Shown here: piece by piece, positions 1 to 52,678 of the stretch
Numbering within the stretch: the first letter of the stretch is position 1
How the letters are laid out: each line of letters begins with the position of its first letter
IMG/VR virus record: IMGVR_UViG_3300034068_000495
Span: 1-52,678 of that record
DNA length: 52,678 bases
DNA from: a virus
Taxonomy: Duplodnaviria; Caudoviricetes
Strand: one strand, 5' to 3'
Program-made: the position numbers and the translations under genes
Notes under the pieces: generated by a model
Database searches by the model: none
What the model was told of the DNA's origin: nothing
Seen by the model: the letters and a program-made list of their open reading frames with translations, nothing else

Positions 1-2
1 AC

Positions 3-695
3 GACGACGACATCTCTCAGGTGATCGCGGAGATCCGAAACCTCGGCTCGGTCGACATGATCGTGATCGACACGCTGGCGCAGGTGACCCCCGGCGCCAA
101 CGAAAACACCAGCGAGGATATGGGCCGCGCACTGCGCAACATTAACCTGCTGCACGAGGCCATTGGCGCCATGAACCTCGTCGTCCACCACGCGGGCAAG
201 GACTTGTCGAAGGGGTCGCGCGGCTGGTCCGGCCTGAAGGCTGCGGCCGACGTGCAGATTGAGGTGCTGCGCCACGAGAACGGCGACCGCGAGATCATCA
301 TCGAGAAGATGAAGGACGGCGAGGACGGCGTTCGATACCCGTTCAAGCTGGAGGTGATCGACGTAGGCATTGACTACGACGGCGACGTCATCACGAGCTG
401 CGTCGCGGTCGAGACCGAGCTGTCGACACCGGCCGGGAACCCGGCGGATCGCAAGGAGGTCAAGCGGCGCGGACGTGTAGAAAATCACCTATTGGAAATT
501 ATGACCGTGTTTGGCAGCGACAGTATCGTCAGTGCCGTAGACCTGATCGACCGCGCCGTGGCCGATTTGCCTGCGCCAGAGGCCGGCAAGCGCGACACCC
601 GCAGACAGTCAGTTGTCCGGGCAATTCAGACACTTAGCAAAGAGAAGGACGGCCCGCTGCGCATGGAAGGCGGAAAGATTATCTTCTACGAGTAA
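3..695 (+). CDS. C-terminal part of RepA/AAA_25-type (primase-)helicase, truncated by window edge
   Basis: Walker B-like MIVIDTLAQV, GANEN, VVHHAGKD..KGSRGWSGLKAAAD, KMKDGE motifs; frame open from position 3. Confidence 0.85.
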   Translation, partial: DDDISQVIAEIRNLGSVDMIVIDTLAQVTPGANENTSEDMGRALRNINLLHEAIGAMNLVVHHAGKDLSKGSRGWSGLKAAADVQIEVLRHENGDREIIIEKMKDGEDGVRYPFKLEVIDVGIDYDGDVITSCVAVETELSTPAGNPADRKEVKRRGRVENHLLEIMTVFGSDSIVSAVDLIDRAVADLPAPEAGKRDTRRQSVVRAIQTLSKEKDGPLRMEGGKIIFYE

Positions 696-775
696 AAAAC
701 TGCAAATGGGGTGTTGCAATGCTGAATTGCATATGCGAGAGAGGGTCATCAGCAACGCAGGAGACACCCGAAATG
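692..775 (+). promoter_or_regulatory. Conserved phage promoter-leader element, copy 1
   Basis: GTAAAAAACTGCA..TTGCAA(714)-N7-TTGCATATGCGAGAGAGGGTCATCAGCAACGCAGGAGACACCCGAAATG; near-identical elements at 6843, 48626, 50432. Confidence 0.85.
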
Positions 776-940
776 ACGAAAGCCGCAAACTATTACACGC
801 TCGGCAAGGGCCGCGCGGTCGTCTGCATCGAGATCATCGACGCAGGTCGCCGCGTCCAGCTCGCCGAGCATCAGGTCGACGGGAAGCGCGCCGCGCGTGC
901 CGTGGCTGCACAGTACGACGCAACCCCGTGGAACTTTTGA
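773..940 (+). CDS. Hypothetical protein (55 aa)
   Basis: ATG at 773 follows GGAG in the conserved leader; MTKAANYYTLG...PWNF. Confidence 0.75.
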   Translation: MTKAANYYTLGKGRAVVCIEIIDAGRRVQLAEHQVDGKRAARAVAAQYDATPWNF

Positions 941-941
941 C

Positions 942-1154
942 ATGACTGACATCTGGGAACTGTTCCGCGAGGAAGAAGAGCGCCGCGTTCAGGAAGAGCG
1001 CGAGCTGATTGCCGCCGAAGACGCCGCATGGGTCGCACTGCCACAGGCCGAACGCGACCGCATCATTGCCGAGCGCGAGGCCAAGTGGGAGGCCCTGCCT
1101 GACGAGCCAGAAACGGACGATGAAGATGAAGAGGAGGACGACGATGATGAATGA
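942..1154 (+). CDS. Small highly acidic protein
   Basis: ATG 942 immediately after upstream stop; tail DEPETDDEDEEEDDDDE. Confidence 0.7.
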   Translation: MTDIWELFREEEERRVQEERELIAAEDAAWVALPQAERDRIIAEREAKWEALPDEPETDDEDEEEDDDDE

Positions 1155-1290
1155 CCGCAGTTACCTGCGCACACTGAGCGACCGCGAGTTGATGGAACTC
1201 GCGACAGCCGATAGTGAGCTGGCACTTGTGCTGGCCGAGCGCCTCGAAGAGGCACGCAACAACAGCCCCGTGTATGGAGACGACGCATGA
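1147..1290 (+). CDS. Hypothetical protein (47 aa)
   Basis: MNDRSYLRTLSDRELMELA..; GAGGAGG upstream; overlaps both neighbours. Confidence 0.6.
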   Translation: MNDRSYLRTLSDRELMELATADSELALVLAERLEEARNNSPVYGDDA

Positions 1291-1490
1291 GCGCCCGCCG
1301 CTTTGCACTGGTCGCACTGGCCGCGATAGCTCCGTATGTCGTGGTTTACGCCGCTACAGCGTTTTCGCTTTGGCAGGCAAACCCCGAACATTGGGACGCC
1401 TCAGCTCGCGGCCTAGCTGTCTGGGTCGCGGTATCAGCTAGTATGTTTTTTGCACCAATGACGGCCATTTTTCCGGGAGACGACGCATGA
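1287..1490 (+). CDS. Small membrane protein (2 hydrophobic segments)
   Basis: FALVALAAIAPYVVVYAA and LAVWVAVSASMFFA; ATGA overlaps at both ends. Confidence 0.65.
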   Translation: MSARRFALVALAAIAPYVVVYAATAFSLWQANPEHWDASARGLAVWVAVSASMFFAPMTAIFPGDDA

Positions 1491-1894
1491 CCTACCGCAT
1501 CGAAATCACAGCAGACAGCCTCACCGAACTTGCCGGCCGCGTACTGGCGCTGTCCGCGCAGTTGCAGACGACCGTACCCGTGTTCGTGCATCACGCCAGC
1601 GCGGCGCCCGCCAAAGACCCGACACCAGCCAAGACCGCCGCGAACGAGATTGTGGCGCTGATGGCTGCAGCCGCCGAGCCTGTTGCGGAAGATGCCGCAC
1701 CTGAAGTTCGCGAAAATCCTGTCGCCGCACTCGACTTCGACACCGAAGTGGCACCGCACGTGCTGGAACTCGTCAAGGCCAAGGGCAAGCCGGCAGCGCA
1801 GGAGATCCTGAGCCAGTTTGGCGTCGAGAAGGCGTCGCTGCTCGACCCGGTTCGCTGGCCTGAGCTGGTCGCCACGCTGAAGGGGGCACTCTGA
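1487..1894 (+). CDS. Conserved phage protein typically preceding the Cas4-like nuclease in APSE-type modules
   Basis: Ala/Pro linker then KGKPAAQEILSQFGVEKASLL..; position in module. Confidence 0.7.
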   Translation: MTYRIEITADSLTELAGRVLALSAQLQTTVPVFVHHASAAPAKDPTPAKTAANEIVALMAAAAEPVAEDAAPEVRENPVAALDFDTEVAPHVLELVKAKGKPAAQEILSQFGVEKASLLDPVRWPELVATLKGAL

Positions 1895-3120
1895 TGGCGC
1901 ACGCCAAGCTGAGCCCGTCGGGGGCGCACCGCTGGCTGCGCTGCCCCGGCAGCGTCGTCCTTGAGGCTCCGTACCCGGACACGAGCAGCATTTACGCCCG
2001 TGAAGGCACCGCCGCGCACGAGCTGTCCGCCATGGTCCTCGAGAACGAGGATGCAGACGCGCAGGGCTACGTCGGCTACAAGATCGAGTTCGACGACAAC
2101 GACGAAGTCGTGCAGTGGCTCGTCACGAAAGACATGGCCGACTACGTCGACGACTACGTCAAGCTCGTGCGCGACATGGCCGAGGGCAAGACGCTCTTGG
2201 TCGAGCGTCGGTTGCCCATCGACCACCTGACCGGCGAGGACGGGGCCACTGGCACCAGCGACGCCGTGATCGTGGACACGACGGGGAACAACCTGACCAT
2301 CATCGACCTGAAGTACGGCATGGGCCGCGTCGTTGCGCAGGATAACCCGCAGCTCATGATGTACGCCCTCGGTGCCTTGGAGGAGTATTCCATTCTGGGC
2401 GACTTCGCTACCATCAGCATGTACATCCACATGCCGCGCCTGAACTTCGTCAGCGAGTGGCACGTGCCGACCGAGGAGCTGCTGGCCGACGGTGAAGACA
2501 TCCGCAAGGGGGCGCAGATGTGCCGCGCGGCCGAGGACGAGGATCCGACGACCCTGAGCGAGTTCCTTGAGCCGGGCGAGGCGCAGTGCCGGTTCTGCAA
2601 GGCCAAGTCGACGTGCCCGGCGCTGCGCGCCGAGATGACGGACGTGGTGGGTGGCGACGCGGCGTGCACGCTTGACGAGTTTGCGGAGTTCTTGCCTGAG
2701 ACGGTCGACACCGCCACCGGCGACAACTACCTGCCGATGGCCATGGCCAAGGTCGATCTGGTCGAGGCGTGGTGCAAGTCGGTCCGCGCCGAGGTCGAGC
2801 GTCGCCTGCTTGCCGGGCAGAAGGTCGACGGCTACAAGCTGGTCGAGGGCAAGCGCGGCAACCGCAAGTGGGGCAGCGAGGCCGAAGTCGAGGGCCTGCT
2901 GAAATCGTTCCGCATGCGGCAGGATGAGATGTATGACTTCAGCCTGATCTCGCCGACGACTGCCGAGAAGGTATTAAAGCAAAACCCCACGCGCTGGGCC
3001 AAGGTCAAAGAGCTGATCACCCAGAGCACGGGCAAACCATCTGTGGCACCCGCCACGGATAAGCGGCCAGAACTGGTCGTTCCATCGGTCGCTGCAGATT
3101 TCAGCGACCTCATCAACTGA
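1894..3120 (+). CDS. Cas4-like PD-(D/E)xK exonuclease (DUF2800-type)
   Basis: HAKLSPSGAHRWLRCPGS, GTAAHEL, GTSDAVI, IIDLKYG, NPQLMMYALG, CRFCKAKSTCP. Confidence 0.9.
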   Translation: MAHAKLSPSGAHRWLRCPGSVVLEAPYPDTSSIYAREGTAAHELSAMVLENEDADAQGYVGYKIEFDDNDEVVQWLVTKDMADYVDDYVKLVRDMAEGKTLLVERRLPIDHLTGEDGATGTSDAVIVDTTGNNLTIIDLKYGMGRVVAQDNPQLMMYALGALEEYSILGDFATISMYIHMPRLNFVSEWHVPTEELLADGEDIRKGAQMCRAAEDEDPTTLSEFLEPGEAQCRFCKAKSTCPALRAEMTDVVGGDAACTLDEFAEFLPETVDTATGDNYLPMAMAKVDLVEAWCKSVRAEVERRLLAGQKVDGYKLVEGKRGNRKWGSEAEVEGLLKSFRMRQDEMYDFSLISPTTAEKVLKQNPTRWAKVKELITQSTGKPSVAPATDKRPELVVPSVAADFSDLIN

Positions 3121-3136
3121 CAACTGGAGATTTGAT

Positions 3137-3727
3137 ATGACTGCCAAGACACAAATCATGCTGAAGAACGTCGTCCTCGCGTTCCCGTCGATTGCCGAGC
3201 CGCAGGCCTTCGGTGAAGGCGAACCGGCCTATGGGGCAAAGTTCCCCATCAAGCCGAACTCCGAACACCACAAGGCCATCGAAGCCGCCATTCTCTTGGT
3301 CGCCAAGGAGGAGTGGAAGGACAAGGCGGACAGCGTACTTGAGATGCTGGTCGACGACGGCAAAGTTGCCTTCACCAAGAAGGTCTACAAGTCGAAGAAG
3401 ACCGGCGACGCATACGCGGGTTTCGAGGGCATGCACTACCTGTCCAGCCGCAACGCCAAGACCCAGCCTACCGTGTTCGACAAGTACGGTGAGCCTGTCG
3501 TCGGCAAGGCTGCCATCGAGCAGCAGGCGCACAGTGGCGCCGTGGCCAACGCCTCGCTCGAAATCTGGGCGCAGGACAACAAGTGGGGTCGCCGCATCAA
3601 CTGCTCGCTGCGCGGCGTCATGCTGACCGGCGAGGGCGAGAGCTTCGGTGGCGGATCGGCTCCGGCCGGCGCTGACGAGTTCGCGGCGTTCGCCAAGGCC
3701 AAGGCCGACGCGGCAGACATCCTGTGA
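3137..3727 (+). CDS. Single-stranded DNA-binding protein (DUF2815-type)
   Basis: [29 protein letters not shown], acidic/aromatic tail; between Cas4-like gene and polA. Confidence 0.85.
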
Positions 3728-3978
3728 TCGAAGCCGGTCACAACGCGGCCGACGACCGGCTGCGGCTCCTGATCGAGCGTGTTGAGACGCTCGAAGAGGA
3801 GAAGAAGGGTGTCATGGACGACATTAAGGACGTCTACGGCGAGGCGAAGGCCGTCGGCTATGACGTCAAGATCCTGAAGCAGATCGTCCGTCTGCGGAAG
3901 ATGGAGGCCGACGACAGGCGCGAGATGGAGACCATTCTCGACCTGTACAAGGCGGCCCTTGGCATGGATCTGCTGTAG
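3724..3978 (+). CDS. gapR: GapR (DUF2312/UPF0335) nucleoid-associated protein homologue
   Basis: [55 protein letters not shown] is the family signature. Confidence 0.9.
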
Positions 3979-3987
3979 GGCTATAGG
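3959..3987 (+). promoter_or_regulatory. Sigma70-type promoter
   Basis: TTGGCA (3959-3964), 17 nt spacer, TATAGG (3982-3987) directly upstream of a structured non-coding region. Confidence 0.55.
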
Positions 3988-3989
3988 GC

Positions 3990-4102
3990 GGGCGCGGGCG
4001 GTGAGCCGTCCGTGCCCTCCTTTCAGGCGGGCCGTGCTGCGCGTGGGGTGTCCCTCCCTTCGTTGCTGATAACTTCGCGGCACGGCCCACCTGAACGGAG
4101 GG
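3990..4102 (+). ncRNA. Structured leader / candidate antisense RNA
   Basis: 5' hairpin (about 3990-4017) plus 27-bp stem (4015-4041 with 4076-4102) enclosing a 34-nt loop complementary to the repeated early leaders. Confidence 0.6.
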
Positions 4103-4108
4103 ACCAAC

Positions 4109-4402
4109 ATGAAACGCACAATTCCAGAAATCCGCGAACTGATCGCCGCCTTGACCGAGGAGAGCAAGGTGCTCGCCCGGCGGCAGCTCTACATCGCGCA
4201 GAAGATCAACAAGCTGGCGCAGGAGACGCGCCGCCGGAGCTACGACCGCGCGCCGGTGACCAGTCGCCGCGTGACGGCGGCGGTGCGGGCGTCTGTGCGC
4301 CAGATGGCCGCCGACTTCCCCGACATGTCCTACCAGTCGCTGGCGGAGGCGCACGACATCAACATCGGCCGTGTCAGCGAGACACTGCACGGGAAGCGTT
4401 GA
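4109..4402 (+). CDS. Coiled-coil plus C-terminal HTH DNA-binding protein
   Basis: PDMSYQSLAEAHDINIGRVSETL is an HTH pattern; SD GGAGGG at 4097-4102. Confidence 0.7.
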   Translation: MKRTIPEIRELIAALTEESKVLARRQLYIAQKINKLAQETRRRSYDRAPVTSRRVTAAVRASVRQMAADFPDMSYQSLAEAHDINIGRVSETLHGKR

Positions 4403-6366
4403 TGTCGACGCTGTGGCTGGACCTCGAAACCTACAGCACGACCCCCATCAAGCAGGGCGCGCACAGGTACGCCGAGGCAGCCGAGGTGTTGCTGGTGGCC
4501 GTCGCACTGGACGACGAGCCGGTAGCGGTCTGGGACACGCAGGACCGGCCAGACTGGCGCTTCGACCTGCAGCGCCTCATCAACGACGCCGACACCATCG
4601 TCATCCACAACAGCGCGTTCGACCGGACGGTGCTGCGCCACAACGGCGTGCACGTACCCGTGGAGAAGATCGAGGACACGATGGTCATCGCGCTCGCGCA
4701 CAGCCTGCCGGCGTCGCTGGGCAGCCTCTGCGACGTGCTGGGCGTACCGCAAGATAAGGCTAAAGACAAAGCCGGTCGACGGTTTATACAGCTATTCACG
4801 AAGCCGTGTCCCAAGAACTGGAAAACCCGGCGCGCAACACGGGAGACACACCCAGATGAGTGGACAGCCTTCATCGAATACGCCCGTCTCGATGTGGACG
4901 CGATGCGAAACATACATGGACGCATGCCGGCTTGGAACAATTCACACGGTGAGCGGCACCTTTGGGGACTTGACCAAAGAATTAACGACCGTGGTGTCGC
5001 CATCGATCTTCAGTTCGCAGGCGCCGCAATTCGAGCTTTTCAACGAGCTACACGATCTCTGGCCGCTCGTGCGTCCCATCTGACCGGGGGCGACGTGTCG
5101 TCGACGACGCAGCGCCAGCGCTTCCTCGACTACATGCGCGACGCCCGGGGCTTCGAGACGGAGGACCTGACCAAGGGCACCGTGGAGACGCTGCTCAAGG
5201 GCACGCTGGACCCGCACGTCCGCGAGCTGCTGGAGATCCGCCAGCAGGCCTCAGCCACGTCACCGGCGAAGTTCGGCGTCCTGATCGGCTCGACGTCCAC
5301 CGACGGCCGCCTGCGCGGCACCGTGCAGTTCTGCGGCGCCGGGCGCACCGGCCGCGACGCGGGGCGGATATTCCAGCCCCAGAACCTGCCGCGTTCGCCC
5401 GACTGGTTCGACGGGGACGTGCAGGAGGCCACGATTGCGGCGTTCAAGTACGACTGCGAGGACATCATATACGACAATGTCAGCGAGCGCTGCGCCTTCG
5501 CCGTGCGCGGCGCGCTGGTGGCCGAGCCCGGCAACAAGCTCGTCATTGCCGACCTGTCGAACATCGAGGGCCGCGTACTGGCGTGGCTGGCGGACGAGCG
5601 GTGGAAGATCGAGGCGTTCAAGCTGTATGATCGCGGCGAGGGGCCCGACCTGTACAAGGTCACCGCAGGCGTCATCCTCGGCAAAGATCCGCAGGAGGTC
5701 ACCAAGGCCGAGCGCCAGACGCAGGGCAAGGTGCCCGAGTTGGCTGGGGGCTACGGTGGCGGGCTGGGCGCGTACCGCAAGATGGGCGGCGACGTGTTCA
5801 ACGCCATGGACGACGACGAGATCATGACAATCGTGCGCGGCTGGCGCAAGGCACACCCGGCGACGAAGAAGCTGTGGTACGACGTCGAGGGCGCCGTCCG
5901 TTCGGCGGTGCTCACGCCCGGCGACAGCTTCGACGTGCGCGGCCTGCTGCGGGTAGACACGGCGAGCGGCCCCGACACCGTCGGCTACGTCCGCATCCGC
6001 CTGCCGAGCGGCCGCTATCTCTGCTACCGCAACCTGCACAAGGATGACGCGGGCAAGCTGCTGTATGAGGGCGTCGACCAGTACACACGCCAGTGGAAGC
6101 TGCTGGAGACGTACTACGGCAAGCTGGTGGAGAATGTCGTGCAGGCAATCGCCCGCGACGTCTTCATGACCGGCCTGCGCAAGGCCGAGGAGGCTGGCTA
6201 CCCGGTCGTCCTGCGCGTGCATGATGAACTGGTTTGCGAGGTGCCGGACGACCCGTCGTTTACCGACGCGGCGTTGTCGGCTATGATGTCCACCAACCCA
6301 AGCTGGGCAATCGGCCTGCCACTGGCGGCGGCGGGGTTTGAGGCGCGGCGCTATAGGAAGGGTTGA
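4402..6366 (+). CDS. polA: DNA polymerase family A (phage, with 3'-5' exonuclease)
   Basis: WLDLETYS, HNSAFDR, QPQNLPR, ADLSNIEGRVLAW, GKVPELAGGYG, RVHDELV; ATG 4402 overlaps upstream TGA. Confidence 0.95.
   Translation: MSTLWLDLETYSTTPIKQGAHRYAEAAEVLLVAVALDDEPVAVWDTQDRPDWRFDLQRLINDADTIVIHNSAFDRTVLRHNGVHVPVEKIEDTMVIALAHSLPASLGSLCDVLGVPQDKAKDKAGRRFIQLFTKPCPKNWKTRRATRETHPDEWTAFIEYARLDVDAMRNIHGRMPAWNNSHGERHLWGLDQRINDRGVAIDLQFAGAAIRAFQRATRSLAARASHLTGGDVSSTTQRQRFLDYMRDARGFETEDLTKGTVETLLKGTLDPHVRELLEIRQQASATSPAKFGVLIGSTSTDGRLRGTVQFCGAGRTGRDAGRIFQPQNLPRSPDWFDGDVQEATIAAFKYDCEDIIYDNVSERCAFAVRGALVAEPGNKLVIADLSNIEGRVLAWLADERWKIEAFKLYDRGEGPDLYKVTAGVILGKDPQEVTKAERQTQGKVPELAGGYGGGLGAYRKMGGDVFNAMDDDEIMTIVRGWRKAHPATKKLWYDVEGAVRSAVLTPGDSFDVRGLLRVDTASGPDTVGYVRIRLPSGRYLCYRNLHKDDAGKLLYEGVDQYTRQWKLLETYYGKLVENVVQAIARDVFMTGLRKAEEAGYPVVLRVHDELVCEVPDDPSFTDAALSAMMSTNPSWAIGLPLAAAGFEARRYRKG
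4856..5083 (+). CDS. Candidate overprinted gene (75 aa) in the +1 frame of polA
   Basis: Leader GCAACACGGGAGACAC..ATG like early genes; polA third-position GC collapses over this ORF and recovers at its stop. Confidence 0.55.
   Translation: MSGQPSSNTPVSMWTRCETYMDACRLGTIHTVSGTFGDLTKELTTVVSPSIFSSQAPQFELFNELHDLWPLVRPI
6259..6287 (+). promoter_or_regulatory. Sigma70-type promoter inside the 3' end of polA
   Basis: TTTACC-17 nt-TATGAT. Confidence 0.45.
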
Positions 6367-6563
6367 TGTTCACGCAGCTCGACCCCTCGATCCCGATGGA
6401 CACCCCGAAGGGGCGCGGGCTGGCGTTGGCCGTTATCGATTACGGCCTCGAACACAACCTGCTTTGGGTCGTCGCGGTCGACGAGACGCGCGAGATATGG
6501 TGCGTGCCCAATGCCGACGTGCGCGTGCAGCCGAACTGGTCGGCGGGAAGGCCGCCACCATGA
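6366..6563 (+). CDS. Hypothetical phage protein (65 aa)
   Basis: TGATG coupling with polA; TPKGRG.A..VIDYG.EH.L.WVV. Confidence 0.75.
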   Translation: MFTQLDPSIPMDTPKGRGLALAVIDYGLEHNLLWVVAVDETREIWCVPNADVRVQPNWSAGRPPP

Positions 6564-6856
6564 CCCCCGCCAGCAAGCTGCAGGACCACCTGAAGAAGCT
6601 CGTGCAGGGCAGCGGGGGCCAGTACCGCAAGGTGCGCTGGGAGAACCGCAACGGGTGCCCTGACTGCTACATCTGGTGGACGTGGCCGCGCGCCGCCTTC
6701 GTGGAGGTCAAGGCCGACGGCGACCGTCTCAGCGGCCACCAGCAGCGCGAGATCGAGCGCATGCGGGCCGACGGCGTCCCGGTGTTCATCGCCCGGTCGA
6801 TGGAGGACATCGACGATATCGTGAAAATAGTTAGGGAGGGGGGTTGCAACCTCTGA
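6560..6856 (+). CDS. VRR-NUC domain nuclease
   Basis: GCPDC..AAFVEVKADGDRLSGHQ..EIERM...G.PVFI. Confidence 0.88.
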   Translation: MTPASKLQDHLKKLVQGSGGQYRKVRWENRNGCPDCYIWWTWPRAAFVEVKADGDRLSGHQQREIERMRADGVPVFIARSMEDIDDIVKIVREGGCNL

Positions 6857-6908
6857 TTGCATGTGCGAGAAGGGTTCATCAGCAACGCAAACAGGGACTA
6901 AGCAAATG
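6843..6908 (+). promoter_or_regulatory. Conserved phage promoter-leader element, copy 2
   Basis: TTGCAA(6844)-N7-TTGCATGTGCGAGAAGGGTTCATCAGCAACGCAAACAGGGACTAAGCAAATG. Confidence 0.85.
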
Positions 6909-7337
6909 GCACTTTCACTCTCTTATCGCGACGATCTGGTCGATCTGGGTCGTGACGAAGACGGTTCAGTTATCGTGGGTCGTTCGTTTTACGTAGTAGC
7001 AGAAGACGAAGCCGGTCATCGTTGGGCGCACGCTCATTCGTTTCTGGATCATGCCGAGCGTTACGATGCCGAGGAAGGCCTTCATTATTGGGCGCGTCGT
7101 TGGGACAACGAAGCTGAAGACGCAGTCGCCGCTCTTCTGGCTCGTATCGAAGCCGCTGTGGCCGCCGGTCGTCGTCTGGACGCCGCTCATTGGGTCGAGG
7201 TCGATCCGGCGTATGGCTCGGCTGCTTATCAGGATTTGGCCGCCGTCGGTTACTTCGCCGCTCGTGAGCGTCACGAGGCTCGCGAAGCAGGCGAAGCGGT
7301 CCCCTTCGATCAGCTTTGCGATTATCATTTTGCGTGA
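6906..7337 (+). CDS. Hypothetical protein with atypical (T-ending) codon usage
   Basis: ATG 6906 after conserved leader; W.E.DPAYGS.AYQ segment; many CGT/GGT/GCT codons. Confidence 0.8.
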   Translation: MALSLSYRDDLVDLGRDEDGSVIVGRSFYVVAEDEAGHRWAHAHSFLDHAERYDAEEGLHYWARRWDNEAEDAVAALLARIEAAVAAGRRLDAAHWVEVDPAYGSAAYQDLAAVGYFAARERHEAREAGEAVPFDQLCDYHFA

Positions 7338-7342
7338 GGCGC

Positions 7343-7362
7343 GTGGGGGCTTCGGCCCCCAC
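7343..7362 (+). terminator. GC-rich cUUCGg hairpin (terminator or stabiliser; no U-tract)
   Basis: GTGGGGGC-TTCG-GCCCCCAC. Confidence 0.55.
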
Positions 7363-7380
7363 CAACTTGGAGACACCGAC

Positions 7381-7560
7381 ATGACCATCAACAAAAACTA
7401 CAAAGACCGGACGATCAGTTTCGAGTGCGATACCTGTGGAGACGAGTATGAGGCCGACGGCCTCAACTTCTACGACGCCTACGATGACTACAAGCAAAAC
7501 GGCGGCATCGCGCGCCTTGTCGGCGGGGATTGGGAGCACACCTGCGAGAACTGTAAGTGA
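7381..7560 (+). CDS. Small zinc-ribbon protein (59 aa)
   Basis: CDTC...CENC; leader GGAGACACCGACATG. Confidence 0.75.
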   Translation: MTINKNYKDRTISFECDTCGDEYEADGLNFYDAYDDYKQNGGIARLVGGDWEHTCENCK

Positions 7561-8915
7561 CCTTCACCCCTCACGACTACCAGCAGGAGGCAATGGCGCA
7601 CCTGTACAACGTGCGCCGGAGCGCCCTGTGGATGCCCATGGGCGGCGGGAAGACCGTCAGCACCCTGACGGCGCTGGACAACCTGTCCCTCGTCGAGGAC
7701 GTGTTCCCCGCGCTGGTGCTGGCCCCTCTGCGCGTCGCCCGGTCGACGTGGCCGGACGAGGTCGCCAAGTGGCCGCACCTGTCCCACCTGCGCGTGTCCG
7801 TCGTCACCGGCACGCCGAAGCAGCGGCAGGCGGCGCTCGACGTCCCGGCCGACATCTACACAACGAACTACGACAACCTTGTGTGGCTCCGGGAGGCGCT
7901 GGGCGACGCATGGCCGTTCCGAACGGTCGTCGCCGACGAGTTCACGCGGCTGAAGTCTTTCCGCATCAGGCAGGGCGGCTCACGCGCCCGGGCGCTGGGG
8001 CAGGTGGCACACACGCACGTCGGCCGCTTCATCGGCCTGACGGGCACGCCGGCACCGAACGGCGTCAAGGATCTGTGGGGCCAGATCTGGTTCCTCGACA
8101 AGGGCGAGCGGCTGGGCCGCACGTTCAGTGCCTTCGTGTCTCGCTGGTTCTTCAAGGGCCGCGACGGGTTCAGCCTCATCCCCTACGAACACGCGCAGAG
8201 AGAGGTCGAGGAGCGGCTGCGCGACATCTGCCTGACCGTGCGCGGCCTGCCGGTCGACAAGCCCATCACCAGCCCGATCTACATCGACCTGCCGCCGGCA
8301 GCGCGCCGCGCGTATGACGAGATGGAGGAGGAGATGTACACGATCCTCAACAGAGAGGGCGTCGAGGCGGCCAACGCCGCCGTGCGGACGCAGAAGTGCC
8401 TGCAGCTCGCCAACGGTGCGATGTACACCGATGAGTACGGCAACTGGCAGGCCGTGCACGACGCGAAGCTGGACGCGCTTGAGAGCGTCATTGAGGAGGC
8501 GAATGGCGCCCCCGTCTTGGTGGCCTATAACTTCAAGCACGATCTGGAGCGCCTGCGGGGCCGGTTCCGTCAGGGCCGAATGTTGGACGCCGACCCGCAG
8601 ACGATCAGGGACTGGAACGCCGGCCGGATCTCGATCCTCTTCGCACACCCGGCGTCGGCAGGACACGGGCTGAACCTCGCCGACGGCGGCAACATCCTCG
8701 CCTTCTACGGGGTCAACTGGAACCTTGAGGAGCACATGCAGATCATCGAGCGGATCGGCCCGATGCGTCAGAAGCAGGCCGGGTACGACAGGCCGGTGTT
8801 CATCTACCCGATCCTCGCCCGCCACACGGTCGATGATCTCGTCATGGACCGCCTGTCGTCGAAGAAGAGCATTCAAGAAATCTTATTGGAAGCGATGAAG
8901 AGGAAAGCGAAATGA
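7557..8915 (+). CDS. SNF2-family helicase
   Basis: HDYQ, MGGGKT, VVADE, GLTGTP, HPASAGHGLNL, QIIERI. Confidence 0.92.
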   Translation: MTFTPHDYQQEAMAHLYNVRRSALWMPMGGGKTVSTLTALDNLSLVEDVFPALVLAPLRVARSTWPDEVAKWPHLSHLRVSVVTGTPKQRQAALDVPADIYTTNYDNLVWLREALGDAWPFRTVVADEFTRLKSFRIRQGGSRARALGQVAHTHVGRFIGLTGTPAPNGVKDLWGQIWFLDKGERLGRTFSAFVSRWFFKGRDGFSLIPYEHAQREVEERLRDICLTVRGLPVDKPITSPIYIDLPPAARRAYDEMEEEMYTILNREGVEAANAAVRTQKCLQLANGAMYTDEYGNWQAVHDAKLDALESVIEEANGAPVLVAYNFKHDLERLRGRFRQGRMLDADPQTIRDWNAGRISILFAHPASAGHGLNLADGGNILAFYGVNWNLEEHMQIIERIGPMRQKQAGYDRPVFIYPILARHTVDDLVMDRLSSKKSIQEILLEAMKRKAK

Positions 8916-9250
8916 ATTACCAGTGTGGCATATGCGACGCGTTTTACTGGGATCTGGCCGGCGCCGAGGCCGATGCGGCGCTCGCCAAGCTGACCGGTGG
9001 CAGCTCTGACTATTACAAGGTGCGCGTCGAGAGGCCGACGTCCGGCGGCGAGCCGTACATGGCAGAGTGCAACGACATCATCGAGGCGTTGTGCATGGAG
9101 TACGACGTGGCGAATGCGTTCAAGGCGGCGTGGCGCGTGGCCGCGCTACGTCAAGGTCACGGCAAGCCGGGGCAGGACAGCGCGCGGTACGACGGCGAGA
9201 AGATCGTGTTTTTTGGGCAGCGAATTGTGGAACGGGAGAACGGGAAGTGA
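8912..9250 (+). CDS. DUF3310-like phage protein
   Basis: GGSSDYY..ECNDIIEAL..ANAFKAAWR..K..D..KI pattern. Confidence 0.65.
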   Translation: MNYQCGICDAFYWDLAGAEADAALAKLTGGSSDYYKVRVERPTSGGEPYMAECNDIIEALCMEYDVANAFKAAWRVAALRQGHGKPGQDSARYDGEKIVFFGQRIVERENGK

Positions 9251-9402
9251 GTGAATACGAATGCTACGAGCGCGTGCTGCGCGAGTTGGGGCTTCCGCGA
9301 ACACGGGAAAACTATCTCTACGTGCTGTACGACGGCAACCTACCCGAGGACTGGGACGAAGAAGCCGAGGAGCAGTTGCCCCCCGACCTCCGCATCATTT
9401 GA
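9247..9402 (+). CDS. Small acidic protein (51 aa), last gene of the + strand block
   Basis: GTG 9247 overlaps upstream TGA; LGLPRTRENYLYVLYDGNLPEDWDEEAEEQLPPDL. Confidence 0.65.
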   Translation: MSEYECYERVLRELGLPRTRENYLYVLYDGNLPEDWDEEAEEQLPPDLRII

Positions 9403-10822
9403 CCTGAAACATCCTGCGCACAGGCTTGCCGAGTAACTCCGCGATCTTGTACCGAGCGTCATCTGGCGAGCTAGAAGTGCGCCAGATGTCCGAGACGGCT
9501 TGTTTCAATTCTGCTGTTTTCTTGTTTTGACCCCACAAATCTCTAACACCTTCCCACGTTGCTGATTGCACTTCGCGGGGTGCGCTGAAGCCCATCTCCC
9601 TCGCGGCCAGAGTGTGCATGTCGGACAAGGGGCCATAAAGCCCTTTTGAGCCGGTGACTGCGCTGTCGGCAGCGCCGGGTGCGCCACCAGCACCGGGGCC
9701 AAGACCCATACCTCGGTACACAATGGGGTCGTCACCACCGCCGGGAAACAGGCTGGCGGCCCCCGCGCTGTGCGTGTCAATCGTTGAGATTGGCGCTTCG
9801 CTATAGGGATTGGCGATGTTGTTGTAGAATGACGGAACTTTGCCGCCACCCAAAAGTTGCGAGTTGATGCTCTCGATGGATGGGTTATCCATGATGCTCA
9901 ACGCTTTGGAAATGACATCGCCGCTACCCCATGTGATGTTGCTGTACGGGTCGCCATACTCGCCGGACAGGTTGATGCGGTTTACCATCGGGTCGTTTCG
10001 CGTCGCGTCGGCGAGGGAAACGCGCGCAAACTTGGCAAACTTGTCGGGCAGTTCTTCGTAAGGCATCGCCGCAATTCTTGCGGCGTAGTCCGGCCCGAGT
10101 TTCGCAATGGCGCCCGGGGTTTTCATGTTTGCAATTCGGTTTTCGATGTACCGGCGCGCTTCTTGCGGATCGACAGAAAAGCGATCTTTGTACATGTCCA
10201 TGAGGCGATCAAGTCTGCCGACATTGATGTCCCACGGGGTTTGCGGCGATGTTACCGCAGCCACGCCGTACCCGGCTTCTGGCGGAAGCCCCGCGCGTGC
10301 TGCCGCTCTTTCAGAGACAAGTTTTGCCGTGGGGTACCAGCCGCGAGCTGCTTCAACTTTTTCAGCCGGCATCAAGTCGTTCATGATGAACTTGAGATTG
10401 TCCGCGCCTCGGCGAAGGCTTTCCGCGTAAATGGTTTCGGGGTCCAGCCCTTCAGTTCCGCGCATGAACGGTTCTTCGGAGAGCATCCGCATGTTGGTGC
10501 CAAATGCCTTTGGCGCAGCCCGCAACGCTTCCCCGCTTTGAATAAGGAGCTGCTCGTCAGGGTTTCCTGAGACACCGTAGTTGGGCGGAGTGGGGCGCCG
10601 CGTGCTTACCATGTGCGGGCTTTCGGCTCCGGCGAGTTGTGCTCGGGTCCGAACAGCCAGAGGTGCCTTGGCGCGTGCGGCTGCCTTGGCCACCGGCGCA
10701 GCCGCCTTAGCAGCGCGTGCCGCTGGCTTGGCAACCTTCGCGGCAGCCTCCACCAACTTAGCGGCCTCCTCGGCCTTCTTTGCCGCTTTGGCGGCCTTTA
10801 CGGCGAAGCTCATGATACCCAT
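9395..10822 (-). CDS. Putative virion cargo protein with HhH DNA-glycosylase-like domain
   Basis: Start 10822 coupled to upstream TAA; Ala/Lys-rich N-terminus; GWY..A, AVTSPQTPW..N, KVPSFYNNI, TIDTH, EVQSATW motifs. Confidence 0.55.
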   Translation of the reverse strand: MGIMSFAVKAAKAAKKAEEAAKLVEAAAKVAKPAARAAKAAAPVAKAAARAKAPLAVRTRAQLAGAESPHMVSTRRPTPPNYGVSGNPDEQLLIQSGEALRAAPKAFGTNMRMLSEEPFMRGTEGLDPETIYAESLRRGADNLKFIMNDLMPAEKVEAARGWYPTAKLVSERAAARAGLPPEAGYGVAAVTSPQTPWDINVGRLDRLMDMYKDRFSVDPQEARRYIENRIANMKTPGAIAKLGPDYAARIAAMPYEELPDKFAKFARVSLADATRNDPMVNRINLSGEYGDPYSNITWGSGDVISKALSIMDNPSIESINSQLLGGGKVPSFYNNIANPYSEAPISTIDTHSAGAASLFPGGGDDPIVYRGMGLGPGAGGAPGAADSAVTGSKGLYGPLSDMHTLAAREMGFSAPREVQSATWEGVRDLWGQNKKTAELKQAVSDIWRTSSSPDDARYKIAELLGKPVRRMFQVK

Positions 10823-13002
10823 TACCGGACACTCATTGGATGGCGGGAGAAACAGCGATCCGCAGACACGCGGCCGCCGACGGCGTAGCCCTCGAAATGG
10901 CGCTGGAACTGTTGCCAAGCATCGTCGTCTAACCCCTGCGCGCCCGGAAATCCGTGCGCGTTAAAATCGTATGATTTGTAAGCCTCGTCCAACCTGTTGT
11001 CGTCGATGACCTGCTGGTAATTCTCGCGCGTGATGTAGCGCCCGTCGGGCAGCTTCACCAAGCCGGTGTTGCGCAGATCGCCGACGTTGCCCCACTTCTG
11101 GCCCTTCACGAAGTCCTGCACAAACGGCAGGTAGTCGTCCTTCGGCGCGCGGTTCTGCTTGCCCTTGATCTGGACGATGTCTTGGCTGGAGTACTCAACA
11201 GGGGGCAAGCCCCTTTCGCGCAACCACGCATCACTGAGCGCGAGTGTGTCTACGCCCCTTGTGTTGACGCGTTTGATGTAATTCTGCCACTCCGGCAGAA
11301 CGCCGAGCTGCCGAAGATGTTCAACTGCAGCCGTGGGTTTATGCACGGGAGACGTCTCAATCGTCACGTGCGGCTCGCCCTTGGCGTCGCGCAGCGAGAA
11401 GATGCGCGACTTGCCGGACGCGACCTCGTCGCAGTAGCCGCCGACGCAGTGACCCATGGTGTCACCCTCGTACTTGAGCGCGTCCTGCAAGCTGGGGTGA
11501 AAACTCTGGGTGTCACCAGTGTTATCGTTATAAAAGCCCTTGCCGTCCGGCAACCAGCCTTCTGGGAGAGGCGCATCCTCTCCCGGTGTCTTCAGCTCCG
11601 TCCAGCGCAGCCCCATCGGATTGTTCTCGGTGTACTCCTTGAACGTCTGCACGGCCGGGTTGCTGGCGCTGCTCAACGCGGCGCGCTCCATCTCCTTGGC
11701 GCGGTACTGGTTGATCTTGCCGACCTGCTCCACGGCCTGCGGGAACGTCATGCGGCCGAGGCTCTCCGGTCGTACGGCGAGGTCGAGCGGGATGCCAGAG
11801 GCTTCGGGGTTCAAGGCGTTAAGGAACTCGTCTGTGAAGTGCGTGAGATCCAGACCGCCACCACCGATGCCGTAAATCTTGTCCGTCACCGGCAGCTTTG
11901 CGAGCCACGGCATCGACAGCATAGCGTTGGCGCGCAAGTCGTCTCCCGCGCCGGGCATGCCACCCTTCGGGTTGCGGGGCAGTAAGACACTGCCGATGGT
12001 ATCTTCCTGCAAAATGTCGTTGACTGTCTGCTGCCAGCGTTCCGGCGTCATCTCAGGATCGTAGTGCATCCCGCGCTCGGCGAGTGCACGCAGCGGGTCG
12101 TCCGGCGATCCAAACTCGTTCTTGTAGTATTTGGTCATCGCCCTTTCGAGCCACGCCGCCGCCGGGCTGTTGTTAGCGACGCGCCCACCCACAACACCTT
12201 GCTCCTCGGGAACCCAACCCGACAGTTCAAAGTCCAAAGCGTGAGTGCGAGCGGCGGCTTCCGGTGAGTAGTTCGCCCCGTCAAAATCTTTGATGGCCCA
12301 CCACTGACCGCCGCGCGGCTTGGCGGCACCCGGCGGGAGACCGGGGCCGGGCGCCGGCAGCGCCAGCATCCTCTCCGGCGCGGGCAGTGCGAGCATGCCC
12401 TGCGGCATAGGTGCCACGTCCTCAACGGCGGCAGCGAGGGGAGCCGCCCGCCGACCGCGCACGGCCCTGCCGGCCAGCGCACCGGCACCCTCCAGCGCCC
12501 TTACGGCCATCTTGCCGGGCACGGGTGCCACCATCATGGCAGCCTCGTAGGCACTGCTGAGCGGGTTGTCGTACAGTTGCCCCGGCAACGCCTGCACGCC
12601 GCTGACGATGGCGTCCTGCGCGCCTCTCGACATGCGGGTCGCGCCCGGGTCGTAGCCGGCACCGCGCGGTGCGCCCATCGCGTCGAGACCGCGCTGCGAC
12701 GTGCCAGTCACGAGCTGGTTGCCAGTCCTGCCGAGGAGCTGGGCGATGTCCGCACCGGCGTCGAACGTGGGGCGGTAGTCGCCGCGCAGCGCAGGCCCAC
12801 GCAGCTCTTGCGGCAGCATGTCTCCCAGCCGCTGGGCAGCGCCGAGGGCGAAGCGGCTGCCCGTGTCAGCCATCTCCGGCAGCGAGCGCACGCCCTCCAC
12901 AATGCGGCGGCCCACCACGGGCGCGTCGCTGGCGATGTTGCGGCCGTACTGCGCAAGCAGCTCCGCGAGGGTCGGCTCCTTCTTGCGCGGCTTGACGGCC
13001 AT
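10822..13002 (-). CDS. Putative virion cargo protein with PcfJ-like domain
   Basis: LKYEGDTMGHCVGGY..G.SRIFSLRD.KGEPHVTIE..QIKGKQN. Confidence 0.75.
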   Translation of the reverse strand: MAVKPRKKEPTLAELLAQYGRNIASDAPVVGRRIVEGVRSLPEMADTGSRFALGAAQRLGDMLPQELRGPALRGDYRPTFDAGADIAQLLGRTGNQLVTGTSQRGLDAMGAPRGAGYDPGATRMSRGAQDAIVSGVQALPGQLYDNPLSSAYEAAMMVAPVPGKMAVRALEGAGALAGRAVRGRRAAPLAAAVEDVAPMPQGMLALPAPERMLALPAPGPGLPPGAAKPRGGQWWAIKDFDGANYSPEAAARTHALDFELSGWVPEEQGVVGGRVANNSPAAAWLERAMTKYYKNEFGSPDDPLRALAERGMHYDPEMTPERWQQTVNDILQEDTIGSVLLPRNPKGGMPGAGDDLRANAMLSMPWLAKLPVTDKIYGIGGGGLDLTHFTDEFLNALNPEASGIPLDLAVRPESLGRMTFPQAVEQVGKINQYRAKEMERAALSSASNPAVQTFKEYTENNPMGLRWTELKTPGEDAPLPEGWLPDGKGFYNDNTGDTQSFHPSLQDALKYEGDTMGHCVGGYCDEVASGKSRIFSLRDAKGEPHVTIETSPVHKPTAAVEHLRQLGVLPEWQNYIKRVNTRGVDTLALSDAWLRERGLPPVEYSSQDIVQIKGKQNRAPKDDYLPFVQDFVKGQKWGNVGDLRNTGLVKLPDGRYITRENYQQVIDDNRLDEAYKSYDFNAHGFPGAQGLDDDAWQQFQRHFEGYAVGGRVSADRCFSRHPMSVR

Positions 13003-15611
13003 CAGCGGTACTTGCTCGCAAGGTTCATCAGACCGCCACGATACATGCCCACCGGCGCATCGACAGGCGTGCCGTCGCGGCGAACACGAACGCCGTCGGG
13101 CCGGAGGTACGTATCGGTGGCGAGGTCGTAAGTGGCCCCCTTCGGCTGCTCTATGGTCGTCGTGGCGTAGTCCTCGGGGGTCTGTTCCATCGGATTGAAC
13201 TGCTGCCCAATCGCGGAACCAAGGTGGCTCACCGGCACCGCATACTTCTCCATCAGCGAGCCTAGCGCCTCGATTGGTTTGGGACGTTGCCCCGCGAACA
13301 GCTTCGGCAGTACGTCACGCACGCCGGGGGCGTTGATCAAGCCCATCGCCGCGTTCGGTATGAGGGTCGTGGGCGAAAGAAACGCGCCGCCACCCGTTAC
13401 GGTCAAACCGGCGGCGAGACGCTCCGACGAACCGGAGCTGGGAAAGGCATTGCCGAGGATGTTTTGTCCGGCCTCGGCGAGGCGCTGGCCCTCAACGTCG
13501 CCCTCAACGAAGCCGCGAGACCGAGCGCGCGTGTCGCCGGCCCGCTGGCGGTTCAAAATCTGCGCTGGGGAAAACTCGCCCGGCTTGGTGCCAGCCATGC
13601 GCGCGGCTTCTTGTGCCTGCGCGAGTATCGCGAAGCCCCGGTCGGTCTGGTTCATCATGTCAACCACCTCGGGCGGCGAATGCCGACGAGCTGCGGCGTC
13701 AAGGACATCTTGCATGTCGGCCACGCCGTCTGCCAGCTCTTGGTCGCCCCTCTTGGCAAACGAGCTCCTGCGCGTCTTCAGGAGGCTGGACAGTGATTTA
13801 TAGTCGTCGCCGCCAATCGGGTTGGCGGTACGCCGCGCCAGTTGATCGTCGAGGAGCTTGTTCAAACGGCTTGCGTTGTCAGGCGAAAACGTGACGCCGT
13901 CGTTGATTTTCGCCTTCAGGTTGGCGATATCATCCAGCAGTTCTTGATCCGGGACAACCGCCATCTGTGCGCGAAGAGTGTCGTACTGCTTGTCAAAAGC
14001 GGCTCCCGCAGCCTTCATCCGCTCGTGCGGTTTCATGCCGTCTGGCAGCTTGAAGTTGATGTATTCGCCGGCCTTATTTAAGTAAGCCGTGCCAAAGTCG
14101 TTGAACGCACGCCTGCGGGCAGCGATACTAACATCGCCGCCGCCGATAAGCAGGCGAGATGCGGCTTCCTCCACCTGATCCGCACGACCGCCAAGCGTCT
14201 GCATTGGAGATAGGCGCACGCCGGCCTCACGCAGGATCTTGATGTCCTCGTCCGTATTTGGCTTGAGAACTCGTTTCACGACGGACGGGGCCGCAGACCC
14301 CATACCGGAAAAGATAGCGTTGGTGGCGGCCCCGGAAAGGCGCTCGCCTTCCGGTGCACCCGTAGCACCAGTGACGGCGCTGTAAATAAGATCAGCCAGC
14401 GGCTCGGCCTTGGCGGCGGACATGCCCACGGCCCGGAGGCCCAAGCCGCCCAAGCCGGCCATGGCTGCGCTGCCGAGGACGTCACCCGTGCCCGTCGCCC
14501 ATGGCGACGCCTCACGGACGCCCTCGACGGTCCTGCCGATGTCCTCGTCGAGCATGGCGGGGATGCCCAGCGTCGTCGCGTTGACGACGCCGGTGGCCAC
14601 GCCGCCGGGCGTCGAGAGCAGGCTCTCGTTGACGCCGCGCTCCACGGGCGTCAACGGACGCTCTAGCGGAGCCGCGCCGCCGAAACGGGCGCCGCTCTTT
14701 ACGGCGTCGACTACCCTTTTGGCTTCTTCAGCAGATGCCCGACCGGGCATGTTGTACGTCTTCGCGGTGCTGTTGAAGAACGTCTGAAACTCCGTCGGGT
14801 CGAGGTCTTTCCCCTTGGTGTTGACGAAATCAATCAACGCCGCCTGAAACTCTTTCGGCACGGCAACAGTCGTGGTCTCGGCTCCGGCACCTGCGGTGCG
14901 TTCCGTTTTTTGCGGGGGTGTTTCGCTTTTTACCGGGGCAACCATGCCGATGGGCGTGAACCCCTGCTCAAGCAAAACCTTGTCCGCGTTAGGGCCGGCG
15001 GGTCCGGCTTCATTCCGCATGTTTGCGATGGCCAGAATGCGCTGCTGCCGTTTTTCCGCAATCTCTTCCGGGCTTGCATCGGCACTCGGGTAATAGATGC
15101 TATATTGATTTGAGAGTTCGAACGGCGCGATGACGGCGCCGCTCTCCTTGCGGAGCGACGCCATGAGAAAGTTTTTGATGAAATCACGGTTTCTCGTGCG
15201 CTCGCTCGTTGCCGCTTTCGCCGTCAAGCCCGGAGCAATTTCATACGCCGTTCTGCCAATGAGACTGTCTGGATCTTGCTTCAGCTTGTCCATGGATTGT
15301 TCGGACGAAAGCATGCGGGAGTAAAAGGAGGATGCCCTGCCCTGCCCTTCGCTTAGGGTGACGCCGGAGTTTTTGAGGGCTTCAAGCTCAATGCGCGCTT
15401 TCTCAAGGTCAAGCGCCGCCTTTTCTGCCTTGGACCGAGCCTCACGGATTTGATCCGCCGACGTGGCTGTTGCAACAGCGGCGTCAGCGCCCTTTTTTGC
15501 GGCATCAGCAGTGCGCGTAGCGACAGCGACGCCCGCCTCCGCGTCCTCGATCACCTTCTTTGAAACGGGAACTGGTTTGTCGGGGTAGCCCGCAAGAAAC
15601 GATTGAACCAT
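13002..15611 (-). CDS. Large internal virion / ejection protein (869 aa)
   Basis: Helical Ala/Gly-rich protein downstream of tail genes; LRKESGAVI..YYP segment. Confidence 0.65.
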   Translation of the reverse strand: MVQSFLAGYPDKPVPVSKKVIEDAEAGVAVATRTADAAKKGADAAVATATSADQIREARSKAEKAALDLEKARIELEALKNSGVTLSEGQGRASSFYSRMLSSEQSMDKLKQDPDSLIGRTAYEIAPGLTAKAATSERTRNRDFIKNFLMASLRKESGAVIAPFELSNQYSIYYPSADASPEEIAEKRQQRILAIANMRNEAGPAGPNADKVLLEQGFTPIGMVAPVKSETPPQKTERTAGAGAETTTVAVPKEFQAALIDFVNTKGKDLDPTEFQTFFNSTAKTYNMPGRASAEEAKRVVDAVKSGARFGGAAPLERPLTPVERGVNESLLSTPGGVATGVVNATTLGIPAMLDEDIGRTVEGVREASPWATGTGDVLGSAAMAGLGGLGLRAVGMSAAKAEPLADLIYSAVTGATGAPEGERLSGAATNAIFSGMGSAAPSVVKRVLKPNTDEDIKILREAGVRLSPMQTLGGRADQVEEAASRLLIGGGDVSIAARRRAFNDFGTAYLNKAGEYINFKLPDGMKPHERMKAAGAAFDKQYDTLRAQMAVVPDQELLDDIANLKAKINDGVTFSPDNASRLNKLLDDQLARRTANPIGGDDYKSLSSLLKTRRSSFAKRGDQELADGVADMQDVLDAAARRHSPPEVVDMMNQTDRGFAILAQAQEAARMAGTKPGEFSPAQILNRQRAGDTRARSRGFVEGDVEGQRLAEAGQNILGNAFPSSGSSERLAAGLTVTGGGAFLSPTTLIPNAAMGLINAPGVRDVLPKLFAGQRPKPIEALGSLMEKYAVPVSHLGSAIGQQFNPMEQTPEDYATTTIEQPKGATYDLATDTYLRPDGVRVRRDGTPVDAPVGMYRGGLMNLASKYR

Positions 15612-15625
15612 GTTTTGTCTCCGCC

Positions 15626-16300
15626 TTACGATGCAGGCTTGTATTTAGGCTTGGTCGGATCGCCACCAGCCACAATCATGCGCGAATTTATAGGCAAGAA
15701 ATTAACCTGCCGGGGGTCCGTGAGGACGTAGTTTCCAAATTCATCCTGCTGCGGAAACTCCGGCGCGCCCCCCGTTCCGGGCCGCTGCTGGTAGCCGGGG
15801 CCGCCGGGGATAGGGTCATACTTCGGCGCGTTGCTCTTGCCTGCGGCGGCCATCAACCGCGCAACCGACAGTCGCGTGGTCACGTCCTGATTGGCGAGGC
15901 CCTGCGCACCCCTCAATTGCGCCAACTGCATCGCGTTCAGCGCCTCCGTGCGGCCCTCTTCACCAACACGTGTCGCCTTGGCCTGCTGTTGCAGGACGGG
16001 CATGACGTTGTTCAAGACGCCGCTGAAGCCGCGCACGGTGGTCGGCCGGGCCAGCGCCGCGCTGAGTTCGAACAACTGCTCGCTGGTCGAGGGGCCGACG
16101 CGGCGCTTCCGGGTCTCCTCCGCCACGCGGTCATAGAACGCACGTTGCTCGCGTGCCAGCCGCTGGCTCTCGGACATCGAGGCCCGCAGACCTGCAAGTT
16201 CGCTCGCGGGCAACGAGCCTTCAAGGCCGGCAAACATGCCAAGGGCGCCAGTCTCGGCGTCGTCGGTGCCCGTGAAATCTTCGTCCACTGTATTCTCCAC
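15626..16300 (-). CDS. Putative ejection protein (224 aa)
   Basis: Gln/Ala-rich helical ORF in ejection cluster. Confidence 0.6.
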   Translation of the reverse strand: MENTVDEDFTGTDDAETGALGMFAGLEGSLPASELAGLRASMSESQRLAREQRAFYDRVAEETRKRRVGPSTSEQLFELSAALARPTTVRGFSGVLNNVMPVLQQQAKATRVGEEGRTEALNAMQLAQLRGAQGLANQDVTTRLSVARLMAAAGKSNAPKYDPIPGGPGYQQRPGTGGAPEFPQQDEFGNYVLTDPRQVNFLPINSRMIVAGGDPTKPKYKPAS

Positions 16301-16352
16301 TCACGTCGGAGGCGTACTCCGTAATAGCATTTTCCGCCGGGGTGCGGAAGGG

Positions 16353-17420
16353 TTACGGCCCGATGAGCTTTGACAGCACGCCACCCTTTTCCAGCGCGCC
16401 GCCGAGGCCCGCCAGCACGCTGCCGATCTGCGCGGCCGTGCTGGCCGGATACTGCTGCTGCACACCGGACGGCGAGATGCCCTGCTCCTGCGTGGCCGAC
16501 GGGATGCCCGTCGCGACGCCCTTGAACGTGGCGAGCATCTTGTCGATCTGCTCCTGCGGGTAGCCTTCTTGGCGCAGGAAGTCCTGATACGCCACGTCGA
16601 GGCTCTTCTGGCCCTGCTGCTGCTGCTGTGCGCCCACGGAACCCAGCGCGCCTGCGCCGGTGAGGCCGAGGCCCTGCGCCTGCCCGGCGAGGCCCGACAG
16701 CGCGCCAGAGGCGGCCAGTTGCTGCCCCTGCTGCACGTTCGCGAGGTTGCCGGCCGTGCCGGCCAACTGACCCATGCGCGACAGGTCGGTGCCGGCCAGT
16801 CCTGCGGCCTGCGTGTAGCCGCTCTGGAGGGCCTCCGTCTGCCGTCCGAGGATGTCGGCGCTGGTGTCGCGCACGGCGCGTGCCGTGTCCGTCATCATGC
16901 CCGAGGGCGTGCTTGCGCCGCCACGGCCGCCGTAGCCGAGCTGACCGGCTTGGATGTAGCGGCCCTCGATCTGGGGCATGATGTTCTCGGTCAGGTTGCG
17001 CGTGCCGAGTTCGCCGATGCGGCTGACGACGGCGTCCGTGTACGGGTTCATGTACTGGCCGATGTTCGACACGGAGGACTGCCCCGCAGCGCCGAGGAAG
17101 GGCTGCGCGACTTCCAGTGCACCCGGCGCGGCTGCCGCGCCCTGCGCGGCCGTCGTGGCCTGCCCGAGGAGGGGCTGGTAGGCGTCGGCGGCGGTGCCGG
17201 TCTTCTGGAACGCCTCAAGCTGCGCCGGGGTGAAGCCGGCCACGCGCGGCATTGGCGCAGTCGTGAACGGCCGATTGGAGAGGGCCTTCTGCCCAGCCAA
17301 GATATCCTGCGCGTAGTTCGTGTAGAAGTCCGGCAGGACCGTCTGCTTCGTCATGTCCGTGAGGGCAGAACCCTGCGGAATGGCTGCGCCCTCGGTGAGG
17401 AAAGAGCTTACACTGGCCAC
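16353..17420 (-). CDS. Putative DNA-transfer/pilot ejection protein (355 aa)
   Basis: RVAGFTPAQ, QYMNPY, Q/A/G-rich helices, YQDFLRQ..YPQ, hydrophobic Gly-rich C-terminus. Confidence 0.7.
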   Translation of the reverse strand: MASVSSFLTEGAAIPQGSALTDMTKQTVLPDFYTNYAQDILAGQKALSNRPFTTAPMPRVAGFTPAQLEAFQKTGTAADAYQPLLGQATTAAQGAAAAPGALEVAQPFLGAAGQSSVSNIGQYMNPYTDAVVSRIGELGTRNLTENIMPQIEGRYIQAGQLGYGGRGGASTPSGMMTDTARAVRDTSADILGRQTEALQSGYTQAAGLAGTDLSRMGQLAGTAGNLANVQQGQQLAASGALSGLAGQAQGLGLTGAGALGSVGAQQQQQGQKSLDVAYQDFLRQEGYPQEQIDKMLATFKGVATGIPSATQEQGISPSGVQQQYPASTAAQIGSVLAGLGGALEKGGVLSKLIGP

Positions 17421-19807
17421 TAGATACGTCCTCCGGTGAGATATGCTTCGGGCTTCTTGGCGTCGGAGCTGAAGCGCCCCTGTGACAGACGCTGCCCCTT
17501 GTGTTTGCGGATCTTGACGCGCAGGTCGTCGAGCTTCTGCGCGCCGGCCTTGCTCGACCCGTCGCCCAGCAGGGCCACGGTCTCGGCGTCGATGACGTAC
17601 TCGCCGTCCGACAGCACGGCCGGGATGTCGTCACTGCGGCCCGTGCCGGGGCCGTTGACGGCGAAGGACGAGCGCGACGGACGGCCACCGCGCTTCGCCT
17701 CGAGCGAGCCGCCGTGGGCCATGCCAGTTGGCGGCTGGGGCACGTAGTTGAAGAAACTCTTCTCCGGGCGCTGGCCGTACGTCAGCCAGTCCTCGTCAGT
17801 TACCGGACGCGCGGCGAGGTTCGACGCGGTGCCGACGCCGCCGGGGATGTTCACGTCTGCGCCAGTAGGCAGCTTCGCCGAGAAGATCGGGTTGAGGCGA
17901 CCCAGCCCGCCGGGCACGATGCCGGCCGCCGTGCCTTCGGGGCCACCACCGCCGCCGAGCAAGCCGATGGCGGACGAGGCGAGGCCCGCGAGACGCAGGT
18001 AGTCGGAGACGCCAAGTTTTTTTGGCGTATCTGCGGCAGTGCCGGGAGCGTTCAGCGCCTCTTGGCCCGTAAGGCCACCAAGCGCCGTCAGCGGAAGCGC
18101 CTCAAGCCCGGTGAGCGGTTTTTTGTTAGCCGTGACGACAATTTCGTTGGGATCGACGGCGGGCGTCTCGAGCGGCGCAAACGGCGTGATCGGGATAGGC
18201 GGCGCGATAGCAAAATCCGAAAACTTGCTGGCCGTAGGATTAAGCTCGGGCTGCTCTCTTGCGCCCGGATCAGTAGCCTGTTGGGCAACCGCAGGCTCGA
18301 CGGTGAGGGGCGGCGGGTTAAACGCGGACAGCGTTGGCTCCACCAGTGAGCTGCCCGCGTTGATCAGGCCGCTGCCGATAGAAGACGCGGGATCAGTAAG
18401 CACGTTTGCACGAACTGTAATCGGCTGCTCATCACCTGCCCGCTGCTTGGCAGCCTCTTCGGCAGCAATCTGATCTGCCGCCAACTTCAACCCCAAGTTG
18501 CCGACGCCGCTCAACCCTGCCGCGAGCGACGGAAACGCATTCGAAGACGGTACACTGCCGGGAACCGTGATCAGCGGCGAGTCACCGGGCAAAGCGGCAA
18601 ACGACGGTGGCGGCTCTTGAGCGGCAAGCGGTGTCTGCGTAGTCGCCGGCTGCGAGGGCAGCAGCGACTGGCCGAGGTTGGACAGTCCAGCCTGCACCAC
18701 GGACGGGGCAACTTGCGAGAGAAGGCTGGGCGCGGCGTTCTTCAACGCGCTGACCAAGATTTCACCGGGTATCGCTTGGCTAAGGGCGCCACCAGCCCCT
18801 TGGGCAATGGCACCGCCAACACCTTGGGCAGCAGCTTCAGCGGCGGCGTTTTTTGCCGCTGTTCCGAATGGCTCAAGGCCCAGCGGGTTACTCGGGCCGG
18901 TGAAGCCTTTAAGCGCGCCAGCAGTCGCCCCCGAGATAGCCGCCGCGATGAGCGCATCTTTTGGGGTGTAACCCGATGTCAACTTAGTGACCCCGGTGGT
19001 CCCCGCAGCGGCAGCCGCAGCCGCAAGCGGGCCGGCGATAGGCGCAGCAAGAAGCCCCAGCGCGAGGGGGATGCCGTAATTGGCTATCGCCCCGGCCAAC
19101 CCAGTGGGGCGCGGGTCATCCTTGCCAAAAAGCTCTTGGCCGGGGGTGAAACCGCCCTGCTCGTTGGCCGGAAACAACTGAAAGCCATACGGCAGCTTGC
19201 CGGACAGATCGACAAGGCCAGCCATCTCTTCGGGAGTGGTGGCGCTGCCGAGAACCTTTTCGCCGCGTCCGTCCGTCATGATGTACTTCTGGCCCGGCTG
19301 GAACACCACCGGAGCGGCATTCCGGTATTCCATTTCCCCCAATGCGTTTGGCGCGCCGACTTGGCCCGTGTCAAAACGGAACACCTGCCCGGTGCTGGCT
19401 GCTGGGTTCGTCGGATCGAAGCGGGCGCTGAAATCAGGCAGACCAAAGACGCCGGAGCTGCCCATTGGGCCGCCGCCCTGCGACGTGTCTGTCGAGGCTA
19501 CCTCTACGCCTTTCGCTGCCTGCTGGGCGATGTAGCTGTTGAGGGCATCACTGTTTTGTGTGGAGAGAGCGTTTGCCTTTTGCTGCTGTTCCGTAAAAGC
19601 CTGCGCCGCGCGCTGGATCTCTTCTAGGTTGTACGCCGGCGGCGCTGTGTACGGGTCGACGGCAAAGGGCGGCGCTTCGTACGCAGGCGGCGGCGCAACG
19701 GCAAAAGACGGCAAACCTGCGCCGCCGTAACCGCCGCTGTACTCGTCAGCGTCAAACATGTCGCCGCCGTACATGTCGCCGCCGTACATGAAGTCGTCGA
19801 AGCGCAT
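17420..19807 (-). CDS. Low-complexity internal virion protein with C-terminal GPGTGRSDDIPA.LSDGEYV domain
   Basis: ATG 19807 coupled to upstream TGA; Pro/Ala-rich body, hydrophobic segments, MAHGG then conserved C-terminal domain. Confidence 0.65.
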   Translation of the reverse strand: MRFDDFMYGGDMYGGDMFDADEYSGGYGGAGLPSFAVAPPPAYEAPPFAVDPYTAPPAYNLEEIQRAAQAFTEQQQKANALSTQNSDALNSYIAQQAAKGVEVASTDTSQGGGPMGSSGVFGLPDFSARFDPTNPAASTGQVFRFDTGQVGAPNALGEMEYRNAAPVVFQPGQKYIMTDGRGEKVLGSATTPEEMAGLVDLSGKLPYGFQLFPANEQGGFTPGQELFGKDDPRPTGLAGAIANYGIPLALGLLAAPIAGPLAAAAAAAGTTGVTKLTSGYTPKDALIAAAISGATAGALKGFTGPSNPLGLEPFGTAAKNAAAEAAAQGVGGAIAQGAGGALSQAIPGEILVSALKNAAPSLLSQVAPSVVQAGLSNLGQSLLPSQPATTQTPLAAQEPPPSFAALPGDSPLITVPGSVPSSNAFPSLAAGLSGVGNLGLKLAADQIAAEEAAKQRAGDEQPITVRANVLTDPASSIGSGLINAGSSLVEPTLSAFNPPPLTVEPAVAQQATDPGAREQPELNPTASKFSDFAIAPPIPITPFAPLETPAVDPNEIVVTANKKPLTGLEALPLTALGGLTGQEALNAPGTAADTPKKLGVSDYLRLAGLASSAIGLLGGGGGPEGTAAGIVPGGLGRLNPIFSAKLPTGADVNIPGGVGTASNLAARPVTDEDWLTYGQRPEKSFFNYVPQPPTGMAHGGSLEAKRGGRPSRSSFAVNGPGTGRSDDIPAVLSDGEYVIDAETVALLGDGSSKAGAQKLDDLRVKIRKHKGQRLSQGRFSSDAKKPEAYLTGGRI

Positions 19808-20040
19808 CAGCCCTGTCCCTGCAACATCGGGTATACGCGCATAGCCCACTCCCGCCAGTCAGTGAAACCAAAGGGGTCCGGCACGGTGCGCTGCGTAAAC
19901 GGTGACGCGCGTACAAACCCTGCAGCCCACGACTGCCACTCGTTCTCGTCGGTGAGTTTACCGAAAGACCAAGCGTCGCCGACCGACAGCACTACACTAT
20001 CCGCGTAGTCCAGTAAAGTCATGCCGCGCGGGTCTATCAT
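19807..20040 (-). CDS. Small Trp-rich virion-module protein
   Basis: EWQSWA..PDPFGFTDWREWA; overlaps both neighbours. Confidence 0.75.
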   Translation of the reverse strand: MIDPRGMTLLDYADSVVLSVGDAWSFGKLTDENEWQSWAAGFVRASPFTQRTVPDPFGFTDWREWAMRVYPMLQGQG

Positions 20041-21809
20041 CCGATTGTCGTCCCATCGCCCGGCTGGAGGTGCGCGAGGACGAGGCCCATCTGATAATCG
20101 CCGCCGACGCAGTTGCTTGTAAAGCGGAAGCGCAGCTCGCGCCGCTGCTCCTTGAAGTAGACGACCTGCTCCTGCGGCGTCTGCGGCGTCTCGACGAAGG
20201 TCTTCGCCGGGCCGTTGACCTCCGGCGCGCGGGCGTTGGCGCGCCCCCGCACCTCGACCGTCATGTCGCCGGACTGCACGAAGTCAGGCTCGAGCATCAG
20301 CACCTGTAGCGCCCTGCTCGTCTGGCTCATGACGGGCATCGAGATGTCGGCCGTCTCGAAGTACGACGGGATCGGGTTGACGAACAGGCCGTCGATCTCG
20401 TCCGTGCCGACCTCATGCACCCAGAACTTGTACGGGTTGTTGTATGTGACCGTGAACGTCGCAGCAGAGCCGGCACCGCCGGTGACGGCTGCCGGGTTCG
20501 CGGGGGTCGACGAGTACGAGCCTGCATTCGATATGCTGGCCGTCAGGATGGCGCCGGGTCCGCTGACGGTGTTGACGGTGATCTCCACCGGGATCAGGTA
20601 CTGACCACCGACCAGCGTCAGCACGTTCCCGGCAACGTAACCCGTCCCGCCGGCGGTGATCGCAATCGCGGTGGCCTGCGCGTCCTGCGGCGCGACGCCA
20701 GTCATAAGCGGCTTGGGGAAGACAGCCGGGAACAGGCCTGCACCGCGCCCGAAGTTCGGCAGCGGCGTGTCGTACCACGTGTTCTCGCGGATGTTGTAGA
20801 TGATGGCGTGGTCCGGCTCGATGCTGTCGCCCTTCGGGAAGCACCACCAGATTTCGCCGTAGCGGGGAACCTTCATCGCGAACACCTTCTGGCGCATCGC
20901 GTAGTTCAGATTGTCGAAGAAGAAGTTGAGGTTCAACGTGTTCGGTATCTCGCGCACGACGCCGTTGAACGACAGGAAGCGGTCGGTGCCGAGCCAGTAG
21001 AAGATGCCGTCGTACTCGATGACGGACTGCGCCGAGAGGATCGACGACTGCGCACTCAACGTGTCGAACTGAAACGTGGCGGTGCCACCGATGTAGGACA
21101 TGCGGATCAGGCTGTCTGCCGACCACAGCAGGCCCGAGGGTGAGTTGCCCGGGCCACCGCGCAGCGGCATGCCGCGCACAATCTTCTGCCCCGTGACGTA
21201 GGCGTTGCCTGCGCCGGAGCCGACGTAGTCCGTGGGGTCTCCCGGCACGGACCACATGACGAAGCCGTCATTGCCGAAGGCGACGGTATATGGGTGCAGG
21301 GAGACGATACCGCCGGTGGCGCTGTACACCGCAGGCAGGCTCGTCACCTCGACGAGGGGCGCCGTACCGAACTCGTCGCCGGTGAAGAGCTGGCCGCCCG
21401 TGCTGTTGCAGATGCAGTCGAGGTTCGGCGCCACCTGCGCCACCAGTTGCAGGCCACCGCCGAGGGCCGTGTCCACGTCGAACTGCCACATGTTGCCGGC
21501 GTTCGCGACGAGCGTCGTCGGCGTCCGGTCGGAGATGACGCTCGTGTTGAAGCTGGCGTCGAGGTAGAAACGCTCCAGCAGGTTCGCCGATCCGCCGTGG
21601 ATGTACGTCAGGCTGTCCTGCGTGTACTCGTGCAGCGTCCGCACCAGTCCGCGCAGGAACTTGTTGATCGAGCGGTAGCCGCCGATCTTACGCGGCAGGG
21701 CGCGCTGGAAGCGCACCCACTGCCCGTCGACGTACTGGTCGCCCTCAAACTTCGTACCGTCCCGCTTGATGCCGGGCAGCGACTTGATCTGGATAATGTT
21801 CTCGGCCAT
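20037..21809 (-). CDS. Tail nozzle / DNA-stabilisation protein (P22 gp10-like)
   Basis: PGIKRDGT, VDGQWVRF...PRKIGGY, EIWWCFP, YNIRENTWY; beta-rich; position before ejection genes. Confidence 0.7.
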   Translation of the reverse strand: MAENIIQIKSLPGIKRDGTKFEGDQYVDGQWVRFQRALPRKIGGYRSINKFLRGLVRTLHEYTQDSLTYIHGGSANLLERFYLDASFNTSVISDRTPTTLVANAGNMWQFDVDTALGGGLQLVAQVAPNLDCICNSTGGQLFTGDEFGTAPLVEVTSLPAVYSATGGIVSLHPYTVAFGNDGFVMWSVPGDPTDYVGSGAGNAYVTGQKIVRGMPLRGGPGNSPSGLLWSADSLIRMSYIGGTATFQFDTLSAQSSILSAQSVIEYDGIFYWLGTDRFLSFNGVVREIPNTLNLNFFFDNLNYAMRQKVFAMKVPRYGEIWWCFPKGDSIEPDHAIIYNIRENTWYDTPLPNFGRGAGLFPAVFPKPLMTGVAPQDAQATAIAITAGGTGYVAGNVLTLVGGQYLIPVEITVNTVSGPGAILTASISNAGSYSSTPANPAAVTGGAGSAATFTVTYNNPYKFWVHEVGTDEIDGLFVNPIPSYFETADISMPVMSQTSRALQVLMLEPDFVQSGDMTVEVRGRANARAPEVNGPAKTFVETPQTPQEQVVYFKEQRRELRFRFTSNCVGGDYQMGLVLAHLQPGDGTTIG

Positions 21810-21818
21810 CGGATTGCC

Positions 21819-22580
21819 TTACGTGTACGAGAAACTGATTTCGCCACGGGCGCCCGTGCCGCCAGCCGCGCCGCCGTAGTCGAGACCGCCACCGCCGCCA
21901 CCGCCGCCCGGTGGCAGACCCGGATCTGAGCCTGCGCCGCCACCGGAACCGCTTGCGCCGTCACCGCCGACGTTGCCGCCAGCAGTGTTCTGACCCGCGC
22001 TGCCCGAAGTGTTGGTCGTGCCGCCAGTGGCCGTGCCGCCAGCGCCGCCAGCAGATTGGCCGCCGCCGGAACCGCCACCGGCGTTTATGCTCACACTGCC
22101 GCCAGAGACCGTGCCCGAGACAGTTGAAGCGCCGCCCGCTATGCCCGCGCCGTTGGTGGACGCGCGCCCGGCGCCGCCCACGGCCACCGTAAAGATGAAC
22201 GTGTTCCCGCCGGTAACGGCGATAGTCTGTACGGACCTTGACCCGCCCCCGCCACCGCCGCCAGCAGTGGTGCTGTTGTAGCCACCGCCCCCGCCAGCGC
22301 CGTCTACCGTGATGGCGCAGCTTGTGGCGCCGGAAGGCACCGTCTCAGTCACACCCGTACCCGTGGTGTAGGTGTTGGTGGACGGGGTGAAATTAGCGGT
22401 ACCGTAGAAGTTTTGGATGCTGATCTGACCAAACGTAGGCACAGCCCCGTAAGTCCCGGTTGTACCGGGAGGCACCAGCCCGCCACCAGCGTAATACTCG
22501 TCCAGCCCAATGGGGTTAGCGCCCCCGAACTCGCCTTGAATGTCGTTGAGCGATAGCGGCCCGCTGGTGGGTAGAGCCAT
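21819..22580 (-). CDS. Glycine-rich tail-fibre tip adhesin-like protein
   Basis: [26 protein letters not shown]-terminus; poly-Gly runs. Confidence 0.7.
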   Translation of the reverse strand: MALPTSGPLSLNDIQGEFGGANPIGLDEYYAGGGLVPPGTTGTYGAVPTFGQISIQNFYGTANFTPSTNTYTTGTGVTETVPSGATSCAITVDGAGGGGGYNSTTAGGGGGGGSRSVQTIAVTGGNTFIFTVAVGGAGRASTNGAGIAGGASTVSGTVSGGSVSINAGGGSGGGQSAGGAGGTATGGTTNTSGSAGQNTAGGNVGGDGASGSGGGAGSDPGLPPGGGGGGGGLDYGGAAGGTGARGEISFSYT

Positions 22581-25500
22581 TACTTAGCCCCCCGCAGCTC
22601 GTCCAGTTCAGCCTTTAACTCCGCGATGGCGGCGAACGCCACGGCGACAAGTTTTTCGTAATCCACCGCCTTCGTGCCGTCCTCGCGGGTGCGAACGGCC
22701 AACGGGAACACCGCCTCTACGTCCTGCGCAATGACACCGAAGTCGCTCTTGCGGACAAAGTAACTATCCTCGCCGCCATGCTCGGCGATGTAGGCGTCCG
22801 TCCAATCAAAAGTCTTACCGCCGATGGCAGTCACCGCAGCGAGCGCGCCTTGGATGTCCGCGACATTTTCCTTCAAACGGGCATCCGACGAATAGAAAGC
22901 CGTGACATTGTTGGTCGCGCGGATTTCGCCCGCCGTACCGGACGGGCCGGTCCCAACGCCAAGGCTGTTAACTTGGTAGTTGTTGCCCGTGTTAAGCGCG
23001 TTCGCTGTAGTCGCTGTGGTGGCCGTCGTAGCCGACCCAGCCGTTGTAGCCGACCCTGCACTTGTAGCAAAGCCAGCCGTCGTAGCCGAGCCAGCCGTAG
23101 TAGCCGAGCCAGCCGTAGTAGCCGAATTGGCAGTTGCGGCGTTGCCGGAGATACTGATACCCCAAGTACCAGACGCTCCCGAGCCGCCACGTGAGGGGAC
23201 ATCAAGTGCAGTCTGCGCAGCGCCTGCCGTGGTCGCACCCGTGCCACCGTTGCCGATGGGGAGCGTGCCGCTGACCTGCGTCGTGAGCGAGACGCCCGAA
23301 AGCGCGCCGCCGAGAGTGAGCGTACCCGAGGTGGTCACGGATCCCGTCAGCGTAATGCCGTTGACGCTGCCCGCCGTGCCGACCGAGGTGACCGTGCCGG
23401 TGTTTGACGTAAAGCCGGACGGGTTGCTGGCGGCGTAGGCGCCAACGGTGCTGTAGTCGATAGTACGCACTGCGGACCCATTGAACGTCGAACCAACTGC
23501 CGCACCGCCAGCATTGCTGAAGGTCACAGCATTGGTAACAGACCCAGCCGTAGTGGCCGTAGTGGCCGAGGTGGCGGACCCGGCCGTGGTGGCCGAAGTG
23601 GCCGAGGTGGCCGTTGCGGCGTTGCCGGAGATACTGATACCCCAAGTGCCGGTGGCACCGGAGCCGCCCGTGGAAGGGACATCAAGCGAGCTGCGCGCAC
23701 CCGAAGCGGTAGTTGCTGCCGTACCGCCGTTTGCGAGGGGGAGCGTACCGCTGACCTGCGTGGTCAGGCTGACACCGGACAGCGTGCCGCCGAGCGTGAG
23801 ACTGCCGGTGGAGGTCACCGTACCCGTCAGCGTGATGCCGTTGACCGTTCCGGTGCCGCCAACACTCGTAACCGTGCCAGTACCTTTGCCGTTAAACGTC
23901 GCCCAGTCAGTGCTGGTCAGGTAGCCGTTAACGGAGGCCGTTGCCGCCGCCATGCTGATAACCGGCGTCGTCCCCCCGGTAGACGCGACCGGCGCGGTGC
24001 CGGTGACGCTGGTTACCGTGCCGCCCCCGGCTGTGGCAGTGATGGTGATCGTACCCGCGCCGTTGGCGATGCTGATACCGGAGCCGGCCGTCAACGTCGA
24101 CTTGGCGAGAGTGCCGCCCGCCGTATTGCCGATAAGCAGTTGCCCATCAGTGTACGTGGTCTGACCTGTGCCGCCGTTGGCCACCGGAAGTGTACCGGAG
24201 ACCTGCGAGCCAAGGGCAACACCAGACAGTGCGCCGCCGAGAGTGAGCGTACCCGAGGTGGTCACTGAGCCGGTGAGCGTGATGCCATTGACGCTGCCCG
24301 CCGTGGCGACAGAAGTGACGGTCCCTGTGTTCGACGTGAAACCCGACGGGTTGCTGGCAGCGTATGCACCGAGGGAGGTCAGGGCCGCGCCGGCCGTGGT
24401 CGCACCTGTACCGCCGTTGAGAATAGGCAGCGTCCCGCTGACTTGCGTGGTGAGGCTGACGCCGGAGAGCGCCCCACCGAGCGTGAGACTGCCGCTGCTG
24501 GTGACCGTGCCCGTCAACGTGATACCGTTGACCGTGCCAGTGCCACCGACGGAGGTGACAGTGCCGGTGCCGACCCCGGCGCCGATGGCCGCGCGGAACG
24601 TGGTCGCGTCCAGTGCCGACACGGTGTTGTCCGCGTTGAAACGCGGAAAGGTGACGGCGCTCGGGTCCGGGATGATGAAGACGTTCGCGCCGAGCGTCGT
24701 GCCGCCGAGGCTCGTCCGCGCGCCAGCAGCCGTCGTGGCAGCCGTGCCGCCCTGCGCCAGCGACAGGGGCGTCGTCAGCCCACTGAGCGAGGTGATGTCA
24801 CTGTTGGCGCCGGAGGCCGCCGCGCCGATGGTGGTGCGGACGGACGCGCCCGTGGTGGCCGTGACGATGGGGTCGGCAAACGTCGTGATGCCGAGGTTGA
24901 GGCGTGCGGCGGATGCCGTCGTCGCGCCCGTACCGCCGTCCGCGATGGTGACCGGCAGCGTAAACACCGTCGGATCCGAGGCGAGAATTATGCTGGTGCC
25001 GTCGCAGTAGTATATGCCCTTGGCGCCCTGATTGATCAGCGTCGGAGATCCGCCGCTCGTTCTCACGGAAAAGGTGAACGCGCCGGTTGTGGCGTTGTTG
25101 ATCCAATACTGTTGGATTGTGGCCGGCACGATGATCGTGCAGTTGCTCGTCAGTGCGCCGACAAACTTGTACGCGATGCGGTTGAGCTGCGAGCCGGAGA
25201 GCGTGACCGTGCCGCCCGTGACGGCAATAGACGTGTAATCGAACGCGAACACCGCCTCCTGCCCGAGGCCGATTGTGTACCAGTTTATGCCGTCGGTGAT
25301 GACGCTGGCGCTGTCCCCGGGTCGAAGCACCAGTGTGGCGGCGCTGTTGATCGTCTCCGTGCCGGCCGGATCAACCGTCAGATCCCCACCGCCCTCGTTG
25401 CGGACGAAGATGAAGAAGTTGTTGCCGGCGGATGCGGCCGTCAGCATGTTCAGCGTGCCAGTGCCAGTGCCGGTCCACACGAACGCTTCAGATCGATTTG

Positions 25501-25990
25501 AAGTGGCAACAGAGATGCCGCTGGTCAAGAAAGTGGTGACGGGAAGCGACTGCGACAGCGTCGAGCCGGTGGCGGTCAGGCCGAAGCCGGCCAGCGCGGA
25601 CGGCTGCACAGTTGCGGTCGAGGCGCCGTAGCGGAACACGCGCCACGTGCCGGCGGGGGTTGTGGTGGCCGCCAGATAGACCTGCCACTGCGTCCCGGCG
25701 GTGACCGTCGCCAGCGTGTTGCCGGCGAAGTCCTTCACGAAGAAGCTGAAGGTAACGTCGATGTTGTTGAACAGGATCGTCTGGCCAGCGCCGGTCAGCG
25801 TGGCATTGGGCAGGACGATGCTGAAGCCGGACGCCGTTGGGTCGACATCAATGATACGCGCGGCTGGGTCTTCGGTTCCCGAACTTTCGAGGGGCCACTC
25901 AAGCGGCGTGTCCACGCCGAGGGCAATCGACAGGTAGGACACATCCGAGGGATATATCGTGGTGCCACCGAAAACGGATGTGTAGCTCAC
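22580..25990 (-). CDS. Long tail fibre with C-terminal intramolecular chaperone (peptidase S74-like)
   Basis: GGTGATTA repeats; [28 protein letters not shown]. Confidence 0.88.
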
Positions 25991-26644
25991 TTATGCCTCC
26001 TTGCGGACTGATGCGCGGTCGAGGATCTTCGCCAGATCTTCACCGTTGAGCATTGCAGCGGCGCGGTCGTAATACTGCTGCCACGTGCCGATGCGCTCGT
26101 CGTTCTTCAGGAACGGGGTCGCCTCGAGCAACGCGCCATACAGCAGGAGCTGGGGAGCGTATTCTGTCAGCCAGTTCGTCTGAATGCTGTCGTCGAGCAG
26201 CGGGGGCAGCTCGTAATACAGCACCTCGAAGGGGTACGCCTGATCCGGCGTGGGGGCTATCAGCCAGTGCGAATAGTCGTAATCCGAGTAGAACAGCGGC
26301 GTCGCCGTCAGACTTTCGTTCGGCCAATACGAACGCAGATACTCGTAGACGCGCGTGAAGAGGGCGGTGCGGTTGGCATTGCTGGTGCCAGTGCCGATGT
26401 TGATGCTGACCGTGTCGCGCCAACGGTCGGGCTTCGCGTACACCGACTGGCCGGGAACCAAGGTGTCAGACACCACCGCGATGAAGCCTTGGATCTTCAG
26501 CTCGCGCGCAATGCGCCGCTCCGCCAGATTGATCAGGCGCGGGATCTGTTCATAGACGACCGGGTCCGAGGCATAGGTCGCGCCGCGCTCAAGATAGCGT
26601 TGCACGTCCTGCTTCAGCGTGTCAAAGGTCATCGTGGTAGCCAT
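25991..26644 (-). CDS. Head-tail adaptor-like protein
   Basis: TFDTLKQDVQRYL..INLAERRIAREL..APTPD..Y, LLLYGALLEA.PFLK. Confidence 0.7.
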   Translation of the reverse strand: MATTMTFDTLKQDVQRYLERGATYASDPVVYEQIPRLINLAERRIARELKIQGFIAVVSDTLVPGQSVYAKPDRWRDTVSINIGTGTSNANRTALFTRVYEYLRSYWPNESLTATPLFYSDYDYSHWLIAPTPDQAYPFEVLYYELPPLLDDSIQTNWLTEYAPQLLLYGALLEATPFLKNDERIGTWQQYYDRAAAMLNGEDLAKILDRASVRKEA

Positions 26645-26658
26645 GGGCCGTCCTTATA

Positions 26659-26973
26659 TCACTTTTGTGGTAATTGACTAGCCTCGCGCCACGCCTCGAT
26701 AGTCAGCCGGTGCTTCTCCGCGCAGTCATTGCGCCGCTCAATCACGTCCTTTTCCCACAGCAGGCGCGCCGGGTCGAGAAATGGGTCGGGCGGGTTGTTC
26801 AGGCGCGGGCACGGGCTTGCCAAGTTTGCCGGCGGCCGCTTCAGCGTCTGGATTACCAATGCTTTCGAGGAGCACCCGAATAGCGTCAGCAGGAGGAGCG
26901 CAGCTAGGAGAAACGGCAGGCACCGTACGATAAATCTCGCGAACCGTATTGGTCCGCTCAACGGAACGTACAT
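26659..26973 (-). CDS. Outer-membrane spanin (Rz1-like lipoprotein); start uncertain
   Basis: LLAALLLLTLFGC lipobox then PPANLASPCP; overlaps i-spanin in another frame. Confidence 0.75.
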   Translation of the reverse strand: MYVPLSGPIRFARFIVRCLPFLLAALLLLTLFGCSSKALVIQTLKRPPANLASPCPRLNNPPDPFLDPARLLWEKDVIERRNDCAEKHRLTIEAWREASQLPQK

Positions 26974-27169
26974 CGGCTTCAGCACGTCTTTCCTCATAGG
27001 CTGCGGACTTCGTGTCGAGGATGGTCTCCACTTTAGCACGTTGCTTTTCCGCCTTTTCCAAAGCCACCGCGTACGCCGCGTCGCACTGCCAATCGCGGAC
27101 CTTATACCCGCCGAGGAAGCCGATGACCAGCATGCCGCCCATGATGTAGGGGGAGGGGATGCCGAACAT
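26738..27169 (-). CDS. Inner-membrane spanin (Rz-like)
   Basis: N-terminal TM (IMGGMLVIGFLGGY), coiled coil, late Cys; TGATG coupling to endolysin. Confidence 0.8.
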   Translation of the reverse strand: MFGIPSPYIMGGMLVIGFLGGYKVRDWQCDAAYAVALEKAEKQRAKVETILDTKSAAYEERRAEADVRSVERTNTVREIYRTVPAVSPSCAPPADAIRVLLESIGNPDAEAAAGKLGKPVPAPEQPARPISRPGAPAVGKGRD

Positions 27170-27780
27170 CAGAGCCAAGCCGCGTATTTCTTGGTCTTCG
27201 CCTTGCGGTCGTCGAGGCCGTGCGTCCCGCCGTTGATGCGCTTCGTCAGCGCGAGGATCGCGACGTCGTTGATGCCTTGGTCGCAGATCGACCAGAGCTT
27301 GTTCTTGTCAAAAAACCACAGCGCGCTCTCGAAGCAGAGTTCACCGGCCACTAAGTCCGGGTTCGTCGTTACGTCCGGGCGGCTGACATAGTCGGCGAAC
27401 GCCTGATAGTTCGACTTGCCCGTCAACTGGAGCGCGCCGCGACCACGGAACTTCCACCCGTCACCGGATGCCTCGTCGCCGTTGCCCATGCGGCTGGCAT
27501 AGACGCGGTTGGCGATCCTCTGCGGCTGGCGCTCATACGCCTTGGCCAGAGCGTCCGTGCCGAAATACTTGCGGAAGATGCCGCGCAGGCCGGCCGCGCC
27601 GTAGTTCAGGTTCTCGCTGAACGCCGTAAAGCCGCCGCTCTCGTGCGCCGTCTGAGCAAAGAAGTGCGCGGCGCGGTCCGGCGACAACTTGTAGTAGGTC
27701 GCAGCGGCCTTCATCGTGCCGGGGCCGAATGCGCCGTCAGCCGTAACGCCGATTTTCCGTTGGAGATTTGCGAGGCTCAC
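27169..27780 (-). CDS. Endolysin, glycoside hydrolase family 19
   Basis: FFAQTAHESGGF..ENLNY, DGWKFRGRGALQLTGK.NY, TKRINGG..GL.DR; GTG start 27780; short ADGAFGPGT peptidoglycan-binding motif. Confidence 0.92.
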   Translation of the reverse strand: MSLANLQRKIGVTADGAFGPGTMKAAATYYKLSPDRAAHFFAQTAHESGGFTAFSENLNYGAAGLRGIFRKYFGTDALAKAYERQPQRIANRVYASRMGNGDEASGDGWKFRGRGALQLTGKSNYQAFADYVSRPDVTTNPDLVAGELCFESALWFFDKNKLWSICDQGINDVAILALTKRINGGTHGLDDRKAKTKKYAAWL

Positions 27781-27944
27781 TTGTCGCGCCCCTTGTTCCA
27801 CAGCTCGAACAGAGCCTTGATCTTCTCCTCGACCACGGCGAGGCGCACGTCCATCTTGGCGAGGATGATCACCAACGAGATGAACGCGAGGACGAGCGGC
27901 CAAAGCTGGCCGATCAACTCAACGGTGGAGAGGTCTCCGGCCAT
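27777..27944 (-). CDS. Small single-TM protein (holin/antiholin candidate, 55 aa)
   Basis: MAGDLSTVELIGQLWPLVLAFISLVIILAKMDVRL..; below ORF-track cutoff. Confidence 0.65.
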   Translation of the reverse strand: MAGDLSTVELIGQLWPLVLAFISLVIILAKMDVRLAVVEEKIKALFELWNKGRDK

Positions 27945-28364
27945 TTATGCCCCCGGGTTCCGCCAGTCGGGGAAGTCTGCCTCGTCGACCACGCCGTCGC
28001 CATTGGCGTCGTAGCGCAAGTCGTTGCGGTACTTCTCCCACGGTGCCATGCCGTCGTCATCTGCCGGCTCCGGCGCGTCGACTTCCGGCGGCGCGGGGGG
28101 CTTGGCGTCGCGAGCGTTGGCGTTGAGGCTCAGGCCGCCCAGCAGGCCGACGAACGCGCCGATGACCATGTTGAACGCCGGGCCGACGATCTCGAACACC
28201 TTGTCGCTGTCCACGATGTGGTTCGGCATGAACAGGCCGATGACTAGCGCGGCCACGACAACGAGGACGACGCAGGCCAGCGTCACCACGGCCATGCGGA
28301 TCGTGAACTCGACGGTGTCCTCGATGCCGTCCTTCTGGCTCTCCATTTTATCCCAAAAGCTCAT
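27945..28364 (-). CDS. Two-TM membrane protein with EF-hand-like tail (holin candidate)
   Basis: Two hydrophobic helices; DANGDGVVDEADF. Confidence 0.65.
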   Translation of the reverse strand: MSFWDKMESQKDGIEDTVEFTIRMAVVTLACVVLVVVAALVIGLFMPNHIVDSDKVFEIVGPAFNMVIGAFVGLLGGLSLNANARDAKPPAPPEVDAPEPADDDGMAPWEKYRNDLRYDANGDGVVDEADFPDWRNPGA

Positions 28365-28365
28365 G

Positions 28366-28527
28366 TCAGTTTACCTTCAAAGCAATCGCGGACAGCAGCG
28401 CAATGATGCCACCGATACCGCCAATCATGATGGCCTCAAGGCGCTTGAAGCGCGCGATGGTTTCGCGCCAACGCTCGGCGCAGACCGCCTCGTGCGTCGT
28501 CAGGCGGATGTTCACGTCTTCGCTCAT
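28366..28527 (-). CDS. Small coiled-coil plus C-terminal TM protein (XhlA-like)
   Basis: RLTTHEAVCAERW..RLE.IMIGGIGGIIALL. Confidence 0.7.
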   Translation of the reverse strand: MSEDVNIRLTTHEAVCAERWRETIARFKRLEAIMIGGIGGIIALLSAIALKVN

Positions 28528-28886
28528 TTCAGGTTCCGCAGCTTGTAGATTGCCGAAAGATAGACGCCCGTCAGCGTGTCGATCAGGTTCGCCACGGCGC
28601 GGTTGCCCTGACAGATACCCTCGTGGTTCTCCTCGATCCACGCGGCGTCGGCCTCGAGCAGCTTCAGGACGTCGCCCTTCGGCGTCTCCGGTCCCGGGAT
28701 GTTGCCGATCAGCTCGAACGCGCCCTGATACGCCTCCACGAGGTCGTCGATGGCGTCGATGACGTTGTCGTAGAAGACGCCCAGCGCCTTGTGCTTGGCG
28801 AAGCTGCCCGTGCCGGTAGCGCGCCAGTGTTCGAAGTGGGCGACGTTGCGGGCGTAGAAGACCCGGCTGATCAGTTGTTCAATCAT
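28524..28886 (-). CDS. Ferritin/Dps-like four-helix protein (DUF5856-type)
   Basis: AHFEHW..SFAKHKAL..FYD..DDLVEAYQG..YKLRNLK. Confidence 0.8.
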   Translation of the reverse strand: MIEQLISRVFYARNVAHFEHWRATGTGSFAKHKALGVFYDNVIDAIDDLVEAYQGAFELIGNIPGPETPKGDVLKLLEADAAWIEENHEGICQGNRAVANLIDTLTGVYLSAIYKLRNLK

Positions 28887-28975
28887 CTTTCATCCTTCAG
28901 TAGAACAGCGCCGGCGGCGGGGGGATAAAGCACCGCCGGCCCTGCCACAGCCCAAGGGGAGCACTCCTCGGGTGT

Positions 28976-29203
28976 TCATGGCGCGAGGGGGGTGTCCGGT
29001 CGCGGAAACTGGAGAGCGATAACTTCCGGTTGCCGGGCCGGCAGCCGGTACGGGTCGTACTGGTCGATGTCGTCCTTGCAGACGCGCAGCCCCGGGTAGT
29101 TCGGATCCGGGTACAGATCGTCAAGGCTCATCTTGCGGCTGCACCGGCCGCAGATGCCGATGCCAAGCGTGCTGCGCCCCCGTGTGTCGAGAAAGACCGG
29201 CAT
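28976..29203 (-). CDS. Small Cys-containing virion-module protein
   Basis: ICGRC..GLRVC..D..DP..PRPD. Confidence 0.75.
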   Translation of the reverse strand: MPVFLDTRGRSTLGIGICGRCSRKMSLDDLYPDPNYPGLRVCKDDIDQYDPYRLPARQPEVIALQFPRPDTPLAP

Positions 29204-29207
29204 GGGA

Positions 29208-30203
29208 CTACCTCGTGTACGGCGAAATGTTGGGGGCGATCATCATCGGCGAGTTGTCGCGCTCCTCGGCCTGCGCGACGGCCAGCGCCTGCGCGGCCTT
29301 GCTGTCCAGCATCGGGATGATCTGCGGGTCGACCTCGATCATCTCCATCGCCATCTTGGCGGCCAGCATGGCCACGATTGCCTCATACCAGCGTTGCGGC
29401 ACTTCCACCTCTTGCGACATGGTGCCGACATCCATGATGTGCCGCTGGATCCACGTGACGACCTGATAGACGGTGGCCTGCGCGTTCGGCACGGGCCACA
29501 GGTTCAGCACCGGCGACTGCGCCTGACGGTCGAGCCAGAACTGGAGGGGCCGGTTCGACTGGAACGTCTTGTTCGGCAGGTTGGTGTAATCGTCGCGGTT
29601 CATGCGCGCCATGGGGATCTCGGTCGGCGTGTTGCCGAGATATATCTGGCTGAAACCGAGCGTGCCGGTGATGGCCACGACGCGGAAGTATTGGGTGGCG
29701 ACGCTGCTGTTCAGGTCGAACCACGTCCACTCGCCGGCGGCGGCCGTCTGGTCTTCGTTCTGAATGATGGTCCACGTCACGCCGTCAATGCTGCGCTGCA
29801 GCGATACCGGGACCGAGGGCGCCGTCCACCGGATGCCTACATTGCTGACTGCGGTGGCGGAGGAGGCGCTGCCGAAGTTCACCGTGCGGCTGGTCGAGGT
29901 GTCGGTGTTGGTGCCGGTCACCTCCTGCAAGGAACGCAGGTTGGTGTTGAGCAGGTCGACCGTGCCCGTGTAGGTCGTGATCGTCGGCGTGCCCTCGTAC
30001 AGCGGGTAGATGCACTTCTGGATGCACCACAGCGGCACGCCCTGATTGGCGAGGTCCGACAGCAGCAGGTACAGCATGTCGTTGGCGATGCTGATCGTCT
30101 CGGCCGTGATCTGTTCTGCAGGCACACGGCAGCGACGCACGGCGTTGTCGATAACGCGCTGCGTCGTGAACACCGTCTGTGATACCGTGTTGGAATAAGC
30201 CAT
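29208..30203 (-). CDS. Head-tail connector / tail tubular protein-like
   Basis: VIDNAVRRC..L.LLLSDLANQG..LW; MNRDDY.NLPNK; LWPVP; PQRWYEAI. Confidence 0.7.
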   Translation of the reverse strand: MAYSNTVSQTVFTTQRVIDNAVRRCRVPAEQITAETISIANDMLYLLLSDLANQGVPLWCIQKCIYPLYEGTPTITTYTGTVDLLNTNLRSLQEVTGTNTDTSTSRTVNFGSASSATAVSNVGIRWTAPSVPVSLQRSIDGVTWTIIQNEDQTAAAGEWTWFDLNSSVATQYFRVVAITGTLGFSQIYLGNTPTEIPMARMNRDDYTNLPNKTFQSNRPLQFWLDRQAQSPVLNLWPVPNAQATVYQVVTWIQRHIMDVGTMSQEVEVPQRWYEAIVAMLAAKMAMEMIEVDPQIIPMLDSKAAQALAVAQAEERDNSPMMIAPNISPYTR

Positions 30204-30267
30204 GTTATTGTGCTCGCTGTATCAGGGCAGCAGCTTGCCACGGCGGGCGAACATTTCTGGCGGTCGC

Positions 30268-30296
30268 AACATACCAAACAACAGCCACCGTGTAAA
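30268..30296 (-). promoter_or_regulatory. Sigma70-type promoter
   Basis: Minus strand TTTACA-17 nt-TATGTT with extended TG, in intergenic gap. Confidence 0.55.
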
Positions 30297-30298
30297 CT

Positions 30299-31270
30299 CT
30301 ACTCGAAGGGCATCGGTTGTCGCACAGACGTAGACAGAGGCATGTTTGCGCGGCCGGCGTTCGGCGGAGGTGGCATCGACGCCCGGGACGCGGAGGCGAA
30401 GGGCATGGCACCGCGCGCCGCGTTTGGCGCGGGCGGCATAGGCCCACGCGGACCCGGGGCGATGCTGTTGCCGTCGGGGCGCACGTCGTTCGGGTGGAAC
30501 GGGTACAGGTAGGCGAAGAGACCGAAAAACGTGTTTACGTTGGTGAAGAGTGCCGGATCCACGAACTGCCGGTAGGTTAGCTGCGGCGTGTAGAACGTGT
30601 TCGTGTTGGTAAAGAGCGCCGGGGCAAGCGTGTACGTGGCGCTGACCGTGGCGCTGTAGAACGTGTTCGTATTGGTGTAGAGCGCCGGGGCGAGCGTCAC
30701 CGCGCCGGGCGTGACCGTGGCGCTGTAGAACGTGTTCGTGTTGGTATAGAGCGCCGGCAACAGCGTGACCGCACCGGGTGTAACCGTCGGCGAATAGAAC
30801 GTGTTCAGGTTGCCGTAGAGCGCCGGCAACAGTGTGTACGTGGCGGCGACTGTCGCCGCGTAGAACGTGTTCGTGTTGGTGTAGAGATCTGGCAGCAGCG
30901 TGTACGTGCTGCTGACCGTGGCGGCGTAGAACGTGTTCGTGTTGGCGGAGAGGTCCGGCAACAGCACATACGTGCTGCCGACCGTTGCCGAGTAGAACGT
31001 ATTGGTGTTGGTGAAGAGATCAGGCGACAGATTGACAGCGCCCGCCGTGATCGTCGCCGTGTAGAACGTGTTCGTGTTGGTGAAGAGCGCTGGGGCGAGG
31101 TTCTGCGTTGCCGCTCCACCGGGCGCGAGGCCAACAGCGGGCTGCCCCGCCAGCGTGTAGTCGAGCGTTGCCGAAGACGGACTGAGCGCCTTGGCTTCGA
31201 TATACGCTGCCGGTTGCCCCGCACCCGTAAAGTCAAGTGTTAGAACATCAGTCCGTGTTGGGAGCGGCAT
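30299..31270 (-). CDS. Tandem-repeat structural protein (nine 22-23 aa repeats)
   Basis: L.P.L[YF]TNTNTFY.ATV repeats. Confidence 0.8.
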   Translation of the reverse strand: MPLPTRTDVLTLDFTGAGQPAAYIEAKALSPSSATLDYTLAGQPAVGLAPGGAATQNLAPALFTNTNTFYTATITAGAVNLSPDLFTNTNTFYSATVGSTYVLLPDLSANTNTFYAATVSSTYTLLPDLYTNTNTFYAATVAATYTLLPALYGNLNTFYSPTVTPGAVTLLPALYTNTNTFYSATVTPGAVTLAPALYTNTNTFYSATVSATYTLAPALFTNTNTFYTPQLTYRQFVDPALFTNVNTFFGLFAYLYPFHPNDVRPDGNSIAPGPRGPMPPAPNAARGAMPFASASRASMPPPPNAGRANMPLSTSVRQPMPFE

Positions 31271-31433
31271 CTGACTGCTCCTGCATCATCGCGTCGTAAC
31301 GCGCGGCCTCGGCCTGCACTTCCTCGTCCGTGGGGTCTGACTGAAACTTGAACGCCACGGTCTGACCGTTGATGGCCACGCGGATGCGCCACTTACCTGC
31401 GTCGTCCTGCTCACGGTCGATGATCTCGTACAT
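31248..31433 (-). CDS. Hypothetical protein (61 aa)
   Basis: ATG 31433 just after upstream stop. Confidence 0.65.
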   Translation of the reverse strand: MYEIIDREQDDAGKWRIRVAINGQTVAFKFQSDPTDEEVQAEAARYDAMMQEQSDAAPNTD

Positions 31434-31435
31434 GG

Positions 31436-33769
31436 TCAGACCTGTGTCGCTGTGAGGTTGCAGACGTAACCGGAGAACGATGAGCCTCCGAACGCGTGAG
31501 CGTAGATGTCCACCGCGCCGGCCTTCGTCGGTGTGAACGTGATGGTCACCGTCTCCCATGTGTTTGCCGCTGCCGTCATGTCACTGCTCACGCTTGTGGA
31601 GACGCCAGTGATCTGACCGCCGGGGCAGATCAGGCGCATGGTCAGGCCGGTGTTGCTGCGCTGCATACGGGCCGTGACGGTGACGGCGCTGCTGGCGGCG
31701 CAGACCACCGTACCCAGTTTGAGAAATACAGGTATAAGCGCGGAGGTGGTGCCTGAAGTCGGACGCATCCGCCACGACGTTGTCGCGGGGCTGTCCACGA
31801 CTGCGGTCTGCTGGTTGACGGTGCCGATGCCGGATTGAAACACCCAACTGTTGTTGTCGGTGTCGTCGAGGCGGTTGACGTATACGAGGCCCGTTACGCC
31901 AAAGGAGGCAACCTCCGTAGCCTCGTTAATCGTGAAGTTGTTTAGGTACAGTTCGCTAATGGTAAAGGAAAATACGCCTTGATTGTGGCCAGTAGTGCTA
32001 CCGCCATTAACAGAATTGTTGAAAGATTGTGACGCCGAAATTCCAGTCGAATTTATACCATTGGTTAGCGTTGCCGTTCCTACTGTGCAGTTATTGCAAG
32101 TACTAAAAGCTATATCGGCGTTTGAACCGCTTACGCCGTTGTTTCCTCCAACTACAGAGCCAACGGTTTGGTATTTGCCGCTGAGAAACGATAAGCCAAC
32201 AGTAGCGTTGTTGGCGGCTAATTTTAATTCGGTAATAGATGAGCCTACCCCGCTTAGTCCTACACCACCAGCTCCATTGTTATTGGCCCACACCGACCCG
32301 AAGGTTACATTAGCGTCCCCTACGCCAGAAAAAAGGCCGTCAGACGTATTCGCGGTGCAATATATGGAATTTATGTTTACGGAGAAAAAACTTCCGGGGG
32401 TTGATAAGAACCCGAAGTTGTAGCGGCAGAAGTTCAGCCGATCTATAGACACAAACTGCCTAGCCGAGGTCGTATTCAGCCCGCGACCAAGACCGTTTTG
32501 CCCGTCAAGCCACGTCTGCCCTGTCTGAGTGGACATGTCCGTGCGGTTCCAACCGCCGCTGTAGGTAATGAGGTTGCCGCTGGTGCCACTGTCGTTAAGG
32601 ATTGATATGTCGGCATTGGTGCCGTTGGCGATTGTAGTCTTGGTCGTCTCACGCTTGTAGGTCGTCACCGTCTCCGTGACGCCATTATAGCCTCGGATGC
32701 CGGTGGATTGACTAGTATTACCATTGGCGTTTGCCAGCATGATGACATCGTTGTTGATGCTCTGGATGGCGTACCACGCCTCGTCACCCGTGCCGTCGCT
32801 CTTGGATATCAGCGAATTGAGCGTCACGCTATCGGCGGATGACGCGGCTTTGCAGGCAATGATGTTGTCAAGAATAATTGTCTGCTGGCCGAGATCGGTA
32901 ACAACGTAGAACGCCACGGAGCGGATAGCGGCGTTTAAGTTGGTGCCAAGGTTAACGGTGACCGGCACCCATACAGCGGTCGCGCCAAGTGCAGGAATGT
33001 CGCACTGATGCACCACCGTGTCGCCAATGGTGTCGGTGCAGAGCGCCACATATGTTTGGCCTGCGGCACCTACAATCCCTGTTCTAAGGTATATCCAAAA
33101 CGTCACTTGTTGGTAGGCAGAAAGGTCGAGCGTTGCAGGCAGTGTGTAGTACGCCGCCTTGCCAGTTGTGAACGCAGGTTGAAGGTTAAACAGGGGCGCG
33201 CCGTTGCCCTCTTTCCAAGTTATCGCTCCCGTTATACTGACGTTAGCACTTGCCACCCAACCACCCTTCTGGCCACCCCCACCGCACAGGGCGATGTTCT
33301 GCACCAGCGGCGAGGCCGTCTTGACGACTAAATTGTTGGCTTTGGTAATGTTTCCCGTCGCACTGCCAACACTGCTGCCGGTGGTATTGCTGCCGTTGAT
33401 CTGCACAATACTAAAGTTCTGGACACTTGAGACGGCGCTGACCTTCCACACGCCGTTGGCGTTGGCGTTGGAGTTACCTGTAACTATCACATAGTCATTA
33501 ACCGCAAGACCATGATCGGAGATCGTTTGTATAGCGATTGGCGTCGCGTTGGTGGACGACTGAATGCTTACGGCATTAGGACGCCCGCCACCCGTCCACG
33601 TTGCGCTGCCGATGCTCGTTGGATCGGGCGAGGCCATGATCCTAATGGTATCACCCGGCGCGATGCGCGCAGCCGTAGCGCCTGACGTGATCGTCTTCCA
33701 CCGCAAGGCAAAAGTCGTGCCGTTGTTGGCGTCGTTGCCGCCGTCAAAGTCGAGGTAGAATGTGGCCAC
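31436..33769 (-). CDS. Tailspike / receptor-binding protein with probable beta-helix
   Basis: TFYLD..GNDANNG, HGL..ND.V.VTG..NG.WKV module, Asn/Gly/Ser-rich beta repeats; low-GC middle. Confidence 0.7.
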   Translation of the reverse strand: MATFYLDFDGGNDANNGTTFALRWKTITSGATAARIAPGDTIRIMASPDPTSIGSATWTGGGRPNAVSIQSSTNATPIAIQTISDHGLAVNDYVIVTGNSNANANGVWKVSAVSSVQNFSIVQINGSNTTGSSVGSATGNITKANNLVVKTASPLVQNIALCGGGGQKGGWVASANVSITGAITWKEGNGAPLFNLQPAFTTGKAAYYTLPATLDLSAYQQVTFWIYLRTGIVGAAGQTYVALCTDTIGDTVVHQCDIPALGATAVWVPVTVNLGTNLNAAIRSVAFYVVTDLGQQTIILDNIIACKAASSADSVTLNSLISKSDGTGDEAWYAIQSINNDVIMLANANGNTSQSTGIRGYNGVTETVTTYKRETTKTTIANGTNADISILNDSGTSGNLITYSGGWNRTDMSTQTGQTWLDGQNGLGRGLNTTSARQFVSIDRLNFCRYNFGFLSTPGSFFSVNINSIYCTANTSDGLFSGVGDANVTFGSVWANNNGAGGVGLSGVGSSITELKLAANNATVGLSFLSGKYQTVGSVVGGNNGVSGSNADIAFSTCNNCTVGTATLTNGINSTGISASQSFNNSVNGGSTTGHNQGVFSFTISELYLNNFTINEATEVASFGVTGLVYVNRLDDTDNNSWVFQSGIGTVNQQTAVVDSPATTSWRMRPTSGTTSALIPVFLKLGTVVCAASSAVTVTARMQRSNTGLTMRLICPGGQITGVSTSVSSDMTAAANTWETVTITFTPTKAGAVDIYAHAFGGSSFSGYVCNLTATQV

Positions 33770-33788
33770 GGAATGTGCGCCCCCTCAG

Positions 33789-34193
33789 TTACAGCGCGAA
33801 AATGCCCGATGCGTTCCACGTGATCGAGATGTCGCCGCCGTTTGGTGTCACTGGCAGGCCGGTGACCGACGTGTCGATGTACGCCACCAGAGGCGAGGTG
33901 CCTGCGGTGCCGGTGTCGACGTACAGCACAAGCGCCTCAACCGACGCGCCGGTGACCGCCGTGAAGGTGACATTGCCGCCGTCGAACACGCCGTTGGTGA
34001 ACGTCTTGCTCCCGATGGTCTGCGGCGTGCCCACGACGGCCGACGAGACCGAAGTGTAGAACTGGTCCGCCGAGTTGTAGGTGTAGACACCAGTGTCCAC
34101 GAGCGCCACCTTAACGGTGCCCGCCGACAGGTTGTTGTTTGCGGTGAACTGGAGCAGTTGCTCCTTCCACTTTGGGAATAAGGCATTTGCCAT
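33789..34193 (-). CDS. Virion structural protein (134 aa)
   Basis: VKVALVD..Y, LVAYID...GLPVTPNGGDI.ITW. Confidence 0.7.
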   Translation of the reverse strand: MANALFPKWKEQLLQFTANNNLSAGTVKVALVDTGVYTYNSADQFYTSVSSAVVGTPQTIGSKTFTNGVFDGGNVTFTAVTGASVEALVLYVDTGTAGTSPLVAYIDTSVTGLPVTPNGGDISITWNASGIFAL

Positions 34194-34219
34194 GTCGAGT
34201 TTCCTTTACGTGTTGCGGG

Positions 34220-34792
34220 TCAGCAGCTCTTGCCGCCCTTCGGCATAGCGGCAAGGCCACCGCCCTTCTTCGCCATCGCGCCGCCTTTGGCGCGCGGGGT
34301 CGTGCGCAGCACGGCGGCACGGTCAGCGGCGTCCATGAGCGACATGCGGTTGCCGCTGTCCACACTGGCACCGATCAGCGGCAGACGCGGGGCCACTGGC
34401 ACGCGCTTCTTCACCTGACGCATCTCGCGCTCGGACATGGCACCTGCGCCCGGGGCGCGGCGCATCATCTCGCGCATCTCTTTGGCTTCCATCTCGGACA
34501 TGCGGTTGCCGCTGGCCACGCTGTCGCCGATGGGTGGCATGCGGTTGACGCGGCCGCCGTCAGCCTTCTTCATCGGGGCGCCAGCCTTGCGGGCCTCGCT
34601 CATGGCGATGGCCGTGGCCTGCTTCGGGTTGGTCACCGTCGGGCCGCTCTTGCTGCCGCTGTGCAGCTTGCCTGCCTTGAACTCGCCCATCACTTTACCG
34701 ACCTTGGCGGCGCCCTTGACGCTGCCGCCCTTGGCGTAGCAGGAGCCGCCGTCCATGTACTTCATCTTGGTGCTGTCTTTGTAGCCGTCCAT
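34220..34792 (-). CDS. Basic Met/Lys/Gly-rich protein with DUF6496-like domain
   Basis: KVGKVMGEFKAGKLHSGS..VTNPKQATAIAMSEARKAG; ATG 34792. Confidence 0.75.
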   Translation of the reverse strand: MDGYKDSTKMKYMDGGSCYAKGGSVKGAAKVGKVMGEFKAGKLHSGSKSGPTVTNPKQATAIAMSEARKAGAPMKKADGGRVNRMPPIGDSVASGNRMSEMEAKEMREMMRRAPGAGAMSEREMRQVKKRVPVAPRLPLIGASVDSGNRMSLMDAADRAAVLRTTPRAKGGAMAKKGGGLAAMPKGGKSC

Positions 34793-34793
34793 G

Positions 34794-34970
34794 TCACTTA
34801 CCTTTCTTGCGGGCCGCAGCCAAGTTATCGACGAGATTTGGATAAGGACGGCCCGCCGCAGCCGCACGTGCCTTAGCAGATTTCTTGCGCTTCACCGATA
34901 GACTTTTCGGCTTGCCGAGATCCTCCGGTCGTTTCTTGTCCCACACGGGCTTCACGGCAAAGTCGCTCAT
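34794..34970 (-). CDS. Small basic protein (58 aa)
   Basis: MSDFAVKPVWDKKRP..AKARAAAAGRPYPNLVDNLAAARKKGK; fills the gap exactly. Confidence 0.7.
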   Translation of the reverse strand: MSDFAVKPVWDKKRPEDLGKPKSLSVKRKKSAKARAAAAGRPYPNLVDNLAAARKKGK

Positions 34971-34971
34971 G

Positions 34972-35814
34972 TCAGCAGTCCCACTTGCGCAGCGCCAGCG
35001 CCTTGCGCGTCGGCCGGCCCTTCTCGTCCTTCATCGGCCCCTCCATGCCGCCCATCCGGGCGCAAAACGAGCTGCGCCGGGCGGCCGCCTTGGGCGACTT
35101 CTTGGCCTGCTTGGCGCTGACGGGCGGCTTGATGTCCTGCCCCTGCGCCTTCAGCGACGCGCGACCCTTGGCGTTGAGACCGCCCTCGGGGTTCTGACCC
35201 TCCTTGCGGGTCCACGCGCCGGCGGTGGCGAGGCCACCCTCCTTGAACTGCCGGCGGACGCCGAGGCTGACGTTGGCGCCGCGCGCCGGGTCGTAGCCGC
35301 CGGACACGGACACCGGGCCGTCCTCGTAGCGCATCTCGCCACCGAAACCTGCGCCGGGTTCATAGCCGCCCGACACGGACACCGGGCCGCGCTGGTAGCG
35401 CGCCTGAAGCATCCGCAGCTTCATCTCATTGTCGAGGGCGGCGTTCACGTCGACATTGCCGCCGGCCATGGGCATGCCCGCGCTGCCCTGCATTCCCTGA
35501 AAACCGCCGCGAGGCCCCATCTGCGCCTGCACGCCGACGTTGGCCGGACCCACCTGCGCCTGCATGCCGCCCTGCATACCCGCAAAACGTGCCGCCATCG
35601 GCTGCTGGGCACCCATGGGAGGCGCGCCGAAGGGTGCGCCGGGGTTCGGTGCCCCGGCAGGCATCTGCTGCGCCATGGGGCCAGCCTGACCGCGCACGGG
35701 AGGCTGTTGCTGGTTCGGTGGCGGCCCGAGGGGGCTGACGCGCTGCGGCAAGCCGAGGGCGTCGTCGATCTGACGCTTGGCTCGCGCTATCCGGCTGTCG
35801 TAGGTGTTGTCCAT
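34972..35814 (-). CDS. Protein with C-terminal DUF6321-like basic domain
   Basis: AWTRKEGQNPEGGLNAKGRAS..RRSSFCARM..ALRKWDC; ATG 35814. Confidence 0.75.
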   Translation of the reverse strand: MDNTYDSRIARAKRQIDDALGLPQRVSPLGPPPNQQQPPVRGQAGPMAQQMPAGAPNPGAPFGAPPMGAQQPMAARFAGMQGGMQAQVGPANVGVQAQMGPRGGFQGMQGSAGMPMAGGNVDVNAALDNEMKLRMLQARYQRGPVSVSGGYEPGAGFGGEMRYEDGPVSVSGGYDPARGANVSLGVRRQFKEGGLATAGAWTRKEGQNPEGGLNAKGRASLKAQGQDIKPPVSAKQAKKSPKAAARRSSFCARMGGMEGPMKDEKGRPTRKALALRKWDC

Positions 35815-36095
35815 TATGCCCACACGCGATGGGGAACTGTTGGCTCGACGCTCAACGGTGTCAACTCGGCAAGCTGCTCGTCGTCAAAAGTGCCGCGCAG
35901 ATTGGTATGCCAGCCGGGGTAGTCCACCACGATAGGCTCGTCGGCCTTGTCGTAGCCCGTCACGCGGCTGAATGGCCCGATGTGATCCAGCGAGACGCCA
36001 GACACCGGGTTGCCTTCATCGTCAATGACACCCGCAGCCAGCAGCGCGGCAGTCATCTTGGCTTCGGTGGCTGTCATGAGATACAGGTCGATCAT
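35814..36095 (-). CDS. Small fibre-associated protein (93 aa)
   Basis: MIDLYL..LDHIG..GWHTNLR..P.RVWA; ATGA overlap with fibre gene. Confidence 0.7.
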   Translation of the reverse strand: MIDLYLMTATEAKMTAALLAAGVIDDEGNPVSGVSLDHIGPFSRVTGYDKADEPIVVDYPGWHTNLRGTFDDEQLAELTPLSVEPTVPHRVWA

Positions 36096-38536
36096 GCGGT
36101 GAGTGCCTGTAGCTGCGCGTTGGTGAGGCGGGAGGGGTAGTAGGTAAGGGTGCGGATGTAGCCCGTGAAGACATTTGAGCCACTGACGTTCTGGCTGCCA
36201 ATACTCATCCGGTCGGGGGATGGCAGAGTGCCTGATGTGTCGGTAAGTACCGTGCCGCCGTTCGCGCATCCGGCAAAATCGTTTGTCCGGTAGGCATATG
36301 CAATCTTGCGGACGTTGGCGTTTCCAAGGGTCATTGCATCTTGGAACGACACCTGAGAGACACCGAGAACAGAAGTACCCTCGTTCCAACCGGGGCCGTA
36401 GCCCGCAGACAAAATTAGCTGGTGGTTAGAGGTAGACGCCGCCGAACTGTCGATCTCATACACGAATGGAAATGCGCTACCGCCCGTCGAACTGACGCCA
36501 TTCGTGATTGCAACAAACTGCGGGATAATCGTCCCCTCGCTCTGGTTGTACCAGCTTGAGAAGTTCGTACCCGTCATCGACGCGATGTCAGCCGCGCGTG
36601 TGACCGTGGAGGCTACGGTGGGGATGTAGCTGGTGGCGAACGCACCGGTTTCTGATTGAGCGCCCCACAACAAAATTGTGGCGCTGGACGCAAAGGCCTC
36701 AAGACGCGCCGAAGAAATGCTGGAAACAATGGCAAAGCGCAGACCAGTCGCCGCTGCGTTGGTTGTTGTCATTACGCAACGATACCAACCGTTATTAAAA
36801 GCGGTAATCGATGCAGTCGTTCCGGTCCCAAAGGCGGCGCTCGTTGCAGCACTTAGATTAAAGTTTGCGTATGGATCGGCAGTGCCACCCACAGCTATCT
36901 GAAAAAAGTTTCCTGTCCCAGCTTTGACAAATACAGATATGGTCTTAGCACCTACGGCATCAGAAGCGTTCAGCGAATGCGTGTTTACTGTGCCGTCTGC
37001 CGTAATGGTGTCTGCGTTTGCCGTGCCGTCAGGCGAGGTCGTAGTGTTGGCAGTTACAGTGACAAAGATGTTTTGCCACGACGGCGCGTTGTTAAACTGA
37101 TCGCTGTACAGCACCAAGTTGACCCGCTGCTCCTCGATCAGCAGGCCGTTGGGCGCAAGTGTGACGGGGTTGTAGTCGAAGCGCGGGCCGTAGTAGGCCG
37201 TGCTGGTCGGTGCCGCGCCGGGGTTGTAGACGTAAGGGTCGACGCTGGCAGAGTTGGAAAGCTGCGCGCCCCAGAGGAACAGGCCGGACGTACCGTTGCC
37301 CGTGTAGCTAATGGTCACGCCTGTGCTGACTAAGTTAAAGTCGACAAAGATAGACGTATTAGCGCCACCGAGTATCAATGTGTAACTGCAACGATACCAT
37401 CCGTTGCCAGCGTCTTGAATTGTTGCCGATCCTCCGGAAGCACCGCCAGAGCCGGCATTTGCGCTTACAACAGTTCCCGCTGATAAATCAAATACCGCGT
37501 TGCCTTGCCTTACGAATGTAGGCGACTCAGCCACACCAACATAAACCCTCGTCCGCTCTGCGGCCTTGGCGAAGAATGAAACCGTGTACGAGCCTGTGTT
37601 AGTCGTGCTTGCAGCAGTCCCATAAAAACGGTGTTGACCGGTGCTGCTGTCCTCTACAAGTTTGTCTGCGGTGGTTGAGCCATTGGGTGCCGCAGTGGCG
37701 TCCGGACTGATAGTCGCGCCTGCCTTTGTCCAGTAGGCGTTATTAAACTCCTCCGTGAAGCCGAACAGATTGGGTGGGCTGGTGCTGTTATACGTCGAGG
37801 GCAGCGTCTGGTAGGTGACTTGCTCAAGCTGCGCGCCCCAAGCAAGAACGCCATCGGTGCCGTTGCCTGCCCAGTTAAACTGATTGTCGGCACTTTGCGC
37901 ATAAACATCACCACCGAAGGAAGCGGTGCTGCCAGCAGCGCGCAGCGCAGAGCAGCGAAACCAACCATTGCCGACACTCTCAATAGCGGTGTTAAGCATT
38001 CCAGTGGTGGTGGCGATTGCACCCGTCAAAACATTAAAAAAAGCAACCCCGCCGCCCGCCGCGTTCCCAAAGCTCAAACGAATAAAGTTGTACCCATCTG
38101 CCTTTGCGTAAACCGAAAAAACGTAAAGGTTGCCAGCCGAGACCGTTCCAACCCCTGCGGAAGCTTGATGCCCTCCGATTGTCGTATTAGGTATCAACTT
38201 GTCGGCGGTAGCTGTGCCGTTAGGCGCAACAGATGTATTAGCACTAACGCTAAGGTTGTTTTTACCCCAACTCGCGTTATCAAACGCCTCGCTGTTCGTC
38301 ACCAGATTATTCGGCGCGTAGGTCACCCGCCCGGTGCTATCGACCAGCGTGGCGTTCGTCGTGCGGCTGAACGTAACGCGCGGGTCGAGGGTGTTGCTGG
38401 TCAGGAAGTCCAGCGACAGCGACGAGCCGTCTCCCGTGATGAGACCGGACGCGCCGCCCCACAGGCCCGGTACGCCCTTGTACAGGCCGACGCCGAGCGC
38501 GAGGCCGGATACGCCGCTGTAGAGGCCTGTGCTCAC
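36092..38536 (-). CDS. Head/tail fibre with three repeated carbohydrate-binding-like domains and lectin-like C-terminus
   Basis: 3x NL...SE.F.N..W..APNGT.TAD..S.[FY]AKA..NGW[FY]RC..WGAQ; GLLIEEQRVN; TSYIPT..TRAAD. Confidence 0.8.
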   Translation of the reverse strand: MSTGLYSGVSGLALGVGLYKGVPGLWGGASGLITGDGSSLSLDFLTSNTLDPRVTFSRTTNATLVDSTGRVTYAPNNLVTNSEAFDNASWGKNNLSVSANTSVAPNGTATADKLIPNTTIGGHQASAGVGTVSAGNLYVFSVYAKADGYNFIRLSFGNAAGGGVAFFNVLTGAIATTTGMLNTAIESVGNGWFRCSALRAAGSTASFGGDVYAQSADNQFNWAGNGTDGVLAWGAQLEQVTYQTLPSTYNSTSPPNLFGFTEEFNNAYWTKAGATISPDATAAPNGSTTADKLVEDSSTGQHRFYGTAASTTNTGSYTVSFFAKAAERTRVYVGVAESPTFVRQGNAVFDLSAGTVVSANAGSGGASGGSATIQDAGNGWYRCSYTLILGGANTSIFVDFNLVSTGVTISYTGNGTSGLFLWGAQLSNSASVDPYVYNPGAAPTSTAYYGPRFDYNPVTLAPNGLLIEEQRVNLVLYSDQFNNAPSWQNIFVTVTANTTTSPDGTANADTITADGTVNTHSLNASDAVGAKTISVFVKAGTGNFFQIAVGGTADPYANFNLSAATSAAFGTGTTASITAFNNGWYRCVMTTTNAAATGLRFAIVSSISSARLEAFASSATILLWGAQSETGAFATSYIPTVASTVTRAADIASMTGTNFSSWYNQSEGTIIPQFVAITNGVSSTGGSAFPFVYEIDSSAASTSNHQLILSAGYGPGWNEGTSVLGVSQVSFQDAMTLGNANVRKIAYAYRTNDFAGCANGGTVLTDTSGTLPSPDRMSIGSQNVSGSNVFTGYIRTLTYYPSRLTNAQLQALTA

Positions 38537-38538
38537 CC

Positions 38539-39174
38539 CTACGCCCTGTTATCGCCGGACTGGATGACGGTGAGGGTCGCGGTGCCCGTGCCGCTGGTGA
38601 TCAACAGCCGGACGGCCGCCGGCACGTATGCGTAGTTGCCCTGCCGGTTGATAGTCTGTGCGACCATGTTCGGGTCAGGGTGGCTGAACCACGTCGGGTT
38701 CGCGATATCCCACATGCTGTCGAGGGTCTGCTGCACCGTCCACGTCACGCTGCCGCTGACGACCACCTGAAGGGACACGTCCGGCCTGCCGTGGATGTCG
38801 AGAACCAGCGGCAAGGCCACACCAGCGGTGCCGAAGCCGACGCGAATTGTGCCGACCGTGCCGCCACCGGCCACCGAGACGTCCGTGACGGTCTTGAAGT
38901 ACCGCGTGGTCGAGATCGTGGTGGTGTTGGGGCCGGTGACTGTCTCAGTCATCGCCACGCCCGAAGAGTTGGTTCCGGTAACCACGTAAGTGCGCGTGCT
39001 GTCGTTGCCCGTGGATGTCACGGTGACAAGGTACGCGGCGTTGAAGACGGCGACGCCTGCAACGACGTTCGCGCCGTTGAGGGTCAGTGCTCCGGCAGTG
39101 CCCCTCGTTTGGTCAAGGCACACGGCGTTATTCACGGCCGCGCTTAACTGGAGACTTTCGATAATCTGACGCAT
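38539..39174 (-). CDS. Virion structural protein (211 aa)
   Basis: Thr/Val/Gly-rich beta protein downstream of capsid genes. Confidence 0.7.
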   Translation of the reverse strand: MRQIIESLQLSAAVNNAVCLDQTRGTAGALTLNGANVVAGVAVFNAAYLVTVTSTGNDSTRTYVVTGTNSSGVAMTETVTGPNTTTISTTRYFKTVTDVSVAGGGTVGTIRVGFGTAGVALPLVLDIHGRPDVSLQVVVSGSVTWTVQQTLDSMWDIANPTWFSHPDPNMVAQTINRQGNYAYVPAAVRLLITSGTGTATLTVIQSGDNRA

Positions 39175-39193
39175 CTCATGTTCCTCGGTAATC

Positions 39194-39247
39194 GGGGACT
39201 GCCCGAGGACAGTCCCCTCTTATACCACCGCTCGCGCGGATAGTCAT
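39194..39247 (-). promoter_or_regulatory. Sigma70-type promoter followed by 5' hairpin
   Basis: Minus strand ATGACT-17 nt-TATAAG (39247-39219), then GGGGACTGTCC-TC-GGGCAGTCCCC. Confidence 0.5.
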
Positions 39248-39690
39248 CAGTCCTGTGCGGTTGTCTGCACGTACTGGATGGTGACACGCACCTGCCCAGC
39301 CGTGGGCTGACCCACAGAAGTGACGGTGCCAAACAACGTCACGTTCGTGCCGATGTTGGCCATCGCAGTGCACTGCGCGGCCGTGTGGCTGGTCGTGTTG
39401 CGACCGCCCGTCTTGGCGTTGACACTGGTGACGTACTGCGTTCCCGCAGCAGCCGTGCCGACGGTCAGCGTCGCCGAGGTGGCGCTGTTGTACGGCACGA
39501 GCGTGTCGGCGTAGATCTCCACGATCTGCGAACTTGCAGGCATGATGATCGAACCGGTCTGCACCAGCGTGGCGTCGAAGGTGACCAAGAACGTCTGCGA
39601 CAGGATAACCTGTCCGATGTTCGGGCCGCCGTCGGCGCCGGCAGGCTTGTCGCCCGACTGGAGCGGGCCGCTCCATGTAGTCTGAGACAT
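39247..39690 (-). CDS. Capsid decoration/cement-like protein
   Basis: MSQTTWSGP..PASSQIVEI..ATLTVGT..TAGQVRVTIQY; follows MCP. Confidence 0.65.
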   Translation of the reverse strand: MSQTTWSGPLQSGDKPAGADGGPNIGQVILSQTFLVTFDATLVQTGSIIMPASSQIVEIYADTLVPYNSATSATLTVGTAAAGTQYVTSVNAKTGGRNTTSHTAAQCTAMANIGTNVTLFGTVTSVGQPTAGQVRVTIQYVQTTAQD

Positions 39691-39714
39691 CTGTTTTCTC
39701 CTTCAGAGAAGAGA

Positions 39715-39732
39715 GGGGGGCCGAAGCCCCCC
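39715..39732 (-). terminator. cUUCGg hairpin after major capsid gene
   Basis: GGGGGGC-TTCG-GCCCCCC then pyrimidine tract on minus strand. Confidence 0.65.
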
Positions 39733-39739
39733 GCTCAGG

Positions 39740-40654
39740 TTAGATGCCCGGCGTACCGTACACGCCGCGCGGATCGGTCCAACCGAACGCGTAACGCTCG
39801 GTGGCCTTGTAGCGCATGCTGTCGGTTTCGAAGTCGCCTTCCATTGACTTCTCAAGGCCGCGACGCATCGCGAGCTTGAGACCCTCGGGCGCATCGGTCT
39901 GTACCCACCATGCGGTGGTCGAGGTGATACGCGAGAGGTTGGCCTGACCGCCGTCCAAAAGACCCATGCTTTTCACAGGGTTAATGTCGTTGTTTGCGGT
40001 ACCGGCACGCAGAACAGACTTGAGGAGAACCTCACCCTGAAATACGTTCGAAGGGCCAAGAACCAGCTTCTTCGGCGTCAAGCGAATGCGCTTGCCGTTG
40101 TTGTCCACCGCGTTGCGGATCTGGACGAGAAGCTGCTCCAGCGAGGTCTGCGACAGGTTTGCGGCCGTCGAGAGCTTGTTGGAGAATGTGCCGTTGGCAA
40201 TCGGGTGATTGGTGGCCACCAGCTCAACGCCGTCGCCGCCAGCATAAGCTGCCGTGAACGAACGGTTGAGGATGTTGGCGCCAAGGGTTTCCTTGGTTTC
40301 AATCAGCGACTGGGCGAGGTGACGTGCATAGGTCTGACCGATGCGGATGTGATCACCATCTTCGACAAGAACCTTGGTCAGGGCGAATGCCAGACCGTAG
40401 ACCTTGTACAGGTAGCGCTGAATGAACAGGACGCCGCCCGACTGGTAGGTGACCGGCATGCCATCTGGCAGTTCCGGTGCAGCGCCGAACCCGTACAGGA
40501 CAGGCTCTTCATGGTAGTTCCGGGGGATACCCTTGAACTCCTTGAATACCTGCGCCCACTCATCGGCACGCTGGTCGTAGATACCGTTGAACTCTTCATT
40601 AAGAATAGGCTCAACGATGGAGCGGAAGTCTGTACTCCGCATTGGATTAGCCAT
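39740..40654 (-). CDS. Major capsid protein
   Basis: GFGAAP..G, ILNR.F...GGDG..L...HP, DFETDSMRYKATERYAFGWTDPRG.YG.PG; downstream hairpin. Confidence 0.88.
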   Translation of the reverse strand: MANPMRSTDFRSIVEPILNEEFNGIYDQRADEWAQVFKEFKGIPRNYHEEPVLYGFGAAPELPDGMPVTYQSGGVLFIQRYLYKVYGLAFALTKVLVEDGDHIRIGQTYARHLAQSLIETKETLGANILNRSFTAAYAGGDGVELVATNHPIANGTFSNKLSTAANLSQTSLEQLLVQIRNAVDNNGKRIRLTPKKLVLGPSNVFQGEVLLKSVLRAGTANNDINPVKSMGLLDGGQANLSRITSTTAWWVQTDAPEGLKLAMRRGLEKSMEGDFETDSMRYKATERYAFGWTDPRGVYGTPGI

Positions 40655-40668
40655 TGTTCAAGCCCTCC

Positions 40669-41223
40669 TTAGTAAGCGGCGATGTTGGCAGTGTTCTGGT
40701 GCTCAGAAATCTGAACCAGAGCATTGACATACGTGTCGCCGAAGTTGTTGTCCGGACCGGGGACGATACCAATCAGGCGGAGGCCTGCGTTGGTGGCGGA
40801 AGATGCGACGTTCAGCGACTGCGACGACAGACCGGTGGTCGTGTTGCCGGCAGCGGCCGAGAAGTCGTACTGCTTGCCGACATCGGCAACAGCCAGAGCA
40901 GCGTTGCTCTGGATCTGGTACGTGATCGTCTGGTCGATGGTCACATACGTGACGATCTCAGTAGCCACGGTGCCCGTGGTCCACTTGTTGGAGATGCGGC
41001 GACGCTGGTCGCTGTCGGTCCATTCGACGCCCTGAAAGGTGCCGATGAACGCATCGCCAGCGGCGGCGACGACGATGGTTCCATCCGTCGGGTCGACTTT
41101 GACCGGCTGGTTCTGGAAGATGTTCGCGGCGTATCCCGAGGTGCAAGTCATCGCGAACGGGCGAACGGTGCCCGACGGATGGTTTACTGGGATAAGGCCG
41201 TAGGGGGATGCAGTGCTTGGCAT
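40669..41223 (-). CDS. Minor capsid / decoration protein
   Basis: PYGL.PV, IFQ..PVK, IG.FQG.EW; immediately before MCP. Confidence 0.7.
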   Translation of the reverse strand: MPSTASPYGLIPVNHPSGTVRPFAMTCTSGYAANIFQNQPVKVDPTDGTIVVAAAGDAFIGTFQGVEWTDSDQRRRISNKWTTGTVATEIVTYVTIDQTITYQIQSNAALAVADVGKQYDFSAAAGNTTTGLSSQSLNVASSATNAGLRLIGIVPGPDNNFGDTYVNALVQISEHQNTANIAAY

Positions 41224-41258
41224 GTCCTATTTCCTTAAAAAGTTTATTGCGAGGTGCC

Positions 41259-41801
41259 TTAGCTGAAAGCTGCCAGCCTCGGCGCGGCTTGACGAAAATC
41301 ATCCATACCGTCCCCTTCAATGAGCCGACTGCCGGACTGCTCGGCCTGCGCGCGGATGCTATCCGCAACTTCGGCGAGCTTATCCTCTTCACGCAACGGA
41401 GCGTCGTAGTGAGCTTCCTTCATGAACCTCTGATAGAGGCTCTCGGGCAGCTTAAACGCGAGCATCTCGTTGACCGCGATCATACCGACGTATTCGCCGG
41501 TCTTGACCGAGGCATGAGCCATCCCGGGAACTTCTTCTGCCTTAACCGGCTCGTAACCGAGCTGGATGCGGCGATGAATTGGATCGCGCGGGTTGGTCGT
41601 GGTGAGCCAGCACACATGATATCCGGGTAGATCCGGTAGATCAGGAAGTGCGTCGTTAAATAGTTGAGCCCGGAACATCTCAAGTCGTTCGTCATCGCTG
41701 ACCTCGCGGCTTTCGGTGACCTGCCGGTCATCCATTCCACGAGAGCGCCGAGCAACACCCGGTTCCTTCTTCAAGCGGTCGTCCATACGATCATCATTCA
41801 T
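41259..41801 (-). CDS. Conserved head-module protein (180 aa)
   Basis: PGYH.CW..GYEPV..ML.FKLP. Confidence 0.7.
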   Translation of the reverse strand: MNDDRMDDRLKKEPGVARRSRGMDDRQVTESREVSDDERLEMFRAQLFNDALPDLPDLPGYHVCWLTTTNPRDPIHRRIQLGYEPVKAEEVPGMAHASVKTGEYVGMIAVNEMLAFKLPESLYQRFMKEAHYDAPLREEDKLAEVADSIRAQAEQSGSRLIEGDGMDDFRQAAPRLAAFS

Positions 41802-41815
41802 GTTGGCATACTCCT

Positions 41816-42745
41816 TTAGTTAGCCGAACCGTTTTTGTCGTAGGCCTGATACGCCTTGAGCATTTGGTTGCGACGTGAAACGTCGTCCCATATGCCCGCC
41901 TCGATCATAGCCTGCTTACGTTCGGGTGTCACGTAGATTTCTTTGCGGGTGGAAGTCGGTGCGTGTTCGCGCGTCTGGCCCTGCGGAGGGGCCTTGCGGC
42001 GCGGCGCGCCGGCAGCCGGCGCCTCGTCCGCAGAACCACCCACGCGGGACGCCACGCGGCGCGTCAGCTCTTCCCAATAGCTCCGCGTCGTCGGGTCGTA
42101 CCCGGCCGCCGTGAGGCTGTTGTCAATCGCCTTGGTGACGGCGCTGTCCTCGTCGCGGCCCGATGGATCGTACCACGGGTTGGCCGAGAGCCACTCCTTG
42201 GCGTAGTTCACCGTGCGCGGATCTGGACCCGGGTTGGCGTGCTGCTGGCGGGCCTGCTCGACCTGCTGCTTCTGCTGCCAGAGCAGCGCCGCCTCGCGCT
42301 GCGCCTCGTCGCGCAGACGCATGGCCGTGGCCACGTCGTCACCGTTGCCGGCCTCGACGGCGCGGGCGATGATGCCCTCGGCCTGCCGCACTTCCTGCTG
42401 CACCTGCTGGAACCGCTGGTCGATGGCGCTGACGTTGCTGGCCAGCGTGTTGCCCTCGATGGCGGCCACGCGTCGCGCCAGTTCACCGTTCTGCTGGCGC
42501 AGCATCTCCAGTTCGCGCTGCGCGCTTTCCTTGGCGCGCTTCTGGATTTCGCGACGCTTGACGCGACGCTTGCGGCTCTGGCTCTCGACCTCGTCGTCAG
42601 TGTCGTCCTGACTGGCCGCGAGGCGTTCATCGTCGCCGTCATCATCATCCTCGGCGTCGTCTGCCTCGGCCTCGACGGGCACCTCAACGGGCGGCGTGCC
42701 CTCGATGATCTCGAACTCGTCTTCAGTTTCTGGTGTGTCAGCCAT
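41816..42745 (-). CDS. Scaffolding-like protein
   Basis: Acidic N-terminus, long coiled coil, W...NPWY; upstream of capsid genes. Confidence 0.7.
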   Translation of the reverse strand: MADTPETEDEFEIIEGTPPVEVPVEAEADDAEDDDDGDDERLAASQDDTDDEVESQSRKRRVKRREIQKRAKESAQRELEMLRQQNGELARRVAAIEGNTLASNVSAIDQRFQQVQQEVRQAEGIIARAVEAGNGDDVATAMRLRDEAQREAALLWQQKQQVEQARQQHANPGPDPRTVNYAKEWLSANPWYDPSGRDEDSAVTKAIDNSLTAAGYDPTTRSYWEELTRRVASRVGGSADEAPAAGAPRRKAPPQGQTREHAPTSTRKEIYVTPERKQAMIEAGIWDDVSRRNQMLKAYQAYDKNGSAN

Positions 42746-42789
42746 GACCGGCTCCTTTCAGCCTTATAGCGGCGGTTGCCGCTAGATCG

Positions 42790-43221
42790 TTAAACAAACG
42801 CCTTCACCGTCAGCGGATCGCCCGGCACTGCGCCGAGCAAGTCGAGATCGTTGAACAGCACGAACAGCACTTCGTCTTCGTTGTTTGGACCGTGCTTAAC
42901 TGTCCACTTGTCGCCGCCGTATTTTGGCGTGCGAACGAAGTCACCCGGCGCGGCCCACGAACCTTCGGGCCACGCTTCCTGCGTGTTGCGGTTTTTAAAC
43001 GCGAGGCTGCCCACGGCGATGACCTTGGCCACCTGCGTGTTCCACTGCTCGGTGTCCCGAGCGTCCTGCGTCAGGATGATGCCGCCGGCCGTCTTGCGCT
43101 TGGCAGAGCGGATCTGCACCAGCACGCGGCTGCCGAACGGCACAAAGTTTGGGTCGACTGAGGGAAACGCCTCGTCGATGTTACTGTACGCAAATGATAC
43201 TTGGTTGATGATGTCTGACAT
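42790..43221 (-). CDS. groES: Phage co-chaperonin GroES
   Basis: PFGSRVLV..KTAGGIIL..AKVIAVG..GD.V..KYGG..ND.DLL; GGAG before ATG 43221. Confidence 0.85.
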   Translation of the reverse strand: MSDIINQVSFAYSNIDEAFPSVDPNFVPFGSRVLVQIRSAKRKTAGGIILTQDARDTEQWNTQVAKVIAVGSLAFKNRNTQEAWPEGSWAAPGDFVRTPKYGGDKWTVKHGPNNEDEVLFVLFNDLDLLGAVPGDPLTVKAFV

Positions 43222-43243
43222 GGGTGCTCCATCCGTGTCGTTG

Positions 43244-43438
43244 TTATAGGTCAAAGCCTTTTCGCTCGTGCTCTTTGACCAGATCTATCAGCACGATCTT
43301 GGCGCGCTCGATGCCTGCGTACAGGCCGACAGCGCGTCCGAAGTCATATGCCTCTCGGCCCGAGGGTTGTTCCAGCGTCTCTCTAGCAAGCATGGCCTGC
43401 TCTTCCACCAGCCGCTGGAGCAGCATCTCGATCCTCAT
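43244..43438 (-). CDS. Small helical protein (64 aa)
   Basis: YDFGRAVG.YAGIERA; between portal and groES. Confidence 0.7.
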   Translation of the reverse strand: MRIEMLLQRLVEEQAMLARETLEQPSGREAYDFGRAVGLYAGIERAKIVLIDLVKEHERKGFDL

Positions 43439-43563
43439 GCAGGCGTCTTAGGCGACGTCGGCACCTTGGGCATGGTGCCCATGGCCATCTTCTTGTGCAT
43501 GGGGATGGCGTCTGCCGACACCTTGCCGCCCGGCGTCGCGCTCTTTGCGTTGTTCGTTGCCAC
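43435..43563 (-). CDS. Small protein (42 aa)
   Basis: AAGGAG then GTG; MATNNAKS..IPMHKKMAMG; ATGA overlap downstream. Confidence 0.6.
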   Translation of the reverse strand: MATNNAKSATPGGKVSADAIPMHKKMAMGTMPKVPTSPKTPA

Positions 43564-43573
43564 GTTCTTCTCC

Positions 43574-46105
43574 TTATGGATTGGGGTTTATCCCGGTCCC
43601 TGTGCTGACCGCGATGCGTTCACCGGACATGATCTCAGCCTGTGCAAGCTGCATCGCCGTCTGGTTGTCCTGCTGGTTCATGGTCATGCGCGCGTTGAGT
43701 TCGGCCGCCTTGCGGGCGTCCTCGCGGTCCTGACGCATCGTCTCCAACTGCTGTTCGATCTGCAGCTTCTGCGCCTGCAGTTGCTGCTCGACCTGATCCT
43801 GCGCGGCCTGTGCCTGCATCTTCTGGCCCTCAAGCTGCATCTGGCCCTGCGTTTTCTGCGCGTCGGCCTGCATCTGCGCCTGATCACGCTGCGCCTGCGC
43901 CTGCAGTTTCTGCCCCTCAATGGCCGTGCGCGGATCCTGCGGCGGCTGCGGCGCGAACTGCTGCATCATCTCCATCGCCTGCGCGATGATCGGTGGCAGC
44001 GACGCGAAGATGTTGGCCGCCTCACCGACGACGCTCTGCGACGCCTCGGCCAGCATGCGGTCGAACGCGCGCCGGGCCTCGTGGTCCTTCAGCAGCTTCA
44101 TCTCCTCGCTGATGTCGACACCGGACGTCTCCTCGGCCAGATCCAACACCGTCGAGGCGTACCACAGGGCGACGTGCTCCTTGAGGTGCTGCAGGATCAC
44201 CGGCAGATACTGCGGCGCGATAAGCTGGCTGCCGCCCAGCGCCGGGCTGGTCATGTACGCCAAGTGCGTCTTGAGGTGCGCGATGTGGTCCTGCTCCGGG
44301 AACGCCACGACGGGCTTGCCCATGGTGGCCGTGACGTTCTCGTTGACCGCGTTCTGCTGCTTCGGCTCCAGCGGTGGTACAAGCAGCTCCTTGTAGTTCG
44401 GCACGCGGAGCGTCTCAAGCAGCCGCTCCTCGACCTTGCGCGCGTTGTACAGTTGCGGCACGGCGGCGGCGCGGGTCGACACGGCCTGCACCTGCGCGAA
44501 GCGTTGCGCCTCGCTGAAGATGGTCGGGTCGCTGACCGGCACCACGTCCTTGGGGCCTTGGAAATCGGCGCGCGTCGCCAGTTCCTCGCCGACCTCACGC
44601 TCGGTGTCGTCGTCGTCTAGGTACATGCCGTTGAGGCGGTGCAGGATGTCCAGCGTCTGCGCCATGGCGTTGTGCAGGCGGCCGTGGATGGCCGAGAAAA
44701 CGGTCATGCCCTCTTGGATCAGTGCCAGCGTCGTGCCGACAGGCGCGTTGGGGTTCTGGTCGGCGAGGTTGTCCATCGACGTGCGGACGACGCCCTTGCC
44801 GGCGTCGACCACGAAGCCCAGCAACTGGAACAGCGTCGGCGACGGCGGGTTGAATGGGATCGGCATGGCGATCTTGCGCACGTCATCGATGTTGATGCCG
44901 CCCTCGATCTCCTCGACTTGCGTCGGCTGGATGTTCAGCGACTGGCCGCCGCGCGTGCCACCCTTTAGCTTGAGCATCGTCGGCACGTTCTGGATGTGCG
45001 CGCTGTCCATGAGGGCGCGCAGTGCGCCCGTCGCGGCCGCGCTCAAGCCACCGATCATGTGCGGCAGGCCGATGGGGTACGCGCCGCGCCACGGGATGAA
45101 GGGCCACTCGACGAACCAAGCCAGTGGCTCGCGGCTCTCGTCTTCTTCGTCCCAGTTGCGGTAGATCGACAACACCTTGCCGCTCGACTTGTCGACGGTC
45201 AGGATGTACGGCGCGTTGCCGTCGCCCTCGACGTCGGCCACGGCGTGGATCTCGAACACGGTGCGCAGGCCGTCCTCGTTGTAGCTGGTGTCGCTGCGCC
45301 CCTCGATCTTGTCATTGGCCACGTCGACGATTGACCGCTCCGGCTCCATGCTCGGCGGCGTCAGCTCGACGTCGCGGTACATGCCGGATTTTACACGTTG
45401 TTCGTAGTCGAGCTGCGTCAGATACTGCACGTGCGTCTTGCGCTGCGCCGAGTTGAAATTGGTCGCGGCGAACGGCAGGTACATGTCGTCGATGGCGACA
45501 AACAGGAAATCCGGGCGGTTGCGCGCCTCGTCCCACGTGATCTTGAGGTACTGCGCACCGCCCAGTGGCACCTGCGTCAGCAACTGCTCCAGCTCGGAGC
45601 GGAACGTCTTGCTCTGCACCATGAGCTGCCAGTTTAGCATGCGCGTCTTGCGCTTGGCCTTCTGGAGCTTCTTCATGGTGACCTCACCCTCGATCAGGTC
45701 TTTGACCGGACCTTGGGGCGGGAGCAGCTCGCGGATGGCGCGCGACGCGAAGTCGATGCACGCCTCGGTCATCATCGGGTGCACGACCTTCGACGCGCCT
45801 TGGAACTGCGCGCCGCCGGGCGCGTCGTCACCGAGGCCGGTGCGGCGGATGCCCTCCTCGTACTGCTCGTCGCGCTTCTTGCGGGCTTCCTTGTCTTTGC
45901 TGATCAGGTCGAGGAAGCGCGCCGACAGCGTGCTGAGTTCGCCCTCCGGCATCTCCTCGGCGAGGTTCGCATAGAACGTACCTTCGCCCGGCGCGTCTTC
46001 CTCGCCGAGACGCACGATGGCGCCGCCGTCCTCGGTGTCCTCGACGTCGGATACCTCCTCGTCGATCTCCACGATCTCGCCTTCGGGCTGTTCGTCTTCG
46101 TCCAT
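43574..46105 (-). CDS. Portal protein
   Basis: 843 aa after terL; F.GAS.V.HP, PVGTTLAL, Gln-rich C-terminal barrel-like coil. Confidence 0.88.
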   Translation of the reverse strand: MDEDEQPEGEIVEIDEEVSDVEDTEDGGAIVRLGEEDAPGEGTFYANLAEEMPEGELSTLSARFLDLISKDKEARKKRDEQYEEGIRRTGLGDDAPGGAQFQGASKVVHPMMTEACIDFASRAIRELLPPQGPVKDLIEGEVTMKKLQKAKRKTRMLNWQLMVQSKTFRSELEQLLTQVPLGGAQYLKITWDEARNRPDFLFVAIDDMYLPFAATNFNSAQRKTHVQYLTQLDYEQRVKSGMYRDVELTPPSMEPERSIVDVANDKIEGRSDTSYNEDGLRTVFEIHAVADVEGDGNAPYILTVDKSSGKVLSIYRNWDEEDESREPLAWFVEWPFIPWRGAYPIGLPHMIGGLSAAATGALRALMDSAHIQNVPTMLKLKGGTRGGQSLNIQPTQVEEIEGGINIDDVRKIAMPIPFNPPSPTLFQLLGFVVDAGKGVVRTSMDNLADQNPNAPVGTTLALIQEGMTVFSAIHGRLHNAMAQTLDILHRLNGMYLDDDDTEREVGEELATRADFQGPKDVVPVSDPTIFSEAQRFAQVQAVSTRAAAVPQLYNARKVEERLLETLRVPNYKELLVPPLEPKQQNAVNENVTATMGKPVVAFPEQDHIAHLKTHLAYMTSPALGGSQLIAPQYLPVILQHLKEHVALWYASTVLDLAEETSGVDISEEMKLLKDHEARRAFDRMLAEASQSVVGEAANIFASLPPIIAQAMEMMQQFAPQPPQDPRTAIEGQKLQAQAQRDQAQMQADAQKTQGQMQLEGQKMQAQAAQDQVEQQLQAQKLQIEQQLETMRQDREDARKAAELNARMTMNQQDNQTAMQLAQAEIMSGERIAVSTGTGINPNP

Positions 46106-46116
46106 GGCTCAGTCCT

Positions 46117-47580
46117 TCAAACGGCGTATGGGTTCTGGAGGATCTTCGGTGGCGGCCTGTCGACATCCACTTTCTTGGTTTCTTTTACCACCGACACCAG
46201 TCTCTTGTCGATGCACAGCCGCACGCACTGCGTCATGGCGTCGACGTAGTCGTCGTGCTTGATGCTGTTGGGGCCGGTGAACGCGCAGAGCTGGGCCAGC
46301 ATCGGGTCGACCCACGTGCGCGGCCGGCCGGGGAACTTGTCGCTCTCGGGCAGCCAGACGCGCTTGCGGGCGAATATGTGGCTGACCATGTGCAGGCGGG
46401 CGAGCTTGTCCGCGCGGCCGGGGTTGTAGGCGTAGGCCTCGATGCCCTCGCGCTCCAGCATCTGGCGCAGGCTGATGCCCGAGCCCTTGTCCTCGATCAG
46501 ACACAGGTCCGGCTTGCGGCCCGACGTGATCGGCTTGGCACCGCCGAACATCGGCTTGATCAGGGCCACGTCTTGATCGTCACCGTAGCTGACGTTCAGC
46601 TCCTTCTTCACGCGCCTGATCAGGTCGGGCATGCCTATCTGCTCGGACCAACAGTCAAGCAGGATGAGCTGGCTCAGGCCGTCCTTGTCGTGGAAGCTGC
46701 CGATCACGACGCACGCCGTGCTGTCCGCGTCGCCCTTCTTCTTGTCGTAGGTCGCCTCGGTGAAGGCGGTGTCGAGCGACAGGATGATGTAGTCGAGGGT
46801 GGGCAGCGGCTTCTTGGCGGGCCAGAGCCGGAAGTCCGACCGCTTGACGATACCACCCTCCTCACTGGAAATCAGCTCACCGTACAGCTCTTGACGGCCA
46901 AGGAGCGTACCCTCGTATTGCTCGATCTGCTTGAAGAAGCTGTCGGGCAGGTTCGCCTTGTTGTCGAACGTCGAGCCGCGCACGATGATGCGCCCCTCTT
47001 GCGGCCCGCTGAGCTTGCGGATCAGGTCCTTCGGCTTAGGCGTCGTCGTCCACAGCACCTGCGGTTTGGCGCCAAGCCGCAGCCCAAGCATCAGCATGTC
47101 CCACGTCTCCGCGTCGTACTGCCACGCGGCCAGCTCGTCTCCCCAAGCACGTGTGTGCTGGGGCCCCCGCAAACGCTCAGGCTTTTCCGCAGTGAAGCCA
47201 CGGATCGTGGACACGCCGCCGGCGACGTTCTTGAGCTTGATGAACATGCCCGACTTGTTGTGCTCAATGAGCAGCTCGGGCGGCAGGACGGACAAAATTC
47301 CGCTCTCGCCCTCCATGCACGTTATGACTATGTCGCCGTAGGTGGGTGCTATGACGCAACTGTCGAAGCCCGACGGATCTTCGAACGCGGCGCGCGTGAT
47401 CCACTCGGCGCCCACTCTGGTCTTGCCGAAGCCTCTGCCGGCGAGGTAGCCACATTCGGTCCAGTCGCTCTTCTGGACGATCTGGTTCGGCCGCGCGGTC
47501 TCACGCCACCGGCGCTGCCAGTCGAGGTGTACACGCTGCTCGGGACTGAGCTGCGCCAACAGGGCGGCCGTGTTGGTCAC
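46117..47580 (-). CDS. terL: Terminase large subunit
   Basis: AGRGFGKTR, PERLRGPQ..WGDELAAW, TTTP, SLDTA, IEDKGSG, HDDYVDA. Confidence 0.95.
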   Translation of the reverse strand: MTNTAALLAQLSPEQRVHLDWQRRWRETARPNQIVQKSDWTECGYLAGRGFGKTRVGAEWITRAAFEDPSGFDSCVIAPTYGDIVITCMEGESGILSVLPPELLIEHNKSGMFIKLKNVAGGVSTIRGFTAEKPERLRGPQHTRAWGDELAAWQYDAETWDMLMLGLRLGAKPQVLWTTTPKPKDLIRKLSGPQEGRIIVRGSTFDNKANLPDSFFKQIEQYEGTLLGRQELYGELISSEEGGIVKRSDFRLWPAKKPLPTLDYIILSLDTAFTEATYDKKKGDADSTACVVIGSFHDKDGLSQLILLDCWSEQIGMPDLIRRVKKELNVSYGDDQDVALIKPMFGGAKPITSGRKPDLCLIEDKGSGISLRQMLEREGIEAYAYNPGRADKLARLHMVSHIFARKRVWLPESDKFPGRPRTWVDPMLAQLCAFTGPNSIKHDDYVDAMTQCVRLCIDKRLVSVVKETKKVDVDRPPPKILQNPYAV

Positions 47581-47771
47581 AGGGTCCGATACAAGTTGAG
47601 CGCGTCGCGAAGCTGCGCGTTCATCTCACGCATCTTGTCGTACCGGTCCGCCAGCAGGTCGCAGCGATGGCTCACGCTCGCTACGGTGCGCTCGGCGATT
47701 GCAGCGTCTGCCTCAAGTTGCGCGTTGCGCTGCTCGAGCTCGGCGATGCGTCGCCACGGGTTCCAGATCAC
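47577..47771 (-). CDS. Small coiled-coil protein
   Basis: GTGA overlaps on both sides between terS and terL. Confidence 0.65.
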   Translation of the reverse strand: MIWNPWRRIAELEQRNAQLEADAAIAERTVASVSHRCDLLADRYDKMREMNAQLRDALNLYRTL

Positions 47772-48223
47772 TTGCCGTCCCTCGCACGCAACGCCTCAGA
47801 CAACGCGAGGGTGAGCGCGACGTTGTCGACGTTGCTGTCGATCTTGAGCGTCTCGCCCTCCTTGTTGCCGACGTCGACAGTCTGCTTGGGGCTGTATTTC
47901 TTAGGGTTCCAGCAGGCCAGCAGCTTCAGCCGCGTCTCGACCTGCGCACGCTTCCACTGCACGTGGCCCGGGTCGATCTTCCCGTCGACGCGCGCCGGCT
48001 CTGCATCGATCAGGGCGAGGGCATGATCCGCGATGGCGTCACCGCCAACCTCGCGCGCGGTCGCGTACGCGACTGCCAGCGCTTCGTCCGCCGCTACCCA
48101 CTTGCCCCAGTTGACCGGGTGAAACCCCAACTCACGGCCGAGCGCAGCCAACGTCTCACCCAGAGCGAGGCGCTCAAGGACTTCCGCTTCAAGTTTGGGG
48201 GTGCGCTTTGTCGGCGTGGGCAT
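47768..48223 (-). CDS. terS: Terminase small subunit
   Basis: N-terminal HTH (LALGETL..), Y..ARE.G.D, R.QVETR.KLL..WNPKKY; upstream of terL. Confidence 0.85.
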   Translation of the reverse strand: MPTPTKRTPKLEAEVLERLALGETLAALGRELGFHPVNWGKWVAADEALAVAYATAREVGGDAIADHALALIDAEPARVDGKIDPGHVQWKRAQVETRLKLLACWNPKKYSPKQTVDVGNKEGETLKIDSNVDNVALTLALSEALRARDGK

Positions 48224-48309
48224 ACTCTGCGTGCTCCGCTAAGTGGCAGGACTACCAGACCCCCTAGATACGCTCGATCACCGCGCACCGCAACCCCAGC
48301 CTTTCCACG

Positions 48310-48625
48310 GGTGCAACGCAACGCACCACGGGAGCCTAAAAGTTTCAGCGCCACCCCCTGCAACGCAACGCGAAATCGCTGCAACGTGCAACGCGAGGGG
48401 GGCATAGACTACGTCTATAGCCCTCTCCCTGCGTTGCAAGTAGCATTGCACCGCGCAACATCTGCTGCAACGTTGCCTCGCGTTGCACGTTGCAAACCCT
48501 AAAAATACCCAACATTTTCATATCATTAGCGATTTTTTACTCGTGTTGCAAAGCACCTTTTGCACCGCTCAAACCCGGCCCAAATGCAACGCGAGACCCT
48601 CGCGTTGCACGCGTTGCAGCAACAC
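48310..48625. repeat. Array of TGCAAC/GTTGCA repeats with hairpins and an AT-rich tract (origin or packaging region candidate)
   Basis: About 15-20 GCAAC/GTTGC-type units by eye; inverted repeats 48387-48438 and 48585-48609. Confidence 0.75.
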
Positions 48626-48708
48626 GTAAAAAACTGCATATACCCTATTGCAACCCATGCTTGCATGTGCGAGAAGGGCTCATCAGCAACACAGGAGACA
48701 CCGACATG
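48626..48708 (+). promoter_or_regulatory. Conserved phage promoter-leader element, copy 3
   Basis: GTAAAAAACTGCA..TTGCAA(48648)-N7-TTGCATGTGCGAGAAGGGCTCATCAGCAACACAGGAGACACCGACATG. Confidence 0.85.
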
Positions 48709-49143
48709 ACGACCACCCTCACCGCCGCCCGCCCGTGGATCGCAGAGCGCACCGCCGAGATCAACGCCGCCGCCGACGCCATCACCGCCCTGAACATCGG
48801 CGACGGTGTCAGCGTCTCGGTCTGGACCGACGTGGACGCCTACACCGTCGTCAAGAAGACCGCGACGACGATCACGCTCCGCGCCGACACCGCCACGCTC
48901 CTCAACCGCGACGAGCTGCGCTTCATCCCCGGCGGCTTCGCTGCCCACTGCGACAACCAAGCCGACCAGCGTTACTCGTACGCGGCCAACCCCAACGGCC
49001 GCGAGATCAAGATCAGCCTGCGCCGCTGGGCCGACGAGGACGGCGCCGAGCGCCGCAAGTGGAAGAGCGCCGGCACCAAGACCTTCGAGCAGGGCGGCAA
49101 CGCCTACGCCGGCCGCCGCGCCTTCCACGACTTCAACTTCTGA
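48706..49143 (+). CDS. Early hypothetical protein (145 aa)
   Basis: ATG after conserved leader; F.PGGFAAHC.NQ..Q.Y.Y..NPNG..DFNF; strong codon bias. Confidence 0.8.
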   Translation: MTTTLTAARPWIAERTAEINAAADAITALNIGDGVSVSVWTDVDAYTVVKKTATTITLRADTATLLNRDELRFIPGGFAAHCDNQADQRYSYAANPNGREIKISLRRWADEDGAERRKWKSAGTKTFEQGGNAYAGRRAFHDFNF

Positions 49144-49201
49144 CACCGCCAACCCGGGGGCACACCACCCCCGGGCCAACCCCCACACAGGAGACACCAC
49201 C

Positions 49202-49435
49202 ATGCGCTTCGGAGACATCACCATCAACAGCGACCGCTTCGGCACCACGCTCACGCACCACGCCGAGCGCCGCAGCCTCTACTTCCAGCCGGGAGACGAG
49301 GCGGGCGACCTGCACGACGCGCTGGAGGCCACTGAGGCCGCGCTGGAGGCCAGCGGCGTCACCTACACCTACGCCGACGTCCTCGCGGCCGTGTGGGACG
49401 ACTACAGGGACGCAGGACAGGAGGTTGAGGCATGA
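49202..49435 (+). CDS. Early hypothetical protein (77 aa)
   Basis: Leader ACAGGAGACACCACCATG. Confidence 0.75.
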   Translation: MRFGDITINSDRFGTTLTHHAERRSLYFQPGDEAGDLHDALEATEAALEASGVTYTYADVLAAVWDDYRDAGQEVEA

Positions 49436-49980
49436 GCGACTACCGCATCAAGATCTCGATCAGCAACGGCCGCATCCTCCGGCTGATGGACGATGCGGGC
49501 ATCGAGACGCAGACCGAGTTGGCCCGCCGCGCGGGCATGGGGGTGGTAGCCGTCAACGCCATCGTCAAGATGCGCGACCTGCCGAAGCTGCAGAACGGCG
49601 ACTGGCGTGACGCGGTGCAGCGCATCGCGGCAGTGCTAGGCGTGGCCCCCGAGGAGATGTTCACCGACACGCAGGCCAACGGCACCCTCGAAAAGAGCAC
49701 CTTCGAGACCGGCCTGACCGAGGCGCAGATGGGCAGCCTGTGTGGCCCCGACGCCGTCACGCAGCTCGAGGAACAGGACATGGTGGCCCACCTCATGATG
49801 GAACTGCCAGACCGCGAACGGCGTGTGATCACGGCGCGCATGGAGGGCGACACGCTTGCGGAGGTCGGGCTGAAGATAGGCACCCAAGCGGAGCGCGTGC
49901 GCCAGCTCGAGGCGAGGGCGATCCGCCACATGCGGAGGCAGGCGCACCGCCTCAACATCCGCGCCGATGACGCTTTCTAG
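49432..49980 (+). CDS. XRE-type HTH fused to sigma70 region-4-like domain
   Basis: TQTELARRAGMG..RIAAVLGV.PEEMF; LPDRERRVI..TLAEVG..G...ERVRQLEARAIRHMR. Confidence 0.8.
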   Translation: MSDYRIKISISNGRILRLMDDAGIETQTELARRAGMGVVAVNAIVKMRDLPKLQNGDWRDAVQRIAAVLGVAPEEMFTDTQANGTLEKSTFETGLTEAQMGSLCGPDAVTQLEEQDMVAHLMMELPDRERRVITARMEGDTLAEVGLKIGTQAERVRQLEARAIRHMRRQAHRLNIRADDAF

Positions 49981-50007
49981 GCAATTACGCCAACAGGAGA
50001 CACCGAC

Positions 50008-50424
50008 ATGATCAGCAAGAAGATAACCACCCTCGTGGAGCAGGCGACCGACGACCGGGTGCTGTACCACCTGCGCCGCGCCCTCAGCGCCGCCCTCCAG
50101 TCGGAGGAGGTGAAGCCGATACCGACCAACATCGAGCTGGCAGACCGCAACTGGTCCATCTGGCGCGACCACTATGTCAACAACGTCAACAAGGCTGATC
50201 TGGCCCGGCAGCACGACATCACGAAGAGCCGCATAACTGGCATACTGGGCAAACAGATGCGCCGCGTCGTGTACGTGATAGGCTGGGATCGCGGGCACTA
50301 TGGCAGGCCGATGCGAGAGGCACTGCTGGGCGTCGAGGTCGTCTGGCGGGCGGGCGAGCCTGACTATTTGCGCATGCCAGACGGCCGCGAGGTCCTGTTC
50401 AACGGCATGCCCTACGACCGATAA
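50008..50424 (+). CDS. HTH DNA-binding protein
   Basis: RNWSIW..NKADLARQHDITKSRITGIL; leader ACAGGAGACACCGACATG. Confidence 0.7.
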   Translation: MISKKITTLVEQATDDRVLYHLRRALSAALQSEEVKPIPTNIELADRNWSIWRDHYVNNVNKADLARQHDITKSRITGILGKQMRRVVYVIGWDRGHYGRPMREALLGVEVVWRAGEPDYLRMPDGREVLFNGMPYDR

Positions 50425-50431
50425 ATTAGCT

Positions 50432-50493
50432 GTTGCAACCTGTGATTGCATGTGCGAGAAAGGCTCATCAGCAACCAAGGAGACACCGACATG
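50432..50493 (+). promoter_or_regulatory. Conserved phage promoter-leader element, copy 4
   Basis: TTGCAA(50433)-N7-TTGCATGTGCGAGAAAGGCTCATCAGCAACCAAGGAGACACCGACATG. Confidence 0.85.
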
Positions 50494-50715
50494 ACGATCA
50501 TATCGAACCCGGCCTACCTCGCCGCCGTAGACCAAGCCATGGATGTACGCGAGGCGGCGTTTGATGCGGCCAATGAGACCTACGCCGCCGATTGGCAGAG
50601 CAATCGAAGCGCCGCCATAAAGGCTCGCGTTGCCGCCTATAAGGTAGCTGACAAAACATTCGCAGCGGCCTGCGCCGCAGCCGCCGAAGCGGTTTTCTCC
50701 GCAGCCGCGAAGTAA
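50491..50715 (+). CDS. Ala-rich early protein (74 aa)
   Basis: ATG after conserved leader. Confidence 0.7.
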   Translation: MTIISNPAYLAAVDQAMDVREAAFDAANETYAADWQSNRSAAIKARVAAYKVADKTFAAACAAAAEAVFSAAAK

Positions 50716-50729
50716 GGGACACCAACACC

Positions 50730-50996
50730 ATGACGATCACGCCCACCCTCAACGTCAACGGCACCAGCGCCGCCGACCTCATCGACCCGCGCCGCGCCGC
50801 CTTCGACCACCTGACCAAGGCCATCGACAGCCTGCGGCAGGTCACGCCGAACGGCCGCGACTATCCCGGCAACGCCGAGCGCTGCGACGCAGACCGGCGC
50901 GAGCACTTCGACCGCATCCTGACGCTCAACGCGCTCCGCGAGCAGATTTACGCCGAGGCCGTCGCCATCAACCGCAACAAGGGAGACGCAGCATGA
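50730..50996 (+). CDS. Early hypothetical protein (88 aa)
   Basis: PTLNVNGTS..L..PNGRDY; typical codon bias. Confidence 0.75.
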   Translation: MTITPTLNVNGTSAADLIDPRRAAFDHLTKAIDSLRQVTPNGRDYPGNAERCDADRREHFDRILTLNALREQIYAEAVAINRNKGDAA

Positions 50997-51238
50997 CCTT
51001 CACCTACCAGAGGCCATTCGGCCCGGGCATGACCCCGGCCAAGCGCGACCGCCAGAACATCCACGACGACATCTTGCAGCTCCAGCAGAAGGTGGCTCGC
51101 GACCTTGCCGAAGTGGAAGCTGCCCCAGATCGGTGGAACACCAGCAAGCTCGTGGCGCGCCGCAAGACCCTCGCAGATGCCGAGGCCCGCTTCGCCCGCT
51201 GCGAGGCCCGCATAGCCGCCGAGGGGGTCGCGGCATGA
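50993..51238 (+). CDS. Early hypothetical coiled-coil protein
   Basis: GGAG plus ATGA overlap. Confidence 0.7.
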   Translation: MTFTYQRPFGPGMTPAKRDRQNIHDDILQLQQKVARDLAEVEAAPDRWNTSKLVARRKTLADAEARFARCEARIAAEGVAA

Positions 51239-51375
51239 CCCACCACACCCTCACAGAGCTGCTGGTGCGCCAGCAGCGCCGGCAGCGCATAGCACAGCGG
51301 CTGGCCGGCATGATGGCCTGCGCGTGGCTCCTGCTGACCGCCACGATGATCGCTGGATGGATGCTGACATGGTAG
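51235..51375 (+). CDS. Small membrane protein (46 aa)
   Basis: ATGA overlap; C-terminal hydrophobic helix. Confidence 0.6.
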   Translation: MTHHTLTELLVRQQRRQRIAQRLAGMMACAWLLLTATMIAGWMLTW

Positions 51376-51488
51376 ACCCCGAGCGCCCCGGCAAGCGCCA
51401 CCTGAGCTATCGGCAGTCCATCGTCGTTATCGTGCTGGCTATCATCGTTGCGCTGGCACCGTGGCTATCCACCATCCCGTATAGATAG
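51369..51488 (+). CDS. Small membrane protein (39 aa)
   Basis: MVDPERPGKRHLSYRQSIVVIVLAIIVALAPWLSTIPYR fills the gap. Confidence 0.5.
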   Translation: MVDPERPGKRHLSYRQSIVVIVLAIIVALAPWLSTIPYR

Positions 51489-51499
51489 GAGACTGACCT

Positions 51500-51730
51500 A
51501 TGACTGAGATTGAGAGACTGAAAGTTGCACGGGATGCCGCCAGCGCTGCCGCCGACGCCGCCCGAAACGCCGCCCTTGACGTTGCTTACGCCGCTTTCGA
51601 CGCCGCAGCCATCGCCGCCGACGCCGCATACGACGCCGCCCGAGACGCTTTCGACGCCGCCGTAGACGCCGCCAATGCCGACCGGGGCGCTGCCGCCTAC
51701 GCCGCCCGCGCCGCTTTGGTGACGCCATGA
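51500..51730 (+). CDS. Ala/Asp repeat protein
   Basis: AGGAGA RBS; DAA[YFR] repeats. Confidence 0.65.
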   Translation: MTEIERLKVARDAASAAADAARNAALDVAYAAFDAAAIAADAAYDAARDAFDAAVDAANADRGAAAYAARAALVTP

Positions 51731-51936
51731 GCCGCGACTTGCGCGAGGAGGTGGCGTATGCCGTCCGCAGGAAAGCGAGCCTTTACATAAGCACGCTAGA
51801 AGGCGAGCAGATTGCAGACGCCATCCTCCCCATCATCGCTCGCGAGGTCGAAGCCGCCCTTGACGCCGTCGCCGCCTACAGCGCCGCCTATCGCGCCGCC
51901 GCTCTCGCAGCGCAAGAACAGGAGACTGACCAATGA
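51727..51936 (+). CDS. Early hypothetical protein (69 aa)
   Basis: ATGA overlaps at both ends. Confidence 0.65.
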   Translation: MSRDLREEVAYAVRRKASLYISTLEGEQIADAILPIIAREVEAALDAVAAYSAAYRAAALAAQEQETDQ

Positions 51937-52214
51937 CTGAGGTAGAGAGGCTGCGAGCCGCCCACGACGCGGCTGTTGCGCGGGCTGAGGCGGCGCGAAC
52001 GGCGCTGCTGGCGACAGGTGATGCGTTGGCAGCGGCGACCAAGCGGGCAATGGAAGCCCGCGCAGAAGGCGAGCGCAGGGCAACGGCTGCGATTGTGGCG
52101 GACTTGCGGGCGATGAGTGCGCTTTATAGCACCGGGCTACCGAGCGCCTTAGCGGCCCGCTACGAAACTGGCGAACACCTCGCAGCGCAAGAGAAGGAAA
52201 CCCCCAATGAGTAA
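51933..52214 (+). CDS. Early Ala-rich protein (93 aa)
   Basis: AGGAGA RBS; MTEVERL start. Confidence 0.65.
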   Translation: MTEVERLRAAHDAAVARAEAARTALLATGDALAAATKRAMEARAEGERRATAAIVADLRAMSALYSTGLPSALAARYETGEHLAAQEKETPNE

Positions 52215-52219
52215 TACCA

Positions 52220-52441
52220 ATGGCGAAACGGATAATCGACTACGAGATCGACCCGCTATTCAGGACGCCGGGGTTGCCTCGCATCCTGCAATTGCGACAG
52301 ATCAAAGCGCAGACGTATATGACCCCCGGCGAGCGCCGGGAATTGCAGAAGCTGGAACAGACACAACAGACGATGGAGTTCCTGTTCCACCGGGGAAAGC
52401 GCCGAGCCGCAAGGCGAAACGCTACCCCAGCCGAGACATGA
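52220..52441 (+). CDS. Early hypothetical protein (73 aa)
   Basis: Co-directional ORF in dense operon. Confidence 0.6.
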   Translation: MAKRIIDYEIDPLFRTPGLPRILQLRQIKAQTYMTPGERRELQKLEQTQQTMEFLFHRGKRRAARRNATPAET

Positions 52442-52678
52442 TCGCGCACGCGGCGCGCTTGGCAAAGGCGGACGAGCGCCGCCGCTTGGCAGTCGCCGAC
52501 TACGAGGGTGGCCAGCGACTGGGAGCGGTGGCACGCGCCTATGGGGTCAACCCCCGCACTATCATCGACTGGGCTGGCCGTTTCCGCCCGGTGGACGCGC
52601 CGCGCCGCCGCCCCGAGCGCAAGCCAATCGAGGTCGTGATCGACTACGACAGCGTCCACATCGCGGGTATAAACAGAG
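52438..52678 (+). CDS. HTH protein, truncated by window edge
   Basis: RRRLAVADYEGGQRLGAVARAYGVNPRTIIDW; ATGA overlap. Confidence 0.6.
   Translation, partial: MIAHAARLAKADERRRLAVADYEGGQRLGAVARAYGVNPRTIIDWAGRFRPVDAPRRRPERKPIEVVIDYDSVHIAGINR

Follow-up and report, generated by a model that had tools for sequence, protein, structure and literature searches.

A hairpin in the leader of a phage polymerase operon whose loop is complementary to the 5' leaders of four other genes of the phage

Described antisense systems and the present locus

That single phage genes can be under antisense control was recognized decades ago (P22 sar, lambda OOP, P1 c4), and a whole regulon of a phage is known to be repressed at translation by a protein, RegA of T4. 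RNA-OUT of IS10 folds into a long stem topped by a recognition loop; its pairing begins between this loop and the extreme 5' end of the target. In the account given by PMC5006887, the IS10/Tn10 RNA-OUT is antisense to the transposase mRNA (RNA-IN), covers its initiation region and blocks ribosome binding; it is cis-encoded opposite its single target, is perfectly complementary to it over 35 nt, and is a discrete 69-nt transcript. The locus reported here belongs to a complete 52.7-kb phage genome of lake water origin (52,678 nt, referred to below as the window). It is similar to RNA-OUT in having a stable stem, a covarying one in our case, and a loop complementary to leaders from their nt 1 up to the start codon. 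Unlike RNA-OUT, the hairpin is kilobases away from its putative targets, is complementary to at least four different leaders over interrupted stretches of 20-23 bp, lacks a terminator and is fused to an mRNA. It is not encoded opposite a target with long perfect complementarity, as RNA-OUT is; the targets lie 2.8 to ~7 kb from it on the circularly read map and on the same strand, and the longest perfect match is 10 nt.

Short stretches in the loops of the c4 RNA match target sites that overlap the ribosome-binding site, and the RNA is cut from the same transcript by tRNA-like processing; matched changes of RNA and target between the c4 of P1 and that of P7 result in heteroimmunity. As presented in PMC8201110 (citing Citron and Schuster 1990), c4 of the P1/P7 immI operon is an antisense RNA of phage origin whose gene does not face its target and which controls ant translation via icd. 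The three loop/leader classes found in our material resemble this heteroimmunity; however, c4 has one target operon, located downstream in its own transcript, and serves lysogenic immunity, whereas several dispersed operons are concerned here. A c4-type arrangement would have the precursor and the target in one transcript; in 26 of 34 distinct relatives, but not in the window, the loop does match the initiation region of the next gene, which may or may not reflect such an arrangement. ARAGORN reports 0 genes, that is, no tRNA-like processing signal, and no integrase was found in the subset of ORFs scanned.

According to PMC3014915, about 30 early and middle mRNAs of T4 have initiation regions for which RegA and the ribosome compete, and gp43 of T4/RB69 represses its own mRNA via a hairpin operator overlapping the ribosome-binding site. 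The logic of both proteins, an early initiation-region regulon and a hairpin covering the ribosome-binding site at the head of the polymerase operon, would be combined here in one element; however, the repressors of T4 are proteins, the specificity element proposed by us is an RNA loop, and there is no relation in sequence or structure. The polymerase of our phage is of family A and unrelated to gp43, and the sequestered Shine-Dalgarno sequence lies upstream of a gene coupled to polA. Multi-target trans-acting sRNAs with C/U-rich anti-Shine-Dalgarno loops are also known, such as the alphaproteobacterial AbcR and the staphylococcal RNAIII/RsaE. They share with the present case the scheme of one RNA for many mRNAs and the placing of the seed, anti-Shine-Dalgarno part included, in an unpaired loop. 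Those RNAs are host-encoded, end with an intrinsic terminator and have targets without a dedicated 5'-terminal tag, whereas our hairpin has no terminator, and its targets would be the phage's own operons, all with the same 9-mer at +1. We found no prior description of an anti-leader hairpin in full-text searches of the literature or in Rfam, nor in the main text of a 2025 review of phage sRNAs (38 more sRNAs are given in its supplementary tables).

The leader of the 97-aa/polA operon

The hairpin region (3979-4108) is flanked by a GapR-like gene on the 5' side and by the gene of a 97-aa HTH protein on the 3' side; the features are listed in Table 1. The DNA of the phage is present in 20 sequencing runs, every one a lake-water metagenome. 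No RNA run is listed as containing it, and its words are nearly absent from three metatranscriptome runs of related samples; neither is evidence either way on expression. The host class suggested by the data is Alphaproteobacteria, as the GapR-like gene, alone among the genes, matches phages of these bacteria. For the 97-aa protein, no relative was found in the genome collection searched for prophages and host or among the cultured phages of the phage collection. Its matches in Pfam and NCBIfam are all sub-threshold and indicate no solid family, and the PDB search yields weak HTH-type matches (E = 0.018 and 0.26). The stop codon of this gene shares one base with the start of polA (4400-4404), which reads as translational coupling.

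Table 1. Features of the hairpin locus and of the leaders complementary to its loop
Feature	Position	Strand	Basis or remarks
Promoter-like element: TTGGCA (3959-3964), 17-nt spacer, TATAGG (3982-3987)	3959-3987	+	Read from sequence
Hairpin 1, ~12 bp, 4-nt loop	3990-4017	+	RNA fold; 3990-4001 pairs with 4006-4017
Hairpin 2, 5' arm; pyrimidine-rich base pairs with the Shine-Dalgarno region of the 97-aa gene	4015-4041	+	Inverted-repeat search, fold
Hairpin 2, loop, 34 nt (putative anti-leader domain)	4042-4075	+	Complementarity to four leaders
Parts of the loop: anti-Shine-Dalgarno part; invariant core	~4047-4058; 4061-4071	+	Complementarity to leaders; comparison of relatives
Hairpin 2, 3' arm; holds the Shine-Dalgarno of the 97-aa gene (~4097-4102)	4076-4102	+	Sequence, inverted repeat, relatives
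97-aa gene; N-terminal part coiled-coil-like, C-terminal part HTH-like	4109-4402	+	phrog_23243, E = 1.5e-14; alignments
polA, family A polymerase	4402-6366	+	Sequence search
Leader 1, predicted +1 of promoter copy 1 to start codon 773 (55-aa gene)	748-775	+	Duplex with loop -32.4 kcal/mol, accessibility-corrected -21.3, from nt 748
Leader 2, to start codon 6906 (143-aa gene)	6878-6908	+	Corrected -12.4 kcal/mol, from nt 6878
Leader 3, to start codon 48706 (145-aa gene, phrog_19789)	48682-48708	+	Corrected -17.6 kcal/mol
Leader 4, to start codon 50491 (74-aa gene)	50467-50493	+	Corrected -16.9 kcal/mol
Possible fifth target, translation-initiation region of the gene starting at 50730	50701-50733	+	Complements the 5' half of the loop; without the 9-mer

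An earlier note on this DNA described the promoter-like element, a 5' hairpin and the 27-bp stem; all three were recovered from the sequence, the fold and the inverted-repeat search. The arms of hairpin 2 are 27 nt long, 89% complementary and 34 nt apart; it is the longest among the 8 local inverted repeats of at least 16 nt in the whole genome and the only one longer than 19 nt. The fold of 3979-4125 has an energy of -78 kcal/mol (z = -3.76), and none of 200 shuffles is as good. Both hairpins are retained with compensatory changes in 31 distinct uncultured relatives (identical sequences were collapsed before counts, and locus L004 was left unaligned as a duplicate of L003). In both hairpins together, 97.2% of the cells are paired versus 84.5 +/- 1.2 in shuffles (0/500 reach the observed value), and the slid-alignment controls give 40-50%. 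For hairpin 2, the comparison of 12 distinct sequences yields 21 stem pairs with 100% of cells paired and 7 pairs changed on both sides; over the 31 distinct sequences, double changes occur at 10 of 24 predicted pairs. The stem letters of hairpin 1 are almost all different in relatives, yet the pairing is kept, with 6 of the 7 aligned pairs changed on both sides. Upstream of distant homologues of the 97-aa gene (33-41% identity; L109, L133-L138) there is no comparable hairpin.

Judging by these sequence data, 3979-4108 is a real RNA element, and it is one without an Rfam match: no family of Rfam release 15 reaches its gathering threshold anywhere in the window. When E values as high as 10 are admitted, only two models turn up in 3850-4250, one of a microRNA precursor (both strands, 27.6 bits against a gathering score of 97) and one of a snoRNA (15.7 bits); these sub-threshold matches are generic hairpin noise. 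A repeat or mobile-element reading was rejected, as the hairpin is single-copy; among the matches listed, no repeat of at least 14 nt of the hairpin region occurs elsewhere in two related genomes (G011 and G012).

The earlier note considered the hairpin to be a separate RNA gene with its own promoter. The first part of this claim had to be abandoned. There are 0 terminator-like sites in 3700-4400, and the 3' arm contains the Shine-Dalgarno of the next gene, the start codon of which is 6 nt past this arm; therefore, the hairpin RNA is the 5' UTR of the 97-aa/polA operon. Hairpin 1 does not qualify as an intrinsic (Rho-independent) terminator: its stem is GC-rich but lacks a T-run, and no site passes the scan. 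It is followed by a pyrimidine-rich tract with T only scattered, which is at the same time the 5' arm of hairpin 2. Hairpin 1 would be either the 5'-terminal stem-loop of a transcript that starts at about 3994 or a 3' structure for upstream read-through.

The second part of the claim, the promoter, may stand as a putative one on the ground of its conservation, although the standard search does not back it. Straddling the stop codon of the GapR-like gene, the element is kept where the DNA is non-coding: in relatives, TTGG.. and TA.... stand exactly 17 nt apart in 37 of the 39 distinct regions upstream, and TATA is read in 35 of those 37. We presume on this basis that 3959-3987 functions as a promoter. 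It is missed by a simple sigma-70 consensus scan, since its second hexamer does not end in T.

Complementarity and covariation of loop and leaders

The loop segment 4062-4070 is the exact reverse complement of a 9-mer starting at 748, 6878, 48682 and 50467, and the exact match extends to 10 nt for leader copies 1 and 2. A second block of the loop complements the stretch adjacent to the Shine-Dalgarno of copies 1, 3 and 4, and the second match of copy 2 is found at the identical N5 spacing. All these matches had been pointed out in the earlier note and proved correct. The loop also complements the Shine-Dalgarno itself and its phage-specific flank. In total, the 9-mer is present 7 times in the window against 0.36 expected, a count reached in 0/100 shuffles. 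The copy at 49459 (+) is coding and lies within the sigma-like gene. The copy at 9558 (-) has a short flank in common with the loop copy; it was rejected as a second element, being inside a 507-aa minus-strand ORF. The loop could also be read as a minus-strand leader, but no start codon is found at leader distance in the window or in relatives, and this reading was rejected as well.

The mean duplex energy of the loop on the four leaders is -29.9 kcal/mol versus -16.0 +/- 2.5 for 500 shuffled loops, none of which is as good; thus, the leaders outrank the shuffled controls. The loop is partly self-paired, and its opening costs 8.9 kcal/mol. The corrected pairing energies are between -12.4 and -21.3 kcal/mol, the duplex begins at nt 1 of each leader, and the predicted pairing stays within the loop, so that the stem is not invaded. 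The RNAcofold values for the hairpin RNA with each leader (ddG from -0.8 to -4.3 kcal/mol) were discarded as uninformative, since a nested model cannot put an intermolecular helix inside a hairpin loop; duplex plus opening energies were used instead. The expectation that the four leaders are the top targets was borne out in part. Among 192 candidate translation-initiation regions (TIRs), the two leaders included in the set rank 2nd and 7th, and leaders 2 and 4, which were excluded from the set by the TIR filter and scored separately, would be at about the 3rd and 11th places. In a naive duplex scan over all 40-nt windows of this GC-rich genome, the best leader is only 13th.

The same 9-mer heads leaders in 10/10 related records searched, with 3-10 copies in each versus 0-1 in the reversed control, and it is invariant as the 5' end of 2-6 leaders per record in all ten. 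It is always directly 5' of a Shine-Dalgarno and a start codon, at about +1 of promoters with differing -10 regions. Four copies lie between cistrons without a visible promoter (G004:4572, G002:36814, G005:15247, G009:2119), which is a pointer to an RNA-level signal.

The core of the loop is unchanged in 38 of the 46 mapped relatives, and the other 8 form two changed classes: one clade with two transitions (7/46 mapped loci) and one record with a 1-nt insertion. Both classes are represented by whole records, G012 for the transitions and G011 for the insertion. On the sense strand, the complement of the own loop core is found 4 times in G012 (3 leader-like), 3 times in G011 (2 leader-like) and 5 times in the window (4 leader-like). 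All six cross combinations of a loop core with the genome of another class yield 0 sense-strand matches, with 0.00-0.23 expected per strand. The short loci of class 1 (n=34) contain 10 leader-like sites with the own-class complement and 0 with that of another class; for class 2 (n=5) the numbers are 1 and 0. The covariation between loop and leaders, which the earlier note named as a check of its proposal, is thereby present in relatives; for the core, it amounts to two independent events. For the variable part, only 12 of 5040 permutations (by the mean) or 66 of 5040 (by the maximum) do as well as the own loop against the own leaders. In 26 of 34 distinct relatives, a complementarity of 8-11 nt also links the loop to the stretch immediately preceding the start codon of the 97-aa gene; one pair of this complementarity covaries (CG:7, AU:3), with a matching pattern in a second lineage.

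The proposed mechanism and its rivals

We believe that the region 3959-4108 may be described as a structured RNA leader. The conserved sigma-70-like promoter would fire, and the transcript would start at about 3994 with the 5'-terminal hairpin, followed by the very stable 27-bp hairpin. The base of the latter would hide the Shine-Dalgarno of the 97-aa gene and limit polA via translational coupling. On the short leaders of early operons, the loop would pair at two places, nt 1-9/10 at the very 5' end and the Shine-Dalgarno region, and the duplex of 20-23 interrupted base pairs would stop just short of the start codon. Owing to its location at a free 5' end, the target motif could be wound into the closed loop, which occurs in the RNA-IN/RNA-OUT pairing of IS10. 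The pairing would keep the 30S off the first cistron in every early operon, and the mRNA would probably become liable to decay or polarity. A promoter-proximal early-gene regulon would be down-regulated in this way by one RNA domain, synthesized as part of the replication-operon mRNA or perhaps cut from it. That the loop is such an antisense domain, acting on the leaders in trans at the RNA level and with repression as the outcome, is in our opinion the probable explanation, although far from an assured one.

The pairing might also act both ways, silencing the promoter-proximal early genes and freeing the translation of the polymerase operon. Early operons would then bear a 5'-terminal RNA "address tag" read by one anti-tag loop in the 97-aa/polA leader, and the polymerase operon would be released via cleavage or remodelling of the 27-bp stem. 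We grant a small but real chance to such an all-RNA early-to-middle switch with at least three orthogonal tag/anti-tag pairs. If it is true, the orthogonal pairs would prevent cross-regulation among co-infecting relatives, as an RNA analogue of heteroimmunity.

Other explanations keep the hairpin and change the direction or the nature of the control. The same pairing may have its main output on the hairpin's own operon: abundant 5' ends of early mRNAs would dock in the loop, the long coaxial duplex would be cut by an RNase III-type enzyme or the stem remodelled, and the buried Shine-Dalgarno would be freed, with the 97-aa gene and polA turned on and the early mRNAs possibly inactivated too. 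The Shine-Dalgarno is indeed within the 27-bp stem (100% paired in relatives), and polA is coupled by the one-base overlap, so some opening event seems required for expression; the complementarity of the loop to the pre-start-codon bases in 26/34 relatives ties the initiation region of the operon to the loop. However, the predicted pairing is limited to the loop without stem invasion, and the window, locus L005 and both changed-core clades lack the complementarity to the own start codon, which is therefore not essential. We consider this reversed switch unlikely. The sequestration, the polA coupling and the match of the loop to its own initiation region (the same 26/34) would also suit a purely cis-acting translational operator of the 97-aa/polA operon. 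In that case the hairpin would do no more than hide the Shine-Dalgarno of its operon, possibly helped by a pseudoknot between loop and start codon or by a protein bound in the manner of T4 gp43, and the loop would descend from a duplicated leader whose similarity has been maintained by gene conversion. Concerted changes of loop and leaders are what conversion among the copies would bring about; nevertheless, repeated conversion among 25-nt inverted segments kilobases apart is unlikely without selection. Such an operator leaves unexplained both the invariance of the 9-mer at the 5' end of 2-6 leaders per record (10/10) and the joint change of loop and leaders at several loci in two clades, and it seems very improbable to us.

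A DNA-level explanation, already raised in the earlier note, takes the 9-11-bp motif for a double-stranded site of a phage or host protein, located at +1 of the early promoters and, in one inverted copy, between the palindrome arms upstream of the 97-aa gene. The promoter-linked copies do lie at a fixed 5-9 nt past the -10 region, a concerted change of all sites is also expected from a protein with a shifted specificity, and the phage encodes candidate readers, namely an HTH plus sigma-region-4-like protein and the 97-aa HTH protein. The inverted copy, however, keeps the complement of the Shine-Dalgarno and the phage-specific flank, which are superfluous for an operator, and in every case lies in the loop of a 27-bp hairpin that covaries. 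Moreover, some leader copies lie between cistrons without promoters, and the motif is single and non-palindromic at each promoter. The HTH-like C-terminal segment of the 97-aa protein, the one candidate compared, does not vary among the three motif classes, and this protein is therefore not a covarying reader of the motif. On balance, the inverted operator is disfavoured, and we regard it as quite improbable. Pairing of the leader motif with 16S rRNA, with the loop as a mimic of the rRNA, would be a poor fit to the three motif classes.

The co-change of loop and leaders points to base pairing by a single RNA as the means by which many genes of the phage would be controlled together. From inside the polymerase-operon leader, such an RNA domain would read a common 5'-terminal tag on dispersed operons and unite antisense and RegA-type control. 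The three natural loop/leader classes are ready-made compensatory mutants, which makes the antisense reading testable with reporters without culturing the host; they could also provide small orthogonal RNA regulator/target pairs. More generally, a phage clade known from metagenomes only can give a covariation-supported regulatory interaction of unlinked loci.

Two minor observations concern the limits of the target set. Among the leader-like sites with a single mismatch, 4 of 9 are wobble-compatible (G-U), 3 of those 4 at position 1, which does not bring out a tolerance of G-U pairs. The possible fifth target in Table 1, a prediction for the window, takes rank 1 of the 192 candidate TIRs with a corrected energy of -22.1 kcal/mol.

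The hairpin element and its surroundings

All the sequence elements listed in the earlier note were found where it had placed them. No local inverted repeat in the genome is longer than the one that forms hairpin 2, with arms of 27 nt that are 89% complementary and 34 nt apart. The runner-up has 19 nt; the RNA fold of 3979-4125 has an energy of -78 kcal/mol (z = -3.76), and nothing in Rfam resembles the element. Its loop contains the exact complement of the 9-mer that opens four conserved leaders (the 5' ends of early operons starting at 748, 6878, 48682 and 50467) and likewise complements their Shine-Dalgarno region. The 9-mer is counted 7 times in the genome (0.36 expected); besides the leaders and the loop, the two remaining copies fall in coding sequence. 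The structure had been presented as a separately promoted hairpin RNA. We do not retain a separate RNA gene: since the Shine-Dalgarno of the 97-aa gene lies in the 3' arm of hairpin 2 and a terminator scan of the hairpin region found none after hairpin 2, it is the 5' UTR of the 97-aa/polA operon.

Positions of the features discussed
Feature	Position	Strand	Remark
Four leader promoters	about 700-745, 6830-6875, 48640-48680, 50425-50465		
DUF2800 exonuclease	1894-3120	plus	
Enc34/gp2.5-like ssDNA-binding protein	3137-3727	plus	
GapR-like protein	3724-3978	plus	
Non-coding gap	between GapR-like gene and 97-aa gene	plus-strand module	130 bases
Hairpin 1	3990-4017		
Hairpin 2, arms	4015-4041 / 4076-4102		
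Hairpin 2, loop core	4061-4071		invariant in 38 of 46 mapped relatives
97-aa gene	4109-4402	plus	phrog_23243
Family-A DNA polymerase (polA)	4402-6366	plus	
182-aa protein	49432-49980		

The window of 52,678 bases is the entire record, with a GC content of about 63%. Early and replication genes lie on the plus strand in a block that begins at about 48.7 kb, crosses the record ends and stops at about 9.4 kb, the remainder being virion genes on the minus strand; the hairpin element is situated in the replication module. The 97-aa gene and polA are probably translationally coupled, as the stop codon of the former and the start codon of the latter share one base. The scan of ORFs (part of the total) revealed no integrase; there is no tRNA gene in the whole window, and neither a prophage relative in reference genomes nor a cultured relative was found. 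A sequencing-run search finds the phage DNA in many lake-water metagenomes. The picture is that of an uncultured freshwater clade, probably virulent, and the matches of the GapR-like gene point to an alphaproteobacterial host.

Relatives of the 97-aa protein (58-98% identity) were found in 14, then 31, IMG/VR contigs and 18 metagenome contigs; searches of 185,579 reference prokaryote genomes and of 50,697 deposited phage records found none. Both hairpins are kept in all relatives of at least 58% identity; a comparable hairpin is absent upstream at one IMG/VR locus (L109, 41% identity) and six metagenome loci (33-41%). For 13 sequences 97.2% of cells are paired, vs 84.5 +/- 1.2 in shuffles (0/500 reaching the observed value) and 40-50% in a control with the partners slid. 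In this set hairpin 2 is 100% paired, with both sides changed in 7/21 pairs, and hairpin 1 has both sides changed in 6/7; among 31 distinct sequences, double changes occur in 10 of 24 predicted pairs.

The position 4028 opposite 4089, in the middle of the otherwise perfect stem of hairpin 2, is non-Watson-Crick (C opposite A). The mismatch is kept across both main clades, being U opposite U in one subgroup, and might serve a nuclease or protein as a recognition or anti-determinant feature.

Leaders and their covariation with the loop

The same 9-mer was found in all ten related records searched (3-10 copies each vs 0-1 for the reversed control). Its non-coding copies always stand immediately 5' of a Shine-Dalgarno and a start codon; each record has 2-6 leaders of this kind. 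Promoter-linked copies lie 5-9 nt past the -10 region, i.e., at about +1, and these -10 regions vary widely; four copies in relatives lie between cistrons and show no visible promoter; what precedes them directly is a stop codon or a GC-rich hairpin. Judging by sequence, the leaders are an RNA-level feature. Two intercistronic copies (G002:36814, locus L044, and G005:15247, locus L040) directly follow a short, GC-rich hairpin whose loop is of the UUCG type; the combination may form a module for mRNA processing or stabilisation, which makes a new tag-bearing 5' end.

The earlier note expected covariation between loop and leaders in related phages, and it is present. The loop core falls into three classes among 46 mapped relatives: 38 of the window type, 7 with two transitions and 1 with a one-base insertion. 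One record per variant class was examined whole (G012, two transitions, complete, 55.9 kb; G011, insertion, a 21-kb fragment). Neither has the window's 9-mer on the sense strand; both have, at leader positions, the exact complement of their own loop core, preceded by promoters with the same architecture. Sense-strand copies of the own-core complement number five in the window (four leader-like), four in G012 (three leader-like, with further leader copies of 8-9 nt) and three in G011 (two leader-like), whereas all six cross combinations give 0 (0.00-0.23 expected). In the G012 class both substitutions, on loop and leader alike, are transitions, a path via G-U pairs. The loop complement of the Shine-Dalgarno flank also tracks each phage's own leaders: for the variable part of seven loop types, the own-vs-cross match is reached in 12/5040 permutations (mean) and 66/5040 (max), figures that are inflated by kinship among the phages. 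The core covariation comprises two independent events. We regard this covariation as the decisive result.

Pairing and mode of action

Computed hybridisation of the loop with the four leaders gives -26.7 to -34.8 kcal/mol, or -12.4 to -21.3 after subtraction of opening energies, and in every case the duplex spans nucleotide 1 of the leader to the start codon. The leaders stand out against shuffled loops (mean -29.9 vs -16.0 +/- 2.5 kcal/mol, 0/500 as good), but not genome-wide, where the best leader is 13th among all 40-nt windows; raw hybridisation energy discriminates poorly in a genome of 63% GC. Two leaders passed the filter for candidate initiation regions (192 in all) and rank 2nd and 7th; the other two, scored separately, would come about 3rd and 11th. 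The top region precedes the gene at 50730 and is a possible fifth target.

The early genes starting at 49202, 50008 and 50730 have no 9-mer, yet share the Shine-Dalgarno-plus-flank context of the leaders, so the anti-Shine-Dalgarno half of the loop could touch further genes. In the gene that starts at 50008, the start codon is directly followed by an 8/9 match to the 9-mer (50011-50019).

A DNA-binding protein with shifted specificity would likewise make all the sites change together, a reading that we disfavour. In the neighbouring 97-aa protein the HTH-like end stays the same in all three motif classes, hence this protein does not track the motif. We favour reading at the RNA level because the inverted copy occurs in the loop of a covarying hairpin and keeps the anti-Shine-Dalgarno and phage-specific flanks, because some leader copies lack a promoter, and because the loop copy is the sole antisense-oriented non-coding copy in the window. 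The loop would pair in trans with the leaders and block ribosome binding at the first cistron of each early operon; we consider this anti-leader action the most likely mechanism and reasonably probable. The first cistrons concerned are four small genes without assigned function. The burial of the Shine-Dalgarno of the 97-aa/polA operon in the stem, together with loop complementarity over 8-11 nt to the sequence directly ahead of the 97-aa start codon (seen in 26 of 34 distinct relatives and varying in a matched way in two lineages), leaves room for a reciprocal switch, in which loop-leader pairing also gates polymerase translation; the window itself lacks this complementarity, and we think such a switch rather unlikely.

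The anti-leader action would belong to a known kind of control, antisense translational control. IS10 RNA-OUT/RNA-IN is closest in architecture, although the phage element is trans-encoded and has multiple targets; P1/P7 c4 is closest within phage biology, and T4 RegA plus the gp43 operator in logic. Neither the literature searched nor a review of phage sRNAs, as far as consulted, describes a phage RNA that reads a 5' tag common to several operons of the same phage.

Promoter-like elements

Upstream of the hairpins, TTGG.., exactly 17 nt and TA.... occur in 37 of 39 distinct regions of relatives (TATA in 35 of these, a perfect TATAAT in one relative). The first hexamer lies in coding sequence, and the spacer includes the stop codon of the upstream gene. 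Presumably the element is similar to the alphaproteobacterial sigma-70 consensus. A simple scan with an E. coli-type consensus missed the site because its second hexamer ends in a base other than T. A transcription start about 7 nt downstream would place hairpin 1 at the extreme 5' end of the transcript. The two exceptions are L121 and L003. The latter, with L004 (both IMG/VR), is a natural deletion variant, altered some 130 nt ahead of the 97-aa gene: a truncated GapR-like gene is joined to hairpin 1, of which the 3' half is left, and the promoter-like element is removed, while hairpin 2 and its loop remain intact.

All four leader promoters have an inverted pentamer pair (7-nt spacer) over the -35 region and spacer, with an A-rich tract upstream. 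The pentamers have the appearance of a protein operator in its own right, added to these promoters. The 182-aa protein has an N-terminal HTH (phrog_4) and a sigma-70 region-4-like C-terminal part (phrog_351; TIGR02937 at 34.5 bits, under its cut-off); region 2 is absent from it. This protein is a candidate for reading the TTGCAA-type promoter elements. Its coding sequence contains one copy of the leader 9-mer, 27 nt in (49459).

Follow-up and report, generated by a model that had tools for sequence, protein, structure and literature searches.

A probable gene overprinted in the +1 frame of a family-A DNA polymerase gene of lake-water phages

The DNA polymerase gene of an uncultured lake-water phage changes its codon usage abruptly over a short internal stretch, raising the question of whether the same nucleotides encode a second protein in another reading frame. 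The locus was analyzed in a window of 52,678 nucleotides (the whole stretch of DNA under study), which is present in 20 lake-water DNA sequencing runs, with no RNA run among those listed; a search of a GenBank phage collection for near-identical DNA gave no match. The host gene of the overlap and the features within it are as follows:

4402..6366, + strand: polA-like gene for a family-A DNA polymerase of 654 amino acids with an N-terminal 3'-5' exonuclease domain
4744..4855, + strand: A/T-shifted polA codons (GC3 0.5-0.7) upstream of the nested start, outside the nested coding sequence
4856..5083, + strand: candidate nested +1-frame gene, 75 codons plus TGA, with an ATG start, proposed on its conserved ORF, synonymous constraint and nested-frame omega
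4928..5080, + strand: predicted folded domain, nested residues 25-75, from an AlphaFold2 model and invariant residues
5081..5083, + strand: nested stop TGA, spanning the PolA Leu-Thr codons CTG ACC

The PolA protein matches PHROG 17 'DNA polymerase' (E = 9e-110) and the Pfam families DNA_pol_A_exo1 (residues 29-175) and DNA_pol_A (residues 213-440), and it shares 56% identity with the polymerase of Caulobacter phage RW/GB2A (tblastn). Judged by GC3, its true start is ATG 4402, and GTG 4012 was ruled out as the start codon. The gene lies in a replication module, regarded as widespread, with an exonuclease, a Gp2.5-like single-strand-binding protein and a helicase. The 75-codon ORF that an earlier note on this DNA had placed at 4856-5083 does run from ATG to TGA, and it overlaps PolA residues 152-227, from the last part of the exonuclease domain across the linker into the beginning of the polymerase domain.

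Over positions 4744-5083, the share of polA codons ending in G or C falls from about 95% to 30-60%, with sharp edges. In a sliding analysis, GC3 drops from 0.9-1.0 to 0.3-0.7 and is back at 1.0 directly past the nested TGA. Altogether, 55 of the 113 codons in 4744-5082 end in A/T, versus 45 of 541 elsewhere in the gene (Fisher p = 8e-22). Our recount agrees with the earlier note that 24 of 39 codons at 4966-5082 are A/T-ending, that such codons begin around 4744, where the GC3 drop sets in, and that the switch back coincides with the nested TGA. The run of codons after the overlap is indeed entirely G/C-ending, as had been claimed, but it is 56 rather than 46 codons long. Of the 44 aligned relatives, all but L060 have the dip in the same alignment bins; it is present in every relative at 54-82% PolA identity and missing in more distant polymerases. 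In the A/T-shifted segment ahead of the nested start (4744-4855), the synonymous rate is not lowered (dSN 7.87).

A foldable nested protein would need A or T at many of its second codon positions, and these would be the third positions of polA. The A/T-ending polA codons lying exactly over the nested gene would then reflect this need. Within the ORF, hydrophobic or charged residues make up 53% of the +1 translation, versus 15% in the remaining polA +1 frame, and over the 3' part of the overlap PolA is limited to Ala/Arg/Ser/Thr-type codons. The open frame by itself is not evidence. Synonymous reshuffling of polA left the nested +1 frame open in 11-62% of trials, and the +1 frame of polA contains open runs as long as 185 and 180 codons. 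At such GC content, a single sequence could thus have an open 75-codon +1 frame by chance, and it is the composition switch together with the comparative data that marks this one as non-random.

The comparison across relatives was carried out on all related loci that cover the ORF. No +1-frame stops were found in these homologues, a check that the earlier note had proposed: the nested ORF is intact and free of indels in 48 of 48 loci, and it ends at a common column in 47, with L011 being three codons shorter. Of 27 non-redundant relatives, 26 have an open 75-codon +1 window at this position, whereas each of the 426 other such windows in polA is open in at most 4 of 27. At the stop column, TGA occurs in 22 and TAA in 5 of the 27 non-redundant relatives, the latter resulting from a CTG>CTA change that is silent in PolA. 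Conservation of this column was given less weight because the conserved PolA Leu-Thr (CTG ACx) itself yields a +1 stop, and four outgroups that lack the nested gene (RW, L048, L050 and L051) nevertheless have a +1 stop there. Similarly, nested residues 1-24 owe most of their conservation to a highly conserved PolA motif, FIEYARLDVDAMR, which we take to be 'Exo III'.

Fourteen more distant polymerases, those of Caulobacter phage RW and L060 among them, lack the nested ORF. The cultured Caulobacter phages RW and GB2A are both without it. RW branches as the sister of the main clade (SH-aLRT support 84), so its lack of the gene requires at least two gains or losses. Sequence variation within the lake-water runs was given no weight: of the variant places in four DNA runs, the 40 listed ahead of 82 further rows include none in 4825-5217, and the contigs possibly represent one strain. 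In one DNA run, two joints skip 4736-4846 and 4745-4858. These are read as diverged relatives in preference to deletions.

If the nested frame encodes a protein, polA should bear the trace of selection at its third positions. Third-position entropy (H3) is 0.69 over the nested ORF versus 0.99 in the rest of the gene, and the nested-ORF window is the lowest of 431 non-overlapping windows, for H3 as well as for H3-H1. Among columns with a conserved residue, 29% have an invariant third position in the overlap versus 5% elsewhere. At 5032-5083, polA position 1 (entropy 0.80-0.87) is more variable than position 3 (0.43-0.69). Parsimony events at polA positions 1, 2 and 3 number 185, 112 and 244 in the overlap, versus 751, 546 and 1992 downstream.

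Selection on the nested frame itself was assessed with an OLGenie-style dNN/dNS ratio (omega), computed on 27 sequences with our own parsimony-based re-implementation, which differs from the published program. It equals 0.61 [0.44-0.80] over the nested ORF, versus 0.84 in the upstream and 0.90 in the downstream flank, and lies by a narrow margin below all 44 control windows (0.64-1.19). The dSN value is also the lowest (4.32, compared to 4.58-7.32 in the 44 control windows). Selection is thus detectable but moderate, with the synonymous rate reduced by about a third and not abolished. A crude pairwise pN/pS of the +1 frame (0.63-1.03) gave only a mild dip, overlapping poorly conserved polA parts, and was replaced by the tree-based counts.

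The start of the nested ORF carries initiation signals that recur elsewhere in the window:

4834..4849, + strand: initiation leader GCAACACGGGAGACAC, ending 6 nt before ATG 4856
48686..48701, + strand: reference copy of the leader, GCAACACAGGAGACAC, before an early gene (ATG 48706)
752-767, 49182-49197, 50471-50486 and 50974-50989: other copies of the leader

With up to two mismatches allowed (<=2), the 16-mer leader occurs in 6 copies in the window versus 0.1 expected, and every copy has an ATG 3-6 nt downstream. The resemblance to an early-gene leader near 48684, pointed out in the earlier note, is real, the copy there lying at 48686-48701. An antisense copy was not found in the window at the same threshold, and the antisense loop suggested in that note is not supported. 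AGGAGACAC also occurs at 49995-50003, 4 nt before the ATG of an ORF at 50008..50424.

In the nested leader, the Shine-Dalgarno (SD)-like GGGAGA is located at 4841-4846, and GGGAGAC or GGAGAC is retained in most relatives. The nested ATG is retained in 23 of 27 non-redundant relatives. Loci without it (L038-40, L045 and L064) have AGGAGG(G), AGAAGGG or GGAGGG followed after 6-7 nt by a GTG that precedes the nested ATG column by five codons. Of the 27 non-redundant relatives, 26 retain a start codon with a well-spaced SD sequence or have a replacement for it. L024 is the exception: ACG stands at its start column, and no canonical start codon occurs until an ATG 12 codons further on. A stretch of 80 nt around the nested start is predicted to fold less stably (-20.1 kcal/mol) than two other internal polA stretches (-27 and -28.7 kcal/mol). 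As the lower GC content accounts for this difference, it does not count as separate evidence.

The predicted product has 75 residues, a mass of 8.4 kDa and a pI of 5.0, and is mildly acidic. It would consist of a disordered Ser/Thr/Pro-rich N-terminus followed by a small folded C-terminal domain, a hairpin and then an amphipathic helix. The N-terminus, MSGQPSSNTPVS, is polar, and by eye it has no hydrophobic signal, signal peptide or lipobox, nor is a transmembrane segment apparent in the product. With an alignment of 26 sequences, AlphaFold2 modeled nested residues 25-75 with a pLDDT of about 85, as a beta hairpin (28-47) and two helices (49-53 and 55-71). A conserved motif, E-L-x-x-E-L-x-x-L-W-P-L-V, is carried by the amphipathic helix. 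As the nested alignment and polA are the same nucleotides, this signal could be partly inherited from the polymerase. A decoy alignment of 19 sequences, taken in the +1 frame at 5324-5473, gave a pLDDT of 55.6, a pTM of 0.11 and no secondary structure, which makes such inheritance less likely.

Relatives of the product were sought at the sequence and structure levels. It had no hits in Pfam, and its best match in PHROGs reached only E = 0.13. The predicted fold matched nothing in the PDB and BFVD at E <= 0.001 (Foldseek), and a wide VIA-align search gave a best Z of 3.5, within noise. A profile of the product searched against 1.84 billion representatives returned 17 matches, of which the sequences of P0012, P0016, P0018 and P0021 were inspected. 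Sixteen of the 17 are short fragments of 29-109 amino acids, consistent with the same ORF. The match to P0018, a repetitive protein of 2265 amino acids with 24 short matched stretches, was judged spurious, and free-standing homologues were not found in this search.

Taken together, these results indicate that 4856-5083 probably encodes a genuine protein, as an overprinted gene in the +1 frame of the family-A polA. The dual-coded protein suggested in the earlier note is supported, as the ORF is conserved and recent recombination does not account for the low GC3. Other explanations of the locus were weighed against the same data. A non-coding nucleic-acid element within polA, such as a replication origin, a protein-binding site, an internal promoter or a structured RNA, would likewise constrain synonymous sites and favor A/T, and the drop in synonymous rate is only moderate, as such an element would allow. 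Replication origins can sit inside replication genes, as lambda ori does in gene O. However, 4650-5200 contains no iterons or notable repeats, only short two-copy matches that look like chance, and RNAalifold on 22 sequences found no conserved structure (covariation term, -0.64 kcal/mol). The TATACA that had been proposed as an internal -10 box is present at 4785-4790, but a sigma-70 scan of 4300-5400 found no promoter-like site. Such an element also leaves unpredicted the excess of polA position 1 over position 3 variation, the nested omega below all controls, the frame open in 26 of 27 relatives, the relocated SD sequence and GTG start, and the confidently folding translation, and we regard it as unlikely. 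It is very unlikely that the A/T-ending codons form a conserved cluster that slows ribosomes for PolA folding, with the +1 ORF being incidental. The patch does lie at the exonuclease/polymerase boundary by the Pfam ranges, and its codons are rare in this genome, but RW, L060 and L044-L055 have the same boundary without a comparable dip. Moreover, pausing requires that codons be rare, whatever their nucleotides, but 29% of the conserved-residue columns in the overlap have an invariant third position, and the initiation signals and the open frame are left unaccounted for.

The nested frame might also be reached by a programmed +1 frameshift from polA, fusing a truncated exonuclease to the nested C-terminus. 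The +1 frame of the window is stop-free from about 4522 to 5081-5083 (the 185-codon open run), and SD sequences can stimulate +1 shifts, as in prfB. Many relatives, however, have +1 stops ahead of the start column, at distances of 9 and 23 codons, which leaves the last 9 codons for a shift, and this route does not account for the well-spaced SD sequence and start codon being kept or replaced clade-wide; we give it scant credence. Least probable of all is a recent recombinant import of the segment from a lower-GC phage by mosaicism, which the earlier note had named as something that would refute its reading. The sharp composition edges would fit an import, but the dip is found at one place clade-wide in polymerases diverged to 54-82% identity. 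In addition, the segment and its flanks have diverged together, the segment with 541 parsimony events over 74 codons, and its variation has moved from polA codon position 3 towards position 1.

Under the overprinted-gene reading, ribosomes would initiate independently on the polA mRNA at the internal SD sequence and ATG, in a region that matches the leader of the phage early genes. The nested gene would have arisen de novo within one clade of these polymerases. We lean towards a fuller account, in which a new, independently folding domain with no detectable relatives was born de novo over the exonuclease-polymerase linker, its ribosome binding site was recruited from the PolA Arg-Glu-Thr codons, and the gene was kept by selection clade-wide in freshwater phages, with the pre-birth state seen in the outgroups. 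The product would probably be an accessory factor expressed along with the replication module. It would most likely act through its C-terminal helix, binding a protein partner of either the phage or the host.

The nested ORF was previously unannotated: it occurs in the sequence collection only as nine small gene calls, and the three named ones are labeled 'hypothetical protein'. Gene callers forbid long same-strand overlaps, so such genes are missed systematically. As a screen for hidden genes in phages of high GC content, one could look for a local collapse of GC3 that ends where an alternative frame has its stop codon. The locus offers a gene-birth case that has left a clear mark on composition, recurs in about 48 natural replicates and has outgroups without the gene, which allows the birth of a protein inside an essential gene, and its cost to the polymerase, to be studied. 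If the nested gene is real, as it probably is, this uncultured lake-water phage group provides a well-dated example of a new protein arising through overprinting. It would then be a rare datable de novo gene birth in a large double-stranded DNA phage, with genome compression not being the driver. If the product is confirmed as a replication accessory or host-takeover factor, it would be an unrecognized component of a widespread replication module.

Among titles and abstracts in the literature, we found no relevant report of a phage DNA polymerase gene with another gene inside it. Several overlapping genes in other systems invite comparison. SARS-CoV-2 ORF3d and the antisense overlapping genes of Pseudomonas rest on the same line of evidence, dNN/dNS < 1 with range-restricted conservation (PMC7531306, PMC7655111, PMC8850804). 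Those cases are also backed by expression data, while the gene nested in polA is predicted from sequence.

In phage lambda, the o-spanin gene Rz1 lies in the +1 frame of the i-spanin gene Rz. Like the nested polA gene, Rz1 is small, lies wholly within a larger phage gene on the same strand and has its own start (PMC5295617, PMC6139136). However, Rz1 belongs to the lysis cassette and encodes an outer-membrane lipoprotein that works with Rz, while the nested gene lies inside the DNA polymerase gene of a replication module. A spanin pair of the Rz/Rz1 type was rejected for this locus, given that the host gene encodes a DNA polymerase and that the nested N-terminus is polar, without a hydrophobic signal by eye.

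Genes B, K and E of phiX174 and the single-gene lysis genes of single-stranded RNA phages likewise encode short accessory proteins that arose de novo in an alternative frame of an essential gene and are restricted to certain taxa (PMC8227390, PMC7693330). Unlike these small-phage overprints, the nested product has no transmembrane segment by eye and contains a predicted globular domain. They occur in tiny genomes under strong size limits, whereas the gene nested in polA belongs to a double-stranded DNA phage of about 52 kb, in which space is not limiting.

The window (52,678 bp, 63% GC) represents a whole or nearly whole viral record and is contained in about 20 lake-water metagenome runs.

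Features of the replication module, and the gene that overlaps the PolA start
1894-3120, exonuclease
3137-3727, Gp2.5-like single-strand-binding protein
between the single-strand-binding protein and the polymerase, two small genes
4109-4402, separate 97-codon gene in another frame than polA, its stop overlapping the PolA start (GC3; PHROG 23243)
4402-6366, + strand, family-A DNA polymerase (PolA)
7557-8915, helicase

The polA reading frame is open upstream to GTG 4012, and this long ORF (4012-6366) is only partly polymerase, the start of PolA being placed at ATG 4402 from GC3, the G/C share at third positions of polA codons. Between 4012 and 4402, the polA frame has a GC3 of 0.3-0.45 and a GC1 of about 1.0, so the real gene there is ORF 4109-4402. 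The GC profile of the 3.5-7 kb region reaches its minimum (0.49-0.51) at 6800-7000, in the interval separating the small gene that follows polA from the genes beyond it.

An earlier note had proposed an overprinted gene in the +1 frame of polA, and the 75-codon ORF at 4856-5083 (+ strand) is present as described. The count of A/T-ending polA codons at 4966-5082 was reproduced (24 of 39); the G/C-only run that follows exists, with a length of 56 codons rather than the reported 46. Over 4744-5082, 55 of 113 polA codons end in A or T, versus 45 of 541 in the remainder of the gene (p = 8e-22). Measured over 20 codons at a time, GC3 drops from 0.9-1.0 to 0.3-0.7 and is back at 1.0 directly after the nested TGA, where the switch had been placed. 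Hydrophobic or charged residues make up 53% of the +1 translation within the nested ORF versus 15% in the remaining +1 frame of polA. This gives the dip a mechanistic reason, because third positions of polA codons are second positions of nested codons. By itself, an open 75-codon +1 frame in a single high-GC sequence means little, since the frame stayed open in 11-62% of trials when synonymous codons were redrawn with the PolA protein fixed, and polA contains +1 open runs of 185 and 180 codons.

Scanning viral contigs with PolA yielded 63 loci, whose identities range over 35-82%. Of these, 44 were codon-aligned with the window, and the set was then reduced to 29 sequences below 97% identity, window included. 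The check for +1 stops in homologues came out in favor of the nested frame, which is open in every clade locus covering the ORF, and no indels occur across it in any non-redundant relative. We regard the comparison with other polA windows as the decisive control: a 75-codon +1 window is open in 26 of 27 relatives at the nested ORF versus at most 4 of 27 at each of 426 other positions. Over the same region, stops interrupt the +2 frame and all three antisense frames in some or most relatives. The nested stop lies at a common column in 47 of the 48 clade loci covering the ORF (L011 ends three codons earlier). Among the 27 non-redundant relatives, 22 use TGA and 5 use TAA; the latter arises from CTG>CTA, silent in PolA. 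In part, this shared stop follows from the conserved PolA Leu-Thr, and much of the conservation of nested residues 1-24 is owed to the conserved PolA motif FIEYARLDVDAMR, which we take to be Exo III.

Entropy at polA positions 1/2/3 is 0.62/0.34/0.69 in the nested region versus 0.50/0.39/0.99 elsewhere in the gene, and both third-position entropy (H3) and H3-H1 are the lowest among 431 non-overlapping windows of equal size. Third positions at conserved PolA residues are invariant in 29% of cases (n=31), versus 5% elsewhere (n=272). At 5032-5083, the usual order is inverted: polA position 1, the third position of nested codons, has an entropy of 0.80-0.87, above the 0.43-0.69 of position 3, and CGA GCT xxT-type codons in the alignment hold their last base while the first varies. 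Parsimony counts on the tree for positions 1/2/3 come to 185/112/244 events within the nested region, compared with 354/276/829 in the upstream part and 751/546/1992 in the downstream part. Our own OLGenie-style estimate of omega, following the method of PMC7531306, gave a nested-frame dNN/dNS of 0.61 [0.44-0.80], with 0.84 and 0.90 in the flanks and 0.64-1.19 in 44 control windows. Changes synonymous in PolA and non-synonymous in the nested frame occur at a rate of 4.32 versus 4.58-7.32 in controls. Omega and synonymous rate are both gene-wide extremes, by no wide margin. Selection on the nested frame is thus genuine, though moderate.

Two similar 16-mers, also pointed out previously, were located at 4834 and 48686, and the one ahead of the nested ATG is the leader that this phage itself uses for ribosome binding. 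Allowing up to two mismatches, the leader has six copies in the window versus 0.1 expected, all on the + strand and each with an ATG 3-6 nt downstream. The copies at 752, 48686 and 50471 are each preceded by a promoter-like element of about 56 nt, directly 5' of the GCAAC..AGGAGACAC leader and then ATG. These elements resemble early promoters present in several copies that share a 5' leader.

Copies of the ~56-nt element (TTGCAA, about 8 nt, TTGCAT, TGCGAGA, then TCATCA)
712-772
48646-48705
50431-50490

The nested ATG is preserved in 23 of 27 non-redundant relatives. Five loci (L038-L040, L045 and L064) lack ATG at the start column. They have AGGAGG(G), AGAAGGG or GGAGGG, with a GTG 6-7 nt further on; this GTG lies five codons upstream of the start column, directly after a +1 stop. 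Such a relocated start with a retained Shine-Dalgarno sequence is hard to explain without translation. The exception is L024, which has ACG at the column and whose next possible start is an ATG 12 codons downstream. The stretch at 4744-4855 is A/T-shifted yet shows no synonymous constraint (dSN 7.87), and +1 stops in many relatives place it outside the nested coding sequence. The internal -10 box suggested for it was not borne out, as a sigma-70 scan found no promoter in 4744-4855; the stretch may keep the internal start clear of mRNA structure. In run X20, the intervals 4736-4846 and 4745-4858 are each bypassed by a contig joint. They coincide exactly with this unconstrained stretch, which suggests that co-occurring relatives have either a replacement or a strongly diverged version of the 4736-4858 segment.

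A DNA or RNA element in polA (an origin, a binding site or a structured RNA) is a very improbable source of these patterns: neither iterons nor covariation were found, and it would leave the codon-position pattern, the open frame and the start signals unexplained. We give a smaller chance to a rare-codon pause site, since polymerases with the same domain boundary lack the dip and particular nucleotides are conserved. Production by a +1 frameshift is less credible again, given the upstream +1 stops in relatives and the conserved Shine-Dalgarno sequence and start. Least probable is the recombinant patch that the earlier note had raised; it is contradicted by the GC3 dip, which sits at the identical alignment position in all aligned relatives but L060 (51% identity) and rules out a recent event.

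The product of the favored nested gene is predicted to have 75 residues, 8.4 kDa and a pI of 5.0. AlphaFold2 (26 sequences) modeled residues 1-24 as disordered and 25-75 at a pLDDT of about 85, with a beta hairpin (28-47) followed by helices 49-53 and 55-71; a decoy, the +1 frame of 5324-5473 (19 sequences), gave a pLDDT of 55.6, a pTM of 0.11 and no secondary structure. Searches of Pfam, PHROGs, Foldseek (PDB and BFVD) and VIA-align returned nothing significant. A profile search of 1.84 billion representatives matched 17 proteins, 16 of them (29-109 aa) consistent with fragments of the nested ORF (four sequences inspected); the other, a repetitive protein, was judged spurious. This search found no free-standing relatives, which would fit a de novo origin. 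One match, P0021 (109 aa), is a gene call running from nested to PolA frame and through both again, probably through contig indel errors, or else as a genuine frameshifted variant. We favor an accessory role: the protein would be expressed along with the replication genes and may bind a partner via its C-terminal amphipathic helix.

The nested gene is absent from 13 more distant loci (L044, L047-L055, L059, L060 and L061) and from the cultured Caulobacter phage RW (MK929790). In these, the +1 frame either is riddled with stops or reads as an unrelated string rich in Arg, Ser, Pro and Ala, and none has a comparable GC3 dip. In the PolA tree, 28 bearers form one clade (support 100) with RW as sister (support 84); L045 and L064, which also bear the gene, diverge at deeper nodes in a part of the tree lacking resolution. 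This distribution needs at least two changes, one possibility being a single origin with later loss. Two outgroup polymerases, L050 and L051, also have ATG AGT GG at the homologous column, owing to the conserved PolA Asn/Asp-Glu-Trp. Their +1 frame, Ala/Ser/Pro/Arg-rich with a stop after 54 codons, may resemble the raw material of the nested gene's origin.

Separately, the polymerase domain carries an insertion of ~300 residues in L043, L045, L064 (match about 2.87 kb) and L065 (phage RW, PolA 960 aa). With Cys first, His-Asn-Cys at its end (by eye) and a GC3 below that of the exteins, it looks like an intein.

A spanin was considered and rejected for the nested gene, whose host gene is a polymerase and whose product lacks a lipoprotein signal by eye. 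A literature search of titles and abstracts found no relevant account of one gene lying within the DNA polymerase gene of a phage, and we therefore regard the nested gene as encoding a protein family without relatives in an already known arrangement. Its placement within polA corresponds to that of lambda Rz1 within Rz and to overprinting as known from small phages (PMC5295617, PMC6139136 and PMC8227390).
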